DNA of 64,000 nt. It comes from an uncultured Verrucomicrobiae bacterium. Its GTDB lineage: Bacteria > Verrucomicrobiota > Verrucomicrobiia > Chthoniobacterales > JAFAMB01. The number at the start of each line of letters is the position of its first letter. Position 1 is the first letter of the stretch. The notes under the pieces were generated by a model. That model had not been told where the DNA came from. It was given only the letters and a program-made list of their open reading frames with translations, and did not search any database. Made by a program: the position numbers and the translations under genes. Where the stretch lies: assembly GCA_963762565.1 (NCBI GenBank), contig CAVXLD010000007.1:416001-480000 (forward strand). The letters run 5' to 3'. This document shows positions 1 through 64,000 of this stretch, one piece after another.

Positions 1-1412
1 TGTGCCAGACCAAAGTACTCGTCGTATTCGACTGGAGCTGATTCTAATTCGCCGGAATTAATAGCATTAACGATCGCCCGAGTATAACTGAGTTTCATTC
101 TGGACCCGACGCCGTAGCCTCCCCCTGACCATCCGGTATTCACCAGCCAGACATGAGCACCATGGCGCTCCAATTTTTCAGCCAATAACCGGGCATAAAC
201 CGTCGGATGCCAAACTAAGAAGGGAGCTCCGAAAGAGGCGGAAAACGTCACTTGCGGTTCGGTAACACCAACCTCTGTGCCCGCGACCTTAGCGGTATAG
301 CCGGAAAGGAAGTAATACATGGCTTGTTCCCGAGTTAGCTTTGCTACAGGAGGTAGTACGCCGAACGCGTCGCAGGTTAAGAAGATCACCTGGGTTGGAT
401 GCCCACCCATGCATGGCACCTGGGAAGTTTTAATGAATTCGATGGGATATGCGCCCCGAGTGTTCTGGGTGATGCGAGCGTCTTTGAAGTCGACGATTCG
501 TTCTTCCGCGTCTAAGACAACGTTTTCGAGGACTGCCCCAAATTGTAGCGCCTGAAAAATATCAGGTTCTGACTCCGGGGTTAGATCGATCGCTTTGGCG
601 TAGCAACCGCCTTCGATATTGAAGACTCCGCTATCGCTCCAGACGTGTTCATCATCCCCGATCAGTACCCGATGTGGATCCGCCGATAAGGTGGTTTTGC
701 CTGTACCGGACAAGCCAAAGAAGAGTGAGGTTTCGGAATTTCCTTTGGCCATGGTCGCTGAACAATGCATCGGTAACTGCCCTTGTTTCGGCATCAGGTA
801 GTTCATGATGGTGAATACCCCTTTTTTCATTTCGCCGGCGTATTCCGTGCCAAGAATGACCATTTCCCGATCCTCAAAGCTAAGATCCACCGAGGTGGTC
901 GAACTCATGCCTTGAGTGAGCCTATTGGCTGGAAAAGCGCCGGCGTTGAAGATGACGTAATCGGGTTCGCCAAAACGCTCCAGCTCTTCTTGCGTTGGCC
1001 GGATCAACATGTTGCGCATGAACAGCGCGTGATAAGGGCGAGAACAAATAACCCGAATGCGCAACCTGAAGGCCGGATCCCAACCAGCGAATCCGTCCAC
1101 GACGTACAAACGCTCCCGCGTCTGCAGGTAGTCAATCGCTCGCTCCCGATTGATCTTGAAGGAGAGCGGCTCGAGCGGGAAATTGACCGGCCCCCACCAG
1201 ACGTCGTCTTGTGAAGGAGCTTGTTTAACCACTCGCTTGTCCCGAGGAGACCGTCCGGTTTTTTCTCCGGAGTAGGCTACCAATGCTCCGGTGGCCGAGA
1301 TCGATGTTTTCTTATCGAAACGAATAGCCTCTTCGTAGAGAACCGCGGGGGAAAGGTTGCGCAGAATTTGGGGGCCGGTGATCCCGTATTGAGTAAGGTC
1401 AAATGTTTGCAT
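1..1412 (-). CDS. pckA: Phosphoenolpyruvate carboxykinase (ATP), runs off the left edge
   Basis: Manual translation from ATG at 1412: MQTFDLTQYG...KTGRSPRDK...YAGEMKKG...MHCSA...FFGLSGTGKTTLSAD...IGDDEHVW...FNIEGGCYAK. Absent from the ORF track because no stop lies in the window. Confidence 0.95.
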   Translation of the reverse strand, partial: MQTFDLTQYGITGPQILRNLSPAVLYEEAIRFDKKTSISATGALVAYSGEKTGRSPRDKRVVKQAPSQDDVWWGPVNFPLEPLSFKINRERAIDYLQTRERLYVVDGFAGWDPAFRLRIRVICSRPYHALFMRNMLIRPTQEELERFGEPDYVIFNAGAFPANRLTQGMSSTTSVDLSFEDREMVILGTEYAGEMKKGVFTIMNYLMPKQGQLPMHCSATMAKGNSETSLFFGLSGTGKTTLSADPHRVLIGDDEHVWSDSGVFNIEGGCYAKAIDLTPESEPDIFQALQFGAVLENVVLDAEERIVDFKDARITQNTRGAYPIEFIKTSQVPCMGGHPTQVIFLTCDAFGVLPPVAKLTREQAMYYFLSGYTAKVAGTEVGVTEPQVTFSASFGAPFLVWHPTVYARLLAEKLERHGAHVWLVNTGWSGGGYGVGSRMKLSYTRAIVNAINSGELESAPVEYDEYFGLA

Positions 1413-1473
1413 GGTATTTCTGTAGTCAATAAGTGACAGGTGGAGCGGCGGAGTATTGGAGTACTGGAGTTTG

Positions 1474-2850
1474 TTAGGAATGGCGTTTGCGATCGAAACG
1501 GCCTTGCAGGACTCGAATCATCGCCTCTGAAGCGCTTGGATGGATGAAGGATAGGTCTGCTAACTGGTGCACCGTGAGATTCGCTCTAATAGCGCTAGAA
1601 GCTAAGTTGATCAGCTCAGCGGCACGCGAGCCGACGGCTTGACATCCCAATATTCGCCCAGTGCTGCTTTGGACAACGAGTTTCAGCAAGTTCTTATCAG
1701 GTTCGATCATAGTCCCGTCGTCATCGGTTATTAAGGGCAACGTTTCTGAAATCACGTCGACGTTGTGCCCAGCCGCGAGTGCTTCGGCTGCCGTCCAACC
1801 GGCTGCCGCAATGGGTGGCTGGGTGTGCAGGCAGCGGGGGATCCAGTGAGCATCGAACCGAGCCGGATGACCAAGAATGGTTTGCACCGCTGCTCTGGCC
1901 TGCGCGAAGGCAGCGCTATCAAGCAGCATCACTCCGTTAACGTCGCCTATGGCAAAGATTGACGGTACGCTGGTCTGCATTTGCGCGTTCACCGGGATGA
2001 AGCCGGAGCTGGCAAGGCCGACTCTCTCCAGGCCGAGCCCTTCCACATTGGGGGTACGACCCACCGCGACCAAGGTGAGATCTGGAGGAACACTGACTCC
2101 CTTGAGCATGAAACGAGGTGGAGTATCCGAGTTCGCTTCGGGTAAGGTCACCTTTTCGTTCAGGAAGATTTCTACCCCAGCATCCTCTAAAACCTGTTGC
2201 ATCCGTTTCCCGATGTCTTCGTCCCAGGTGGGTAGGAGTCGAGATTCAGCCTCGGCTAGTGTAACTTTGACTTTTCTGGCCCGATAAATCGCGGCGAGTT
2301 CACATCCGATGTAGCCACCGCCAATGACCAGTAGCGTATTCGGCGTTAGGGTACTCTGCAGAAACTGGTCACTATTTAATACGCCCGCTTTTTCGTTGCC
2401 CGGAAAGCTTGGGCGAGAACCGGTCGCTAGGATAATATTCTCAGCGCTGACAGTTTCTTTTTTGCCCAGGTCGTCGGTGATCACCACTTTATGAGGATCG
2501 AAAATTTCTCCGCGCCCGAACTTCACATCAACCGAAGTGCTATCCAGTGCGCAGCTCAATTCTTTGGCCAAACGGTTAGTGACCCGGCTCTGGACCTCTA
2601 ACCAGGAGGCCCAGTGGGTTACAATCAGGTCGGTGTACACGCCAGAATGCTGGCTTTTCCTGACCCGCTCATAGTGGGTGGCGCAGGCCCGTAAAGTTCG
2701 GACAGCGTGACACCCGCGATGAATGCCGGTTCCGCCGATCCGACCCGATTCAATTAACAAAGTGCGCAATCCCGATCGCGCAGCCTGGAGGGCCGCGTCC
2801 TTACCAGCAGAGCCGGATCCGATGACAATAACTTGATACTGATAGCTCAT
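1474..2850 (-). CDS. Pyridine nucleotide-disulfide oxidoreductase, class I (LpdA/Sth-like), atypical active site
   Basis: FAD motif GSGSAG, NAD motif GGGYIG, ATGSRP, IGD, C-terminal HPSASE. The redox motif reads GGTGIHRGC, with only one Cys. Confidence 0.85.
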   Translation of the reverse strand: MSYQYQVIVIGSGSAGKDAALQAARSGLRTLLIESGRIGGTGIHRGCHAVRTLRACATHYERVRKSQHSGVYTDLIVTHWASWLEVQSRVTNRLAKELSCALDSTSVDVKFGRGEIFDPHKVVITDDLGKKETVSAENIILATGSRPSFPGNEKAGVLNSDQFLQSTLTPNTLLVIGGGYIGCELAAIYRARKVKVTLAEAESRLLPTWDEDIGKRMQQVLEDAGVEIFLNEKVTLPEANSDTPPRFMLKGVSVPPDLTLVAVGRTPNVEGLGLERVGLASSGFIPVNAQMQTSVPSIFAIGDVNGVMLLDSAAFAQARAAVQTILGHPARFDAHWIPRCLHTQPPIAAAGWTAAEALAAGHNVDVISETLPLITDDDGTMIEPDKNLLKLVVQSSTGRILGCQAVGSRAAELINLASSAIRANLTVHQLADLSFIHPSASEAMIRVLQGRFDRKRHS

Positions 2851-3380
2851 TTTTTGTCCAAATTGAGGTTTTTTGCCGATGGCGAGTGCCCGTGTGCAGT
2901 CGTCATTATGATTGGGCTGTCTGCGTGACGCAACACGGCGTCCGCTTGTGACTGGGTGAGACCGGCGAAGCTGTGACCGTGTCCATGGACCCGAAGGATG
3001 ATCAAATCCACCTTAAGCCGTGCAGCCACCTTCAGGATCTGCTCTGAACGATTGCCGCAACAAGCAGATACAGGAAAAGTACGAAAGTGACGCTGGCGTG
3101 CTTCGAGGACCAAGTCCCATAGCCGGACTTTCAGCCGATGGCTCCAGCTGTCGTGCACATAACTGGATAGACCTCGCATGTCGGCAACGATCCCAAGTTC
3201 CTTCGTTATCGGCATCAACCAGAGGTCGGCGTCGTAGTGCTCTGCTAGCTTTATTGCGTAGTCCGTTGCATCTGCTTCGGAGCCATCCAAATCAATCGGA
3301 GCGAGGATGCGTTTGGGAGACACTTTCGTCACCTGTTCAATCGTTTTTGCTGGTTTGCCTAAATCATTGTTCACATTCAT
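2847..3380 (-). CDS. Universal stress protein
   Basis: RILAPIDL...AIKLA...VDLIIL...VLRHADSPII USP pattern; 4-bp overlap with the downstream flavoprotein gene. Confidence 0.8.
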   Translation of the reverse strand: MNVNNDLGKPAKTIEQVTKVSPKRILAPIDLDGSEADATDYAIKLAEHYDADLWLMPITKELGIVADMRGLSSYVHDSWSHRLKVRLWDLVLEARQRHFRTFPVSACCGNRSEQILKVAARLKVDLIILRVHGHGHSFAGLTQSQADAVLRHADSPIIMTTAHGHSPSAKNLNLDKK

Positions 3381-3493
3381 CTGTTTGCTCCGTTTGGGTG
3401 GGATTCACAGGCTGTAGCACGCATTTCAGCTGGCTTTCGTCAGTTTGCTTTTGTTTTCAACTTGCACTGGGACTCTAGCCTCCGGCGATGTGC

Positions 3494-4072
3494 TTAGCTC
3501 ACCGCGGAGTGTGCGGGACCATCCATCGGTTGCACTTTGCTGGCCGCGTTGCCGGCAGTTCCTGTGCCCTTATAGACAAGGATCGGACAGCTTAGATTTC
3601 GGGAGATTTCTTGGGCCCGATCTGCGGCAAAGAAAAGCAATGGCGATGCCGGATGGTGGCTCGCAATCACGACTAAATCGGCTTTTAGTAGCAGGGCCGC
3701 CAGCTCGATTTGCTCCGCGGGCGCTCCGCTGCGAAATTGCATGTCGCATTTGGGATAGAACTTACGGATCTCCTCCACAAGACTTGACAATCGCTCTTCA
3801 GCATCCCGACGGGCGTCGTCCAGCGTGTCGTAGACTCGATCACTGGCGATTTTGGCGATTCCTTCAGGATCGAACACATGAATCAATGTCACGGCGGCAT
3901 CGAAACGGCGAGCAATGCCGGCGGCGTAAACCGCGGTCGCCTTAGACCATCCGGAAAGGTCAACGGCCGCAAGTACCCTTTGGACCTTTGCATGGAAGTA
4001 GATTGGTTGTTTTCTACTTGATCCCCCCGCTGGTAGGACTGTGTTTACAACTCTGTTACGGCCTGCTTGCAT
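3494..4072 (-). CDS. Universal stress protein
   Basis: RVLAAVDLS...LIHV...ADLVVIASH...CPILVY. Start moved to ATG 4072, just after the upstream USP stop. Confidence 0.85.
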   Translation of the reverse strand: MQAGRNRVVNTVLPAGGSSRKQPIYFHAKVQRVLAAVDLSGWSKATAVYAAGIARRFDAAVTLIHVFDPEGIAKIASDRVYDTLDDARRDAEERLSSLVEEIRKFYPKCDMQFRSGAPAEQIELAALLLKADLVVIASHHPASPLLFFAADRAQEISRNLSCPILVYKGTGTAGNAASKVQPMDGPAHSAVS

Positions 4073-4076
4073 GGCT

Positions 4077-4595
4077 TCACCGTCTTCCTGTGCTGATTTC
4101 TGGGTTAGAAGCGGTCCCTTCGCGATAGACCAGGACCGGGCAACCGGTGGCGTGGAGGATCCGGGCAGCCTCATCGGTTGCAAACATAGGCTGCATAAAA
4201 TTTAGACGATGACTACCGATAACGACTAAGTCGGCCTTTAATATGGACGCCATCAGCGCGATCTGCTTCAGAGGTTCTCCGATGCGAAATTCCATTTCGC
4301 AGTCAGAATGAATTTGCCTGATCTCTTCGTACACACACAGGAGTGTCAGTTCTGCTTCCCGGCGAGCAATCTCGAAAGCCTCGTTTGGTTGCGGAGTAGT
4401 GAAGGTGATCTCCACTGGCTCAAATACATGGACTAGCGTCAATGAGGCGCCGAAATGTCTGGCAAGTGCTACCGCATATTGAGTGGTCTTGCTGGATTGC
4501 TCAGACAAATCCGTGGCGAGCACTATCCTTTTAACCATCGAATTGGATTCTGTCGACCGTCCGGTGACTAGCTTTGTTTCAAGCAAATTGTTCAT
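4077..4595 (-). CDS. Universal stress protein
   Basis: RIVLATDLS...LVHV...GEP...ADLVVIGSH...ILHATGCPVLVY. Confidence 0.9.
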   Translation of the reverse strand: MNNLLETKLVTGRSTESNSMVKRIVLATDLSEQSSKTTQYAVALARHFGASLTLVHVFEPVEITFTTPQPNEAFEIARREAELTLLCVYEEIRQIHSDCEMEFRIGEPLKQIALMASILKADLVVIGSHRLNFMQPMFATDEAARILHATGCPVLVYREGTASNPEISTGRR

Positions 4596-4699
4596 GACTC
4601 GAATTTGTTGCTATGGAGATTTAGACGACGTCAGCCAGTCGAGCTCACCATCGGTTGGCCGTAGCTGCGCGTGGTTTGTCGCCCGCAGGAATTTGGAGA

Positions 4700-4795
4700 T
4701 TTCGGCCGCCCTTTCAGGGCGCGTTTTGATGGCGACCCACTCAGGGCCGAAAGACTTTCGGCCCTGGGCTATGCTCTGTAACCGCTTCGCCGTTT
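4700..4795. repeat. REP-like palindromic element (GCCCTTTCAGGGC / CAGGGCCGAAAG..CTTTCGGCCCTG)
   Basis: Two stacked hairpins visible between the divergent USP genes. Confidence 0.55.
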
Positions 4796-4882
4796 TTTCA
4801 ACAGGCTGCTAGCCCGGAATCCTGCAACCGATGGGAAGAGTTGAACAACGGAAGTTAGGCCCCGTTGTGCCTGTAATTTAAG

Positions 4883-5407
4883 TTGGCGGTGAGAATTAAA
4901 TATATGATTTCGATGAATCATCAAAGGCAGACAGCTTCGAGCTTTGGCGTGACCGTGCCCCCGGTTTCTGCATCCGGCTGCAAAGTCAAACACATCCTTG
5001 CCCCTACGGATCTCACGGAAGCATCGGCGCGTGCGGTGGAGTACGCGCTTTGCTTGGCTGACCAGTTAGACGCCGAGCTGACGCTTTTTCATGTTTGGGA
5101 TGTCCCGGGGCGAGTTGGTGGCGCCTCGAGTGCGCTGGATTATGATCGTCTAGGCAGGGACAGAGAACTGGCGGAACAAGCCTTTTACAATCTGTATCAG
5201 CAGACTCGCTCGCGACACTTGGCGACCGACTGCTTTTTCCTGGCCGGAGATCCCTGTGCGCTAGTTCTGTCGGCGGCGAAAACTCTCTCGATAGACCTTA
5301 TTGTTATAGCATCGCATCACCGCAGCTGGCTGAGCGACTTGATTGGGAGGAGCGATATCGAGAGAATCGCGCGAAGCGCCTCCTGCGCGCTACTCACGGT
5401 TCGCTGA
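4883..5407 (+). CDS. Universal stress protein (start may be a downstream ATG)
   Basis: HILAPTDL...LFHV...GDP...IDLIVIASH...SCALLTV. Confidence 0.85.
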   Translation: MAVRIKYMISMNHQRQTASSFGVTVPPVSASGCKVKHILAPTDLTEASARAVEYALCLADQLDAELTLFHVWDVPGRVGGASSALDYDRLGRDRELAEQAFYNLYQQTRSRHLATDCFFLAGDPCALVLSAAKTLSIDLIVIASHHRSWLSDLIGRSDIERIARSASCALLTVR

Positions 5408-5526
5408 ATTTACTTTTCAAGTCAGTCGGCCGGCCAAAAACAACTCTAGGACAGCTTTGAACAACCGGAGGTGAGCCAGGGCAACCAGACTGCATAGTTT
5501 GTCGTGTAGAAAATCTGGAACACAAT

Positions 5527-6024
5527 ATGACTAACATCCTAACAGAAGCACCGACGCCGCAAGCGGTGACGCCGGGCTCTAGCGTAAATATCAAGAAAAT
5601 CCTGGTGGCTGTGGATCTGTCACCGCAGTCAGAAAAAACCGTGGCTTTTGCAGTGAGTCTCGCCAAACCCTTGGGGGCCTACATCTCCCTTGTTCACGTT
5701 TGTTCGCCGGGAGAAAGCGCGGAAGTAACGGATAAGAAAGACAAGCGATTCGACGAACCGATTTTTGTTTCACAGGAAAAATTGGAAGACTTGGAGAGAG
5801 AAGTACGGAGGACCTACCCGAATTGTTCTGCACACCTTTGTGTTGGAGATGCTGCTGATAAGATCGCTCTTATGGCCGACATTCTGCGTGTGGATCTGAT
5901 CCTCGTGGGCGGTCATCAGCCGAACGTTTTAGCTCGACTCTTAGGACTCGGCCAGACGGAGCGGATAATGCATCAAGCTCCGTGTCCGGTATTAGCCTAT
6001 TCTTCCAGCACAAGCCGAGCGTAA
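5527..6024 (+). CDS. Universal stress protein
   Basis: KILVAVDLS...LVHV...VGD...VDLILVGGH...APCPVLAY. Confidence 0.9.
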   Translation: MTNILTEAPTPQAVTPGSSVNIKKILVAVDLSPQSEKTVAFAVSLAKPLGAYISLVHVCSPGESAEVTDKKDKRFDEPIFVSQEKLEDLEREVRRTYPNCSAHLCVGDAADKIALMADILRVDLILVGGHQPNVLARLLGLGQTERIMHQAPCPVLAYSSSTSRA

Positions 6025-6159
<135 letters not shown>

Positions 6160-6182
6160 TCGCTTCGTTCGTGATAGCCCAA

Positions 6183-6572
6183 TCATGCTCCCTGTTTCCG
6201 CCGGTGAAACCAATCATCGAGATCTAAAACGAGACTGATCGGGTTGAGTTGGAATAGGAGCGCCCACGTAGCGATTTTTGTCTTATCTTGGACCTTGGAT
6301 TCTTTGGCAATCCAGTCGCCGACCTCTTGGTCGCTGACGCCGGTGGCTACGAAGGATTTGAATTGCTCTGAGTCAATCCCGGTGAATCTGAAGAAGGCTT
6401 GGTCAAGCGGGCAATTGAAATGATAGGAGCCGGAGGTTCCGGCCAGTTCCGCCCTGCACTTATCGAGCGCCCGGGCAGCGATGATTTTGTAATTCCCAAG
6501 GGGTGCGCGGGGGCTCCGGGGTGAGGTTTTGGTTAGATCCGGAGCGAGGGTTCTGACTCGTTGGTTAACCAT
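6183..6572 (-). CDS. DUF5069-like protein
   Basis: DLTKTSPRSPR...ARALDKCRA.LAG..G.YHFNCPLD..FF.F.GI motif. The ORF-track N-terminal extension is only a translated heptamer repeat; real start ATG 6572. Confidence 0.75.
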   Translation of the reverse strand: MVNQRVRTLAPDLTKTSPRSPRAPLGNYKIIAARALDKCRAELAGTSGSYHFNCPLDQAFFRFTGIDSEQFKSFVATGVSDQEVGDWIAKESKVQDKTKIATWALLFQLNPISLVLDLDDWFHRRKQGA

Positions 6573-6578
6573 GTAGGG

Positions 6579-6694
6579 AGTGATTGGTGATTGGTGATTG
6601 TGTGTGTGGGATTGGTGATTGGTGATTGGTGATTGGTGATTGGTGATTGGTGATTGGTGATTGGTGATTGGTGATTGGTGATTGGTGATTGGTG
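6579..6694 (+). repeat. Heptamer tandem repeat (GGTGATT)n, about 15 copies with one interruption
   Basis: Directly visible; same unit at 7580-7610, 7693-7731 (inverted) and 45260-45311. Confidence 0.95.
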
Positions 6695-6788
6695 AGCGCA
6701 CTGACGGACAGATAGCAACAACAAAGAGCGGGAATGTACGGTTTCGCGCCTCAGCGACGATCGACCGCTGCTTTTCACGCTTCACTTT

Positions 6789-7562
6789 TCACTTTTCTCC
6801 TTCTCTCTGGGACGCCGCTAACGCTGCTTCCCCCGCGGCCGGGGGGAAAATCTCCACCACATTTCCATCCAATCGCAGCGAGACAGAGGGTTCATGATCG
6901 TGATCGGTCGGGCCGCGGTTAATAATGACATACGGCACTCCGCGTTGGGCTGCGAGTAAAGGGAATGAGGCTGCCGGGTAGACAGAGAGAGTTGAGCCAA
7001 GCGCTACCACCAGGTCGCAACCGCGGGCGACTTCGGTCGCCTGTTCCAGATCGGCAGGATTAAGATTTTGACCAAAGCTGACCGTTGCCGGTTTAAGAAA
7101 ACCGCCACAATGGCAAAGCGGTGGTTTCCGGTGAAGGCGGAAAAATTCGTAGTGGGGTTCGGGGTCTCCGCGCCAAAGGCAGGTTTGGCACTCCACTAAC
7201 GCATTGGTTCCGTGGAGCTCGATCAAGGACTGGGTTCCGGCCAAGGTATGCAAGCCGTCGATATTCTGGGTTACAACAGCCAGGACTTTCCCGGCCTTTT
7301 CCAAATCGACGATGGCCCGGTGGACTTCATTTGGTCTGGCGGCTTTAAAAGCGGGCCAGGCTTCGAGTTTGTAATCCCAATGTTCGATCCGAGCGCGCTC
7401 CGAGCTCATGAAATCGTCGTAATAGATCGGAGCTCTTTTGGTCCAAACGCCGCCCGGTCCGCGGAAGTCCGGGATACCGCTAGCCGTGGATATGCCGGCA
7501 CCGGTGAAGATCATGATGCGGCGCGATTGCTGCAGGTGGCGGGTGAGGCGCGGGTCGGGCAT
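6789..7562 (-). CDS. cobB: NAD-dependent deacylase, sirtuin family
   Basis: TGAGISTASGIPDFRG, TQNIDGLH, ELHG, Zn-site CQTC...CHCGG, GSTLSVYPAA. Confidence 0.9.
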   Translation of the reverse strand: MPDPRLTRHLQQSRRIMIFTGAGISTASGIPDFRGPGGVWTKRAPIYYDDFMSSERARIEHWDYKLEAWPAFKAARPNEVHRAIVDLEKAGKVLAVVTQNIDGLHTLAGTQSLIELHGTNALVECQTCLWRGDPEPHYEFFRLHRKPPLCHCGGFLKPATVSFGQNLNPADLEQATEVARGCDLVVALGSTLSVYPAASFPLLAAQRGVPYVIINRGPTDHDHEPSVSLRLDGNVVEIFPPAAGEAALAASQREGEK

Positions 7563-7579
7563 TCTAGGAGTGGCGAGAA

Positions 7580-7731
7580 GGTGATTGGTGATTGGTGATT
7601 AGTGATTGGTGTCCATGGAGGTTGCCTATCGATCAGACTCAAGATGCTGTACGCGCTAATTAGCGCCAGCAGTTACGATAAGTCGAGCAAGCTCACCAAT
7701 CACCAATCACCAATCACCAATCACCAATCAC
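7580..7731. repeat. Inverted pair of heptamer arms (GGTGATT)n ... (AATCACC)n around a unique core
   Basis: Arms at about 7580-7610 and 7693-7731 are reverse complements. Confidence 0.85.
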
Positions 7732-7737
7732 GTCTCG

Positions 7738-8199
7738 CTAGCGGTGTGCCTGCAGCCATAAGCATATCCAGGCCGCGAGAAAAACTGGTGGCAAGAGCAG
7801 GGGAGAGGCGATGCCGAGCCAGCGGGTGAGTCTGCTCCCTTGGATTGCGGGGATGAAATCGCCGGGAGCCACGTGGTGCGCGTAGGTACTACGCAGGCGG
7901 TGGAGCAAGATTACCCCGGCGATGACACTGGCGTAGATCAGGAGGTCTGATAAAGAGGCCACGGCTGGGATAATGTTAAAAAGGAGATCCTGTTGTTTTG
8001 CCAACAGTTGGTTACGAGGGGTCGGCGTTCCGTTTGCGATGATGGCGTATCCGGTGAAGAAGAAGGATTGGGCTGCCATGAGCCAGGCCATCCGCTGCAC
8101 GATCAAGTTATCCTCATGCTGGATCTGGTCGCGGATCGAGCGATACCAATCAAGAGGACTGAGGGAGTCTAGGGAAAGTTTCTTCAGGGGGCCGGACAT
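7738..8199 (-). CDS. Hypothetical membrane protein (2-3 TM)
   Basis: 153-aa ORF with hydrophobic segments; no family recognised with confidence. Confidence 0.6.
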   Translation of the reverse strand: MSGPLKKLSLDSLSPLDWYRSIRDQIQHEDNLIVQRMAWLMAAQSFFFTGYAIIANGTPTPRNQLLAKQQDLLFNIIPAVASLSDLLIYASVIAGVILLHRLRSTYAHHVAPGDFIPAIQGSRLTRWLGIASPLLLPPVFLAAWICLWLQAHR

Positions 8200-8440
8200 G
8201 AACGAGGAAAAGGAACACGCGTGAGCCGTATGACGGGATGGGACTTATACGACTTATGGGACCTATGAGTCCAGGGGACTGATACCCGGCTTATCCGGTT
8301 AAGTGCGCGGTGGCACGTCGGGGGTTGACGGCTCGGCGCGCTTTTCGACCGAACGATATCTAGAGTTTCGCATCACCAGCAGCCCTAGTAACATCTTAGG
8401 TCTTTCAGGAGCCTCGCCCCACCAAAAATCCGTTTCGCCT

Positions 8441-9007
8441 TTAGTCCGGCGGATGCGCTCGGGGTTCGCGATCTTTAGTTCCGCCCGGGTTGGGTGAAGT
8501 CACGAACGGACCGCCGGCGAGAGGGGCCCTGTCGCTGAAAGCGACCTCTGGCATCTCACTGGGCTTACCTTCCAACGGGAAATCTTTCCTGAGCGGAAAG
8601 TAAGGGTAACCTTCCCACATGAGAATACGGCGCAAATCGGGATGATTGGCGAAACGGATCCCCATCATGTCAAAAATCTCGCGCTCATGCCAATCGGCTG
8701 TTTCCCACAAACGCGAAACGGTGGGGACCTCGAGATTGTCCTCCGAGACCTTGGTCTTGAGCCGTACGTGAATCTTGTCTTCTAAAGAATAGAGCTCATA
8801 CACGACTTCAAACCGGGGCTCTTCCCCCATGTGATCGACGCTGGTGATATCGATTAGGAAGTTAAACCCGAGCTCATCCCGGCAGGCCTTGCACGTCGCC
8901 TCAATCTCTTCGAGTGGAACCGAGAGAGAAATCTCGTCCCGGAATTCGGTTTGAGGCAGCTGCGGGAAACGAGTTTTTACCTTTTGGGCGAGGTCGGAGG
9001 AAGTCAT
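8441..9007 (-). CDS. nuoC: NADH-quinone oxidoreductase subunit C
   Basis: [10 protein letters not shown]...[26 protein letters not shown]...PLRKDFPL. Confidence 0.95.
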
Positions 9008-9537
9008 GAAACGGTTTCTACTAACGCTCGCTTCTGATCGCCGAGAGCGCGTTCGTGCTCGATTTTATGTTGCAGTTTCATCAGACCTTCCAGAAGCGCT
9101 TCCGGCCGTGGCGGGCAACCGCTGATATAAACGTCTACGGGTAAAAGATGATCGATTCCTTGAAGGACCGCGTAGCTCCGGTACATGCCACCGGAAGAAG
9201 CGCAGGCGCCCATGGCGATCACCCATTTTGGTTCCGGCATTTGATCGTAGATTCGTTTGACGGCCAGAGCCATTTTGTATGTGACGGTGCCGGCGACAAT
9301 CATGACGTCCGATTGCCTGGGTGAGAATCGCATAACCTCGGCTCCGAACCTGGCAATATCGAACCGGGCGGAGGCGGCGGCCATTAGCTCGATGGCGCAA
9401 CAAGCCAATCCCATCGGCATCGGCCAAAGCGAGTTCTTGCGCATCCAATTGATACAGGCATCGAGTCTGGAAAAGATGATATTGCCTTCGATTTTGGAAT
9501 CGTATGCGGCAGGCGCCGTGGTGACCATAGGGTTCAC
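9004..9537 (-). CDS. nuoB: NADH-quinone oxidoreductase subunit B
   Basis: GLACCAIE...[13 protein letters not shown]...MGACASSGG...GCPPRPE. Confidence 0.97.
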
Positions 9538-9775
9538 AGTATGATCGCGGTCATCAGGAGCAAGTGAAATATTTCACGAGGGAAGGGGATTGCGAAAGGG
9601 CGAAGGGGCGAAACGGCGAAGGGGCGCAGAAAGCCAGGGGTGCGAAGGGACGCGTCTCAGCGGCGCACATCTTTGGCTCCGCGAATGGACGGGACCTGTA
9701 GGACGAATGGGACTTATAAGAGGCGATGGATCGCCAGGTCGCCGTTTCGCCCACTCGCCCATTCGCCGTTTCGCC

Positions 9776-10576
9776 TCAGTCCGACCCGGCTTGGCCCTTT
9801 TTCTGCAGATCGACGAATTTCTTTAAGGCGTCGGGGTCGGCATCGGTGACAGCCCACATGATCAGACCGTTGGCTTCCCAGCCGCACATATTGAAGCCTT
9901 CTTTTTGCAAGAGAGTGTCGGTGACCTGCGTGGACTCGGTTTTGGGCCAAACAAACAGGTTAACATAATGTTGGCGGTGTTGAAAAACGACCGCCGCTAT
10001 CTCTTGATTCCCTAGATAATCGAGTCTGCCCCCAATCAGCTTAAATCCCTGATCGCTCAGGTCGTAAACGGGAGGCGAAAAACTGAGTTTTCCGGCGAAC
10101 CAAGGCTTCACCGTGTGTTGATCGGTCGAAACGACGTCGATTAAATGATCGGGCAACAATGAGCGCATGTGATCGGACACGAGTTGCGCTGTCACCGTCG
10201 CTAGAAGGCTACTGGACGGTCGGTTTCCAGTGGGAAAGACGGTGAAGCCGAGCCACAACAGGAGAACCGCCGCGGCACCGGCCAGGGACGGTAGAAGCCA
10301 ATTGGAGAATTGGAATGTCGGCAGGCGCCAGCTCCTCCGAGGAGCAGGACGGACTTGTTTCGATAATTCAGCCTGAATCTGACCCTGAAGGTCTACAGGA
10401 GGTGTAAACCGGACCTCCGGTTTCTGCAGTGCCTCGCGCACGGCGAGACGAGAGGCATAGATCGCTTCGCAAGCCGAGCATTGCTCGATGTGCCGCTGGA
10501 TTTTCTGCGCCTCGGCCAAGCCGAGCTCGTTATCGAAGAACGGATCGAGATGTTCCTGAAATTCGGCGCAGGTCAT
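9776..10576 (-). CDS. Transmembrane anti-sigma factor with zinc-binding (ZAS) N-terminus
   Basis: C...HIEQCSAC (HxxxCxxC), one TM, periplasmic DQHTVKPWFAGKL...LIGGRLDYL; overlaps the sigma gene stop. Confidence 0.9.
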   Translation of the reverse strand: MTCAEFQEHLDPFFDNELGLAEAQKIQRHIEQCSACEAIYASRLAVREALQKPEVRFTPPVDLQGQIQAELSKQVRPAPRRSWRLPTFQFSNWLLPSLAGAAAVLLLWLGFTVFPTGNRPSSSLLATVTAQLVSDHMRSLLPDHLIDVVSTDQHTVKPWFAGKLSFSPPVYDLSDQGFKLIGGRLDYLGNQEIAAVVFQHRQHYVNLFVWPKTESTQVTDTLLQKEGFNMCGWEANGLIMWAVTDADPDALKKFVDLQKKGQAGSD

Positions 10577-11088
10577 ACTAAGTCCTTTTCCCTCATTTGC
10601 TTCAGCGCCTCGGCAAGTTGTTGCCGGCCACGCGCCAGCCGCGACATGACCGTGCCAATTGGCACCTGGGTTATTTCCGAGATCTCCCGATAGGAAAGTT
10701 CTTCCATTTCCCTTAGCACCAGCACCGTACGAAAGTCTTCCGGTAAACTCGCCAGTGCAGAACGCACGGCGGCGATCTCCGACTTCACCTGCAGTTCGTC
10801 TTCAGGTGAGCTGTCACCGGGAATGTTTTGTAGCTCTTCGTCGGAAGAATACACTTTTCGTTTTTTGAGGTAGTCGTAGCAAACGTTACGAACAATGCGG
10901 AGCATCCAGGCTCTACTGGTCTCGCCACGTACTCCGCTGAAAAACTTAAAGGCACGCAGATACGCCTCCTGCACCATATCGCGGGCGTCGTGTTCGTTCT
11001 GCATCAACCAGCGCGCGAGGTTATAGGCGTCGTTCATTAATGGCAACATCTCGCCCTCAAAGCGCGTCAGCTTCTCCTCTTCGTTCAT
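10573..11088 (-). CDS. ECF RNA polymerase sigma factor
   Basis: AYNLARWL...DARDMVQEAYLRAF...AWMLRIVRN...LSYREIS...PIGTVMSRLARGR; start taken as ATG 11088. Confidence 0.93.
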   Translation of the reverse strand: MNEEEKLTRFEGEMLPLMNDAYNLARWLMQNEHDARDMVQEAYLRAFKFFSGVRGETSRAWMLRIVRNVCYDYLKKRKVYSSDEELQNIPGDSSPEDELQVKSEIAAVRSALASLPEDFRTVLVLREMEELSYREISEITQVPIGTVMSRLARGRQQLAEALKQMREKDLV

Positions 11089-11117
11089 CGGTACGGGACC
11101 GAGGCTATCATACTGAG

Positions 11118-11145
11118 ATACCGTAACAGGAAGGAATTTATTCCC
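11118..11145 (-). promoter_or_regulatory. Putative ECF promoter GGGAATAAA-N13-CGGTAT upstream of the sigma gene
   Basis: Identical bipartite motif with a different spacer occurs on the + strand at 11365-11392. Confidence 0.7.
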
Positions 11146-11152
11146 AAAAGTT

Positions 11153-11356
11153 GGTAGGGCGAGGCTCCCGAATCTCGAAAGAACGTCGTGGGGGGGTGAG
11201 ATTTCCCCGTATATCGGGTGCAACGTCTGAGAGCCGCCGAGCCGTGGGTTGTGCGACCCACGGCTCGGCAGCTTCTAGGTGTTGCGCATGATACGCCAAT
11301 GAAGTGCTACCTCGCGTTGCGCCCCCTATTCAGCTATTCGGGAGCCTCGCCCTACC
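11153..11356. repeat. REP/REPIN-like element, family A (TIR GGTAGGGCGAGGCTCCCGAA, inner GCCGAGCCGTGG..CCACGGCTCGGC hairpin)
   Basis: Terminal inverted repeats and inner hairpin visible; at least 6 copies in the window. Confidence 0.85.
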
Positions 11357-11364
11357 AAGTTTTC

Positions 11365-11392
11365 GGGAATAAACCGCGCCGCTGACCGGTAT
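11365..11392 (+). promoter_or_regulatory. Putative ECF promoter GGGAATAAA-N13-CGGTAT upstream of the metallophosphoesterase gene
   Basis: Matches the motif upstream of the divergent sigma gene. Confidence 0.7.
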
Positions 11393-11447
11393 TTCACGGT
11401 TAAACGGACAGTCAATCAGCTGCTCCAAAACCTGGGTAGAACTAACT

Positions 11448-12407
11448 ATGTCAGACCATATTCATGAGAATTTGAACGACGACGGCGTCGATCGGCGCGG
11501 TTTCTTAAAGTGCATGGCTTGGGCCGGTACAGGCCTGGTATTTACTATGAGCGCAGGGATCGCTAGATCGCGCATGTTGTTAGCAACTGCTTCTGATCAA
11601 GGTGGCGCTGCGGGCGCGGATTTCACCTTTGTCCAGATCAGCGATAGCCATATCGGCTTCAACAAAGATGCGAATAACAACGTTATTGGGACTCTGCAGG
11701 AAGCGATCAACCGAATTAAGGCACTTCCCACTAAACCGGATTTGATTATCCATACCGGCGATCTAACCCATCTAGCCGAGGCCGATGAATTTGATACGGT
11801 TGACCAGGCTTTGAAAGGCACCGGGGTCAGCGATATCTTCTATGTGCCCGGGGAACACGATGTTCTCAGTGATAACGGAGAACAATATCGGAACCGATTT
11901 GCGAAGGGTACGAATGGTGATGGTTGGTACAGTTTCACGCACCGGGGGGTCCACTTTGTTGGTCTAGTCAATGTGATGGGTAAATCTGAGGCTGGGCTGG
12001 GTTCATTGGGACAGGACCAACTCACTTGGCTGGAGAAGGACTTGAGTGGTCTGTCGACTTCCACACCGATTATTGTTTTTGCGCACGTGCCGCTCTGGGA
12101 AGTCTACCCCCAATGGGGTTGGGGAACTCAAGATGGAGCTCAGGCCTTGGCTTTCTTAAAGCGATTCGGCTCGGTGTCGGTGCTCAATGGTCACATCCAC
12201 CAGATCGTTCAAAAGGTTGAAGGAAACATTTCTTTTCACACTGCCATGTCGACAGCATTTCCACAGCCTGCGCCTGGAACTGCGCCTAAGGCAGGACCGA
12301 TGAAGGTTCCGGCAGATCAACTCAGAAAGGTCTTAGGTATTACCACGGTAAATTACCTGGAGACGCCGCATTCTTTGGCGGTCATCGATAAGCCTCTAAT
12401 ATCGTAA
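11448..12407 (+). CDS. Tat-exported calcineurin-like metallophosphoesterase (CpdA-like)
   Basis: DRRGFLK twin-arginine signal; DSH, GDLT, PGEHD, AHVP, GHIH metal motifs. Confidence 0.9.
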   Translation: MSDHIHENLNDDGVDRRGFLKCMAWAGTGLVFTMSAGIARSRMLLATASDQGGAAGADFTFVQISDSHIGFNKDANNNVIGTLQEAINRIKALPTKPDLIIHTGDLTHLAEADEFDTVDQALKGTGVSDIFYVPGEHDVLSDNGEQYRNRFAKGTNGDGWYSFTHRGVHFVGLVNVMGKSEAGLGSLGQDQLTWLEKDLSGLSTSTPIIVFAHVPLWEVYPQWGWGTQDGAQALAFLKRFGSVSVLNGHIHQIVQKVEGNISFHTAMSTAFPQPAPGTAPKAGPMKVPADQLRKVLGITTVNYLETPHSLAVIDKPLIS

Positions 12408-12434
12408 CCACGAATCGTAACCACGAGCGAGTAA

Positions 12435-12650
12435 ATCGTCCTCGTCCTTCGTCGGGTAACAGCGGATATGGCAATCGTTCTCGTTCTCGTCGTCGTTCTC
12501 GTCCTCGATTTGGTCCTGCAGCGATTGGCGTCTCGTAACTAATGAGTCGGGAGTTCAACACTCAACGCCGTAGCGACATCATGGGATCCTCGAGGACGAG
12601 GACGACGACGAGGACGAGAACGATTAGGCAGGACGAGGACGAGGGCGATT
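12435..12650. repeat. Inverted pair of hexamer-like arms (TCGTCC/TCGTTC)n ... (GACGAG)n
   Basis: Arms at about 12435-12510 and 12590-12650; similar pair at 40553-40693. Confidence 0.75.
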
Positions 12651-12677
12651 ACGATTTGCGAGGACCAATTACAAAAA

Positions 12678-13115
12678 ATGGAACTATTTCTGGGAGCTAA
12701 CGTTTGGGAAATGATGCATGGAGGGAGTACTCACTTACCGATCGCGTTGATGTTAGTGTCGGCTGTTTTTGACGCCTTGGGGGGTGTAATCAGAACGGAA
12801 CAAGTGAAAGACCGGCTTCATGCGGCCGGTCTCTTTACTTTGATAGCGGGCACATTGGGCGCTTTTCCGGCGGTGCTGTCCGGGCTGATTTTGGCGCGTT
12901 GGGAGATTGGAGGAACCGGGGCGCTCTTCTGGCATCATGTCTTTCTTTGGCCGGCATTCGCTTTGTTAATCGCGTTGTCGGTGTGGCGGCTGATTGTCCG
13001 AGGCCGTCGTTCAAGAACTGGTTTCTTGATCTATATTCTAGCGGCTTTCGGAGCGGCATTTCTAGTAAGCGCAGCCGGCTTTTGGGGCGGTGAAGTCTTG
13101 CTGGGAGGCTCATGA
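12678..13115 (+). CDS. DUF2231-like membrane protein
   Basis: H...THLPIAL, four hydrophobic helices, C-terminal GFWGGE. Confidence 0.75.
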   Translation: MELFLGANVWEMMHGGSTHLPIALMLVSAVFDALGGVIRTEQVKDRLHAAGLFTLIAGTLGAFPAVLSGLILARWEIGGTGALFWHHVFLWPAFALLIALSVWRLIVRGRRSRTGFLIYILAAFGAAFLVSAAGFWGGEVLLGGS

Positions 13116-13504
13116 AACGGGCTTTATTCGGATTAGAATTTGCCGCTGCCGTTCTGGCTCTTGTGGCCGCCTGCACGGTTATCGGGGTCACCCTGGGCTC
13201 AGCGAGCCTGGTGCGAGCGGCAATAGAAAAAGCGAGAAGCGAATCGGCCGCTAAAGGGAATCTTTCTCCGCTGTCGCCGATGGTAGCGCAGGGCCAGAAA
13301 CTTTATGCGCTCAATTGTTCGCATTGTCACGCCGACGACGCCACCGGTGACGAAGGACCTGACTTGCATGGACTGACTAAGTCCGATGAACGCATCAAGA
13401 CGATTATTACGAATGGTATCAAAGGTGAGATGCCATCGTTTGGCAAAAAACTGCAGGAAGCGGACAAGGAGGCGTTGGTGGGGTTTTTGCGGTCTCTGAA
13501 GTAA
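13112..13504 (+). CDS. Membrane-anchored monoheme cytochrome c
   Basis: CSHCH heme-binding motif, GPDL, distal MPSF; N-terminal hydrophobic anchor. Confidence 0.9.
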   Translation: MKRALFGLEFAAAVLALVAACTVIGVTLGSASLVRAAIEKARSESAAKGNLSPLSPMVAQGQKLYALNCSHCHADDATGDEGPDLHGLTKSDERIKTIITNGIKGEMPSFGKKLQEADKEALVGFLRSLK

Positions 13505-13541
13505 TCGGGTTAGGAGCTAGGAGGCGCGAGCTCCCTTATTT

Positions 13542-13750
13542 GGTGGGGCGAGGCTCCCGAAGAGCCAGATGATTCAACCAAGGTAACCCGCAAAAACGCC
13601 AACGATCGATGAGCAAGGCCCCTAGACGCGCCGAGCCGTGGCCTTATGACATACCACGGCTCGGCGCGTTTAATGGCCTAATAGCGCGACTGAACGAGGA
13701 TCACCGGCCACTTCGCGTCAGCAATCTGGCTATTCGGGAGCCTCGCCCCG
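13542..13750. repeat. REP/REPIN-like element, family A
   Basis: GGTGGGGCGAGGCTCCCGAA ... TTCGGGAGCCTCGCCCC with inner CGCGCCGAGCCGTGG..CCACGGCTCGGCGCG. Confidence 0.85.
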
Positions 13751-14043
13751 GGGGGAGAGGGCGTGAGAGGTGAGAGGTGAGAGTTGAGAGGTGATTGGTC
13801 GCGCCCGGCTTGCCCGACGTAGCACTCGGAGTCTAAACGACATAGCGAAGTCGGGAGTATCGAACGACGGGGCGATGTTGGCTTTATTCTTGCGGGCGCG
13901 ATCTGGGAGATGACTTATGGCTTGTCACCTTTCACTTTTGTACCCGCCGCCACGACCTCTCACATCTCACCAATCACCTCTCACTTCTCACCTAAGAAGC
14001 CTTCTGGATTCTCTGTTCGCGTCCTGTATAGTGCGCCCTCTGC

Positions 14044-15840
14044 ATGGGAAGACTTTTGACTCGGAATTTTTGCATTATTGCTCACATCGATCACGGAAAG
14101 ACGACGCTTTCTGACCGATTGCTCGAGTCCACCGGCACGATCGCCGATAGGGATAAGCAGGATCAGTTGCTTGATTCGATGGATCTCGAACGGGAGCGCG
14201 GCATTACGATCAAGGCGCATCCGGTCACTATGAATTATTCGGCCAAGAATGGTCAGACGTATCGGCTGAATCTGTTGGATACCCCAGGGCATGTGGATTT
14301 CTCGTATGAGGTATCGCGAAGTTTAGCGGCTTGCGAGGGAGCAATCCTGGTGGTGGACGCTGCCCAAGGGGTCGAGGCGCAAACGGTGGCAAACGTGCAT
14401 CTCGCTCTAAAACAAGGGCTGACCATTGTGCCGGTCATTAATAAGATCGATTTGCCCAATGCGGATATCCCGACGGTGCGCAAACAGCTCGAGGAAATCC
14501 TGGCTATTCCAGCCGATGAAGCCATTCTGGCCAGCGCCAAGACCGGGCTGGGTATCGAAGAGATTCTCGAAGCCATCGTGGCGCGGATTCCGGTTCCTCC
14601 GGCCCCGGTGGACAACAAACTGCGTACGTTGATCTTTGACTCGGTATTCGACATCTACCGCGGGGTGGTATCCTACTCCCGAGTGTTCTCCGGAGCGATG
14701 GCTCCAGGTCAGGCGGTGCGATTGATGACCACTGGCAATAGCTACGAAATCAAAGAGGTTGGGATCTTTACTCCCAAGCCTTTAGCCCGGGAAATCCTTG
14801 AGGAGGGCGATGTGGGCTATTTCATCGCCAATATTAAGTCGACGGCAGAAATCAAAATCGGTGATACCTTGACGGAACAGCGCAACCCGGCACCTGAACC
14901 GTTGCCTGGTTTTCAAGAGATTCATCCGATGGTGTTCAGCGGGATTTATCCCATCAACACTGCAGATTTCGAGCATCTCAAGACCGCGATGGGGAAACTG
15001 CAAATCAATGATTCCGCCTTTGTCTATCTAGCGGAAAATTCCGTCGCGCTGGGATTCGGTTTTCGGTGCGGATTTCTTGGGTTGTTGCACATGGAGATCG
15101 TACAAGAGCGGTTGCGCCGGGAGTTCGATATGGACATTATCGCGACTTACCCGAGCGTGGTTTACGAGGTGGTGCAGACCAACGGCGAGAAAGTCGAAGT
15201 CGATAATCCGGCTCACCTGCCGGATCCCAGCGTGATCGCGGAAATCAGGGAACCGGTTGTCGAATGTTTCGTGATGTGTCCGAACGAGAATATCGGCGAT
15301 ATGATGCAGCTGATCATGGAGAAAAGGGGCGAGGTCCAAAACACCGAGTCGCTCGACACGCGCCGGGTGATGTTGACAGCGGTCATGCCGTTAAACGAGA
15401 TTTTGGTCGATTTTAACGACAAGCTAAAATCATTGACCCATGGCTACGGATCGATGGACTATGAGTACGCCGGCTATCGGCCTGCCGAGCTGGTGAAACT
15501 CGACATGCTGGTAAACGCCGAACCGGTGGATGCATTTTCCAGTATTGTTCACCGGGACAAGGCCGAAAGCCGGGGCCGGTTACTCGCAGCCAAGCTCAAG
15601 GAAGTGATCCCTCAACAGCTTTTCCAAGTATCGATCCAGGCCGCAATCGGTGGAAAAATCATCGCGCGCGAGAATGTCTCTGCTCTCCGAAAAAATGTGA
15701 CCGCAAAATGTTACGGAGGCGATATCACGCGAAAGCGGAAGCTCTTGGAGAAACAAAAAGAGGGCAAGAAACGAATGAAATCGATCGGTAAAGTAAATAT
15801 TCCGCAGGAAGCCTTTATCGAAGTTCTGAAAACAAGCTAA
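14044..15840 (+). CDS. lepA: Translation elongation factor 4 (LepA)
   Basis: [61 protein letters not shown]. Confidence 0.98.
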
Positions 15841-15844
15841 AACC

Positions 15845-16978
15845 GTGTTAACACCGAGATACGTCCAGGATTCCGAGACACTAATCAAAGCGGCAAAACG
15901 AATACTCAATTATCGCAAAGACATCGCTGCTCCTGATCAACTTGAGGCGGCCCGCGCCGGGATTGCCAGGGTGCGCAACGCGATAAAACAAAGATCTGCT
16001 CCAGCGGTTAAAGAAGCCGAGAAACCGCTGGTGGACGTTCTAACTAAGATTGATCCCCCGCAGCCTAACAGTTGGATCCGGGATAATGTCGAACTGATTA
16101 TTGTGGTGGTAGCAATTGCTCTGGGGCTGCGAGCCTATTATTTGCAGCCTTTCAAGATCCCGACGGGATCGATGCAACCGACTTTGAACGGCATTATCGC
16201 CAAGCCGATCGACGGGCCGGCCCCGAATTTTTTGGTGCAGACTTTTCAATTTCTGGTCCTAGGGCGCACATATGCAGATGTGGTCTCCGAGGAGGATAAC
16301 GATAGTATCGTGGATATCACCCCCGTGAAGCTAAGGTGGTTATGGGATGGTTCTCTGATCCGGATGTCTTCCGGGCGGGCGTATACGGTCGGGATCCCGC
16401 CGGATATATTGAAATACCAGCTTGGGGTCATGCCTTCGTTTTCCGAAGGGAACTCGCAGCTCGACAAAAAGTATCGGAAGGGGGAACCGATCGTTCGTGG
16501 TTATTCGGATCTGGGCGATCAGGTTTTCGTGGATAAGATGAGCTACAACTTCATGCCGCCCCATCGAGGAGATATTTTTGTGTTTAAGACGAACGGCCTG
16601 CCGATGGAAAGGCCGGGCGCCCCGAGCGAACACTTCATTAAGCGCCTGGCGGGAGTCCCAGGCGACACGTTGCGGATTGCTGAACCCGACCTTTTTATTA
16701 ATGGGCATCCGGCAGAAGACTTCGTTTTTAAGCGAGTCGAATCCCGCGAGAATGGGTACACCGGGTATACCAACCAGCAGTTGCCCCAGCCGATGCGATA
16801 CCTGGGGACGCCGAATGATACGGTGACAATTCCGCCGTACTCCTACTTTGCGTTGGGCGACAACAGCGCCAATAGCCTGGACAGCCGCTACTGGGGTTTT
16901 GTGCCGGCCGACAACGTGGTGGGTCGCGGCTTGTTTGTTTATTGGCCGTTCACCAGTCATTGGGGGGTTCCGCGGTAG
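15845..16978 (+). CDS. lepB: Signal peptidase I
   Basis: IPTGSMQPTL (catalytic Ser), FIKRL (Lys), GDNSANSLDSRYWG; follows lepA. Confidence 0.95.
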   Translation: MLTPRYVQDSETLIKAAKRILNYRKDIAAPDQLEAARAGIARVRNAIKQRSAPAVKEAEKPLVDVLTKIDPPQPNSWIRDNVELIIVVVAIALGLRAYYLQPFKIPTGSMQPTLNGIIAKPIDGPAPNFLVQTFQFLVLGRTYADVVSEEDNDSIVDITPVKLRWLWDGSLIRMSSGRAYTVGIPPDILKYQLGVMPSFSEGNSQLDKKYRKGEPIVRGYSDLGDQVFVDKMSYNFMPPHRGDIFVFKTNGLPMERPGAPSEHFIKRLAGVPGDTLRIAEPDLFINGHPAEDFVFKRVESRENGYTGYTNQQLPQPMRYLGTPNDTVTIPPYSYFALGDNSANSLDSRYWGFVPADNVVGRGLFVYWPFTSHWGVPR

Positions 16979-16992
16979 TCACACCCAGCGCC

Positions 16993-17110
16993 GGGAGGGA
17001 TCGCGTCCTTGCGATCCGTTGTCCGCGAAGCTCGGCGCAGACCCGACGAAGTTTTCAACAACGCCAACGATGCAGACCTGATCGCGGCGCGCGAGGACGC
17101 GCGTCCTCCC
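16993..17110. repeat. REP/REPIN-like element, family C (GGGAGGGATCGCGTCC.. / ..GGACGCGCGTCCTCCC)
   Basis: Imperfect TIRs; 5 copies in the window. Confidence 0.8.
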
Positions 17111-17190
17111 TGTCTCGGGCGAACCACGCTATTCCTTCCGCCGAAATTCGGTGTTGTGTTTCCTGAAGAAAAGCGGCCTAAATCTAGCTT

Positions 17191-17976
17191 ATGGACTTGG
17201 TAGACATTTTGGTCGACCTCGGAAGGCAACTAGGAATTCATCCAGATAAATTAGTTATAGTCGACGAGGGCTTTGTGGCCGGCAAAGTGGACGGGCATCT
17301 GGTCATCAGCCGTCCAGGAGCCCGCTTAGGGAGCTTGGATCGCGGCGACCTGATTCATTTTAGCGCGGCTCCTTTGCTCGAGTTACTGAGAGCGGACCAG
17401 CCCAGACGGCCCGCCGAAGAGGAAGGGCTGTTGGCTTCCCGGTTGCAAGAGGATTCGCCGATGCCCAGCGCCGATGCCTACGTAGTCACAGACCTGTTCG
17501 AGCGTTGCGCGAGCCGGATGATCGTGCAAGTGCAACCGGTCGTGATCAACCAAATTCTAGCTTCTCCGCGAGCAAGGCAGTTTGCCGACCGTCGGATTAC
17601 CTTGAGCGAGGTGTTCAGTTGCGGACTGGCGACTACCTTGGTTCCTTATGCCGACCCGGGAACGGCGCTCGCGAAAGAGGTGCGAACCAAAGTGAGCCTC
17701 TGGCGTGATCGCGCGCGAACAGATCCGAAGGTGATATTGCTCCAGAACAACGGGATGATCGTGCTAGGCGATTCTCCTGAGGAAGTCGTGGAACACATCG
17801 AAAAGATGGTTCGCGCGGCTGAGGTGTTTGTCGGCGCCAGCTTACTCGGAGGACCACAATTCCTCACCGTGGCTAATGTTGGAAGAGCGACTGAATACCG
17901 GCGGGGACCCGACGCAAGCGGAAACAATCAAGCAACCGCGCCACAAGCTGTGTCGAGTGAGCTGGCAAATTCCTGA
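17191..17976 (+). CDS. Class II aldolase/adducin-like protein, metal ligands apparently lost
   Basis: Family pattern EG..., PS, VPYADPG..LA, ILLQNNG; the expected HxH and NHG histidines read QVQ and NNG. Confidence 0.65.
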   Translation: MDLVDILVDLGRQLGIHPDKLVIVDEGFVAGKVDGHLVISRPGARLGSLDRGDLIHFSAAPLLELLRADQPRRPAEEEGLLASRLQEDSPMPSADAYVVTDLFERCASRMIVQVQPVVINQILASPRARQFADRRITLSEVFSCGLATTLVPYADPGTALAKEVRTKVSLWRDRARTDPKVILLQNNGMIVLGDSPEEVVEHIEKMVRAAEVFVGASLLGGPQFLTVANVGRATEYRRGPDASGNNQATAPQAVSSELANS

Positions 17977-19168
17977 ACTGCCAGGAATCGATTGGACTCA
18001 CGCCGCGATTGAGACCGGCGCCGGGGTATTGGGTTACCTTCTGCTGATTCTGTGCAACCCGGTCGCCCGATTTTTCCGGGACGGACTGCGCATCGTGAAC
18101 CGGCATCCGCGGATTTGGATCTGGCTGGCCGTGCTCGGCTGTTCATACTCTCTATTTCAGGCAGTGATCGCTTGGCGCCTGGGCGAGTTCCATCTGTCGC
18201 TTTACGACCTGGTGAACTGGCCGGCGGCTCGCTCCGTCGATTTAGTGTGGGCGGCGCAAAGATGTTGGCTGCCCGCGCTGGAGCTATTGTCCGGCGTTTT
18301 CAATCAGGTGGTAGTCAGCTTCCCGGCCTCGAGTTTGGCAGCGCTCCTGTTTTTGATGAACTGGGGCGGTGCTCATTTTAACTTGATCGCTGAGGCTCGG
18401 GTACGACTGGGAGCTTGGTGGATGCCCGTCTACCTGGGAGTTGTGATCTGTGCGTTTGGGGCGGTGGCTAAGCCGGTCTTCGCCATTTCCATTCATTGGC
18501 TGAACCAGTTCTTGGATGGCCTGTTTCTGTTGCGAGTTGGAGCGGTGCTGGATTGGCTCTCTTTCCAGTTCGAATACTTGTTCGGACTGGTAGTTCAGAT
18601 CTATCTGATCCTCCTGGCGTTTGTCTGGATCAGGGGCATTAAGTCTGATCCGGAACGAGTATTTGCACTTGCGCTCCGGCGGACGCCGCACGTAGCAAAA
18701 TGGGCGGGAATAATGCTGTTGATTAGCGCCCTCTTCATCCACCTACCGCTTTTGATCAGCTACCTCTGGATCGGACAATTCACCGATTTCACGAGTGCGA
18801 CGGTTGAGTACGTCGATCAGACGGTCCGGCCGCTCTTTGCGATGATCTTGATCTTTTTCTGCTCGGTTCAGATCACTTTGGTACTGCATAACCAGACATT
18901 GCAAAAGGCCTTACAAGAGCACGCCAACCTGATGCGGACGAGCTGGTACCGTATCCTTTGGTTTTTGATCGTGGCCGGTTTTCACTTGTTCGTTGTGTGT
19001 TGGGTTGGCGAGGCCGCTTTGGCGTGCTATCCGGTTATGTCGGTCCCGAGCGTGCTGGCATCTCTGATAGTGAGTTTCGCTAAAGCGGTCATAGCGGCAT
19101 GGCTTCTGACTAGCTGGGTTTGCCTCTATCGAGATGCTCGCCGTCCGCGTAAAGAAATCCGGTTTTGA
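17957..19168 (+). CDS. Hypothetical polytopic membrane protein (start uncertain)
   Basis: Long ORF with many hydrophobic helices; GTG 17957 chosen to minimise overlap with the upstream gene. Confidence 0.7.
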   Translation: MSWQIPELPGIDWTHAAIETGAGVLGYLLLILCNPVARFFRDGLRIVNRHPRIWIWLAVLGCSYSLFQAVIAWRLGEFHLSLYDLVNWPAARSVDLVWAAQRCWLPALELLSGVFNQVVVSFPASSLAALLFLMNWGGAHFNLIAEARVRLGAWWMPVYLGVVICAFGAVAKPVFAISIHWLNQFLDGLFLLRVGAVLDWLSFQFEYLFGLVVQIYLILLAFVWIRGIKSDPERVFALALRRTPHVAKWAGIMLLISALFIHLPLLISYLWIGQFTDFTSATVEYVDQTVRPLFAMILIFFCSVQITLVLHNQTLQKALQEHANLMRTSWYRILWFLIVAGFHLFVVCWVGEAALACYPVMSVPSVLASLIVSFAKAVIAAWLLTSWVCLYRDARRPRKEIRF

Positions 19169-19183
19169 GAAAGAAACGGTCCT

Positions 19184-19891
19184 TTGGTAAACCCTGAGCC
19201 AGAAGATATTTTGGTGGCGCACCAAATCAGTTGGCACGGTCCGAGTGATTCCGGCATTCAGATCCAACCCGTCAGCCACCGGTTTCAGCGTTCGTCATTT
19301 TACATACTCGAAAGCAGCGACAGCGAAGCCAAACATTGTTGGTTGCGTCTCCTTGGGTTGTTGGATGAACCGGCTGGAGGAGAGATGTTGCTGGAGGGAA
19401 GGGTGGTCACAGGCTTGGATTCTGAAGAGCTGGGAGAGATCCGGAACCGCAAGTTTGGATTTCTCTTTGCGGCGCCTTTCCTTTTGCCGTCATTTACGGT
19501 GTTAGAGAACGTCGCGATGCCGCTATTCAAAGTAGCGCAGGTCGATGCCCGTGAGGCGAAGAGCATCACCGAGACAATTCTCGAACTGGTGGGGATCTCT
19601 GAACTAGTGGAAGTGGAGGCTTATCGGCTGTCGCCTTTGCAACAACACCTTACCGCGCTGGCTCGAGCGATCGTACATCATCCACGGCTACTCATCATCG
19701 AGGAGTTAGGGCTGGGCCTCGACGCGGAGTCAGCGCTCCGCGTCTTCGATGTGGCACGTCGAATCCCTGAGCGGTTTGGAACCACGGTGATCGCAACGCT
19801 TTCAGCGGGGATTGACTTCGCAAGCGCAGATGTCGTACTCGAAATAGGCGCCGACGGAATCCGGGAAGTTCGGAAGGAACCGAGAACATGA
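19184..19891 (+). CDS. LolD-like ABC ATP-binding protein with degenerate catalytic motifs
   Basis: LLGLLDEP.GGE, RNRKFGFLF, LLPSFTVLENVAMPL, ALARAI; Walker A region is ESSDSEAKH. Confidence 0.75.
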   Translation: MVNPEPEDILVAHQISWHGPSDSGIQIQPVSHRFQRSSFYILESSDSEAKHCWLRLLGLLDEPAGGEMLLEGRVVTGLDSEELGEIRNRKFGFLFAAPFLLPSFTVLENVAMPLFKVAQVDAREAKSITETILELVGISELVEVEAYRLSPLQQHLTALARAIVHHPRLLIIEELGLGLDAESALRVFDVARRIPERFGTTVIATLSAGIDFASADVVLEIGADGIREVRKEPRT

Positions 19892-20718
19892 GCAAAGCCG
19901 AAAACATAACGCGGAGAAGTGGATCGAACCTTGCTTTTGCCTTCTTTTGCTTACCGAAAGAGAAACGGCGCGACATCTCGACGTTTTATGCGTTCTGCCG
20001 GCACGTGGATGATATCGCTGACGATCCAGGGCTCCCAGTCGAAGATCGTCGGGCGCGGTTGGAAGGCTGGAGATCGTGGATCCGGCGATCGACTGAGGGC
20101 GAACCGGATTTTGCCGGCGAAGTTCGGCAGCTAATCAAGAAATACTCTCTCAAAGTATTGCACTTTGAAGACATTCTCAGCGGGGTGGAGATGGATCTGC
20201 AGCCGGTCCGGTTCTCAACTTTTGCGGAGCTCTCGGAATATTGTTATCGAGTGGCCAGCGCGGTCGGGTTAGTCAGCATAGAGATCTTCGGCTACAAAAA
20301 CGCACACTGCCGGGATTACGCCTATTATTTAGGCTTGGCGTTGCAGCTAACCAACATTATTCGGGACGTGGGCTCGGATCTGGCCAATGGGGGTCGTATT
20401 TACCTGCCGTTGGATGAAATGGCCCAATTCAGCTATCCCGAGGAAGAGTTGGTCCAGCGGAAATATAATGACCGGTTTATCGACCTCATGAAATTCCAGG
20501 CCGAACGAGCCCATGCGTACTTCCAAAGGGCCATCGAAACGCTGCCGGCCGAGGATCAGAAGTCAATGAAGGCGGCTGAATTGATGCGGGAAGTGTATTT
20601 CAAGCTGCTTACTCGGATCGAAAAGGACCGTTTCCGGGTCTTTAAGAAGAAGTACCGCCTGAGCCGGCCGGAAAAACTTTGGATTATTTCTCGGCATTTT
20701 GCCACAAATCTGACATAG
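19888..20718 (+). CDS. hpnD: Squalene/phytoene synthase family, HpnD-like
   Basis: SGSNLAFAF, YAFCR.VDDIAD, YCYRVASAVG, LQLTNIIRDV, GRIYLP. Confidence 0.8.
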   Translation: MSKAENITRRSGSNLAFAFFCLPKEKRRDISTFYAFCRHVDDIADDPGLPVEDRRARLEGWRSWIRRSTEGEPDFAGEVRQLIKKYSLKVLHFEDILSGVEMDLQPVRFSTFAELSEYCYRVASAVGLVSIEIFGYKNAHCRDYAYYLGLALQLTNIIRDVGSDLANGGRIYLPLDEMAQFSYPEEELVQRKYNDRFIDLMKFQAERAHAYFQRAIETLPAEDQKSMKAAELMREVYFKLLTRIEKDRFRVFKKKYRLSRPEKLWIISRHFATNLT

Positions 20719-20783
20719 TGTGGTTTGTCTTTAGCAGGAACCAGGTCTGCAACCTGCTGCTAGGGAGTCTGCGGAGTCCTTAT

Positions 20784-21131
20784 ATGACAAAAATGATCTA
20801 CCTTGGGGCCGTCATTTTGATGGTTCTCGGGTTAGCCTCTTCAGAGGCATTTGGGCAGACAAATAGCAGTCTGTCATCGACTGCAGGCATCGCTCCGATC
20901 GGTGTCAGTAGCAGTTTGGTAGGAAATGCTCTCGGCTTCGTCGTTCACCTCGCCGGGAAAGATATTATCTACTTGTGGGACGGCAGTGTGATTCCGGTAG
21001 CGACTCGTACAAACCAAGCCGATATCGTGATTAGCCCGTACGTCCCCCATAACCGGGTTATTGTCCGCGGGATCCAGTCGGGAGAGTTGGTAATGGACCC
21101 GTCGGTAATGAAACCGTTTGTTCGGCCTTAA
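20784..21131 (+). CDS. Secreted hypothetical protein
   Basis: Signal peptide; C-terminal VISPYVP...VRGIQSG.LVMDP...KPFVRP resembles a domain I associate with Verrucomicrobia. Confidence 0.65.
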   Translation: MTKMIYLGAVILMVLGLASSEAFGQTNSSLSSTAGIAPIGVSSSLVGNALGFVVHLAGKDIIYLWDGSVIPVATRTNQADIVISPYVPHNRVIVRGIQSGELVMDPSVMKPFVRP

Positions 21132-21409
21132 AGATAAGGGAAGAGATTCCATAACAGAATAGCGCCGGTGTAGAGCAGGACGCCGGCGAACCCTGACCTT
21201 GGACGGTGCAGGTGGAGCGGTCAGTCAGTTCGGCTAACCGCACAGTGGGGTTTACTTTTTCGTTCTCAGTAGAACGTCTCTCGGGCGTAGCAGGCAAATA
21301 TCATCGTCCGCCTGAACGGCGTACTGGCCACGTCCGAATCGGTTATGGGCGGAGAAATTGAATTTGCGTAATCCGTGGAGCTGGTTGTCGGAATTCAGGG
21401 TGGGTATTG

Positions 21410-21820
21410 TTATTTTTTTAGGCTCGCGAGGGCCGGCACGCTTGAGAGCACGTTGTTAACTGTGTCTTCTCCGACCAATTTCTTGGCCTCGCCGATAAAG
21501 TTTTCTACGAACGGAGGGATCAACTCGGTCTGGAGCCCAGCGTTTTCCAGACCCGCCACAACCTTGCCGACCTCGGCAGTTTGGCCTCCAAAAAGGGAGC
21601 TCACACCCCCGATCAGATTTCCGAGAAGATTGCCGCCGCCAGCGTCAGGAGTCGGCGCGTTCGCTAGTTCATTTGCGCCCGGAATCTGATTCAGAAGAGT
21701 CCCGACTTCACTTCCACCCGCTTTTTGCTTCAGGTAGTTTAACAATACTGCTAATCCCGAGCGAACGACAGCCTCGGGGATCCCAAGTTTTTGCGCAATG
21801 GCTGTTACTATTTGGTCCAT
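21410..21820 (-). CDS. Conserved hypothetical protein (DUF2780-like, Gly-rich helical)
   Basis: IAQKLGI...GL.VLL.YLK...IPGA..L...GGG.LLG pattern. Confidence 0.6.
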   Translation of the reverse strand: MDQIVTAIAQKLGIPEAVVRSGLAVLLNYLKQKAGGSEVGTLLNQIPGANELANAPTPDAGGGNLLGNLIGGVSSLFGGQTAEVGKVVAGLENAGLQTELIPPFVENFIGEAKKLVGEDTVNNVLSSVPALASLKK

Positions 21821-22062
21821 ATAGCTGTGATGCTGTTACGATCTGTCAATTGATAGGTCTTCCCAAGGGTATGAGAGACGGTTCAGTTTCTGCAAGACAT
21901 CTCTTTTATCGCGAGTCGGACTGTAAGGTGCCTGCACTCACAAGGCGCTTCGTTCTCGTCCTCGAATCCGGCCACGCGGAGTGGTGGAGTGTGGGAGTGT
22001 TGGAGTACCGTGCCAAGTCCGAAAAGCCCCCGCGTAGCGAGTTAGGGATGCCGAATGAGGGC

Positions 22063-23163
22063 TCACGCCGAGCCCGCTTCTTGACGCAATCTCGCCATTT
22101 CTTCGGGCAGCGGCGGGAAGACGCCGAATTCTGTAACTAACCCGGAGACAAATCGGCGGGGAGTAACATCAAATGCGTAGTTTAGCGCATCGCTACCTTC
22201 GGGAGTGAGTTGCACACTACAGACTTTGCCATCCGCGGTCCGGCCTGAGATGAGCGTGACTTCTTCCGGGGCACGCGTCTCGATGGGAATACTCTTCACT
22301 CCGTCGTCAATAGTCCAATCGATCGTCGACACAGGTAAGGCTACATAAAAAGGGACTCGATTATCGTGGGCAGCCAACGCTTTAAGGTAAGTGCCGATCT
22401 TGTTGCAAACATCGCCGCCAGCGGTGGTGCGGTCGCTGCCGACGATGCAAAGGTCGACCCGCCCGTGTTGCATGAGATGTCCGCCAGCATTGTCTACAAT
22501 AACTGTGTGGGGCACACCATGATGACCCAGTTCCCAAGCTGTGAGAGAGGCTCCTTGGTTCCGTGGCCGAGTCTCGTCTACCCAAACATGAACGGGAATA
22601 CCGGCATCGAATGCCTTATAGATGGGAGCCAGAGCAGTTCCCCAGTCGACGGTTGCTAACCAACCCGCATTACAATGGGTCAGGACGTTCACTGGACGCG
22701 AGCGTTGAACATTGTCCCAAGCTTGCTCGATCAAGGCTTTCCCGTGTTCACCGATGGCAGAACAGTTGGCGACGTCTTCATCCGCGATGATTTTAGCGGT
22801 GGCCAGGGCGACGGATACGCGTTCTCTCGGCTCAAGCGAAAGCAGGACCGATCGCATCCGATCGAGCGCCCAGCGTAAGTTGTATGCGGTGGGACGCGAA
22901 GCGAACAACGCATCATAGGCATGCTCAAAGGCTTTATCACTCGGATCGGCGGCCATCGCCAGTGCGATCCCGTAACCGGCAGAAGCTCCAATTAACGGTG
23001 CGCCGCGTACGACCATGTTGCGGATACCGGCGACCACATCATCCAGTGTTCGCCATTCAACAACTTTGAAGACATGAGGGAGTAAAGTCTGATCGATCAC
23101 GCTAACCGAAATATGGTCAGCATTTGGCCAGATGGTTCGATAAGGTTGGCCGTCAACTCTCAT
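22063..23163 (-). CDS. mtnA: S-methyl-5-thioribose-1-phosphate isomerase
   Basis: [55 protein letters not shown]. Confidence 0.95.
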
Positions 23164-23284
23164 GGTGTGAATACTCCTGACGGTTTGCTAGCGGTTACTT
23201 AAGTAATTTCAGAGAAACTCTCAGATTCTATCACAACAAAAACGGTAGGGCGAGGCGCGCGGGAGAGGTGAAAAGTGAAGGGCC

Positions 23285-23503
23285 GGTAGGGCGAAAATCT
23301 CGGCGCGCATTAGATGAGCCATTCACAATATGCTTGTACGCGCCGGATTTGAGCCGCGCCGTGGACGTACCACCTCCCTAGCTTCGATGGGATGGATGAA
23401 AAATAACCTTCTTGATGATACACCGCGCACGCATGGCTCAAATCCGGCGCGGTTCAGCCAGGAAGGTGGTTTGCCTTGGCCGCGCCGAGATTTTCGCCCT
23501 ACC
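23285..23503. repeat. REP/REPIN-like element, family B (GGTAGGGCGAAAATCTCGGCGCG TIR)
   Basis: Perfect TIR plus inner CGCGCCGGATTTGAGCC..GGCTCAAATCCGGCGCG; second copy at 42497-42732. Confidence 0.85.
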
Positions 23504-23511
23504 TCTTCCGC

Positions 23512-24855
23512 CTATCCGAACAATAATCGGCACACGAAAACAGCGGCGACAGCTCCGGCGAGGTCGGCAAGTAGGCCGGCAAAAATTGCATGCCGGATGC
23601 GCGTGATCCCAACAGAGCCGAAGTAAACGGCGACAACGTAAAAGGTTGTTTCAGCGCTGCCGTAGATCGTCGCAGCCGTGTAGGTGAGCAAGCTGTCAGG
23701 CCCGAATTGTTTAATCATGTCGCTTAGAACCGCGAGTGAACCGCTGCCACTGAGCGGTCGCATTAGGACCATCGGCAGCATTTCGCCCGGGATCTGAAGA
23801 ACGCCAAAAATCGGACTGAGCAGTAGTTTCAAAAAGTCTAGTGCTCCGGATTCGCGGAACACCGCAATCGCAACTAACATTGCCACGAGATAAGGGATGA
23901 TCCGGAGCGCAGTTTGAAAGCCTTCTTTCGCACCTTCGATGAATTCTGAGTAAATAGGCACCCCCCGTCCGAAGGCATACAGCGGGAAAAACGTCAGCAC
24001 GAACGGTACGGCGATGGGGGAAAGCGCCTTCAATACCAGGATCATGCCGGAGAGCAAATCAGAAGGCCAAGGGGCTGCGCCAAACAGGTAAGGAAACGCC
24101 TTGCTAACGAACGCACCGATAAAAACCAGTAACAGAATGACTAGTGCCCATCGAGCCCAGGACGGGCCTGCCTTTTTTTCGGATTGAGCGAGGTCCGGTT
24201 CTGGCTGTTCTTCCGTATTGTCTGCAGCCTGGTTCTGGATTGGGTCCGCGGGCGCCGGCTGGTTTTCCCAACGAAAAGGGCCAACTCGCTCAAGCAGCTT
24301 GACGGTGATGATCGCGCAGATGGTGGCAAACCCGGTGGAAAGCAAAGTCGATCCCACGATGGCGGACGGATTTTTCGAACCGTTAATCGCGAGCAAATTG
24401 ATGGCCGTGGCGGGGATCAACTGGATCGAAGCGGTGTTGATCGCCAAAAAAGTGCACATGGCGTTGGTGGCGACGCCGGGTTTAGAGTTGAGCCGGTTGA
24501 GCTCGGTCATCGCCTTCAGACCAAGCGGCGTTGCGGCGTTGCTTACCCCCAGCATGTTGGCGGAGATGTTCATCATCATGGCGCCGATCGCCGGATGATC
24601 GCTGGGGACATCAGGAAAAAGCCGTAACATGATCGGCCGGATCAATCGTCCCAGGCGTTGGATCAGACCTGATTTTTCTGCCAACCGCATCAGACCTAGC
24701 CACAGCGCCATCACTCCGACCAGCGGAAGCGCGAGATCCATGACCGCTGACTTCGCCGCGGTCAGCCCCCCTTGCCCAACGGCGTCAAGTTTCCCAGTAA
24801 ATACGGCTACCAATACGCCGGAAAGCAGTAGTGCTAGCCAGATTACGTTGAGCAT
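23512..24855 (-). CDS. Nucleoside-recognition (Gate) domain membrane protein, SpmA/SpmB fusion
   Basis: ANMLGVSNAATPLGLKAM, FLAINTAS, FIEGAKEGF, RPLSGSG, GSAETTFYVVAVYFG. Confidence 0.9.
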   Translation of the reverse strand: MLNVIWLALLLSGVLVAVFTGKLDAVGQGGLTAAKSAVMDLALPLVGVMALWLGLMRLAEKSGLIQRLGRLIRPIMLRLFPDVPSDHPAIGAMMMNISANMLGVSNAATPLGLKAMTELNRLNSKPGVATNAMCTFLAINTASIQLIPATAINLLAINGSKNPSAIVGSTLLSTGFATICAIITVKLLERVGPFRWENQPAPADPIQNQAADNTEEQPEPDLAQSEKKAGPSWARWALVILLLVFIGAFVSKAFPYLFGAAPWPSDLLSGMILVLKALSPIAVPFVLTFFPLYAFGRGVPIYSEFIEGAKEGFQTALRIIPYLVAMLVAIAVFRESGALDFLKLLLSPIFGVLQIPGEMLPMVLMRPLSGSGSLAVLSDMIKQFGPDSLLTYTAATIYGSAETTFYVVAVYFGSVGITRIRHAIFAGLLADLAGAVAAVFVCRLLFG

Positions 24856-24888
24856 GGGAGGGGGTGGCGCGTGTTAAGAGGTGGCGGC

Positions 24889-25062
24889 TGGAGTGATGGA
24901 GTGGTGGAGTGATGGAGTGGTGGAGTGGTGGAGTGGTGGAGTGGTGGAGTGGTGGAGTGATGGAGTGATGGAGTGGTGGAGTGGTGGAGTGGTGGAGTGG
25001 TGGAGTGGTGGAGTGAGTGAGAGTGATGGAGTGATGGAGTGATGGAGTGGTGGAGTGGTGGA
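24889..25062 (+). repeat. Octamer tandem repeat GGAGTG(G/A)T, about 20 copies
   Basis: Directly visible. Confidence 0.95.
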
Positions 25063-25089
25063 GAACTGGGCTACTGAGGTATTTTGCTG

Positions 25090-25548
25090 CTACGGTTTGT
25101 TGCCGGTCGTTCCGAGATACACGGCGTTGGATTCTCGGACGATTAACGTGTCGATCCAACCCCCGGCATCTTGTTTGCGTTCAAGAGCTTCTACTAGACG
25201 AAGCAGCCCGTTTTCGAGCTTAAATGCTAGCTGGTCAAGTGTATCGAATGCCTCTTCGGAGAGCTGATTTGCGGTTAAGTACGCGTGGTACCCAGAGACG
25301 CTTTCTCCTAGTGATCCAAGGGCGATGTAAAGGTAATGGATGTACTCTCGGATTGAGCGACGACAATAGCCCTCGGCGATGTTCCGATGAACCGAGTCAG
25401 CCGACGCCATGGCCTGGGAAGCAATGCGCTTCATTTCGAACGGCCATTCAGCCACTAGGCGGCAGGTTTCAGCGTACAACTTAATCGCATCTTGCCAGAC
25501 TCTCAGCTGCTGGTAGCCACGATTCTTATTCTTTCGCTTTATACCCAT
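25090..25548 (-). CDS. Four-helix-bundle protein (23S rRNA IVS protein-like family)
   Basis: GYQQLRVWQDA...SQ...SADSVHRNIAEGY.R...EYI..LYIALGSLGE. Confidence 0.85.
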   Translation of the reverse strand: MGIKRKNKNRGYQQLRVWQDAIKLYAETCRLVAEWPFEMKRIASQAMASADSVHRNIAEGYCRRSIREYIHYLYIALGSLGESVSGYHAYLTANQLSEEAFDTLDQLAFKLENGLLRLVEALERKQDAGGWIDTLIVRESNAVYLGTTGNKP

Positions 25549-25622
25549 CACCCCCAAATACCCCAATGCCCACCCGATCTACCACCCCAATCCTTCACCA
25601 CCGCCACAAACCATCCCAATAC

Positions 25623-25841
25623 CCCCAACGCTCCAACGCTCCAACGCTCCAACACTCCAAGACTCCAACACTCCAAGACTCCAAGACTCCAAGACTCCAA
25701 GACTCCAACACTCCAACACTCCAAGACTCCAACACTCCAACACTCCAACACTCCGACACTCCGACACTCCAACACTCCAACACTCCAACACTCCAAGACT
25801 CCAACACTCCAACACTCCAACACTCCAACACTCCGACACTC
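25623..25841 (+). repeat. Octamer tandem repeat CTCCAA(C/G)A, about 25 copies
   Basis: Directly visible; approximately the reverse complement of the 24889-25062 array. Confidence 0.95.
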
Positions 25842-25937
25842 CCCGTGCCACCTCTCGGCGCTCGCCATTCCTTTTTGCATACCACCGAATATTTCGTTGG
25901 CGAGATGGCCCTTTTTGCGGGTGATTAGGAGTGCCTT

Positions 25938-27467
25938 ATGAATCCTTGCCAACCGATTCCGCGTGCTGGTGAACCGTGTGCGATCGTCATCTTTGGAGCG
26001 TCCGGGGATCTCACAAAGCGTAAACTGATTCCGTCGCTTTATAATCTGGCTTCTTATCATCTGTTGCCGAAGAACTTCAGTATCATCGGAGTTGCTAGAA
26101 GCGACTGGAGCGACCAGGAGTTCGCCTCTCGGCTAGGGAAAGACCTGACCGAGCTTGGTACTCAGCCGGTTGACCCGAATATCTGGAGCGAGTTCCAGGA
26201 TCGGATGCTCTACTGTTCCGGAAGTTTTGACGATCCGAAAACGTACGAAAAACTTGGACAACGACTCGCCGAGTCTGCCAAGAGACTGGGGACAAATGGG
26301 AACGTCCTTTTTTATCTTTCGGTCCAGCCTTCGTTCTTTGCGACGATCGCAAAGATGTTGGCTCAGTACGGCCTGACTCGAGAAGAAGGTAATTGGCGCC
26401 GAGTAATCATCGAGAAACCGTTCGGCCATGATCTGTCATCGGCGTTGGAGTTGAACCGGAATTTAACCAGCGCATTGCAGGAGCATCAGATCTATCGGAT
26501 CGACCATTACCTTGGGAAAGAGACCGCGCAGAACCTGCTCGTATTTCGGCTGGGCAATGCGGTATTCGAACCGATCTGGAACCGCCGTTACATCGATCAT
26601 TTTCAATTGACGGTCGCTGAATCCATTGGGGTGGAAGGAAGAGGAGCATTCTACGAGTCCGCGGGCGCGTTTCGAGACGTGATGCAGAATCACATGTTTA
26701 TGCTGCTGGCATTGATTGCGATGGAACCTCCGAACTCGCTTCAGGGTGAGGCGGTGCGAAACGAGAAAGTGAAGCTTTTGCAAGCGGTGCGTAGCAGTAC
26801 TCCGGAAGAGGCGTTGGCGTCTACGGTTCGCGGGCAATATGGGCCGGGGCAGGTTGGCGGCCTGAGTGTTCCGGGCTACCGCCAAGAAAAGAATGTCAAT
26901 CCGGAATCAACCGTAGAAACATACGCAGCGGTGAAGCTAATGATCGATAATTGGCGTTGGGCGGGCGTGCCTTTCTACCTGCGCTCAGGCAAACGCTTGG
27001 CTAAGCGAACCACGAAAATCGTGGTTCGGTTTAAGGTACCGTCCTTAGCGTTATTCGGATCGAACGAGAATGAGATGATTGCTCCTAACCGCCTTATTTT
27101 TAATATCCAACCGGATGAAGGGATCACATTTCAGGTGCGGGCCAAGGTGCCGGGTCCGACGTTAGCCACGAACGCGGTGCATCTTGATTTCGATTATTCG
27201 CAGTTTGGTGATCGAGCGCCGACCACAGGATACGAAAAGCTCTTGTATGATTGCATGGTAGGCGATTCGACTTTGTTTCACCGATCGGACATGGTCGAAG
27301 CGGCCTGGCAAGCCGCTCAACCCATCCTGGATGCCTGGGGGAATAATCCGCCGAAAGACTTTCCGAACTACGCCGCCGGCGCTTGGGGACCGGCAGCGGC
27401 TGATGAGCTTCTCGAACGCGACGACCACAAGTGGTGGTATCCATCGGAATCGGGGATATCGGCATAG
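25938..27467 (+). CDS. zwf: Glucose-6-phosphate 1-dehydrogenase
   Basis: GASGDL, IEKPFG, RIDHYLGKE, DVMQNH, WAGVPFYLRSGK. Confidence 0.97.
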   Translation: MNPCQPIPRAGEPCAIVIFGASGDLTKRKLIPSLYNLASYHLLPKNFSIIGVARSDWSDQEFASRLGKDLTELGTQPVDPNIWSEFQDRMLYCSGSFDDPKTYEKLGQRLAESAKRLGTNGNVLFYLSVQPSFFATIAKMLAQYGLTREEGNWRRVIIEKPFGHDLSSALELNRNLTSALQEHQIYRIDHYLGKETAQNLLVFRLGNAVFEPIWNRRYIDHFQLTVAESIGVEGRGAFYESAGAFRDVMQNHMFMLLALIAMEPPNSLQGEAVRNEKVKLLQAVRSSTPEEALASTVRGQYGPGQVGGLSVPGYRQEKNVNPESTVETYAAVKLMIDNWRWAGVPFYLRSGKRLAKRTTKIVVRFKVPSLALFGSNENEMIAPNRLIFNIQPDEGITFQVRAKVPGPTLATNAVHLDFDYSQFGDRAPTTGYEKLLYDCMVGDSTLFHRSDMVEAAWQAAQPILDAWGNNPPKDFPNYAAGAWGPAAADELLERDDHKWWYPSESGISA

Positions 27468-27503
27468 GGCGGGTAGGGCGAAACGGCGTATGGGCGGGAT
27501 TTG

Positions 27504-27611
27504 GGGAGGGCGCGCGTCCTCGCGCGCTCTGAATCGTCGATATAGCCAAATGCTCGATCTGGTCTGTCCTGGGCTTCGATAACGACTGATCGCGAGCACG
27601 CGATCCCTCCC
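27504..27611. repeat. REP/REPIN-like element, family C
   Basis: GGGAGGGCGCGCGTCCTCGCG ... CGCGAGCACGCGATCCCTCCC. Confidence 0.8.
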
Positions 27612-27654
27612 TTGCTATTTGCGTGCTGAAGTCTACGTTTCCGACTCTTGGTTT

Positions 27655-28845
27655 ATGGCTGCTAGTATAATTCCGGAAAGTCGCTGGACCGACGTCCAGC
27701 TTAGCAACGACGAGATCGCCCGCTATTCCCGGCACTTGATCATGCCGGAGGTGACGCTTGAGGGGCAGAAGAAATTGAAAGCGGCGTCCATCCTCTGTAT
27801 TGGGGCCGGAGGATTGGGTTCGCCCATAGCGCTCTACCTTGCAGCTGCTGGAATCGGCCGCTTGGGGTTGGTCGACCCGGATGTCGTTGATTTCTCGAAT
27901 CTCCAACGCCAGATCCTGCATGGCACCGATGACGTTGGCAGAAAAAAACTCAATTCAGCGAGGGATCGGATTAAGGCCGTGAATCCAAACGTCCAAGTCG
28001 ATCTTTACGATTGCCTCTTTCGCAGCGAAAACGCGATGGAGATAGTCCGCGACTATGACGTTATCGTAGATGGTACGGATAACTTTCCAACGCGTTATCT
28101 ATCGAATGACGTCAGTGTGCTGACCAAAAAACCGAATGTTTACGGGTCCATTTTCAGGTTCGATGGCCAGGCGACCGTGTTCGCGCCGCACTTGGGCGGT
28201 CCTTGTTATCGTTGCATGTTCCCGGAGCCGCCGCCTCCCGGTATGGTGCCAAGTTGCGCTGAAGGAGGCGTTCTCGGTGTGTTACCCGGTATCATCGGAG
28301 TTCTCCAAGCGATCGAAGCAGTAAAGCTAATTCTTGGAGTTGGAGACCCGTTGATCGGAAGGTTGATCAGCTTTGATGCGTTAAAGATGCGATTTCGCGA
28401 GTTCAAAGTCCGGCCCGATCCGAACTGTCCGATTTGCGGAAAGAATCCCACGATCCATGAACTGATCGATTACGAGCAATTTTGTGGGTTACCGCAAGCG
28501 GATGCGGAGGCTAAACAAGAGATGGCCGTCCCGGCAATCTCTGTGATTGATCTGAAGGCTAAGCTCGATCGCAAGGATCCTTTCGTCCTCGTCGATGTCC
28601 GAGAGCCTTATGAATACGAGATTTGCCACATTGAGGGAGCTCGTTTGATTCCGTTGGGTGAATTGCCCGGGCGGCTGAGTGAATTGGATAGCGCCGACGA
28701 GATCGTGTTGCAATGTAAGGGCGGTACTCGAAGCGCCCGTGCACTCCACGTCCTTTCGGACGCAGGGTTCCGCAAACTCTACAATTTAGAGGGTGGGATC
28801 ACCGAGTGGGCCGAAAGGGTCGATCCTTCGATGCCGAAGTATTAG
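27655..28845 (+). CDS. moeB: MoeB/ThiF adenylyltransferase with C-terminal rhodanese domain (MoeZ type)
   Basis: RYSRH, GAGGLG, SNLQRQ, DGTDNF, CYRC, CAEGGVLG, CPIC; rhodanese DVRE...CKGGTRS...LEGGI..W. Confidence 0.92.
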   Translation: MAASIIPESRWTDVQLSNDEIARYSRHLIMPEVTLEGQKKLKAASILCIGAGGLGSPIALYLAAAGIGRLGLVDPDVVDFSNLQRQILHGTDDVGRKKLNSARDRIKAVNPNVQVDLYDCLFRSENAMEIVRDYDVIVDGTDNFPTRYLSNDVSVLTKKPNVYGSIFRFDGQATVFAPHLGGPCYRCMFPEPPPPGMVPSCAEGGVLGVLPGIIGVLQAIEAVKLILGVGDPLIGRLISFDALKMRFREFKVRPDPNCPICGKNPTIHELIDYEQFCGLPQADAEAKQEMAVPAISVIDLKAKLDRKDPFVLVDVREPYEYEICHIEGARLIPLGELPGRLSELDSADEIVLQCKGGTRSARALHVLSDAGFRKLYNLEGGITEWAERVDPSMPKY

Positions 28846-28907
28846 GCAGCGACTGTTTTACTGGCCAGATGCGCGCGCGGGCTGGAGGCGGGTTTGGGTA
28901 ATGACAC

Positions 28908-29100
28908 CGGAGTGATGGAGCGTTGGAGTTTTGGAGTAATGCAGTAGTGGGTGCTGGAGTGATCGAATAGACTAGACTCGTCAGAGTTCACATCGAGCTC
29001 GACTTCTGATACAAAGACATCCTCACCCGAAGGCAAGGCTTCTTTCGCGACAGATGTCCGAGGACCACCAACACTCCAGAACTCCGATACTCCATCACTC
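28908..29100. repeat. Degenerate inverted octamer arms (GGAGT..T)n ... (ACTCC...)n
   Basis: Arms at about 28908-28960 and 29068-29100. Confidence 0.7.
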
Positions 29101-29153
29101 CGTTTTTCCGAGCTCCACATCTAGCCGCAGCCCCAGATGCGGACACCGTCGCT

Positions 29154-29402
29154 ATGGATCCCCAGCTTTTAGCTCTCCTCCGGTGCCCTGAAACCAGAGG
29201 GGTTTTGCGCAACGCGACGCCGGGCGAACTAGAACAAATCAACACGGCGATTCGCAATTCCGATGTTCGTAATCGGAACGGAGAAAAGGTTAGTGAGCTT
29301 TTAGACGACTGTCTGATTTGCGATTCAGCCGGATTGTGTTATCCGGTTCGCGACGGCCTGCCTGTGATGTTAACCGGCGAAGCTTTCGATACCCCCCATT
29401 GA
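29154..29402 (+). CDS. Trm112-like small protein
   Basis: MDPQLLALLRCPET...YPVRDGLPVML..EA. Confidence 0.8.
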   Translation: MDPQLLALLRCPETRGVLRNATPGELEQINTAIRNSDVRNRNGEKVSELLDDCLICDSAGLCYPVRDGLPVMLTGEAFDTPH

Positions 29403-29403
29403 T

Positions 29404-30177
29404 ATGCCCCGTTTAGACATTTCCATGCCTACGTCTAAAGAAGAACGACTGTCTCCTAAACGAATTGTTCTCGATTCTCTCGATCAGAATCGGGCAATCG
29501 ATCAGGAAGAATACAAGGAAAAGCTGAAAGATTATCAGCTAACTTTGCTAAACCTGCAGCGTGCTTTGACGGAGACTAAGCACTCGGTGATAATCGTGAT
29601 TGAAGGACCGGATGCAGCCGGTAAAGGTGGTGCCATCCGGCGATTAGTGGAGAGGTTAGACCCGCGGCATTATCGGGTTTACTCGATTGTGAAACCGACT
29701 CAGGAGGAATATAAGCACCATTATCTTTGGCGTTTTTGGAACAAACTTCCTGGCTACGGCCAAATGGTGATCTTCGACCGGTCCTGGTACGGCCGACTCC
29801 TGGTCGAAAGAGTCGAAGGATTCGCTACCGGACCCGAATGGAAGCGCGCCTATCGAGAAATCAACGAGTTTGAGCGGACGTTGGTCGATGACGGAGCGGT
29901 GATTATTAAACTTTATCTCCACATCACAAAGGACGAGCAATTAAACCGTTTTAAGAGCCGGGAAGCAGACCCGCTCAAACACTGGAAGATCACTGACGAA
30001 GATTGGCGCAATCGGCGGCATTGGGATGATCATAATCACGCCGCTGAGGACATGTTTGCGGAGACCTCGACGAGTGCGGCTCCGTGGACCGTGGTGGAAG
30101 CAAACTACAAATGGTATGCCCGGCTGAAAGTCCTCAAGGCAACGATCAAGGCCATCGAATCGCTAGATTTTAAGTAA
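29404..30177 (+). CDS. ppk2: Polyphosphate kinase 2 family
   Basis: EGPDAAGKGG, YLWRFW, FDRSWYGR.LVERVEG, EINEFE, WKITDEDWRNR. Confidence 0.92.
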   Translation: MPRLDISMPTSKEERLSPKRIVLDSLDQNRAIDQEEYKEKLKDYQLTLLNLQRALTETKHSVIIVIEGPDAAGKGGAIRRLVERLDPRHYRVYSIVKPTQEEYKHHYLWRFWNKLPGYGQMVIFDRSWYGRLLVERVEGFATGPEWKRAYREINEFERTLVDDGAVIIKLYLHITKDEQLNRFKSREADPLKHWKITDEDWRNRRHWDDHNHAAEDMFAETSTSAAPWTVVEANYKWYARLKVLKATIKAIESLDFK

Positions 30178-30198
30178 TCGCGAATGGACGTCTGGCGC

Positions 30199-30320
30199 GG
30201 GAGGGCGCGCGTCCCCGCGCGCCGCGAGGATATACCTTAGCCCAAGGGTGTATTTTCCCCGGTGATTAGAACACGTGCTCGGCTTCGTTAACAGCGGATC
30301 GCGAGGACGCGATCCCTCCC
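30199..30320. repeat. REP/REPIN-like element, family C
   Basis: GGGAGGGCGCGCGTCCCCGCG ... CGCGAGGACGCGATCCCTCCC. Confidence 0.8.
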
Positions 30321-30334
30321 GGGCGAAGTCTAGG

Positions 30335-30739
30335 TCAAATGTCCGTTCCTCCAACACTACGGACAGAGACGTGGATGTTATAGGGCGGTACCTCGTCAAA
30401 CGCGTCCGGACGAAGGCTGAGCAAACGCTCACGAATCTGAAAAAGGTGCTGTAAATCAAGGCCTTCAACCTTGATTTCGCCGGTGGAAAAGATTGCGCTC
30501 AAGCGGGGTTGCGGGTTGTCGACGATTTCGATGCTAAGGAGATCGTTGAGGAAAAGGCTGACCTGGACCTGCGTCTGGGTGGATTGCTGGCTGCGGGCGG
30601 TGATCGGTATTTTGTCCATAAGCACTGAAGGGGAAACAGCCGGGAGCCAGAATCCAGGCGCCAGGAGGCGGTTGGGTAACGCTGGCGCCACAAGGGCAGT
30701 CACCTCTTCGTACGGTAAGTCAGTATTCAATACCATCAC
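30335..30739 (-). CDS. Hypothetical protein
   Basis: 134-aa ORF with plausible composition; no recognised motif. Confidence 0.45.
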   Translation of the reverse strand: MMVLNTDLPYEEVTALVAPALPNRLLAPGFWLPAVSPSVLMDKIPITARSQQSTQTQVQVSLFLNDLLSIEIVDNPQPRLSAIFSTGEIKVEGLDLQHLFQIRERLLSLRPDAFDEVPPYNIHVSVRSVGGTDI

Positions 30740-30951
30740 GCGTCGGCAACCCCAACCTCTGGTTTCAGCTCACCGTGTTGTCGGCGCTGACGGCGTTGAC
30801 GGCGTTTCCTGCAGGGTGACTCACTGGTCCCGTGTCTGGGATTTCATGTTCCCGATTTTGGGACGATTCTTGGTACCTCTGGACCATGCTCTTGATGCTA
30901 AGATAGCGTAACTTATTCGTAATGAAATAGTTACGAGCAATTACCTTACCT

Positions 30952-30967
30952 TGGCACGGGGCTTGCG
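30952..30967 (+). promoter_or_regulatory. Sigma-54-type -24/-12 promoter TGGCACGGGGCTTGCG
   Basis: Matches TGGCAC-N5-TTGC with exact GG-N10-GC spacing; intergenic; 22 nt before a small ORF. Confidence 0.65.
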
Positions 30968-30988
30968 TTAGGAAGAGAACGTAGCCCC

Positions 30989-31114
30989 ATGAACGAATTC
31001 AAAACCGGACTCTTAATGCTGTTGGTTTGCGCAGCCTTTTATGTGCTGGCAGATCCGAGAGTCTGGGGAGGATTGTGCCAATTGGTTGGCCATCTGATGG
31101 GAGGAGCTAACTGA
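30989..31114 (+). CDS. Small hydrophobic protein, 41 aa (MNEFKTGLLMLLVCAAFYVLADPRVWGGLCQLVGHLMGGAN)
   Basis: Manual translation; below the ORF-track length cutoff; preceded by the sigma-54 motif. Confidence 0.5.
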   Translation: MNEFKTGLLMLLVCAAFYVLADPRVWGGLCQLVGHLMGGAN

Positions 31115-31380
31115 GAGCGAGTCTTTATGCGCGTTGTGTCCAACCCGTTTTCAGGAATGCACTCCCGTTGCCGTCTGAGCAGTCTTTGGGAACGGCAGCG
31201 CCAGATCGGGGCAAATTTTTCCACGGTTGTCTGCGAAGGTTTTGAGGCAGTTAACGTCTGCGGGGGGCCATGCCTCGGAGCTTTCAAGGCAGGCGGCCGG
31301 GTAACCTGTTTGTTGCCCGGCCGCTACCAAACCGCCGCGCTCAGATATCTGGGGATTTCTGAGCGCGGGACTCTTTATTC

Positions 31381-31578
31381 CAGGAGCTAGGAGCTAGAAT
31401 CTAGGAGCTAGGAGAGGCGTTTGCAGCGGAGCGGATCCGCTGGATAGCAAACGGCTTCAGGGGTGGAACGGATGGGACCTATAGGACCTATGGGACTAAT
31501 ATGACTGGCGGACCACGCGCGGGAACGCCTTTATGCCGATCGGCTCTCCTAGCTCCTAGATTCTAGCTCCTAGCTCCT
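31381..31578. repeat. Inverted heptamer arms (GGAGCTA)n ... (TAGCTCC)n enclosing GGGACCTAT nonamers
   Basis: Arms at 31381-31413 and 31545-31578. Confidence 0.85.
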
Positions 31579-31627
31579 GCGCTGATTACTGAACCTACAG
31601 ATTACTTCAGTCGCGACCGCTCCTCGC

Positions 31628-32806
31628 TCACAGTGTCTCTGGATTCTCCAGTAAGGCCACGAGCCGACTAATCAGCTTCCCAGAGGCGCCGCCGTCGATA
31701 ACGCGATGATCAAAGGTCACGGTGAGGTCCGCCATCTGTTTCGGCTTGAATTGGGAGGTTGCGTCGTCCCAGACAGGGCGTTTTTCTCCGCGCCCTAAAC
31801 CGACGATCAAGGTTTCGGTCGGCTGCGGGATAGGCGTTCCCCAGGTGATTCCAAGCGGACCGAAATTCGTCACAGAAGCAATTGCGCCTTCTCTGGCGTC
31901 TTCGGGCAGCCGGCGGGTTCTCGCTGCCGCCACTAGTTGCTGGTATTTCTCTCCAAGCTCAGAGAGGGGCTCTTTATCGAGGCTGTTTAACACAGGAACA
32001 ACCACTCCTTCATCGACCTCGACAGCCACACCGATATCGATTGATTTGGGGAGCACCAATTGGTCTCCGATGATGCGCGCGGCTAATTTGGGGTTTTCCG
32101 CGAGAGCGACAGCGATCGCTTTGGCGACGTACAGTGCGGGACCGGGCGGGACGCTAAACTGTTTGCGGTGCGCGAGGATTGCCTCGAGGGAAAAAGCGAC
32201 TCCGATGGTGCAAAGAGGCCGGCTCCAGCTGCGGCGCATCGCGTCTGAGATCGCTAAACGCAGGCCGGTTGCCTTTTGAGTAGGGTGCTCTTCAAGCTCA
32301 GCCAGATACTTCTCCACGTCATTTGCTGTCACCCGGCCGTTTTTGCCGGTTCCCGGAACCAAAGACAGATCCTGTTGTTGCCAGCCGAGCTGATCAGCCG
32401 TTGAACGGACTCGCGGTGAAACAAAGGGGCCGCCGCTTTTCGCCGGCATCATCGGGATGGTAATGGTCGGCATGGCCGGCGGCGTACCCTGGTGCGCATC
32501 GAATGTTGCCGGCATCTCCGAAGGCGCCTCACTCACTGATGCCCCAAGGCGTTCGGCGTCTTCCTCGGAAGCTTCAATATATCCGAGAATCGTGCCGTTT
32601 GCATAAGTCTGGTTCACTTCCGCGGTGAACTCCGCGATCACGCCGTTACACGGGGTGGTAACACCCATAACGGCTTTATTGGTTTCGACTTCGATAATTT
32701 CCTGGTCGCTGGTAACCGCCTCTCCTGCCTGCACATTAAAACGGAGGACGGTAGCCTCGGCGACAGACTCACCAAGCTGCGGCATGATGATCGGGACTTT
32801 GGGCAT
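31628..32806 (-). CDS. 2-oxoacid dehydrogenase E2, dihydrolipoamide acyltransferase
   Basis: Lipoyl domain MPQLGES...VETNKA, E3-binding GTGKNGRVT..DV, catalytic FDHRVIDG. Confidence 0.92.
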   Translation of the reverse strand: MPKVPIIMPQLGESVAEATVLRFNVQAGEAVTSDQEIIEVETNKAVMGVTTPCNGVIAEFTAEVNQTYANGTILGYIEASEEDAERLGASVSEAPSEMPATFDAHQGTPPAMPTITIPMMPAKSGGPFVSPRVRSTADQLGWQQQDLSLVPGTGKNGRVTANDVEKYLAELEEHPTQKATGLRLAISDAMRRSWSRPLCTIGVAFSLEAILAHRKQFSVPPGPALYVAKAIAVALAENPKLAARIIGDQLVLPKSIDIGVAVEVDEGVVVPVLNSLDKEPLSELGEKYQQLVAAARTRRLPEDAREGAIASVTNFGPLGITWGTPIPQPTETLIVGLGRGEKRPVWDDATSQFKPKQMADLTVTFDHRVIDGGASGKLISRLVALLENPETL

Positions 32807-32860
32807 ATAGATTAAAACGTATCGGCGTGTCGGTCTTTGGAGATATCGGCGTAAGAAAAG

Positions 32861-33829
32861 TTACCACTCTAACATTTGTCGAACCTTCTTTACTATCGTG
32901 GCGGTAGAAGGTCGATGAGCCAGCCATAGATCCGGGTGATACGGAATCGGCGTGTCTCGGCAATTCAATCGTTCTGGAGGCGAGTCGAGTAAATGAAATC
33001 CTTTGCTGGCGACGCGAGCGATGAGCTCTGCATTAACTCCTCCCCACGGCCAGCCTTCGCTCACGCTAAGGAGATGACCTGTCCGGGCCACCGATTGCAG
33101 AATTGTCTCGGTGTCGAGCGGTTTGACGGTTCTTAGATCAATGACCTCGATATCGATTCCCACTTTTTCGAGTTCGGCGGCCGCCGCCAAGGAGTCGTAC
33201 AGAGTGGCAGAATAAGAGACTACGGTGAGATCTTTTCCAGGACGGCGGCATAGAGCTTTGCCGGCAGAGAACGAAACTTCTTCCGGAAGCCGCTCTGCCT
33301 TGACCCGGTTGTAGAGGAATTTGTGTTCGCAGTACAGGACCGGGTCATCGAGGGCGATAGCCTCAAGCAACAAGTTATAGGCATCCTCGACGGTCGCCGG
33401 CGTCATAATAATCAACCCGGGGAAATGGGCATACAATGATTCCAGGGACTGGCTATGGAACGGCCCGGCTCCCGGATTACCTCCGTTTGGAAGGCGGATC
33501 GTGATCGGCAAGGAAACGCCAGTCCGATAGAAATAGGCGCCCGCCTGGTTGACGATCTGGTTAAAGCCGTTTGCCGAGAAATCAGCGAACTGCATTTCCA
33601 CAATGGGGCGCATCCCTTCCAGGCTCGCACCGATCGCGCTGCCGACCATGGCATCCTCGCTGATAGGCGAATCCAAGACTCGCCCGGGGAACTCTCTTGC
33701 CAAATTCTTAGTGGCCTTGAAAGCTCCGCCGTAGGGGCCCACATCCTGTCCGTAGATGTATACGTTCGGATTTTCGCGTAGGGCCTTGGCTTGAGCTTCC
33801 CGAATTGCTTCGAGATAAGTGATGCTCAT
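32861..33829 (-). CDS. 2-oxoacid dehydrogenase E1 beta subunit
   Basis: GQDVG..GGAF, DSPISE, EMQFADF, GPFHSQ, IDLRTVKPLD; start ATG 33829 overlaps the alpha stop. Confidence 0.92.
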   Translation of the reverse strand: MSITYLEAIREAQAKALRENPNVYIYGQDVGPYGGAFKATKNLAREFPGRVLDSPISEDAMVGSAIGASLEGMRPIVEMQFADFSANGFNQIVNQAGAYFYRTGVSLPITIRLPNGGNPGAGPFHSQSLESLYAHFPGLIIMTPATVEDAYNLLLEAIALDDPVLYCEHKFLYNRVKAERLPEEVSFSAGKALCRRPGKDLTVVSYSATLYDSLAAAAELEKVGIDIEVIDLRTVKPLDTETILQSVARTGHLLSVSEGWPWGGVNAELIARVASKGFHLLDSPPERLNCRDTPIPYHPDLWLAHRPSTATIVKKVRQMLEW

Positions 33830-34860
33830 TCTGCGTACTCTTGGTCGATTAAGTGAGTGGACGCTAACGAGTGCCAATCTTCTTCCGCAGGATCTGGAGC
33901 TGGTTCGCGTTGTACCTGTTGAAGCGTGTCTTCCACTTGGGCTTTGGCTTGCTGCCGCCACTCTTGTAGCGTGACTTCGTCGGCCCAACCCTGTTCCACA
34001 ACGAAGGCTTGGGCCACCCCGACACAATCACGGCCCTCTGGACTAGCCAAGAGATCTTTGTCCATATAAAAACCATCATCGTGCTCAGCGTGGCCGGAGA
34101 GGCGAACATTTGTGGCTACGACCATCTGGACGCCGAATCCCGAGCGAGCACGTTCGACGGCATGACTAGCGACTTCGAGGCACTCTTTGAGGTCCGTACC
34201 ATCCATGCTGTAACCTTCAACGCCATAACCGATGGCTCGATCCACCAAATCATGACAGGCAAACTGGCGATCGTTAGGCGTTGAATAGGCGTAATGGTTG
34301 TTGGTCACCGTCATCACCAGGGGCACGCGTTCGACAGCCGCCTGGTTAAGTCCTTCGTGAAAAGAGCCGGTCGAACTACCCCCGTCGCCGATGGACGTGG
34401 CGCCGACAAAGCCTGTCTCACCTCGCATTCGTCGCGCCATTAAAGCGCCCGTTACCAGGGATACGGAAGCGCCGAGATGGCTAACCATGGGGTAGGTCCG
34501 TTCTCTGGGGCGTCCTTGGTGGACATTACCATCCCGGCCTCGCATCGGTCCGGTTTTCTTGCCCAGATAGGTTCGCAGAATATCGAAGAGAGACTCGCCA
34601 AAAGCGAGCCGGCCGGCTTGGTCTCGAATCAAAGGAGCAAAAGTATCGCCGGGTCGCAGATTCACCCCAACTGCCGCACTCACTGCCTCTTGACCTCTGC
34701 CCAGATAGCAGCCCCCAGCGATTTTCCCGGCGTGCCACAGAGCAGCCACTTTGTCTTCCACAGTTCGTGCCAGCAGCATCCATTTGAATGCGCTGACGTA
34801 TTGCTCCTTGAACCCTAAACGGATGGTTTCACTCTCGAGTTCCCTGAGGGTGTTCAGCAT
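33826..34860 (-). CDS. 2-oxoacid dehydrogenase E1 alpha subunit
   Basis: GQEA, TPP motif GDG...NN, RLSGHAEHD. Confidence 0.92.
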   Translation of the reverse strand: MLNTLRELESETIRLGFKEQYVSAFKWMLLARTVEDKVAALWHAGKIAGGCYLGRGQEAVSAAVGVNLRPGDTFAPLIRDQAGRLAFGESLFDILRTYLGKKTGPMRGRDGNVHQGRPRERTYPMVSHLGASVSLVTGALMARRMRGETGFVGATSIGDGGSSTGSFHEGLNQAAVERVPLVMTVTNNHYAYSTPNDRQFACHDLVDRAIGYGVEGYSMDGTDLKECLEVASHAVERARSGFGVQMVVATNVRLSGHAEHDDGFYMDKDLLASPEGRDCVGVAQAFVVEQGWADEVTLQEWRQQAKAQVEDTLQQVQREPAPDPAEEDWHSLASTHLIDQEYAE

Positions 34861-34904
34861 CAGGAACGAATATCAGCATAATGGTAAATCATGCAAGGTT
34901 TTCG

Positions 34905-35200
34905 GTTTGGTGTTGGCGTTCGGCGTTTTGCGTTTTGCGCTCGGCGTTCGGCGTTCGGCGTGTTGGCGTTTGGCGAAGCGCTCCGTAGGAGGAGAATATT
35001 TGTAGCTATGCCACGACGATCCGTAATGAGCTCCGTCAGGAGCGGCATACGGTTCAAGCGTCCTCATAAGCCTTGAACGCTTTGAGACGCGCCAGATGTC
35101 GCTCCCTCGGAGCAGTTCGTCATCATGGACATCGAAGGCTACAAATATTCCCTCCCATGGAGCTGCTTACCCGACACGCCGAACGCCGAACGCCAAACGC
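34905..35200. repeat. Inverted heptamer arms (GGCGTTC)n ... (GAACGCC)n
   Basis: Arms at about 34905-34975 and 35172-35200, with an inner GCTCC..GGAGC hairpin. Confidence 0.8.
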
Positions 35201-35292
35201 TCCCTGGCACGATTGGCGCTGCAAAAACGCTACTGATGCCAGCAATGAACAGAGCTGCAACCCAGTATCCGAGCCATTCGTTGACTACTGGA

Positions 35293-35321
35293 TTGATAGC
35301 CGGCTCGGACCTGGGTATAGT
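35293..35321 (+). promoter_or_regulatory. Sigma-70-like promoter TTGATA-N17-TATAGT upstream of arc
   Basis: 5/6 matches at both boxes, 17-bp spacer, 30 nt before the ATG. Confidence 0.55.
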
Positions 35322-35351
35322 CTGTATCAGCGGAGTGATTAAGAAGTACAA

Positions 35352-37025
35352 ATGAACGAAGAACGAGCACCCGAGTACGGTGGTTACAGTTCCGAGCCCG
35401 CAACTCCTCTCGAGATCTTAGAGAGAATCGTAGCAAGTCTTCCACCCGGTGACCCAACACGCAGCGAGATAATCGGCCTGAGGTCGAGCGTGGCGGAACA
35501 GGAAGAAGTGATTCAAGAGGCGCGGCAAACGATAGAAAAACTGGACGAAGTGATCAAAAAAGTCACTTCGCCGGCGAATCGGATCGGAACTTACCTTGGT
35601 AGCCCCAACAAAGAAACTGCCCAGATCGTCGTAGGTGGTTCCGATTACTATTGCAACGTCGATCCCCGGATCAACATCAACAAGTTAAAGAAAGGGACCC
35701 GCGTCTTGGTGAACGAGGCGTACGTCATCGTCGGAGACCTCGGATACGATCTTGCTGGGCCTGTCACCAAGGTCACGGAAATTCTTAGCAGTGATCGCTT
35801 GCGGGTAGGCCAAGAGCATGGCGTCCAGTCCATTGTGCTGCAGCGGTCTCAGGACCTCCTCAAAACCAATCTCAAAGTTGGCGATGAGGTAAGAGTGGAC
35901 TCGAACTTTAGGATTGCGATCGAGGTTTTAAGCCGGCCGACTACTCAGGATTACTACTTAGAGGCAGTACCGGAGATTTCTTGGAGTATGGTGGGAGGTC
36001 AGGAAGAAGCGCTCAGTGCGATCAAGGACGCGATCGAGTTGCCGCTATTGCATGCGGATCTCTTCTCCAAGTTCCAGCATCAAACTCCAAAGGGATTTCT
36101 GCTTTATGGACCGCCGGGGTGCGGAAAAACGCTGCTGGGGAAAGCGACAGCCTACAACCTGACAAAACAGCTCAAGGAAAAAACGGGCGAAGACATGCAG
36201 CAGTTCTTCATGCACATCAAAGGGCCGGAGATTCTGAATATGTGGGTGGGAGAATCGGAACGTCAGGTGCGCGAGATCTTCAATACGGCCAGGGAAAAGC
36301 GGAAAGAAGGCTTTATGCCGTTCATCTTTATCGACGAAGCCGAGAGTATTCTGGGTACGCGTCGAGCCGGCCGGTACTCGAGTATCCTCTCAACCTTGGT
36401 GCCGATGTTTTGCACCGAGATGGACGGGATCGAATCCTTAAACGAAGTGGTGATTATCTTGGCTTCGAACCGAGCGGATTTGATCGACCCGGCGATTCTG
36501 CGCCCAGGTCGAATCGATCGAAAGATAAAGGTGAGCCGGCCAGATCGAGCGTCCGCTTACGACATCTACAAGATCTATCTCACTGAAGATTTACCTTATG
36601 ATCCGGAGCTGGTAGAACAGAAGGGCGAGATCGAGGTGGTGGTCGACTATCTAGTCACGAAAGTGGTCGACGCTCAGTTCGCCAGAAAAGAAGAGAACCG
36701 GTTCTTGGAAATCACGCTAAGAAGTGGAAAGCGAGAGACGCTGTATAGGGGAGACCTGGTTAGCGGCGCCATTATCGCATCGGTGGTGGAGCGAGCGAAG
36801 GAACTCGCCATCAAGCGTGCCATCAATACGATGCAAGAAGAAGGGATCAGTGAATCCGATCTGTTACTCTCGCTGAACACCGAGTATGCAGAGAACGATA
36901 TCTTTCCGCCTACCGATATCGTGGAAGACTGGTTGAAACTAATTGATTACGATTCCGAGAACGTGGTGAAGGTAGTGCCAGTTCGATCAGGACCAAAGAC
37001 GTCGAAAACTTCCGATGTTATTTAG
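35352..37025 (+). CDS. arc: Proteasome-associated AAA ATPase (ARC/Mpa family)
   Basis: N-terminal coiled coil and OB-fold region; DAIELPLLH.DLF, GPPGCGKT, IKGPEILNMWVGESERQVR, FIDE, SNRADLIDPAILRPGRID.KIK. Confidence 0.9.
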   Translation: MNEERAPEYGGYSSEPATPLEILERIVASLPPGDPTRSEIIGLRSSVAEQEEVIQEARQTIEKLDEVIKKVTSPANRIGTYLGSPNKETAQIVVGGSDYYCNVDPRININKLKKGTRVLVNEAYVIVGDLGYDLAGPVTKVTEILSSDRLRVGQEHGVQSIVLQRSQDLLKTNLKVGDEVRVDSNFRIAIEVLSRPTTQDYYLEAVPEISWSMVGGQEEALSAIKDAIELPLLHADLFSKFQHQTPKGFLLYGPPGCGKTLLGKATAYNLTKQLKEKTGEDMQQFFMHIKGPEILNMWVGESERQVREIFNTAREKRKEGFMPFIFIDEAESILGTRRAGRYSSILSTLVPMFCTEMDGIESLNEVVIILASNRADLIDPAILRPGRIDRKIKVSRPDRASAYDIYKIYLTEDLPYDPELVEQKGEIEVVVDYLVTKVVDAQFARKEENRFLEITLRSGKRETLYRGDLVSGAIIASVVERAKELAIKRAINTMQEEGISESDLLLSLNTEYAENDIFPPTDIVEDWLKLIDYDSENVVKVVPVRSGPKTSKTSDVI

Positions 37026-37059
37026 GGTCCAGTTCGCCACGGCGTAGAGCACATTCGAG

Positions 37060-38589
37060 ATGAATCGCGTTTTTGGTATCGAAACCGAATACGGCATTAC
37101 TGTAAACGGAGTCGAGAATGTCGACGTAGTTGCCGAGTCCATCGAGCTAGTGCGCTGCTATACCGAGCACGGCGCGTTAATGAAATGGGACTACAACTTA
37201 GAAGACCCGCATTTAGACGCGCGTGGATTCCGGGCGGACTCGTTAATGCAAGACACGGACGAGTCGGTTTACTATGAGCTGGATAAGAACCGGCCGCTTA
37301 GTTACGAGGAGATAAAGAGCGACCTGGTTCTAAGCAACGGAGCGCGTTTCTACAATGATCACGCTCATCCGGAATATTCGACTCCTGAATGCACACTGCT
37401 GGAGGACGTGGTTGCTCAAGACAAAGCCGGAGAGCGCATTCTAGCAGAATGCGTGCGCCGTCGTAACCGTAAGATCGCCCCGGAACGGGAAGTCCGGCTT
37501 TACAAGAATAACACCGATTTCGTGGGCCATAGCTATGGTTGTCATGACAACTACATCATGAGCCGTACTGTCCCGTGGGATCGCTTGGTGTCGGATGTCG
37601 TTCCATTCCTGGTTACTCGACAGATCTTTACGGGCGCGGGCAAACTTGGGATCGAGGGAGAGGGATCGGCGGGGCAACCCGGAGTCTTTCAGATTTCACA
37701 ACGAGCCGATTTTTTCAGCGTGTTGGTAAGTATCGACACGATGAACCGGCGACCCATCGTGAATACCCGGGACGAGCCCCACGCGGACCCGGGGAAATAT
37801 CGGCGCTTCCACGTGATCTTGGGCGACTCAAACATGAGCGAGTTCACGACCGCGATGAAGATCGGAACGATGTCGCTGGTGCTCGAGCTCATCGAGAAAC
37901 GAGAAGCACCGCAACTTGAAGTAGCGCAACCGATCGACGCCACTAAATCAATCAGCCGGGACCAGACTTTCAATTGGATAATCGAGTTGAAAGATGGCCG
38001 CAAGATTTCTGCCGTGGACGTTCAGCGGATGTATTTGGCTAAAGCGCTCAAGTATTGTGATCGATCGCAACCAGAGGTGAATTGGTTGCTGGTGGAGTGG
38101 GAAAATCTGCTGAACGATCTAGATGTCGACGCCATGCGGTGCGCTGATCGGGTCGATTGGGCCGCCAAGAAATATCTGCTGAACGCCTTCCAAGAGAGTG
38201 AGAATCTGGATTGGTCCGATCCGTGGCTACAATCGATCGATCTCGAATACCACAACATTACTTGGGAACAGGGGTTGCACTTTGAGCTGGTCAGGCAAGG
38301 CCGCATGCGCCGGCTGCTGACAGAAGACGCAATCAAGAACGCGATCTTTGGTCCTCCCGAGACGACTCGGGCCTTCTTCCGAGGCCGGGCCGTGGCGCGT
38401 TTCACTTCACAGATCCAGACGATTCATTGGGATGAAGTTGTGTTTGGTCATGACTCCACTCAAACGCGAGTGGCTTTCAATCACGCTTCAGAAGATGAAC
38501 GGCTGTACCAGCTGAACGAGATCATGCGAAACGCAACCACCTATGATGATCTGATCTATCGGATCCATAAGTTGGACCAAGGCGAGTAG
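37060..38589 (+). CDS. dop: Pup deamidase/depupylase (Dop; PafA/Dop family)
   Basis: GIETEYGI, NGARFYNDHAHPEYSTPEC, KNNTD..GHSYGCHDNY, SQRADF, RPIVNTRDEPHAD, RRFHVILGDSN, IDLEYH, PPETTRA. Confidence 0.88.
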   Translation: MNRVFGIETEYGITVNGVENVDVVAESIELVRCYTEHGALMKWDYNLEDPHLDARGFRADSLMQDTDESVYYELDKNRPLSYEEIKSDLVLSNGARFYNDHAHPEYSTPECTLLEDVVAQDKAGERILAECVRRRNRKIAPEREVRLYKNNTDFVGHSYGCHDNYIMSRTVPWDRLVSDVVPFLVTRQIFTGAGKLGIEGEGSAGQPGVFQISQRADFFSVLVSIDTMNRRPIVNTRDEPHADPGKYRRFHVILGDSNMSEFTTAMKIGTMSLVLELIEKREAPQLEVAQPIDATKSISRDQTFNWIIELKDGRKISAVDVQRMYLAKALKYCDRSQPEVNWLLVEWENLLNDLDVDAMRCADRVDWAAKKYLLNAFQESENLDWSDPWLQSIDLEYHNITWEQGLHFELVRQGRMRRLLTEDAIKNAIFGPPETTRAFFRGRAVARFTSQIQTIHWDEVVFGHDSTQTRVAFNHASEDERLYQLNEIMRNATTYDDLIYRIHKLDQGE

Positions 38590-38669
38590 GCACAGAATGT
38601 GAGACGTGAGAAGTGATTGGTGAGAGGTGATTGGTAGAGTCGGCATGACGCCGATTGGCCCCTGATCAA

Positions 38670-38782
38670 GGGAGGGCGCGCGTTCTCGCGCGCCGCGAGG
38701 ACCTTCCCGACATAAAGATGTGTCCAGGTCTTCGGTAGTCAGACGCGTCTAACTCCGACGGATCGCGGGAAGCGAGCCTCCC
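38670..38782. repeat. REP/REPIN-like element, family C (degenerate right end)
   Basis: GGGAGGGCGCGCGTTCTCGCG ... GATCGCGGGAAGCGAGCCTCCC. Confidence 0.7.
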
Positions 38783-38837
38783 GTGTTTTGTTTCTTTCTC
38801 GGAAACCTCTACGTCCTGTCAGAGTTTAATGAGGTGT

Positions 38838-39182
38838 ATGCGTGAGATCTTTACCAATCACCTCAAAAAATCAGGGATCAACCGGCTGGTCTGTGGCGGT
38901 TTGGCATCTTTGATGTTAGCAGGCGGTCTGGCACTCCAGCCAGCCGCAGTCGGCCAAGTTGTTATTAGCATAGCTCCCCCAGCTCCGATTGTTGAGACGA
39001 TTCCTCCGTCGCCGGGACCTACGTGGGTTTGGGTCCCCGGTTTCCATGAGTGGAGAGGCGGGCGTTATGTCTGGGTGAAGGGCCGTTACGCTCACCCGCC
39101 GCACCCTGGGCAGGTTTGGGTCGCTGGCCATTACGATAAGCATGGCAGAGGCTGGGTTTACGTAAACGGCCACTGGCGTTAA
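38838..39182 (+). CDS. Secreted YXWGXW-repeat protein
   Basis: Signal peptide, APPAP, WVWVPGFHEW, YVWVKGRY, VWVAGHY, WVYVNGHW; GAGGTG before ATG 38838. Confidence 0.85.
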   Translation: MREIFTNHLKKSGINRLVCGGLASLMLAGGLALQPAAVGQVVISIAPPAPIVETIPPSPGPTWVWVPGFHEWRGGRYVWVKGRYAHPPHPGQVWVAGHYDKHGRGWVYVNGHWR

Positions 39183-39195
39183 TCGCCTCTGCAAC

Positions 39196-39218
39196 GGGTC
39201 AGTAAGCCTGACCCTTTC
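39196..39218 (+). terminator. Possible intrinsic terminator
   Basis: GGGTCAG-taagc-CTGACCC stem followed by TTT; the U-tract is short. Confidence 0.45.
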
Positions 39219-39267
39219 ACACCTTCTCTTAGCGTAGCGAAGGGAATCGTATTAGGTTTCCTTTGCT

Positions 39268-40539
39268 ATGTTGTCCCAGACCTCTCCGGGTTCAGGTGGC
39301 AACGACGCTTTCGCGCCGGCGACGCTGCCGTCTCGTTACAGTTCAGCCACCGTTGCAGGTTACAAGATTTTGTCGCCGCTTCCGGAACCAGGGGCGCAGG
39401 CTGACGTTTATGTTGGAGAGGATAATGATAAACAACGCTACGCCGTTAAGCTCTATCGCGGCTTAACAACTCCGTCGCCGGCTACTGCTCGAGCATTGGC
39501 TGAGTTATCCAGCCGCCGGCTTTTAGTGCCCCGTTTCCAAGGTGAGTGGGAAGGAAGGGCCGTCGAAGTTACCGAGTTCTTCCCGTTGGGTAACCTGGCA
39601 GACTTTATCAAGAGGAACGGGCCGTTGGACAAAGAACAGGCGTTGCGTTTGCTCCGTCAGGTGACTGATGGACTGGAGCAACTTCATGGAGCCGGAATCC
39701 AGCACCGCGACCTCAAGCCCACAAACATTTTAGTCCGGTCAGAACGGCCGCTTGACTTAGTTCTCGCCGATTTCGGCCTGGCATCAGTTACGGATACTAC
39801 GGTGCTGACGCAGCCCCGCGGCACTCTGTTCTATTCGGCGCCGGAGACGTTAACGGGTATGTATTCAAAAGCCAGCGACTACTGGTCGCTCGGCATCGTC
39901 TTGATCGAAGCGTTAACCGGAGACTCTATCGCGGCTATACTGCGACATGATGCGCTGCTCCCGTATCGGATTGTGCAAGGCAAGGTGCCGGTTCCATCGG
40001 AGATTCCCAAAGGTTGGCGGCCGTTGTTAACCGGACTACTTGAGCGAGACCATTATCGTAGGTGGCAAGCTCGCCAGGTTCGTCTCTGGCTCGATCGTGA
40101 GAGCCAGAAGGTGGGTGTCGCTGCTGAAAAGAAGGCCAGACCGCTTCTCATCGCCTCCCTGGCCCTGGCTCTGGCATTGACAATTGGCGCTGGCCTTTGC
40201 TTTGACCCCGGCGGGCCGGTTCGCAGCGAAATTTTTGGAAATGCTTTAGGCCAAGCCGAAGATGCTAAGCCACACTCGGTTGTGCCCAATCCAATTGGCG
40301 CTTTGCCTAGGAATGGAGCAGCCGCCGCTCGATTGGAGAGTAATACGCGTTTTAGCTCGATTAATGTGTTTGCTTTGGCGGTCACAACCACGACGGCGCT
40401 GGCCTGGATTTTATCCGGGATCTTTCTGCTGATCGGGATTAGCCATGTGATCAGCGGCGCCCCGCACGGCGCCATTTCGGTTCTCCTCGGAATATCCCTC
40501 GCGGTTGGGGCGTATTTTTTGCCGAGGCTTTGGGGGTAG
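39268..40539 (+). CDS. Hanks-type Ser/Thr protein kinase with C-terminal TM segments
   Basis: AVKLY, HRDLKPTN, DFGLA, GT..YSAPE, SDYWSLG; three hydrophobic helices after the kinase domain. Confidence 0.9.
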   Translation: MLSQTSPGSGGNDAFAPATLPSRYSSATVAGYKILSPLPEPGAQADVYVGEDNDKQRYAVKLYRGLTTPSPATARALAELSSRRLLVPRFQGEWEGRAVEVTEFFPLGNLADFIKRNGPLDKEQALRLLRQVTDGLEQLHGAGIQHRDLKPTNILVRSERPLDLVLADFGLASVTDTTVLTQPRGTLFYSAPETLTGMYSKASDYWSLGIVLIEALTGDSIAAILRHDALLPYRIVQGKVPVPSEIPKGWRPLLTGLLERDHYRRWQARQVRLWLDRESQKVGVAAEKKARPLLIASLALALALTIGAGLCFDPGGPVRSEIFGNALGQAEDAKPHSVVPNPIGALPRNGAAAARLESNTRFSSINVFALAVTTTTALAWILSGIFLLIGISHVISGAPHGAISVLLGISLAVGAYFLPRLWG

Positions 40540-40781
40540 GGGAAAGAAAGAATCGTTCTCGTTCTCGTCGCGTCGTCCTCGTCCTCGAAGTTTTGGGGAA
40601 TTTAAGCAATCCACTGCGATGGTCTAGCAATTCAACGCAATGCCTATCTCAAAACGCCGGGGAAAATCCGTGCTGTTCGAGGACGATTGACGACCAACTG
40701 AGATAAGGCTGTTAAGAGCGCAAAAAATAAAATACAAACCAGGCTGCTCCTTGGACTGGGTGAGTCCGGGGTTTGGCGGAT

Positions 40782-41384
40782 ATGGCGCAGAAACAAAACT
40801 TCACGTTCTTAGCAGATCATCTTTCCCTCGATTTCGTAGGTACTGAGTTCCAGCGGTCCGGAGAACATCAAGATCGATTAGAAACCTTTGACGATCTTCG
40901 TGATTGGCTGAAGCAGGCTGGGTTGCTTGGGTCTCCGGAAGCAGTCGCTCTGGTGAAACGCAGCTCTGCAAACACAAGTGAACGTGTCTTGAGCGCCGCC
41001 AGGGAATTGCGGAAGTCAATCCGGGCAGCAGCTGAAGCGATCATCGACGGTAAGCCGGTGGCGCCCGGATCAATACGCGCCATTAATAATCTCCTCTTAA
41101 AGAGGAATGGCCATTTTCAAATCGATCGACGTTCCGCCCGACTGGAAAGACGATTTGTCTCAGAAATGGGTGACCCTTTGGCCTTGCTAGCTCCGCTAGC
41201 CGAGTCTGCCGCAGATCTCCTTTGCGATGCGAATCCTGCGTTGATTCGGAAATGTGCTGACGAGAGCTGCGACCTGCTTTTCTACGATTCTACAAAGAAC
41301 CATCGGCGCCGCTGGTGTAGCATGAGCGCGTGCGGTAACCGAGCAAAGGTTGCTGCGCATCGCGCCCGGCAAAGGGTGGGGTAA
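40782..41384 (+). CDS. ABATE / CGNR zinc-finger protein
   Basis: LSLDFVGT N-terminus; CADESC.LLFYD.TKNHRRRWCSMSACGNRAK. Confidence 0.92.
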   Translation: MAQKQNFTFLADHLSLDFVGTEFQRSGEHQDRLETFDDLRDWLKQAGLLGSPEAVALVKRSSANTSERVLSAARELRKSIRAAAEAIIDGKPVAPGSIRAINNLLLKRNGHFQIDRRSARLERRFVSEMGDPLALLAPLAESAADLLCDANPALIRKCADESCDLLFYDSTKNHRRRWCSMSACGNRAKVAAHRARQRVG

Positions 41385-41690
41385 AGCGAAACGGCGAGCG
41401 GGCGAAAGGGCGAGACGGCGAAGGGTCCGTTGAGTTTAGGCCCGTGGCTCGGCCACATGCGTCTTCGGCTTCGTGAGCGGATGGGACCTATGCGACTGAT
41501 AGGACTTATAGGTTGAGTGATCGGCGTTTCGCTCGCTCTTTCGCCCATTCGCTGGTGCGCCGGTGCGCCCTATCGCCGGTGCGCCCATTCGCCGGTGCGC
41601 CCATTCGCCGGTGCGCCCATTCGCCGGTGCGCCCATTCGCTGGTGCGCCCTATCGCCGGTGCGCCTTATCGCCCTTTCGCCGTTTCGCTC
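41385..41690. repeat. Inverted repeat arms with a 16-mer tandem array (CGCCCATTCGCCGGTG)n
   Basis: GGCGA-rich arm 41385-41425; about 7 contiguous 16-mer units at 41542-41670; no spacers. Confidence 0.85.
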
Positions 41691-42442
41691 AACGACTTCC
41701 AGGCAAATGGGAATTTCGGACGCAGCACGACGTCCCCTGCATCAGTGATGCCCCATTTGGGAAACTGGCAGTAGAAGCAGCGGGCGCCGAATAGGCTGCG
41801 GAGGAACGCGAAGCGGAAAAAGGAACGGTTACAGCGAGGGCAATTCCAGTTGGCAAGCCACATCGCTAGCAAGAAATAAGCAAAGAAACTGCCGGCAATA
41901 ACGATTGGGGGTAGGAAGAATCGCACCTCGATCATCGCGGCCACAAAGACTGTGATGACAACGCCGCGCAGCCTGCGATAACCCGTCCAACATTGGAAAT
42001 AGTCATTGTCCGCCAAATTCTTGGGGCTGGGCAACTCGGTTTTCTTCACGGAAATAGTAAGCCTGGGTTGCCGGACAGCCTGGCTCAGCGCTCGCTCCAG
42101 CGCGTTACAAATGGTTTCGCGGGTGAACGGTTTCTGGAGAACTTCGAAAATATCAAGAGTGATCGCCTTGGCTGCAATGTCGGTTGCGCCGTAGCCGGAG
42201 ATAAGAATAATGGGCGCTTTACTTCCTTGCTGGCGGACCTTCTCTGCGACTTGCAAGCCGGTACCATCAGCCAGGCGGTAGTCTAGTAGATAGGCGTCAA
42301 ACGACCGTTCTGCGAGGGTTTCGGCGGCGCTAACAACCGATTGGCTGGTGTAAACGTCGTATTGTTGATCCTGCAAAATCCGGCTCAACACTGTGCAAAC
42401 ACCGATATCGTCATCCAGGACGAGAATGCGGTGCATGTTCAT
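41666..42442 (-). CDS. Response regulator receiver fused to a membrane / CxxC..CxxC domain
   Basis: LVLDDD, LDYRL, ISGYG, LQKPF receiver motifs, then two hydrophobic segments and CPRC...CFYC. Confidence 0.8.
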   Translation of the reverse strand: MNMHRILVLDDDIGVCTVLSRILQDQQYDVYTSQSVVSAAETLAERSFDAYLLDYRLADGTGLQVAEKVRQQGSKAPIILISGYGATDIAAKAITLDIFEVLQKPFTRETICNALERALSQAVRQPRLTISVKKTELPSPKNLADNDYFQCWTGYRRLRGVVITVFVAAMIEVRFFLPPIVIAGSFFAYFLLAMWLANWNCPRCNRSFFRFAFLRSLFGARCFYCQFPKWGITDAGDVVLRPKFPFAWKSLSETAKGR

Positions 42443-42496
42443 TACGGAGGTAGGGGAGCCTAGAGAGAAAAGGAAACGCCGTCAACGAGCGGGAAC

Positions 42497-42732
42497 GGTA
42501 GGGCGAAAAACTCGGCGCACCCATCGCGAATCTCGCTATTAAACTATCCCGCGCCGGTTTTGAGCCGCGCCGTGGGGGCGGTATGCCCAGGAGGTGTAAA
42601 TTTTCCTAGTCGTAATAACCGATCCCATCAAAAGCGCGTGCCGCGGCCAACCGCACGGAGCGGCTCAAAACCGGCGCGGAGTAAGGCCGCGGAGCGGCCA
42701 TATCATCGGCGCGCCGAGTTTTTCGCCCTACC
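42497..42732. repeat. REP/REPIN-like element, family B
   Basis: GGTAGGGCGAAAAACTCGGCGC ... GCGCCGAGTTTTTCGCCCTACC with inner CCGCGCCGGTTTTGAGCCGC hairpin arms. Confidence 0.85.
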
Positions 42733-42743
42733 GCTCCCGCTCG

Positions 42744-43802
42744 TTACTCCACTGCCGCGGCAATCGCCTGACCAACCTCGCTGGTGTTTGCTTTACCACC
42801 GATATCTCGGGTGCGTGGACCGTTGGTTAAAACGCTTTCGATCGCCTTCAGAATCGAAGCTGCCGCGTCCGGTTGTCCTAAATGTTCTAACAGCATCGCT
42901 CCGCTCCAGATCTGAGCAATCGGGTTTGCGATCCCCAAACCGGCAATGTCCGGTGCAGATCCGTGAACCGGTTCGAACATGGACGGAAATTCTCTCTCCG
43001 GATTGAGGTTAGCCGAAGGAGCGATGCCGATTGTGCCTGTTACCGCCGGACCTAAGTCGCTCAGGATATCGCCGAACAGGTTGGAGCCGACTACCACGTC
43101 GAACCAATCCGGGTGCTGGACAAAGTGTGCCGTCAAAATATCAATGTGGTATTGGTCGACTCGGATCTCGGGGTAGTGCGCCGCCACGGCTTTCACTCGT
43201 TCATCCCAAAATGGCATGGTGACGGTGATCCCGTTACTTTTGGTGGCGGACGTGAGATGTTTCTTGGGCCGGGACCGCGCCAGCTCAAACGCGAATCGAA
43301 GGATGCGATCAACTCCCCGCCTGGTAAACACCGTTTGTTGAGTGACGACTTCATCTTCGGTGCCATCGTAAATGCGCCCGCCGATAGAGGAATATTCGCC
43401 TTCGTTATTTTCGCGAACGATAAGAAAATCGATGTCGCCGGCTTTACGGTCTCGCAGAGGCGATTCTATGCCTGGCATTAATCGCACCGGTCGCAGGTTG
43501 GCGTATTGCCGAAAGTGTCTCCGAATCGGGATCAGAAGCCCCCAAAGAGAAACATGGTCGGGGATCGGAGGGAACCCGACTGCTCCCAGGAAAATTGCAT
43601 CGTTGTCCTTGAGTTGTTCCAGACCATCCTCGGGCATCATACGCCCAGTCTTTTGATAAAACTCGCAGCTCCAAGGCAACTGATTCCATTGCAAAGCGAA
43701 CCCGTGTTTTCGGCCCGCCGCTTCCACGACACGGATCCCTTCAGGGACAACTTCTTTCCCTATGCCGTCGCCGGGAATGGTGGCGATGCGATAACTTTTC
43801 AT
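42744..43802 (-). CDS. Tartrate dehydrogenase / D-malate dehydrogenase (decarboxylating) family
   Basis: IPGDGIGKEV, PDHVSLWGLL, RENNEGEYS, TSATKSNG, SNLFGDILSD, FEPVHGSAPDI. Confidence 0.92.
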   Translation of the reverse strand: MKSYRIATIPGDGIGKEVVPEGIRVVEAAGRKHGFALQWNQLPWSCEFYQKTGRMMPEDGLEQLKDNDAIFLGAVGFPPIPDHVSLWGLLIPIRRHFRQYANLRPVRLMPGIESPLRDRKAGDIDFLIVRENNEGEYSSIGGRIYDGTEDEVVTQQTVFTRRGVDRILRFAFELARSRPKKHLTSATKSNGITVTMPFWDERVKAVAAHYPEIRVDQYHIDILTAHFVQHPDWFDVVVGSNLFGDILSDLGPAVTGTIGIAPSANLNPEREFPSMFEPVHGSAPDIAGLGIANPIAQIWSGAMLLEHLGQPDAAASILKAIESVLTNGPRTRDIGGKANTSEVGQAIAAAVE

Positions 43803-43888
43803 GCTGTTTGATAGCACGAAGGCGGAGAATTGGCACGTGAGTCACAGGCGCTTTGTATTCGTGCCCTGACGAACTCAGTCCTATGGCT

Positions 43889-44007
43889 GGGAGGGATCGC
43901 GTCCTCGCGATCCTTCCTCGTCGAAGTCCACGACAGACCCGATCCAGCGTTAGAGTAGGCCCAAATTTATAAACCTGTTCGCGGCGCGCGGGGACGCGCG
44001 CCCTCCC
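43889..44007. repeat. REP/REPIN-like element, family C
   Basis: GGGAGGGATCGCGTCCTCGCG ... CGCGGGGACGCGCGCCCTCCC. Confidence 0.8.
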
Positions 44008-44087
44008 ACGCCGCTCCACAACCAGAAACGTGCTATGCATTTCCCGATCAGCCGGGCTACAGTTCCCGTCAGCACGACCTACCCATC

Positions 44088-45245
44088 ATGTCCCCCTACA
44101 AAAAAGTCCTTACCGATAGCAGCCAGGGATTCTCGCTTAAGGAATGGCGATTTGACTCGACAGAAGCAGGCGATGACTCAGGGAAGGGCTCCTGGAGCGC
44201 CAAGAAGCTCTGCCTCGCCGGTGGACGCCAGGAAGGGACCGAGATCGTTGAAATCGACAACGGCGCTCTGAAATTTGTGGTGGTACCAACGCGGGGTATG
44301 AGCATCTGGCGAGCAGAGGCCAAAGGGGTCCGGTTAGGATGGGACTCGCCAGTCAGTGAGATCGTGCATCCAAAATTTGTGGACCTCACTGACCGGGGCG
44401 GAAAAGGCTGGTTGAATGGGTTCGGTGAATGGGTGTCACGTTGCGGGTTAGAATCAATGGGCCCTCCTGGCCCGGATGGGTCTAACGTTCTTACCCAACA
44501 CGGACGCATTAATTATTTGCCCGCGAACCATCTGGAGTTTCGGTTCGAGCCTCAACCAACTCCACGGATCGTGTTGCGGGGAATGGTTGACGAATCGTTC
44601 ATGTTCGGACCCTACCTGCGCTTGATCACCGAGATTTCGACGGAGATCGGCAGCAGTGAGTTAGTGCTAAATGACACAGTGCTGAACTTGGCGGATATCC
44701 CTCAAGAAATGGAGAGTCTTTACCATATCAACTTTGGTCCTCCATTGCTTGGAGCCGGCGCCAAGTTCGTAGCTCCGGTCAAAATAGTCGCTCCTCGAGA
44801 CGCTCGAGCTGCCGAGGTCGATATGGCCAAATGGAATCTCTACGAAGGGCCGCAACCTGCCGGCTATACCGAGCAAGTCTATTTCGCCGAGCTTTTGGGG
44901 GATCAACAAGGTTCTACTCGGGCGTTATTACAAGCTCCTGATGGAAAATCAGGGGCGCTGCTAGCCTTCAATGTGCACGAGCTGCCTTATTTTACTCTGT
45001 GGAAAAACGAGGCCCCGCTGAAGACTGGCTACGTGACCGGCTTGGAACCAGCCACAAGTTATCCGTTTCACAGAACAGAAGAGCGAAAAGCCGGTCGCCT
45101 CGCGACACTCGCTCCAAACGGAGCACATAACGCAAAGGTCACGATCAAAGCGCTGTTGACCGAGGCCGAGGTGCAAGCGGCTATCCGCGGGATTAACGAG
45201 TTGCAAAGGGAGGAGCCCCGTGTGGAGACCAAAGCGATGAGCTAG
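44088..45245 (+). CDS. Aldose 1-epimerase superfamily protein (DUF4432-like)
   Basis: GGRQEG, PTRGMSI, LGWDSPV, RCGLE, HGRI, YHINFG, GYVTGLEPAT. Confidence 0.8.
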   Translation: MSPYKKVLTDSSQGFSLKEWRFDSTEAGDDSGKGSWSAKKLCLAGGRQEGTEIVEIDNGALKFVVVPTRGMSIWRAEAKGVRLGWDSPVSEIVHPKFVDLTDRGGKGWLNGFGEWVSRCGLESMGPPGPDGSNVLTQHGRINYLPANHLEFRFEPQPTPRIVLRGMVDESFMFGPYLRLITEISTEIGSSELVLNDTVLNLADIPQEMESLYHINFGPPLLGAGAKFVAPVKIVAPRDARAAEVDMAKWNLYEGPQPAGYTEQVYFAELLGDQQGSTRALLQAPDGKSGALLAFNVHELPYFTLWKNEAPLKTGYVTGLEPATSYPFHRTEERKAGRLATLAPNGAHNAKVTIKALLTEAEVQAAIRGINELQREEPRVETKAMS

Positions 45246-45254
45246 GGGGGAGCG

Positions 45255-45566
45255 TGAGAAGTGATTGGTGATTGGTGATTGGTGATTGGTGATTGGTGAT
45301 TGGTGATTGGTGCAGCAAAGGCTCCCGAAGGACCCGGTGACAATGCGAGGAAAATCCGCGAACACCTGGACTAATTGGTGAGCGATGCCTAAAAACGCGC
45401 CGAGCCGTAGCCGAGCGATAGACCACGGCTCGGCGCGTTTTTCGACGTAGACGTACTGATGGCTAGGTGAATGTCAGAGGCTGCGCTGTAGCGCTCGGTC
45501 CGTCGGGAGCCTCGCCCTACCAGTAAGCGCTGCCCGCCCCACCAATCACTCCAATCACTAATCACG
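45255..45566. repeat. Nested element: (GGTGATT)n arm - family A REP (45309-45521) - (AATCAC)n arm
   Basis: All three layers visible between convergent genes. Confidence 0.8.
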
Positions 45567-45567
45567 C

Positions 45568-46260
45568 CTAATCCGCTGGCCTGTTCAGCGAATATTTGGT
45601 CACTCCGACCTGTTTACGGATCGCCGAAAACAGATCCTCGACTCCTTGCCGATTGGCGAAGTTGATCACGAAAGCCGGTAACCCGCCGCCGCCGTCAGTT
45701 AAAATCGTGTAGGTGGCAATGGTCCTCGTGCCGCCGTCGCACGAGTCGAGGTGCCATGACCCTTGATCGAGCGTGATCCGGATCACTCCGGGACTCGGAG
45801 TTGGTCCAACCGAGTTTATCGGTTCCCAATGGAAATGGTAACTGACAGTTCCATCTTCATGCTTTTCCGCTCGGCTGGACACAGCTACGGTCACATCACG
45901 AGCCCCGATAAACGGTGGGTCCAAACGAAAATAACCGATCACTTGATGCAGCTTGCGCTCGATGATCTGGGTTTTGGTCATATAAGGCATGAAGCTTGGG
46001 TAATCTTCCACCTCGTCGATCACGTTTCTTACCACCCAATTCGGAGCGTCGATTGAACCAACCGCTCGAATTTCTTTGATCGGACAACCTGAGCGCGAGC
46101 GAGCGAAAATTGCTAAGCCCTCATCTTTACTTACCTGTACCCAATCTGAGTTCTCCGGGCTGGCTGAGCCGCTGGAAATAAAGCTCACCAGCCCGCAAAA
46201 AAGGCAGGCGATTGAAACCGCGGCAGTTCCCCTTCGTACCTTTGACTTACGCGATAGCAT
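45568..46260 (-). CDS. START/SRPBCC lipid-binding domain protein, probably secreted
   Basis: Signal-like N-terminus; W....DEG..IF.R, YPSFMPY, PPFIGARD, GSW.L, DGGG.LPAFVINFAN. Confidence 0.8.
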   Translation of the reverse strand: MLSRKSKVRRGTAAVSIACLFCGLVSFISSGSASPENSDWVQVSKDEGLAIFARSRSGCPIKEIRAVGSIDAPNWVVRNVIDEVEDYPSFMPYMTKTQIIERKLHQVIGYFRLDPPFIGARDVTVAVSSRAEKHEDGTVSYHFHWEPINSVGPTPSPGVIRITLDQGSWHLDSCDGGTRTIATYTILTDGGGGLPAFVINFANRQGVEDLFSAIRKQVGVTKYSLNRPAD

Positions 46261-46433
46261 GACGCTTTCGTTCGGAAATCAGGCCAAGTTCGGCCATCTA
46301 GTCGAGTCTAACTGAAGTAGTCCGATAAAAGCTGCATTATTGTTCAGTTCAAACAGAGAAATTTGTGATGGTTAGGTTAACCGGCCTGCCGAACTGGTTT
46401 TGTAGCCAACCGCCAGGCCGCTCGAAGACAGGA

Positions 46434-47762
46434 TCATTCACCAACGCTGGCGTATTCGTCGCCAATGTCCTTATGCGAGTATTCAACCATGAAAAAGGTG
46501 GAGACGAATGCAATTACCGCGCATATCGCCATGTACAAGGCGACCACCATTCCCGACTTGTAGGTTGCAAATAGCCAGGTGGCGATCAATGGGGAAGGCC
46601 CGCCGGCGATAATGGAGGCGAGTTGATAGCCCAAAGAGGCGCCACTGTATCGCATCCGAGGTGTGAATTGCTCGGCGATTAGCGCTGCCTGAGGCCCGTA
46701 AACCATGGCGTGCGGGAGTGCTCCAAGGATGGCTCCGACGAACACTAACGCTGGATTTCCCGAATCCAGCAGCGCGAAAAACGCGAACGAGGCAACGATC
46801 ATCGTGGCCGCGCCGATGAGATACATGTTCTTTCGTCCAATGCGGTCCGACAAATGACCGAAGAAAGGGATCAAAAAGAATTCAAGGACGGAAAAGACGA
46901 GCATCGCGTTTAAGAAGAAGGTCTTGTCCATCTTCAGATGTTGGACGCCGTATGCGAATATGAAGGCAGTAAAGATGTAATAGGGGGTCTGTTCGGCCAA
47001 CCGAATCAAAGCCGAGAGAATGACCGATCCCCCTTGCTTTCGCAGAACCTTCAAGGCCGGTACTCTTTCGATCTTGTTCTCTGCGACAAGCTTGGTGAAG
47101 GTCGGCGTTTCCAAAATACTGAGCCGGATCCAAAGCCCGATCACGACCAGAACGCCGCTAAAAAGGAAAGGGATGCGCCAACCCCAGGTCTGGAATTGTT
47201 CGGCAGGGAGAGTATTGGCGAAAGCGAGTACAGCTAAGTTGGCCAGAAAGGAGCCCACCGGGACCCCGAATTGAGGCCAGGACGCGATAAACCCGCGGTT
47301 GCCGAAAGTCTTCGTCCACTCCATCGCCAGCAGCACCGAGCCGCCCCATTCTCCGCCGACCCCGACTCCTTGAAAAAACCGGAGGACGGTTAAGATAATG
47401 GCGCCCCAGATGCCGATCTGCGCGTACCCCGGCACAAATGCTACCAGAAAGGTAGCGATACCCATGAGCAAGAGTGTGGCAATAAGCGCTCCTTTGCGGC
47501 CAATCCTATCGCCGTAGTGGCCAAAAATAGCGGCTCCAACGGGTCTCGCTATAAAGCCAACCGCATAGATTAAGAAAGCGTTCAGAGTTCCCACCAACGG
47601 GTTGTCGTTGGGGAAAAATTGTTTTGCGAAGACTAAACCGGTTACGATGCTATAAAGGAAAAAATCGTACCATTCGATTGAGGTTCCGATGGTGCTTGCG
47701 ATGACGGCTCGAAAGAGCATCGAGCGCCGCTTGCCTTCCGTGAGTTCTGGGGCGGTGCTCAT
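46434..47762 (-). CDS. MFS transporter, metabolite:H+ symporter (ShiA-like)
   Basis: GTSIEWYDFFLY, FGHYGDRIGRK, GGEWGG, WGWRIPF, ETPTF, RYSGASLGYQL. Confidence 0.92.
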   Translation of the reverse strand: MSTAPELTEGKRRSMLFRAVIASTIGTSIEWYDFFLYSIVTGLVFAKQFFPNDNPLVGTLNAFLIYAVGFIARPVGAAIFGHYGDRIGRKGALIATLLLMGIATFLVAFVPGYAQIGIWGAIILTVLRFFQGVGVGGEWGGSVLLAMEWTKTFGNRGFIASWPQFGVPVGSFLANLAVLAFANTLPAEQFQTWGWRIPFLFSGVLVVIGLWIRLSILETPTFTKLVAENKIERVPALKVLRKQGGSVILSALIRLAEQTPYYIFTAFIFAYGVQHLKMDKTFFLNAMLVFSVLEFFLIPFFGHLSDRIGRKNMYLIGAATMIVASFAFFALLDSGNPALVFVGAILGALPHAMVYGPQAALIAEQFTPRMRYSGASLGYQLASIIAGGPSPLIATWLFATYKSGMVVALYMAICAVIAFVSTFFMVEYSHKDIGDEYASVGE

Positions 47763-48131
47763 TTCTTATTCCTGATCGAGACTGCGTTAAACGATTGGGA
47801 CACGATTCGCCCAGGGTTGAATTCCATTCGGCGCAAAAAAAACGGCGCGCAGACAAGAACGACAATGATCGAAACGGGGGGGTGCATGACTTTTCCTTGT
47901 AGCAGATCCGGTTTTGGACCGGCGCGAATAGTGTAATCGGAAGAGCTGGCGACCGTCAATGGCGATGGACAAGGGCGAGCAGGAGCTGGCGCACCCCGTA
48001 TATCGTAATGCGATTTAAAGCCCATTGTGATCATGGGGATGTTCGGTTCACTCCAGGATGACGGGCCGACCGCGGTGGATCCACGCCGCACGCCCATTCG
48101 CCCATTTATCCTGACTGCGGTATTTTCCCGC

Positions 48132-48830
48132 ATGAGAGTTCTCCTGTTCGATACCTTTGGTACCCTCGTGGATTGGCGAACCAGCTTGATTACTCTTCTG
48201 AACGATTTCGGGCGCAAGAAAGGGCGGCAGATTCCAGCTACGGAAATCGTTGATCGCTGGCGCACGGCTTACGAGCCGATGATGGGCCGTGTGCGTACGG
48301 GCAAACTTCCTTGGACTGATCTTGACGCGCTTCATCGGATGGCGCTGACGGAGCTGCTCCCTGACTTTCAGCTGGCGGACTTAACGGCGGCCGAGATCGA
48401 TCAGCTGACACTTGGCTGGCACCAATTATCGCCTTGGCCAGACTCGGTGCCAGGTCTCACCCAGCTAAAGCGCAAGTTCATTTTGGGGCCGCTCTCCAAT
48501 GGCAATTTCTCGTTGCTTGTCGATTTATCGAAGTTTGCCGGTTTACCTTGGGACGCAATCTTGGGTGCAGATCTGTTCCGGCACTACAAGCCGGATCCTG
48601 AGACGTATCTGGGAGCCTGCGAGCTCCTCAAGCTGTCACCCCCAGAGGTGATGCTGGTGGCTGCACACAATTATGATTTAAAGGCTGCCCAATCCCTTGG
48701 GCTAAAGACAGCCTTCGTCGGTCGGCCGACAGAATACGGACCACGTCAGATAAAAGACTTCGGCCCCGAAGGGAACTGGGATTTTGTCGCGCGAGACATG
48801 ATCGAGTTGGCAGAGCAGCTTGGGGGCTGA
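48132..48830 (+). CDS. Haloacid dehalogenase type II family
   Basis: FDTFGTLVDWR, WHQLSPWPD, LSNGN, YKPDP, MLVAAH.YDL.AA. Confidence 0.9.
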   Translation: MRVLLFDTFGTLVDWRTSLITLLNDFGRKKGRQIPATEIVDRWRTAYEPMMGRVRTGKLPWTDLDALHRMALTELLPDFQLADLTAAEIDQLTLGWHQLSPWPDSVPGLTQLKRKFILGPLSNGNFSLLVDLSKFAGLPWDAILGADLFRHYKPDPETYLGACELLKLSPPEVMLVAAHNYDLKAAQSLGLKTAFVGRPTEYGPRQIKDFGPEGNWDFVARDMIELAEQLGG

Positions 48831-48902
48831 GGCGTATCGGCGTGCGGGAAAATCCGGGAACTGAGGGGAACGTCCGGCTGCTCGAGGTCGGTGAACTAAG
48901 AC

Positions 48903-49033
48903 GGATAGGACCTATACGACCTATGGGACCAATAGGACTTATGGGACCAATAGAACTTATGGGTCGAGGCGCCTGTTGCCTCAGGTGGCACCGGCGGCAT
49001 CATATAAGTCCCATAGGTCCTATAAGTTCCCAT
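48903..49033. repeat. Inverted nonamer arms (GGGAC(C/T)TAT)n ... (ATA(A/G)GTCCC)n
   Basis: Arms at about 48903-48963 and 49001-49033; same unit at 8238-8270, 9690-9720, 31473-31503 and 58236-58275. Confidence 0.85.
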
Positions 49034-49130
49034 TCGCTGCAGGTCACTGGCCGTCGAGTGATTGCACGTAGGTGCTCACCCCTCGGCTAAACGCCGATAC
49101 GCCCATACGGCATTAACAACCCAGCGCTTG

Positions 49131-49247
49131 CTACTTCTTCTTGAACGGCCCGTGCACGAGTCGTCGTTCCAACAGCCAAAGAACAAAACCGACGATTGCG
49201 TAGAGGAAGAACTGATAGAGGTAGACCCAAAGAGTAGAGGGGAGCAT
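49131..49247 (-). CDS. Small single-TM protein, 38 aa (MLPSTLWVYLYQFFLYAIVGFVLWLLERRLVHGPFKKK)
   Basis: Manual translation; about 20-residue hydrophobic stretch followed by a basic tail; TAATAT 8 nt before the ATG. Confidence 0.5.
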   Translation of the reverse strand: MLPSTLWVYLYQFFLYAIVGFVLWLLERRLVHGPFKKK

Positions 49248-49344
49248 CGGCCGCAATATTACAGGGCTAGATCCAAATTTAAACCAATAAAAGAGGCTAC
49301 ACCGTGGCGGTGTGAGCGAGCGAACGCGTTGGAGAATGGCACTA

Positions 49345-49460
49345 AGTAAGCGGTAAGCGGTAAGCAGTAAGCGGTAAGCAGGGTGTCAGCCCAACCCGAA
49401 TTTGGCCGCAGAATCTCTGTACTGCCGACCGCTTACCGCTTACCGCTTACCGCTTACTGC
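49345..49460. repeat. Inverted heptamer arms (TAAGCGG)n ... (CCGCTTA)n
   Basis: Arms at 49345-49380 and 49428-49460. Confidence 0.85.
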
Positions 49461-49588
49461 CTTAGCCCCCCAATGCGCCTCGGGGCGCCAAAATCGCCAA
49501 CGCTCGCGGGCGTGCCCGCACTCTTTTCTTCTTCCTGCTCGCATTTTTTCTGCAATTTGATATGCGGTTGACGTCTACCAGCGTGTAT

Positions 49589-50449
49589 ATGGCGAAAATC
49601 CCTCATCCTATCAGGCTGACAGGGTTAGTCCTATCAGCCGTCATCATTACCCTCGGCACTGCCCGGGCCCAGAAAGCTCCGGCGACCCCGGCGGGGACCC
49701 CAGACGCGAACGCGATCACGAGCAGTGGAAACCTGCCGTCGCCAACTTGGCTGTTTAAGGCAATCAGCGCAGCGTTACCCGAGTTCGATTGGAAAACAAA
49801 GGTCAAGGAGCTGACCTCAGACCCAAACTTCGAGAAATCGGATTATCCGGATGATCTCTCGAAGATCTCTAACCTAGGAGTGCGACTCGCCGTCGCCTTT
49901 GTCGCCATCATGGCGCAGGATTATGAAAGCGTGGAGAAGGCCGCCAAGGTGAGCACAGAATTGTCCTCCGACTTCAGCGTCGCCTCCGACATAAAGGCGA
50001 AAGCCGAGGAAGCCCAGGATGCGGCAAAAGCCGGCAAATGGGACGAAGTGAACGCGAAACTCGACTTGATCACACAGGATGTCTCCAAAGAATTGAAGAC
50101 GGGAAGCCATAAAGAAGAGGCAACCATGTCTTTTGCGACTGGTTGGCTGACCGGGCTCAACATTATCAGCAGCGCCGTGGCAGAAAACTATAATGAACAG
50201 GCGGCGCTATTGATCCGGCAAGGTCCGCTACCCGGAATGCTTGTGACTCAGCTGAAGGCGGTAAGCCAGAACTATAAGGCGAATAACGACGGCAAGGATC
50301 ACTCGAACTACAAAACCATTACGGATGGGGTCACAGAAATCGCCGAGGCCGTAAGGAAGGATCAATCGAAGCCATTCACTAAAGAAGAAGTAACGGCTCT
50401 CCGGGATAAGACCGGGCAGTTAATAAAGAGCATCGAGACCTTGTCCTGA
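49589..50449 (+). CDS. Secreted alpha-helical hypothetical protein
   Basis: Signal peptide ending ARA; motifs LPSP, SNLGVRLA.AFVA, ATGWLTGLNI. Confidence 0.7.
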   Translation: MAKIPHPIRLTGLVLSAVIITLGTARAQKAPATPAGTPDANAITSSGNLPSPTWLFKAISAALPEFDWKTKVKELTSDPNFEKSDYPDDLSKISNLGVRLAVAFVAIMAQDYESVEKAAKVSTELSSDFSVASDIKAKAEEAQDAAKAGKWDEVNAKLDLITQDVSKELKTGSHKEEATMSFATGWLTGLNIISSAVAENYNEQAALLIRQGPLPGMLVTQLKAVSQNYKANNDGKDHSNYKTITDGVTEIAEAVRKDQSKPFTKEEVTALRDKTGQLIKSIETLS

Positions 50450-50637
50450 CCTGCGAGTCGCCATATTCCAATTTCCCGTTCTTTAGAGCCTGGACCAGCC
50501 ACCAGTGCACGACTGGTCCGGGACGGAACTGGATTTCTTATTGTTGGCCGTCTCCTACTTGGAGCGGGCTATTTATTGAGTGGGGCGGACGAATCGAAAA
50601 TCAAGAGCGCAAGCGGCGAGCTTAAAGCCCATCAACA

Positions 50638-53600
50638 ATGAGCGGGGATCTAGCCGATATCCTTAAGACGGTCAATGAAACGCCCTTGTTTCTCAAGAAT
50701 GTACTACATCGGGATGAGCGCACCGCCAAAATCATTAAGCTTTTCGGAAGCTTATTCGCCATTAGCCGAGGTGCAGCTGATGACATTCAACAGGGGATAT
50801 CGGAGTACCTGCGCTTCAACTACCAAGAGGAAATCGCCACCGCTCTCGAAGCCGCAGTAGAACAATACCGGGATTCTCCCACCCCGTTCGAGGAAGCCCT
50901 GCAGGCTCTTAGAACTTCCTGGGATGTTGCTGCCAAGGCTTTCTTCGCGATCAAGGTTTGCGAAATTCTAAGAAAGGTAGAACCAGCTTGGGCTAGACGT
51001 CTGCGCGCCATCGGGCAGAACCTTGGCTTACCGGAATCGGTCTTGGGCTTCGTGGGGGCGGTCGTCGATCCGGGCTTTGCTGAGACCCAGCCTCCCTCGA
51101 ACCGCCCCGTTCAATTTCGCCTGGGGCCGACTGGTTCGGCGAATTGTTTCTGTGTCCGAGATCTTCCCGACTTTCTCTACATCACCTGCTGGCAAAACGA
51201 CTTTTATGTTTCGGCTGGGCGGACCGGAGCTTCATTGGACGGGAAAGCGGTGCCGCCAAGCTTCGCCTTTCGTTTCGACCTGCTAAGCGAGTTGAGGTTT
51301 GGCCGTTTCCGGCTCCTATACCGGCAATTACAACTGCTCCAACGCTGGTTTCATCAAGGAACCAATGGAGTACCGAAATTCAGCTTGAAGAAAGAAGGTC
51401 AACTCCTTCTCCGACGGCCTTCCGAAGGGTCAAAAGAGAAGACCTGCACTCTAAAGCCAACGTACCTCGCGATAACAGAAGGCGGGGGCGAACGCCGAGT
51501 GGAGTGGCAAGACCGCCTTGAAGTCGACGGGACGAGGACGCGCGCCAATGAAGTAGCCGAAGTCATTTTGGCCCTGTCGGGAGCCGGCGAAGCCAAGGGT
51601 CAAAGATCCGCCTCATCCTGTCTGCTGGAGCTGGACAATGTTGGTTGCAACTTCGGGAAGATGCGCGGCCTGCGAGAAATCTCGTGTGTCGCAGCCGGCG
51701 GTCAGATGGTTGCGGTGATGGGACCTAGCGGGTGCGGAAAATCGACGCTGCTCGGAACCATGATCGGTGCAGTGCCTCTCACTGCCGGTAACATGAAGAT
51801 GAACGGGATCGACTTGTCGCGCCTGGTAAAAGAGAATCCTCGGCTGCTCGGGTATGTACCTCAGGATAACATCACTTTCGCGACCCTTACCGTTGCCGAA
51901 AATCTTTCTTATGGTGCCCGGCTCCGCCTGAGCGAACCGACTAAATCGCGAGTCGATGATTGCGTAAACAATGTCCTTGAGGAGATCGATCTGAAGGATC
52001 GGGCGACAGTGATTGTCGGAGACGAGGATACCAAGACATTGAGTGGCGGCCAAAGGAAGAGAGTCAGTTTGGGCCTTGAGTTGCTCACGCCAAAGTCCCT
52101 TCTTTTGCTGGATGAACCGACTTCGGGTCTGTCTTCGGGGGATTCGGAACGAATTTTGCGGATCCTTCGCGCCCGAGCCGATGCCGGCGCCTTAGTGTTC
52201 GTGGTGATCCATCAACCCAGCGCGGAGCTCTTCAGGCTCTTTGATCGTTTACTACTGTTGGATCGCGGAGGTGTGGCCGCTTTCTATGGCGATCCGCTGC
52301 ATGCCCGGGCCTACCTTGAAAAAGTGGCGCCGGTTCCCAGCGCTTCTGACGCCGACGAGTTCGATCCAGGCAGCCTTTTGGCGGCGCTAGAGGCACCCGC
52401 CAGACAAGTCGACGGACGCACAGAAGAACGCCGGATGTTTGATCCGGAATATTGGAAAGCTCGCTACGACGGCTATCGGCGGAGACATTTTTCTCCGGCG
52501 CCGGGCCCCGAGCTGACTCGATCACCGGCAGATGAACCCCTGCATGGTTGGCTACTCAGGCAGATGCAGATTTTGTTTGAGCGATCGCTCAGATGCAAAC
52601 TGCGTGACCATCTTGGTCTGGGCATCTCCTTAATCACTGCGATTTTTCTAGGGCTGGTCGTCGGCAAGATTCTCAGCTCCAATCCGGTCCTGAAGATCAA
52701 CAATTTGTTCGTCTCGTTTCCATTTCTTTCTTCGATCGTCGCGCTTTTTATCGGGATGTCTTCGAGTATCACGGAAGTGCTCCGGGAACGCCCGATTTTG
52801 CGCCGGGAAAAGCTTCTAAAGGTGAATCTGACACTGTGGCTGGGATCAAAGTTTGCCACGCTGGTGCTGACCGATTTTGTTCCCATTTTTTTGTATACCG
52901 TGATCAGCATGTACCTGTTGCAAGTACCGGAGTCGCTCTGGGGTTACTTGTTCTTCCTTTGGTTAGTCTCGGCGGTCGGAGTTGCTCTCGGGTTGGCAAT
53001 TTCCAGCGTGCCGAATATCAAAGAGGCAGCAGCCACGAATGCGTTGCCGCTGATCCTGGTGCCGCAGCTGGTGCTAGCGGGGGCCGATCCTTTCAAATTC
53101 GGTGACTTACAGCCCTTAGTCTTGTTCCCGGAGCAGGTTGCCGAGGCGAAAGTCGAAGCCGCGCAAAATGATGGGATGCTGTACCTGAAATCTTACACCA
53201 ATAACGGTAAAAAAACGGAGATTCACTTTCGCAAAACCGTGCCTGAAGTGGCAGCGCTGATGCCGTCTCGATGGGCCTACGAGGGATTGATCTCCTTGTA
53301 CACGAATCATTCCCGGTGGATCGGTGCCGAGCAGGTTGAATTCATTTACCAAGCTTGGAAGAATGCAGCGACTACTGCGGAGAATAGTGTCGCGAAGTCT
53401 GAAGAAGCGAAAGACATCATCCATTCGATAACGGCTCTTCTGGGCGATATTAGCCGCCGGAGCAAGAATCTGTCGGACAAATATCAAACCCAGTTCACAG
53501 ACCAAATCTTTGGCAACGACAAGGCGTCGAAGATTTGGGATCGTCCCCATGAGACCTTGCTGGTAAGATTCAAAACGATTCCGTTCACCAGTGTGTTGAT

Positions 53601-53772
53601 GGCGACCGAATGGTACAATGCGGTGGTGCTGGCCTTGATGGCCTTCATAACCTTGCTGGTCTCCCGGATCCTGTTGAGCAGTTGGGCACAGGCGGTTGTG
53701 CCGGCCATGTTTGGGTTGGTGTCGGATCGGATTTCGCAGATCCGCAGGAAACTTTGGAGCCGCGCGAGGTGA
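50638..53772 (+). CDS. Large ABC transporter, ABCG/White topology (N-terminal accessory region - NBD - TMD)
   Basis: GPSGCGKST, GYVPQD, LSGGQRKRVS.GLEL, LDEPTSGL, IHQPS, then ABC-2-type TMD (E..RER.I..RE, PLILVPQL, PSRWAYEG). Confidence 0.9.
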   Translation: MSGDLADILKTVNETPLFLKNVLHRDERTAKIIKLFGSLFAISRGAADDIQQGISEYLRFNYQEEIATALEAAVEQYRDSPTPFEEALQALRTSWDVAAKAFFAIKVCEILRKVEPAWARRLRAIGQNLGLPESVLGFVGAVVDPGFAETQPPSNRPVQFRLGPTGSANCFCVRDLPDFLYITCWQNDFYVSAGRTGASLDGKAVPPSFAFRFDLLSELRFGRFRLLYRQLQLLQRWFHQGTNGVPKFSLKKEGQLLLRRPSEGSKEKTCTLKPTYLAITEGGGERRVEWQDRLEVDGTRTRANEVAEVILALSGAGEAKGQRSASSCLLELDNVGCNFGKMRGLREISCVAAGGQMVAVMGPSGCGKSTLLGTMIGAVPLTAGNMKMNGIDLSRLVKENPRLLGYVPQDNITFATLTVAENLSYGARLRLSEPTKSRVDDCVNNVLEEIDLKDRATVIVGDEDTKTLSGGQRKRVSLGLELLTPKSLLLLDEPTSGLSSGDSERILRILRARADAGALVFVVIHQPSAELFRLFDRLLLLDRGGVAAFYGDPLHARAYLEKVAPVPSASDADEFDPGSLLAALEAPARQVDGRTEERRMFDPEYWKARYDGYRRRHFSPAPGPELTRSPADEPLHGWLLRQMQILFERSLRCKLRDHLGLGISLITAIFLGLVVGKILSSNPVLKINNLFVSFPFLSSIVALFIGMSSSITEVLRERPILRREKLLKVNLTLWLGSKFATLVLTDFVPIFLYTVISMYLLQVPESLWGYLFFLWLVSAVGVALGLAISSVPNIKEAAATNALPLILVPQLVLAGADPFKFGDLQPLVLFPEQVAEAKVEAAQNDGMLYLKSYTNNGKKTEIHFRKTVPEVAALMPSRWAYEGLISLYTNHSRWIGAEQVEFIYQAWKNAATTAENSVAKSEEAKDIIHSITALLGDISRRSKNLSDKYQTQFTDQIFGNDKASKIWDRPHETLLVRFKTIPFTSVLMATEWYNAVVLALMAFITLLVSRILLSSWAQAVVPAMFGLVSDRISQIRRKLWSRAR

Positions 53773-53776
53773 AACC

Positions 53777-55222
53777 ATGTCCCAGCCAAGATCTTCTGGC
53801 CAAAATCCTTTTTTCCTGATTGCAGGCGATTCAACAGCGGCGGCCTTGACCGCGCTTGAGTTAGCTCGCCAAGGCATCCCCGCTAAGTTGGTCGCCGCAC
53901 CGGGTTCGGCTGGGGCTGGAATCGCTATGTCCTTTGGTATTCCGCTCGATCCTAGTTCGTTTTCCTTGTTCCTTGGGCGGGTAGGGTTAGGGGACGTAAC
54001 GCATCTGATTCTCTTTCCGACCGATCTCTGTGAGCTCGCGCTTTGGTTAGCAGCGTCCCAGGACGCGCTTGACGCAAAAAGTAAGCGAACTCCTCTAAGC
54101 GTATTCGCCGCGGCTCCAAACGCCGAAAGTCTGGCTGCGGTGCGCCGCGGCGTCGTGGTGATCGAGCCTCAGCCAAGTTTCTTTGTTCAGTTCTTTTCCA
54201 CAGACGAGGACGTAGCCCGTGACTTCGTATTTCAATATTTTGGCAACAGGGCCAGGGTTTCGGATGGAGCTGACGGGTTCTTGATCGTTGGTTCCAACTC
54301 GTTAGCCGAAGCGATCGCGCTCAAGATCGCCAAGCTAGGTGGATTGCTCGATGGTTCCAAACCCAAGCTCGACTGGATCGTTGCCCGGGACATGGCGAAG
54401 AGAGTCGATCTTCGCTATCCGGCACTAAAAGAAATCTGTATTCTGAATTTCCACTCGCCCGAAGACGAGCCTCTCGCGATGATCGAGTCGTTTGCTGACT
54501 TGACTCGCGCACTGATCTTAACCGAAGGATCAAGAGGTCTGGAGGAGTGTTCCACCATTGGTCAACGAGGAGTGCTCAAGCATTTCAGTGGAACCTATGT
54601 TCCGCACAGCCGGTCTGACCGGCTGAATAGAATATTTCACAAACATTTCTCCTGGGGCGCCAATGCGGGTCATGTGCGTTTCTTTGGGGATTATTCAGCC
54701 ATTGCGTCCCAGGCCCGGTTCGTAGAAACGGGGCGATTTCGGTTACCTCGCTCTATCCATGAGCGTTATTGTGAGGCGCGGATGGCAGAGGGAGAATTAC
54801 CCGTCGATAATCCGAGTCTAAAGCCCTGGCACGCGATCGATGAAGACCTGCGTCAATCGAACCGGGAACGAGCGGATCATGTGATCTATGTGCTCGGGCG
54901 TTTAGGCTATGTGGTCGAAGAAGCCGGTCGCAACAGTTCCTCTTCACCTATTTCCATCAATAAAGATGTTCTAGAACAGCTGGCTCGGCTGGAACATATG
55001 CGTTGGACGGCCGAGCGTCGATTGGCTTGGTGGTCCTTTGGAGCGATCCGAGACAATGCCTTGCGCCGGCATCCATTGCTTATCCCTTACGAGGCGCTCG
55101 ATGAAGACGAGAAAGAAAAGGATCGACAGACCATGCGTGACATCCCCGAGGTCCTGCGGCGAGCAGGCTTGGTGGCGAGATCCGGAGACCAGACAGGAAT
55201 GCCGCCGCCATTACCGAATTGA
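53777..55222 (+). CDS. RyR-domain protein with N-terminal Rossmann/RCK-like regions
   Basis: IHERY...PW..IDEDLRQSNRERADH and LARLEHMRW.AER...W.FG..RD...RRHPLLIPYEAL.E.EKEKD; LIAGD and LIVGS Rossmann-like strands. Confidence 0.8.
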   Translation: MSQPRSSGQNPFFLIAGDSTAAALTALELARQGIPAKLVAAPGSAGAGIAMSFGIPLDPSSFSLFLGRVGLGDVTHLILFPTDLCELALWLAASQDALDAKSKRTPLSVFAAAPNAESLAAVRRGVVVIEPQPSFFVQFFSTDEDVARDFVFQYFGNRARVSDGADGFLIVGSNSLAEAIALKIAKLGGLLDGSKPKLDWIVARDMAKRVDLRYPALKEICILNFHSPEDEPLAMIESFADLTRALILTEGSRGLEECSTIGQRGVLKHFSGTYVPHSRSDRLNRIFHKHFSWGANAGHVRFFGDYSAIASQARFVETGRFRLPRSIHERYCEARMAEGELPVDNPSLKPWHAIDEDLRQSNRERADHVIYVLGRLGYVVEEAGRNSSSSPISINKDVLEQLARLEHMRWTAERRLAWWSFGAIRDNALRRHPLLIPYEALDEDEKEKDRQTMRDIPEVLRRAGLVARSGDQTGMPPPLPN

Positions 55223-55244
55223 GTAGGGTTGTTGCCGGAAAGCT

Positions 55245-55715
55245 ATGAGACGTTATCAAATTATTCTGACGTTTGCGCTGTTGGCCCTGTTAGTAACTGC
55301 TCGCGCCGACGACAAGCTCGGGCCACCGCCCTGGACCAAGGATCATGCGGACGGCGGTGATCAGCGGCCGCCTCCCTGGATGCAGGATGACCCGGGCGGC
55401 AACAAATTTGGGGTTGATCCCATGCAGCTTTTGCAATCCAAGGACATCAAAGAACAATTGAAATTGACCGACGACCAGTCCCGGCAGTTGGCCAGTCTGG
55501 CCACTCGGTACCAGCAGGAAATCAAGAAAGAGCTCGGGAACATGGATATGAGCAAACTGACCGGCGACGAACGGACTAAGAAAGAGGCGGAGCTCAGGGA
55601 AACCTTGACTAACCTGATGGAGTCAGAACGCCAAGAAGTAGAAAAGATTTTGAACGCCGATCAGTTGGACGCCTTCAAGCGCATCATGCTCAAAGTCAAT
55701 GGAGCGGAGGCGTAG
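55245..55715 (+). CDS. Secreted Spy/CpxP-like (LTxxQ) helical protein
   Basis: Signal peptide; LKLTDDQ and ILNADQ motifs. Confidence 0.65.
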   Translation: MRRYQIILTFALLALLVTARADDKLGPPPWTKDHADGGDQRPPPWMQDDPGGNKFGVDPMQLLQSKDIKEQLKLTDDQSRQLASLATRYQQEIKKELGNMDMSKLTGDERTKKEAELRETLTNLMESERQEVEKILNADQLDAFKRIMLKVNGAEA

Positions 55716-55724
55716 GGATAAAAT

Positions 55725-55990
55725 GGTGGGGCGAGGCTCCGGAATTATCCAGCCGTATTCGCAGGGTTATGGTTGGTTCCAACGATCCCGTTTGCAAGTC
55801 CAAATCATCCGCCGAGCCGGGCCCAGCGTTATGCATGCTGGTCAAGCGGTTATTATCGTCGATACGTCTTTGAGCCTTGGCGTGTCTTGGGCCAACGTCT
55901 CGGCAGCTTATTGGCCCATCACAATTAGGGGAAACAATCCGTTCCCGTCGCTGGAAATGTCTCTGGGTTATTCGGGAGCCTCGCCCCACC
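55725..55990. repeat. REP/REPIN-like element, family A
   Basis: GGTGGGGCGAGGCTCCGGAAT ... ATTCGGGAGCCTCGCCCCACC. Confidence 0.85.
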
Positions 55991-56005
55991 AAATTTGAAT
56001 TTTCT

Positions 56006-57091
56006 ATGTCATCATTCCGTTACTCATCTTTAGTCATTATTTGCGCCGCCTGCTCGGTCTCGCCGCTATACGCCGCAGACGACACCAATACGCCACCAAA
56101 ACCGGCGGAAACCGCGGCTGAGATCACCTCCAAGGTCTCTTTGGTGCATCTCGGCAGCATTGATACCTTCACCATTACCGAACAAGGAACCTTAGCCGGC
56201 CGGTTTTTGTTAAGCGCTCTGAACAGCAAAGACCTGAGCTATGCGAGGAAGGCCAAGGAAATCTATGAAACCATCATTCCGAAGGAACACTATGGGGGAG
56301 AATACACCGCTTTGGAGTGGTTCTGTGATTACTTGCTTGGGAACGAAGACAGTCGTAAACAGCAGCTGGCAGACCGTTATCACAAGAGCTTTTTCGAATT
56401 CTTCAGCGCTAACGATTTCGCCACTCTGAAAGAATATCTGACCCGCAAATACAAGCTAAAGAAGTTGGCCGACTCGGGTACCGAAGCCGGAAGGGATAGG
56501 ATCGCTTTTCTCGAGGACTTCATTCTTTTCAACAATCCGCGGCGCGAAGAATGGGAAAAAACGAGTAAGATCATCGAGGCTCTCAAAATTCAGCCGGGAA
56601 CCACAATCGCCGATGTGGGTTGCGGGCCAGGTTACTACACCTTCAAATTTTCCGAGTTAGTGGGGCCAGGCGGTAAGGTCTTGGGCATCGATACGGTCCA
56701 GGAACATCTAAACTACATCAAGGGCCTTTGTACAAAGTTCGGCATAAAGAATATCGAGACAATCAAGGACCGTGAGGATTCCGCCGGTATCCCCGCGAAC
56801 AGCGTGGACATGATCTTCATGTGCTCGTTGTATCACATTATCTACACGACTTTGATCGAGGAAGTAAAAGACCGCTTTATAGACAGTTTGAAAGCGGCAC
56901 TGAAGCCGGATGGACGGCTCGTGATTGTAGACAACGCGGTTGTGACCCAGGGAACGCTGCCCTATCACGGACCACACATCGCGAAGGAATTAATTATTGG
57001 GCAGCTCTATTACTACGGCTTCGATCTAACGGAACAATATCAGTTTATCCCGCAGCGCTATGTCCTGGTGTTCAAAAAGCGAACCGAATAG
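56006..57091 (+). CDS. Class I SAM-dependent methyltransferase with N-terminal signal peptide and helical domain
   Basis: IADVGCGPGYYT motif I, VLGID, VDMIF, LKPDGRLVIVD; N-terminus SSLVIICAACSVSPLYA-ADD. Confidence 0.85.
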   Translation: MSSFRYSSLVIICAACSVSPLYAADDTNTPPKPAETAAEITSKVSLVHLGSIDTFTITEQGTLAGRFLLSALNSKDLSYARKAKEIYETIIPKEHYGGEYTALEWFCDYLLGNEDSRKQQLADRYHKSFFEFFSANDFATLKEYLTRKYKLKKLADSGTEAGRDRIAFLEDFILFNNPRREEWEKTSKIIEALKIQPGTTIADVGCGPGYYTFKFSELVGPGGKVLGIDTVQEHLNYIKGLCTKFGIKNIETIKDREDSAGIPANSVDMIFMCSLYHIIYTTLIEEVKDRFIDSLKAALKPDGRLVIVDNAVVTQGTLPYHGPHIAKELIIGQLYYYGFDLTEQYQFIPQRYVLVFKKRTE

Positions 57092-57106
57092 CAAATAGCA
57101 GATAGT

Positions 57107-57321
57107 GGTCGGGCGAGGCTCCCGAAAGACCCTTCTGTGTCACCGGAGACATTCGGCAAATAACTTTCCGAACAAATGTATTACGTCTACAGACGCGCCG
57201 AGCCGGGGTCACGCGCCGGGATTGCGGCTCGGCGCGCGCTCAGGTGTAACCGGGTTTTCAGTCAGCCCAAACTGAATCGCTGTGCGGAAACCAGTCCGCC
57301 ATTCGGGAGCCTCGCCCTACC
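57107..57321. repeat. REP/REPIN-like element, family A
   Basis: GGTCGGGCGAGGCTCCCGAA ... TTCGGGAGCCTCGCCCTACC with inner CGCGCCGAGCCG..CGGCTCGGCGCG. Confidence 0.85.
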
Positions 57322-57333
57322 TCCTTCTGCCCC

Positions 57334-58218
57334 TTGACCTCCCACCTCATCGGCATCCTGGCCGCCCTCGGTTCCGCCGCCTCTTGGGCGGTTGGCACCC
57401 TACTATTTAAAGGCATCGGCGAGGAGTTCTCGCCGATGGCGATGACGTTCATCAAAAGCTTTTTAGGCGTTTTGCTATTGGCGGGAGCGATTCTGCTGGT
57501 CGGTTGGGAATCAGTAAGGTCTTTGCCGCTCGGTTGGCTTGCACTCAGCGGGCTGCTCGGTATCTCTCTCGGGGATACTTTCTTCTTCGCAGCGCTGCGC
57601 CGTTTGCCCGCGCACCAATTGGTTATTCTTATGCTGCTGGCGCCGGCAGTCACGTTGTTCCTGGCCTTGTGCTTCCTGGGAGAACGGCCGGCGCTCGTGA
57701 GCTGGGTCGGAATCATCCTCGTTCTCGGTGGGGTTAGTCTGACTTTTAAGGACAAGATAGAGGTCGATCAGGAAGCGCGGCAGCGGGGGCTGGGATTGCT
57801 TTTCGGCGTCCTCTCGGTCCTGTCGATGGCGGGCTCGATCATCATAGCCAAAATCGGCCTTCAAGACGTTTCTGCCATGGAAGGAACGTTTCTCCGGCTG
57901 TTCTTCGGATTTGTCGGGATGCTGGTTGTCGGGCTGGCCCGAAGGGAGCTGAGGAACTGGTTGGTTCCGTTGCGTCAGGCCGGGTTGCGTTGGCGTTTTC
58001 TGTTAGCGGTGGTCGTCGTGACGTTCGGGGGCTTCTGGCTCTCTCTCGATGCCATTAAGCGACTGGATGTTTCGATCGCAAATACCCTGCTTGCCACTGA
58101 ACCAGTCTTTGCATTGCCGCTGGCGGTGATTTGGCTGCGCGAACATGCTACCGGCGCTGCGGTTGTTGGAGCGATCGTCGCATTATGCGGCGCCGGTATC
58201 CTGGCTTTCAGTGGCTAG
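57334..58218 (+). CDS. DMT/EamA family transporter
   Basis: About 10 TM helices in two repeats; SGLLGISLGDTFFF, TLLATEPVF.LPL. Confidence 0.88.
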   Translation: MTSHLIGILAALGSAASWAVGTLLFKGIGEEFSPMAMTFIKSFLGVLLLAGAILLVGWESVRSLPLGWLALSGLLGISLGDTFFFAALRRLPAHQLVILMLLAPAVTLFLALCFLGERPALVSWVGIILVLGGVSLTFKDKIEVDQEARQRGLGLLFGVLSVLSMAGSIIIAKIGLQDVSAMEGTFLRLFFGFVGMLVVGLARRELRNWLVPLRQAGLRWRFLLAVVVVTFGGFWLSLDAIKRLDVSIANTLLATEPVFALPLAVIWLREHATGAAVVGAIVALCGAGILAFSG

Positions 58219-58468
58219 CGCTCTATGAGACACCTGGGACTTATGGCCAGCATATAAGTCCCATAGGTCATATAGAGCCCGTCGCGCCGTAGGCTTGGCG
58301 AAGGCGGATTCCCATCCGTTCCCCGCCCATCGCGCCGCTTTCCCTCTACCCGCCCAACGCCGATACGCTCACACGCCCAGAATCCCGGCTTGACCTCGGT
58401 TCCAGAAACGAATGAAATGGCGCTGAAAGAAATTCTGCAAGTATCGCCAATTTCGGCATCTAATCCTT

Positions 58469-59953
58469 ATGAATATCGTCGGACAATCTCCGAACATATC
58501 TGACGCGTTGATGGATCGTGCGCTCAGTAGAGTCGCTGACTTCAATCGATTCCGAGAGGAAGGTCTAGTCTGTCGAAGCGGCGACTTTTTTCCCTCAGTC
58601 CACTATCCGCCGATCACGATGTACCATGAAGTGGACGAAAATAGGCTGTTCGAGGATTATTCATTGCCGGCCGATGGGAAATTGGACGTGTACGCGCACA
58701 TTCCGTTCTGCAAGCAGCGCTGCATCTTTTGTCATTACCCGGTGATGCTCGGCAAAAAGGAGGCGGAGATGGATCAGTATCTGGGCGCCATGGAAAAAGA
58801 AATGGATATTTACATGCGCCGGTTGGGCGTTGATCACATCAAGGTCCGATCCATTCTCATCGGCGGTGGGACTCCTTCCTACCTTAGCCCGGTGCAATTG
58901 AAACGGTTTCTGGATTTCTTCACTAAGCGTCTCGATATGTCGGAGTGCGATCAATTTAACTGGGACGTTGATCCTTCGACCCTGGTTGGTCCGATCGGCT
59001 TGGAACGGCTCAAGATCCTGCGAGATTATGGTTCAGACCGGATGACCCTCGGAATCCAATCGTTGGATGAGCGCGTCCTGGAGATCATGAACCGGCCGCA
59101 TGACAAATCGGTCGCGCTGGAAGCGATTCGGAACTGCCAAGAACACGGCTATCAGGTCAACATTGAATTCATTTTTGGTCACCCAGGGGAGACGCTGGAG
59201 AATTGGGTGGACGTTATGCGAGAGGCGGTAACACTGGGTACTGAGGAGATACAACTTTACCGGCTGAAGGTGGAAGCCTACGGCGATTATCAGGGCCCGA
59301 TTAAAAACTATCTTAATAAACGTCCGGATGAAGCAGTTCCGCACGAAGAGCAGATCATGATGAAGCAGCTCGCGATCGATATCCTGGCTGAGAACGGATA
59401 TCATGAGAATCTGCGGCGAGTTTATACTAAGGAGCGGCAACATTTCTCCTGTTACGCAGAGAACCAGTGCTGCAAACTTTATGATGAGGTCGGTTTTGGG
59501 TTGACCGCGTTCAGCAGCTTACGGGATCGCTTTGTCCTGAACAGTGAGACCTTTGGTGAGTACTACCAACATATTGAAGAAGGCAGAATGCCGCTCAACC
59601 GCGGTCTGAAGCGTGACAAAGATCAACAATTGCGCTGGGCCATTGTGTTACCGATGAAGAATCGGGACGTCTATAAGAGCACGTTCGAGGCCGCCACAAA
59701 CGGAGAATCTATCGAAAACGTCTTTCGGCCAAAGATCGAGCGGCTCAAAGCGTATGGCTTGTTGCGGGAAGACGACGTTAGTCTCGGGCTAACCCAACTA
59801 GGGGCATTTTTTGCCGACGAAGTCGCCCAACAATTCCATTCTGACGATTACATCCCGTATCCGCGCGAGGCCTACGCTGACGGTCCTCTCAATCCTTATC
59901 TGGATACGGATCCTTACGCGGCGACAGGTGCGGCAACCTCAGCAGTTTCTTAA
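58469..59953 (+). CDS. HemN-like (class C-type) radical SAM protein
   Basis: YAHIPFCKQRCIFC, GGGTPS, TLGIQS, IFGHPGET, VGFG.TAFS, LTQLG.FFADEV. Confidence 0.88.
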   Translation: MNIVGQSPNISDALMDRALSRVADFNRFREEGLVCRSGDFFPSVHYPPITMYHEVDENRLFEDYSLPADGKLDVYAHIPFCKQRCIFCHYPVMLGKKEAEMDQYLGAMEKEMDIYMRRLGVDHIKVRSILIGGGTPSYLSPVQLKRFLDFFTKRLDMSECDQFNWDVDPSTLVGPIGLERLKILRDYGSDRMTLGIQSLDERVLEIMNRPHDKSVALEAIRNCQEHGYQVNIEFIFGHPGETLENWVDVMREAVTLGTEEIQLYRLKVEAYGDYQGPIKNYLNKRPDEAVPHEEQIMMKQLAIDILAENGYHENLRRVYTKERQHFSCYAENQCCKLYDEVGFGLTAFSSLRDRFVLNSETFGEYYQHIEEGRMPLNRGLKRDKDQQLRWAIVLPMKNRDVYKSTFEAATNGESIENVFRPKIERLKAYGLLREDDVSLGLTQLGAFFADEVAQQFHSDDYIPYPREAYADGPLNPYLDTDPYAATGAATSAVS

Positions 59954-59981
59954 ATATATCTTGGAGCACGAATCAACGGCG

Positions 59982-61043
59982 ATGTTTAACGACACGGTAG
60001 CGTTTGCTGGGCAGTCTGGAAACGGTCGTCAATACGTAGATGGTTTGGAACTAAGCGATCCCGATCTATTTTGGGATCGAGATGCTATTCTTCGTTGGCT
60101 ACAGGTTAGGGGATCTGAGCAAGAGCAGCTTTTTGCTGCGGCTCGATCTGCCCGGGAAAAGGTCTATGGCCGCCGGGTGGTCGTTCGGGGTTTAATTGAG
60201 GTCACAAATCTCTGTCGAGTGAACTGCCAATTCTGCCCGATGCGGCGAGATAACACGAAACAAAACACGATTTTCCAGCTAACCCCTGAGCAGATACTAG
60301 AGGTAGTGACCGAAATTAAGGCGGCCGGCATTAACGTGGTTTTTTTCCAGGCCGGTGAGGTGGGCAAAACCACTCGTTTGATAGGCGACGTGATACCCGA
60401 GATCCAGGCACGATTTGGCAATCCGGTTGAGCTTTTGCTTTGTCTTGGTAACAAGACAGATACCGAATTCGAATTTCTGAAAAAGCAGGGAGCCACCAGT
60501 TACATCCTGAAGCACGAGACCAGCGACCCGGATCTGAATGAACGGATGCGGGAGTCGTCGTTCGAAGAAAGAATGCGCTGTTTGCGGACGTTAGTTGGAT
60601 TGGGGTTCAAGGTGGGAACCGGAGCGATTGTTGGATTGCCCGGCCAGTCAATCGAGAGTCTCGCTAACGATCTGGAACTTGCCCGAGACCTTGGCGCGCA
60701 CATGGTCAGCGGCTCTCCGTTTATCCCAGCGCCGGATACCCCGTTGGCTGGTTATCCGGCCGGTGATGTCGAGCTGACTCTGAATTTTATTGCGATTGCC
60801 CGGCTCATGAATCCTTCCTGGCTGATACCCAGTGTCAGTGCTTTGGAGCGTCGGCAGGGCGGAGGCCAGCTTAGCGGGCTCGCCGCCGGGGCTAACGTCT
60901 TGACCGTCAATTTCACACCCCCAGTCGAGCAGGAAAAATATCTGATTTATGGTAAGGATCGGTACGTGGTTCGAAACGACCATGTGACCGAGATCGTTCG
61001 TCAAGCTGGGCTGGAACGCGCGCAGTCAGTGTTCGCAGCCTGA
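59982..61043 (+). CDS. BioB/HydE/PylB-like radical SAM protein
   Basis: RGLIEVTNLCRVNCQFC, YILKHET, VGTGAIVGLPGQ, PFIPAPDTPL, AGANV, YLIY. Confidence 0.88.
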   Translation: MFNDTVAFAGQSGNGRQYVDGLELSDPDLFWDRDAILRWLQVRGSEQEQLFAAARSAREKVYGRRVVVRGLIEVTNLCRVNCQFCPMRRDNTKQNTIFQLTPEQILEVVTEIKAAGINVVFFQAGEVGKTTRLIGDVIPEIQARFGNPVELLLCLGNKTDTEFEFLKKQGATSYILKHETSDPDLNERMRESSFEERMRCLRTLVGLGFKVGTGAIVGLPGQSIESLANDLELARDLGAHMVSGSPFIPAPDTPLAGYPAGDVELTLNFIAIARLMNPSWLIPSVSALERRQGGGQLSGLAAGANVLTVNFTPPVEQEKYLIYGKDRYVVRNDHVTEIVRQAGLERAQSVFAA

Positions 61044-61070
61044 TTTCCGGTACGGCGAGGCTCCATCGCT

Positions 61071-61357
61071 GGTAGGGCGAGGCTCCCGAATGGCCTTCAG
61101 ATTTTTACGAAGGCGCCGGCTGGCTCAATTCAACGTTTGGCTATATCGATTTGCTGGCCGAGCCGCGGTCTATTGCGTGGCCAGAGTGGAAACGTGTCGT
61201 TTTGGCGGCTGCATGTGTCCATTTCTCACGTCCAACCTAAGAGCTAGCAACGCGCAGACCCCGGCTCGGCGCGCGCGTCGGCCCCATAAATCAGGTCTTG
61301 GCGCTACTGCCAGCATCTTCGCGGCAGCGCTTCGCCAGTCGGGAGCCTCGCCCTACC
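61071..61357. repeat. REP/REPIN-like element, family A
   Basis: GGTAGGGCGAGGCTCCCGA ... TCGGGAGCCTCGCCCTACC. Confidence 0.85.
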
Positions 61358-61475
61358 AACGATGGGCGGCCTTAAAAATCCGTCTGCGGAGATTGACGGT
61401 CGCGAATCTGACCTGTATAGCGTGACTCATCTCTGGGATCGGAAGAGGCAGGCGGGCCAGAGGTAAGAGGTTAAA

Positions 61476-62378
61476 ATGAAAAAGGCGCTTTTGCTCTGCT
61501 GTTTGCTGCTGGGAGCGAGGTGGGTCCTGGGGGGAGAGACGGAGACGATTCAAGGGCCGACTCCAATCACTGCCAATGCGACGCCGGCAGCCGATCCGAC
61601 TTGGAGTTTTGAGTCAACCACGAGCTATACAAGTGGCGCCCGCATCATGAAAGCGGGCTACTTTGGGTCTCAGGCCGAGGTCGAATATGAGTTGCAGGCC
61701 TACAAGGACATAAAACTATTTCAAAACTATTTCTTGCAGCTCGGTTTCGATTTGGAGCGGTTCAATTTTTCGCGGTCGAACAGTTTCTTTCCCTACGCCA
61801 TGACCAGTCTGGCCGGCGAATTGGTTTTTGCTTATTGGGATGGAGACGATTTTTATCCCGTTTTGAGATTCGAGCCGGGCTTGTATTACACGCGTGCCTA
61901 CATCACTAAAAACTCTTTTGATCTACCGATTCGGTTCACTCCCGGGCTGAAACTCAGTGAAAATCTTTATGTAATCGGAGGGTGCAGCTTCGATGTTTAT
62001 TCGAATCCGATCGTATTTCCCGTCTTCGGGCTCAATTGGAAAATCAGCGACCAATGGAACTTGCGGGCAGTTTTTCCTCGTCCGCGTTTTAGCTATCTGC
62101 CTAATAAGCAATGGGAGTTCTTTGTACAGGGAGACTTGAATGGCGACAGCTTCCGGAATGGGCCAACCGATGACCATCGAACCAATAATGCGGTCCTACA
62201 GTACTATTATTACCGCGCTGGCGTCGGGTTTAACTATGAACTGGTGAGAGGGTTCGAGATTGAAGCTGTCGCGGGCTACAACTTCAAGCGGGAGTACGAC
62301 TACATTCGCGCCGGTCCCATCTATGACGTCAAACCGGCACCCTACGTCTGGCTAGACTTGAAGTGGACGGTGTTTTGA
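61476..62378 (+). CDS. Outer-membrane beta-barrel protein (DUF6268-like)
   Basis: Signal peptide, alternating aromatic strands, FPVFGLNW.I...W.L...FPRP, C-terminal Phe. Confidence 0.7.
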   Translation: MKKALLLCCLLLGARWVLGGETETIQGPTPITANATPAADPTWSFESTTSYTSGARIMKAGYFGSQAEVEYELQAYKDIKLFQNYFLQLGFDLERFNFSRSNSFFPYAMTSLAGELVFAYWDGDDFYPVLRFEPGLYYTRAYITKNSFDLPIRFTPGLKLSENLYVIGGCSFDVYSNPIVFPVFGLNWKISDQWNLRAVFPRPRFSYLPNKQWEFFVQGDLNGDSFRNGPTDDHRTNNAVLQYYYYRAGVGFNYELVRGFEIEAVAGYNFKREYDYIRAGPIYDVKPAPYVWLDLKWTVF

Positions 62379-62423
62379 TCCTTCGATCGCACCGGTCATC
62401 AATAGGGCGGGACAAGGCGTAGC

Positions 62424-62640
62424 GGAGCGGAGTGATGGAGTAGCGGAGTATTGGAGTAGCGGAGTATTGGAGTGATGGAGTGATGGAGTGATGGAGTGAT
62501 GGAGTGATGGAGTGATGGAGTGACTGGAGTGATGGCCAAGCGGCGATTCCGCCGCCAGAGTGCTCCAAGACGCGGCTTCGCCGCTGGTCTCACACCACTA
62601 CTCCGCTACTCCAATACTCCAGTACTCCAATACTCCGCTA
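62424..62640. repeat. Inverted octamer arms (GGAGTGAT)n ... (TACTCC(A/G)..)n
   Basis: Arms at about 62424-62535 and 62595-62640. Confidence 0.85.
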
Positions 62641-62712
62641 GCCACGTCCGAGGACGAGGATGCATGCGCTTTCCGGTTGCGTGACTACCGGGAACGGAGC
62701 GATAGGATACCA

Positions 62713-63711
62713 ATGAACTATCGTCGACTGGGCAATGCGGGTGTTAAGGTTAGTGAGCTTTCCTTTGGATCCTGGGTTACGTTTGGAGACCAGATCGGCG
62801 ACGACGTCGCAGAGTCGCTGATGATCAAAGCTTACGAAGGGGGGATTAATTTCTTTGATAACGCGGAAGGTTATGCTCGCGGCAAGTCCGAGCTGGTCAT
62901 GGGCGCCATCTTGAAGAAGCTCGGTTGGCCCCGGGATTCCTGGTTGGTATCGAGCAAGGTCTATTTCGGCTCTGCTCCTCAACCGAAACCGAATCAGACT
63001 GGCCTGAGCCGCAAACACGTGTTTGAAGCGTGCCATGCGGCATTGCACCGCCTCCAAGTCGATTATCTTGATCTCTTCTTTTGTCATCGGCCGGATCCGG
63101 AGACGCCGATTGAGGAAACGGTGCGAGTAATGTCCGACTTAGTTACTCAGGGAAAGGTGCTTTACTGGGGCACCAGTGTCTGGAGCGCCGATCAAATCAT
63201 GGAAGCCTACGGTATCGCTCGAGCGAACAATTTAGTGCCTCCGACGATGGAACAGCCTTACTACAATTTGCTGCAACGCGACAAGGTCGAGCTCGAGTAC
63301 AGCCGTCTCTACCAAGGGATCGGGCTTGGTACCACCATCTGGTCTCCGTTAGCGAGTGGATTATTAACCGGCAAATACAACGACGGGTTGCCGAATGATG
63401 CGCGGATGGGTTTGGAAAGCTATGGCTGGCTACGTGATTGGGTTATCAAGCCAGAACGCCTCGAGAAAGTTCGCACCTATTGCAGGTTCGCTGGTAAACT
63501 AGGCCTCTCGCCTGCTGTGCTAGCCGTTGCCTGGTGTCTCAGAAATCCCAACGTCAGCACCGTAATTTTGGGGGCATCAAAGGTCTCGCAACTTGAAGAG
63601 AATCTGAAAGCCACTGCCGCCGCCGAACAACTGACGCCGGACATCCTGGAGGAGCTTGATGAGATTCTGGGTTCCAAACCTAAAGATCCGTCCAACGAGG
63701 ACAACCACTAG
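62713..63711 (+). CDS. Aldo/keto reductase (Kv-beta-like subfamily)
   Basis: [48 protein letters not shown]. Confidence 0.92.
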
Positions 63712-63772
63712 AACGCCGGCATCGCTCCGGCGGCTGCCGGACCGGGAACGGGTTCTACTTCTCATTTCTGAT

Positions 63773-64000
63773 ATGCCGGCAAAAAAGAGCACGAAATACG
63801 GGTCTTTGACGCTGCTGGGCAAGCCGGTGTCACACTATCCAAATGCGCCGTCCGCTAAGACCATTGAGACCTTCGAAAACGAGTACGCGGACCGGCGTTA
63901 CTTGATCAAATTTGAGTGTGCAGATTTCACTTCGCTCTGTCCGATCACAGGTCAGCCGGATTTTGCTAAAATTACGATAGAATACGTACCGGCTACTCGG
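63773..64000 (+). CDS. queF: NADPH-dependent 7-cyano-7-deazaguanine (preQ0) reductase, runs off the right edge
   Basis: Manual translation: [16 protein letters not shown]...IETFEN...[20 protein letters not shown]. Confidence 0.9.

What the first reader, a model, noticed from the sequence alone, without database searches (positions are those of the whole stretch)
49589..55222. Three-gene module: secreted helical protein + ABCG-topology transporter + RyR-domain protein
Seen: three co-oriented genes, the last two only 4 bp apart. The 1044-aa transporter has intact Walker A/B, signature and H-loop placed before its TMD, about 330 extra N-terminal residues, and a large insertion between TM helices. 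The next gene carries two RyR-type repeats after Rossmann/RCK-like segments, but has no channel helices of its own. Established: NBD-TMD order is the ABCG/White arrangement, seen in bacteria in Rv1747-type FHA-fused exporters; bacterial RyR-domain proteins are poorly characterised. Inference: the N-terminal region may hold a helical domain plus a degenerate FHA-like fold (GASLDGKAV...LRFG). The trio could be a dedicated export or sensing system in which the RyR/RCK protein is a nucleotide-sensing cytoplasmic regulator and the secreted protein is the periplasmic partner or substrate. I know of no described system with this composition.
Basis: partly seen in the sequence, partly recalled or inferred. 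Interest (0 to 1): 0.8.

Follow-up and report, generated by a model that had tools for sequence, protein, structure and literature searches.

The report
ABCG exporter with ryanodine-pocket sensor
These three genes encode an unstudied ABCG-type membrane pump and the exported helical protein that sits beside such pumps in two bacterial phyla, plus a soluble protein that keeps the nucleotide-binding residues of ryanodine-receptor domains and may tune the pump, a link so far seen in only two related genera.

Summary
The three genes are real and intact, but they are a conserved pair plus a local add-on. Gene 2 is an ABCG-order transporter whose head models as a TerB fold plus an FHA fold lacking the usual phosphothreonine motif. 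Gene 1 belongs to an unnamed exported helical family. The two families share the same 31 of 301 phylum genomes and are adjacent in 2 of 3 Bacteroidota-like metagenome loci; the scan found this pair before on Bacteroidota DNA. Gene 3 is a pore-less derivative of membrane RCK-RCK-RyR proteins. Its RCK glycine motifs are degenerate, but it keeps all six ligand positions of a phage RyR protein that binds cyclic ADP-ribose isomers. It follows the transporter in 10 of 10 genomes, all from two genera of one family; no RyR neighbour was seen in other phyla. The downstream radical-SAM block is a separate mobile cassette. Best reading: a likely envelope exporter with a periplasmic partner and a nucleotide-binding accessory that would regulate it.

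The parts
49589..50449 (+). Gene 1 (P0001), 286 aa: exported all-helical protein of an unnamed family; Sec-type signal peptide about 1-27 without a lipobox cysteine; likely periplasmic partner of the transporter
   Evidence: no Pfam; pLDDT 87.6
50638..53772 (+). Gene 2 (P0002), 1044 aa: ABCG-order half transporter, TerB-FHA-NBD-TMD
50686..51087 (+). TerB-fold helical domain, residues about 17-150
   Evidence: 2ou3 Z 8.8, rmsd 4.8, 126 aligned; 2h5n Z 8.2, rmsd 3.2, 110 aligned
51103..51336 (+). FHA-fold domain, residues about 156-233, without the Gly-Arg / Ser-x-x-His / Asn-Gly motif
   Evidence: (3oun Z 8.1, rmsd 2.2, 70 aligned)
51625..52302 (+). Nucleotide-binding domain with intact Walker A, Q-loop, signature, Walker B and H-loop
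52558..53649 (+). Transmembrane domain; insert of about 165 aa (about 53095-53592) before the last helix, inferred periplasmic
   Evidence: topology inferred from ABCG architecture
53777..55222 (+). Gene 3 (P0003), 481 aa: soluble RCK-RCK-RyR(short)-RyR protein, pore-less relative of membrane TrkA_N-RyR proteins
54995..55123 (+). Predicted nucleotide pocket: H407, W410, R425, H432, K448, D449, matching phage RyR Tad H129, W132, K147, H154, K170, D171
55245..61043 (+). Neighbouring five-gene cassette (LTXXQ-like, SAM methyltransferase, EamA, HemN-like and HydE-like radical SAM); same strand, but a separate unit

Best explanation
Genes 1 and 2 are a second, fast-evolving copy of a conserved pair, an ABCG-order transporter with a TerB-plus-FHA head and an exported helical protein, that likely exports a lipid-like envelope cargo to the helical partner, and gene 3 is a soluble RyR-pocket protein that likely binds an ADP-ribose-type nucleotide and would adjust the pump from the cytoplasm. 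Steps: (1) shown: intact ATPase motifs, NBD-before-TMD order, head folds in the model. (2) inferred from ABCG biology: it dimerises and extrudes cargo from the inner membrane (about 0.8 for exporter, about 0.45 for a lipid or glycolipid cargo). (3) inferred from cross-phylum linkage and location: gene 1 docks on the periplasmic insert and receives the cargo (about 0.85 for a functional partner, about 0.65 for direct binding). (4) inferred from residue conservation: gene 3 binds an adenine or ADP-ribose nucleotide in the RyR pocket (about 0.8). (5) least supported: gene 3 acts on the transporter head, as soluble RCK proteins act on their transporters (about 0.3-0.35).
For: Pair: same 31 of 301 phylum genomes carry the helical family and the transporter family. 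Adjacent in 9 of 9 family genomes with gene 1 and in 2 of 3 family-member metagenome loci examined (L169, L170; profile E 1.7e-9, 1.4e-12). One further cluster pair shares three contig lengths (28243, 6641, 4957), indirect evidence of a shared contig. Family: window clade lies inside the TerB-ABCG family (99/98) and outside the genome's housekeeping clade (100/100), stem 1.61; gene 1 likewise falls outside the three housekeeping paralogue groups (FastTree). Pocket: six of six Tad ligand positions align (five identical, K147 to R425); kept in 42-44 of 44 rows, counting K as kept at 425; spacing equals RyDEP H75/W78/H100/D117. Gene 3 link: same 10 of 43 family genomes as the transporter head, directly downstream in 10 of 10, while both flanks have wider ranges (START gene 29 of 43; HemN-like 14 of 43). 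Precedent: Rv1747 is regulated through its FHA domain by the soluble protein Rv2623 and affects glycolipid levels (PMC5549992 abstract).
Against: The 31-genome match is clade-structured (one family 23 of 23, one 1 of 1, six of eight others in the order), so it rests on few events, and those housekeeping copies are not adjacent. Gene 3 linkage rests on one insertion in the ancestor of two genera; none of 3 family-member metagenome loci, the Parabacteroides locus or the genome's housekeeping copy has an RyR neighbour. Two genomes carry a second pore-less RyR protein away from the transporter (L062, L064). The pocket residues are general to PF02026, so they do not point to a role here. Nothing tested bears on the cargo. 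The 276-aa lipoprotein beside the Parabacteroides transporter did not reach significance (E 0.21; no hit). The small secreted third partner seen elsewhere is missing from this locus.
Confidence: 0.4

Rival explanations
1. The transporter and helical protein are the machine; gene 3 is a passenger that works alone, most likely as a host-side sink or hydrolase for TIR-made ADP-ribose signals, like phage RyDEP or RyR Tad.
For: The RyDEP catalytic pair H75/D117 is matched by H407/D449. The genome has 10 TIR_2 matches over cut-off. A free-standing paralogue exists in two genomes. No RyR neighbour outside two genera. Membrane relatives can sit among TIR/SIR2 and STAND genes (L066).
Against: Gene 3 keeps 315 residues of RCK scaffold at about 50% identity between genera, more than a sponge needs; 4-bp and 16-bp spacing and an identical range with the transporter. 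Most tested RyDEP homologues with similar residues did not cleave.
Confidence: 0.3
2. All eight same-strand genes form one biosynthetic cluster; the transporter and partner export the product of the two radical-SAM enzymes and the methyltransferase.
For: Same order of eight genes in both genera; 22-bp gap after gene 3; G396 of the own genus lacks both trio and cassette; the Bradyrhizobium plasmid cassette carries an ABC exporter of another type.
Against: The cassette occurs without any trio gene in genus g151 (5 of 5 loci fetched; 0 of 19 genomes for each trio gene) and has its own EamA exporter; the pair occurs elsewhere without the cassette.
Confidence: 0.15
3. The trio is the effector arm of a Thoeris-like anti-phage system: gene 3 reads a TIR-made signal and triggers the transporter to damage or remodel the envelope.
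For: RyR domains bind Thoeris signals; membrane relatives lie beside TIR/SIR2 genes in L066; 10 TIR matches in the genome.
Against: None of the 10 TIR matches is on the window's contig; the locus is stable across two genera; a find in the systematic Thoeris preprint gave 0 hits for ABC, transporter, RCK and TrkA.
Confidence: 0.1
4. Gene 1 is the secreted substrate of the transporter, as in type I secretion.
For: It is exported and encoded next to the transporter.
Against: It has a Sec-type signal peptide; its Bacteroidota-like homologues begin with a lipobox-like cysteine; no membrane-fusion or outer-membrane channel gene lies in the locus; NBD-TMD order is not that of type I secretion ATPases (own knowledge).
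Confidence: 0.05

Closest known systems
Rv1747 of Mycobacterium tuberculosis (FHA-FHA-NBD-TMD exporter; PMC3138270 passages, PMC5549992 abstract)
   Same: NBD-before-TMD order, FHA fold in the head (6cah Z 7.4, 6ccd Z 6.2), candidate control by a soluble protein.
   Different: TerB fold in place of the first FHA; FHA lacks the phosphothreonine motif; large insert before the last helix; dedicated exported partner; no kinase gene adjacent. The genome has a separate classical FHA-FHA-ABCG gene (C10:22478-24763) that is an outgroup in the tree.
Eukaryotic ABCG/White half transporters (TIGR00955)
   Same: Best NCBIfam match (E 3.7e-70), same domain order.
   Different: 237 bits against a cut-off of 736; 330-residue regulatory head; bacterial periplasmic partner.
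Phage RyDEP and RyR Tad (PMC13232231; bioRxiv 10.64898/2026.06.04.730250) and ryanodine receptor Repeat12
   Same: PF02026 module with the same ligand residues and spacing; matches to RyR1-3 and Bacteroides RyR structures.
   Different: Host-encoded, fused to two RCK domains, next to a transporter rather than in a phage anti-defence locus; ligand untested.
Membrane TrkA_N-RyR proteins and soluble RCK regulators (TrkA of TrkH; PMC6987127 search listing)
   Same: Alignable over the whole of gene 3 at 20-24% identity; soluble two-RCK layout like TrkA.
   Different: No membrane segment; both GxGxxG motifs degenerate (G-D-S-T-A-A at 17, G-S-N-S-L-A at 172); no Trk/Ktr channel gene adjacent.
Bacteroidota TerB-FHA-ABCG + lipoprotein + small secreted protein beside SiaB/SiaC
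   Same: Same transporter and helical families; SiaC and DUF6272 confirmed beside L170.
   Different: Partner is not a lipoprotein; no small protein in the locus; SiaC not found in the genome (controls silent); RyR protein present instead.

Membership tests
ABCG-order (NBD-TMD) ABC exporter | NBD with Walker A/B, signature, Q- and H-loops placed before an ABC2-type TMD | tested here: met
ABCG/White subfamily TIGR00955 | Score above curated cut-off | tested here: not met
   237.2 bits against 736.35
Rv1747-type FHA exporters | FHA fold in the head | tested here: met
   one FHA-fold domain, residues 156-233
Rv1747-type FHA exporters | Phosphothreonine-binding Arg and Ser in the FHA domain (PMC3138270 passage; motif positions recalled) | tested here: not met
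   Gly163 is followed by Pro, no Ser-x-x-His or Asn-Gly; orthologues have Gly-Ala; read from sequence, not from a structural superposition
Rv1747-type FHA exporters | Adjacent Ser/Thr kinase gene | tested here: not met
   nearest kinase is at 39268-40539, seven genes away, and was not seen in orthologous loci of genus g150
TerB-FHA-ABCG family (unnamed) | TerB-like head homologous to that of the wider family and placement inside the family tree | tested here: met
   head profile hits distant members, best E 1.3e-12 among 82; fold; tree 99/98. Pfam TerB itself does not hit P0002
PF02026 RyR / Repeat12 nucleotide pocket | Pfam match over cut-off and His/Trp/His/Asp ligand residues | tested here: met
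   65.2 bits against 27.4
RyDEP glycosidase or RyR Tad sponge | Binds or cleaves 2'/3'-cADPR | not testable with these tools
   residues present; homologues with similar residues differ in activity
RCK (TrkA_N) nucleotide sensor | Rossmann-type RCK domain | tested here: met
   P0003 itself has no TrkA_N hit; its paralogue scores 24.9 against 23.8 and it aligns with TrkA_N-bearing relatives
RCK (TrkA_N) nucleotide sensor | GxGxxG nucleotide-binding loop (motif recalled) | tested here: not met
   second and third glycines replaced in both domains
RCK-gated channel | Membrane pore module | tested here: not met
   no hydrophobic segment in P0003; 10 of 10 membrane-type relatives in A3 have one or two
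Thoeris system | TIR gene in the operon | tested here: not met
   10 TIR_2 matches, none on contig C7
Known periplasmic lipid carriers (for gene 1) | Fold match to a solved carrier | tested here: inconclusive
   Foldseek no E <= 0.001; best VIA Z 9.1 over 86 residues of a four-helix part; weak sequence hit to a chain labelled LolA, E 0.0092, not supported by fold

The most novel reading that the evidence does not exclude
An ABCG-type envelope exporter is switched by cyclic-ADP-ribose-type signals: the sensor half of an RCK-RyR channel lost its pore and was re-wired to an ATP-driven pump with a periplasmic partner of new fold, so that NAD-derived signals from the genome's TIR proteins control envelope export. 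Gene 3 would be the first host-encoded RyR-pocket receptor coupled to a transporter.
Probability: 0.22. Interest if true: 0.85.

Novelty: new variant of a known kind. Interest (0 to 1): 0.55.

Why it matters
Bacterial ABCG-order exporters are known mainly from Rv1747; this family adds a TerB head and an exported partner with no fold match, spans several phyla, and was not found described in my paper searches. RyR domains were shown only in 2026 preprints to bind or cleave cyclic ADP-ribose isomers, and only for phage proteins. Gene 3 is a soluble 481-aa host protein with that pocket intact, so it is an easy test of what cellular RyR domains bind and whether such a signal can control a transporter.

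Tried and rejected
No RNA holder was listed, so co-transcription is open. Promoter and terminator scans gave chance-level counts (4 against 5.1; 15 against 11.9). The metagenome scan returned mostly generic ABC proteins: I examined 5 of 80 loci, 3 of them family members. The single genome-contig scan found only 2 close loci, so genomes outside the phylum could not be surveyed. A viral-contig scan with the gene 1 alignment could not be run. Gene 1: no Pfam or NCBIfam family, Atlas hits only unnamed Verrucomicrobiota clusters, no fold match. SiaC search in the genome was blank but controls were silent. The test of window clade plus housekeeping clade as one clade did not finish, so duplication versus transfer is unresolved. 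The profile of the Verrucomicrobiota small partner did not hit the small proteins of L169/L170, so their homology is not shown. A second contig-length match (P0014/P0253, 11399) could be chance; 18 of 20 gene 1 relatives looked up gave no match. Lipid-carrier support from the upstream START gene was dropped: it is family-wide (29 of 43). Gene 3 was not folded; Foldseek on the head model could not be queued. Paper searches for the composition listed no description; subscription papers, figures and supplements were not seen, and the RyDEP extended-data alignment could bear on the residue mapping.

Full report
Observation. The three ORFs are present as described. Close homologues of gene 1 are often 286-287 aa, which fits the start at 49589 rather than 49562. 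ATPase motifs are intact and all three genes are under purifying selection. The window is G000:C7:416001-480000; the two closest loci are titled Verrucomicrobiota and Chthoniobacterales and duplicate two G-handle genomes, so they are not counted separately.

Gene 2. The protein search gave about 40 close relatives (45-100% identity) and then a wide family at 31-39%, many with Pfam TerB, some with GAF, named from Bacteroidota, Kapabacteria, Ignavibacteriales, Delongbacteria, Desulfovibrio and Verrucomicrobia. A profile of the orthologous head hits the start of distant members (best E 1.3e-12 among 82). The head model (pLDDT 74.7; residues 243-275 and 312-327 below 50) matches TerB-type chains first (2ou3 Z 8.8, 2h5n Z 8.2) and, in the rows below, FHA-type domains over residues 156-233 (Z 8.1 down to 5.8). 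These Z values are middling, but the rows agree with each other and with the sequence evidence. The FHA fold lacks the Arg and Ser that bind phosphothreonine (PMC3138270 passage; sequence). The genome holds a longer housekeeping member (C10:146190-149759) and a classical FHA-FHA-ABCG gene. In a maximum-likelihood tree of 44 NBD-linker segments the window clade is inside the family (99/98), outside the housekeeping clade (100/100), on a long stem with unresolved position.

Gene 1. No Pfam or NCBIfam family; 229 representatives at E <= 0.001. The model is all-helical and confident (pLDDT 87.6) with no fold match. The genome has three more paralogues, whose groups are conserved across the order; gene 1 falls in a different group. 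In one draw of 301 phylum genomes the family profile and the housekeeping transporter head each hit 31, the same 31; this is clade-structured and the copies are not adjacent there. Outside the phylum, 2 of 3 family-member metagenome loci have the helical gene next to or one gene from the transporter, with a small secreted protein (L169, L170); the third contig starts inside the transporter and continues into a SpoIIE phosphatase. The Parabacteroides transporter is followed by a lipoprotein of similar size that did not reach significance. Earlier scan notes describe the same Bacteroidota set beside SiaB/SiaC; I confirmed SiaC and DUF6272 in L170 only.

Gene 3. It aligns end to end with membrane proteins of layout helices-TrkA_N-second Rossmann domain-RyR, minus their membrane part. 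Pore-less forms make one clade (support 0.976, midpoint root), so loss of the pore is inferred, not shown. Both glycine loops are degenerate. Two 2026 preprints show that phage RyR domains bind or cleave cyclic ADP-ribose isomers: PMC13232231 (parts 1-2 of 6 read: abstract, results, discussion) and 10.64898/2026.06.04.730250 (passages). Aligning the fetched Tad protein gives H129/W132/K147/H154/K170/D171 = H407/W410/R425/H432/K448/D449; the RyDEP mapping rests on equal spacing only. These residues are family-wide, and six of eight RyDEP homologues bound while none but the founder cleaved.

Is the trio a unit? In the 43 genomes of the family, the transporter head and the RCK part hit the same 10 and gene 1 hits 9 of them (the tenth contig begins inside the transporter). 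All are in genera g1 and g150. Order is kept in every case. G396 of the own genus (89% complete) has unrelated genes at this site. In the order-wide search, other RyR hits (39 of 251 genomes in all) were mostly fusions, and the loci I could view (part of the output was cut) showed no family transporter or helical gene beside them. So the trio behaves as one block, but on a single evolutionary event.

Flanks. The five downstream genes keep their order in both genera but also occur without the trio in g151 (5 of 5 loci) and, rearranged, on Bradyrhizobium plasmids (4 records at 57% identity for the HemN-like enzyme; one inspected). The upstream START gene is family-wide.

Mechanism and rivals. 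I commit to an exporter with a periplasmic partner and a nucleotide-binding accessory that would regulate it (0.4). The lipid-like cargo is inferred from ABCG biology (own knowledge), from Rv1747 (PMC5549992 abstract) and weakly from glycosyltransferase and heptose/Kdo genes beside housekeeping paralogues. The main rival is that gene 3 is an independent signal sink (0.3). Binding, cargo and co-transcription were not tested.

Novelty. A new variant of the Rv1747/ABCG kind. The pair is not new to this scan; the pore-less RyR protein beside it was not among the notes returned or the papers listed. Interest 0.55.

Noticed in passing
window 55245-61043; L101-L105; L108 (NZ_CP094524): Mobile five-gene cassette: LTXXQ-like exported protein, SAM methyltransferase with a long N-terminal part and apparent signal peptide, EamA, HemN-like radical SAM (below all NCBIfam cut-offs) and HydE-like radical SAM (223 bits, cut-off 254.6). 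Also on conjugative Bradyrhizobium plasmids with a FtsX/HlyD ABC exporter and glycosyltransferases. Product unknown; deserves its own look.
   Followed up: partly
G000:C13:105714-106613 (L083); L012, L024, L028, L148, L149: One paralogue group of gene 1 lies divergent from a family-2 glycosyltransferase in several families; it is the only copy in genus g12.
   Followed up: partly
G000:C9:9438-10680 (L085); L011, L019, L025: Another paralogue plus its small partner sits between PhoH and genes that look like heptose kinase, GmhB and KdsB (named from sequence recall, not scanned).
   Followed up: no
L066 (G327:C1:40300-60200): Membrane TrkA_N-RyR gene between a TPR-S/cyclase gene and SIR2-like/TIR and nSTAND1 genes: candidate signalling or defence operon.
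   Followed up: partly
L077:1788-4697 and L073:7514-10192: RyR fused to NUDIX, RelA/SpoT and a weak SLOG match (L077), and to TPR-S and a cyclase (L073).
   Followed up: no
L062:9265-10701; L064:9263-10696: Second pore-less RCK-RCK-RyR paralogue in two g150 genomes; in L064 a DUF4062-TPR gene lies about 2 kb upstream.
   Followed up: partly
window 48900-49030 and 49345-49460: Short repeats upstream of gene 1 (TAGGAC/TATGGGAC-like runs; an inverted array of GCGGTAA / TTACCGC units).
   Followed up: no
window 45568-46260: Exported START/SRPBCC-like protein, family-wide (29 of 43 genomes), divergent from gene 1 in genus g150.
   Followed up: yes
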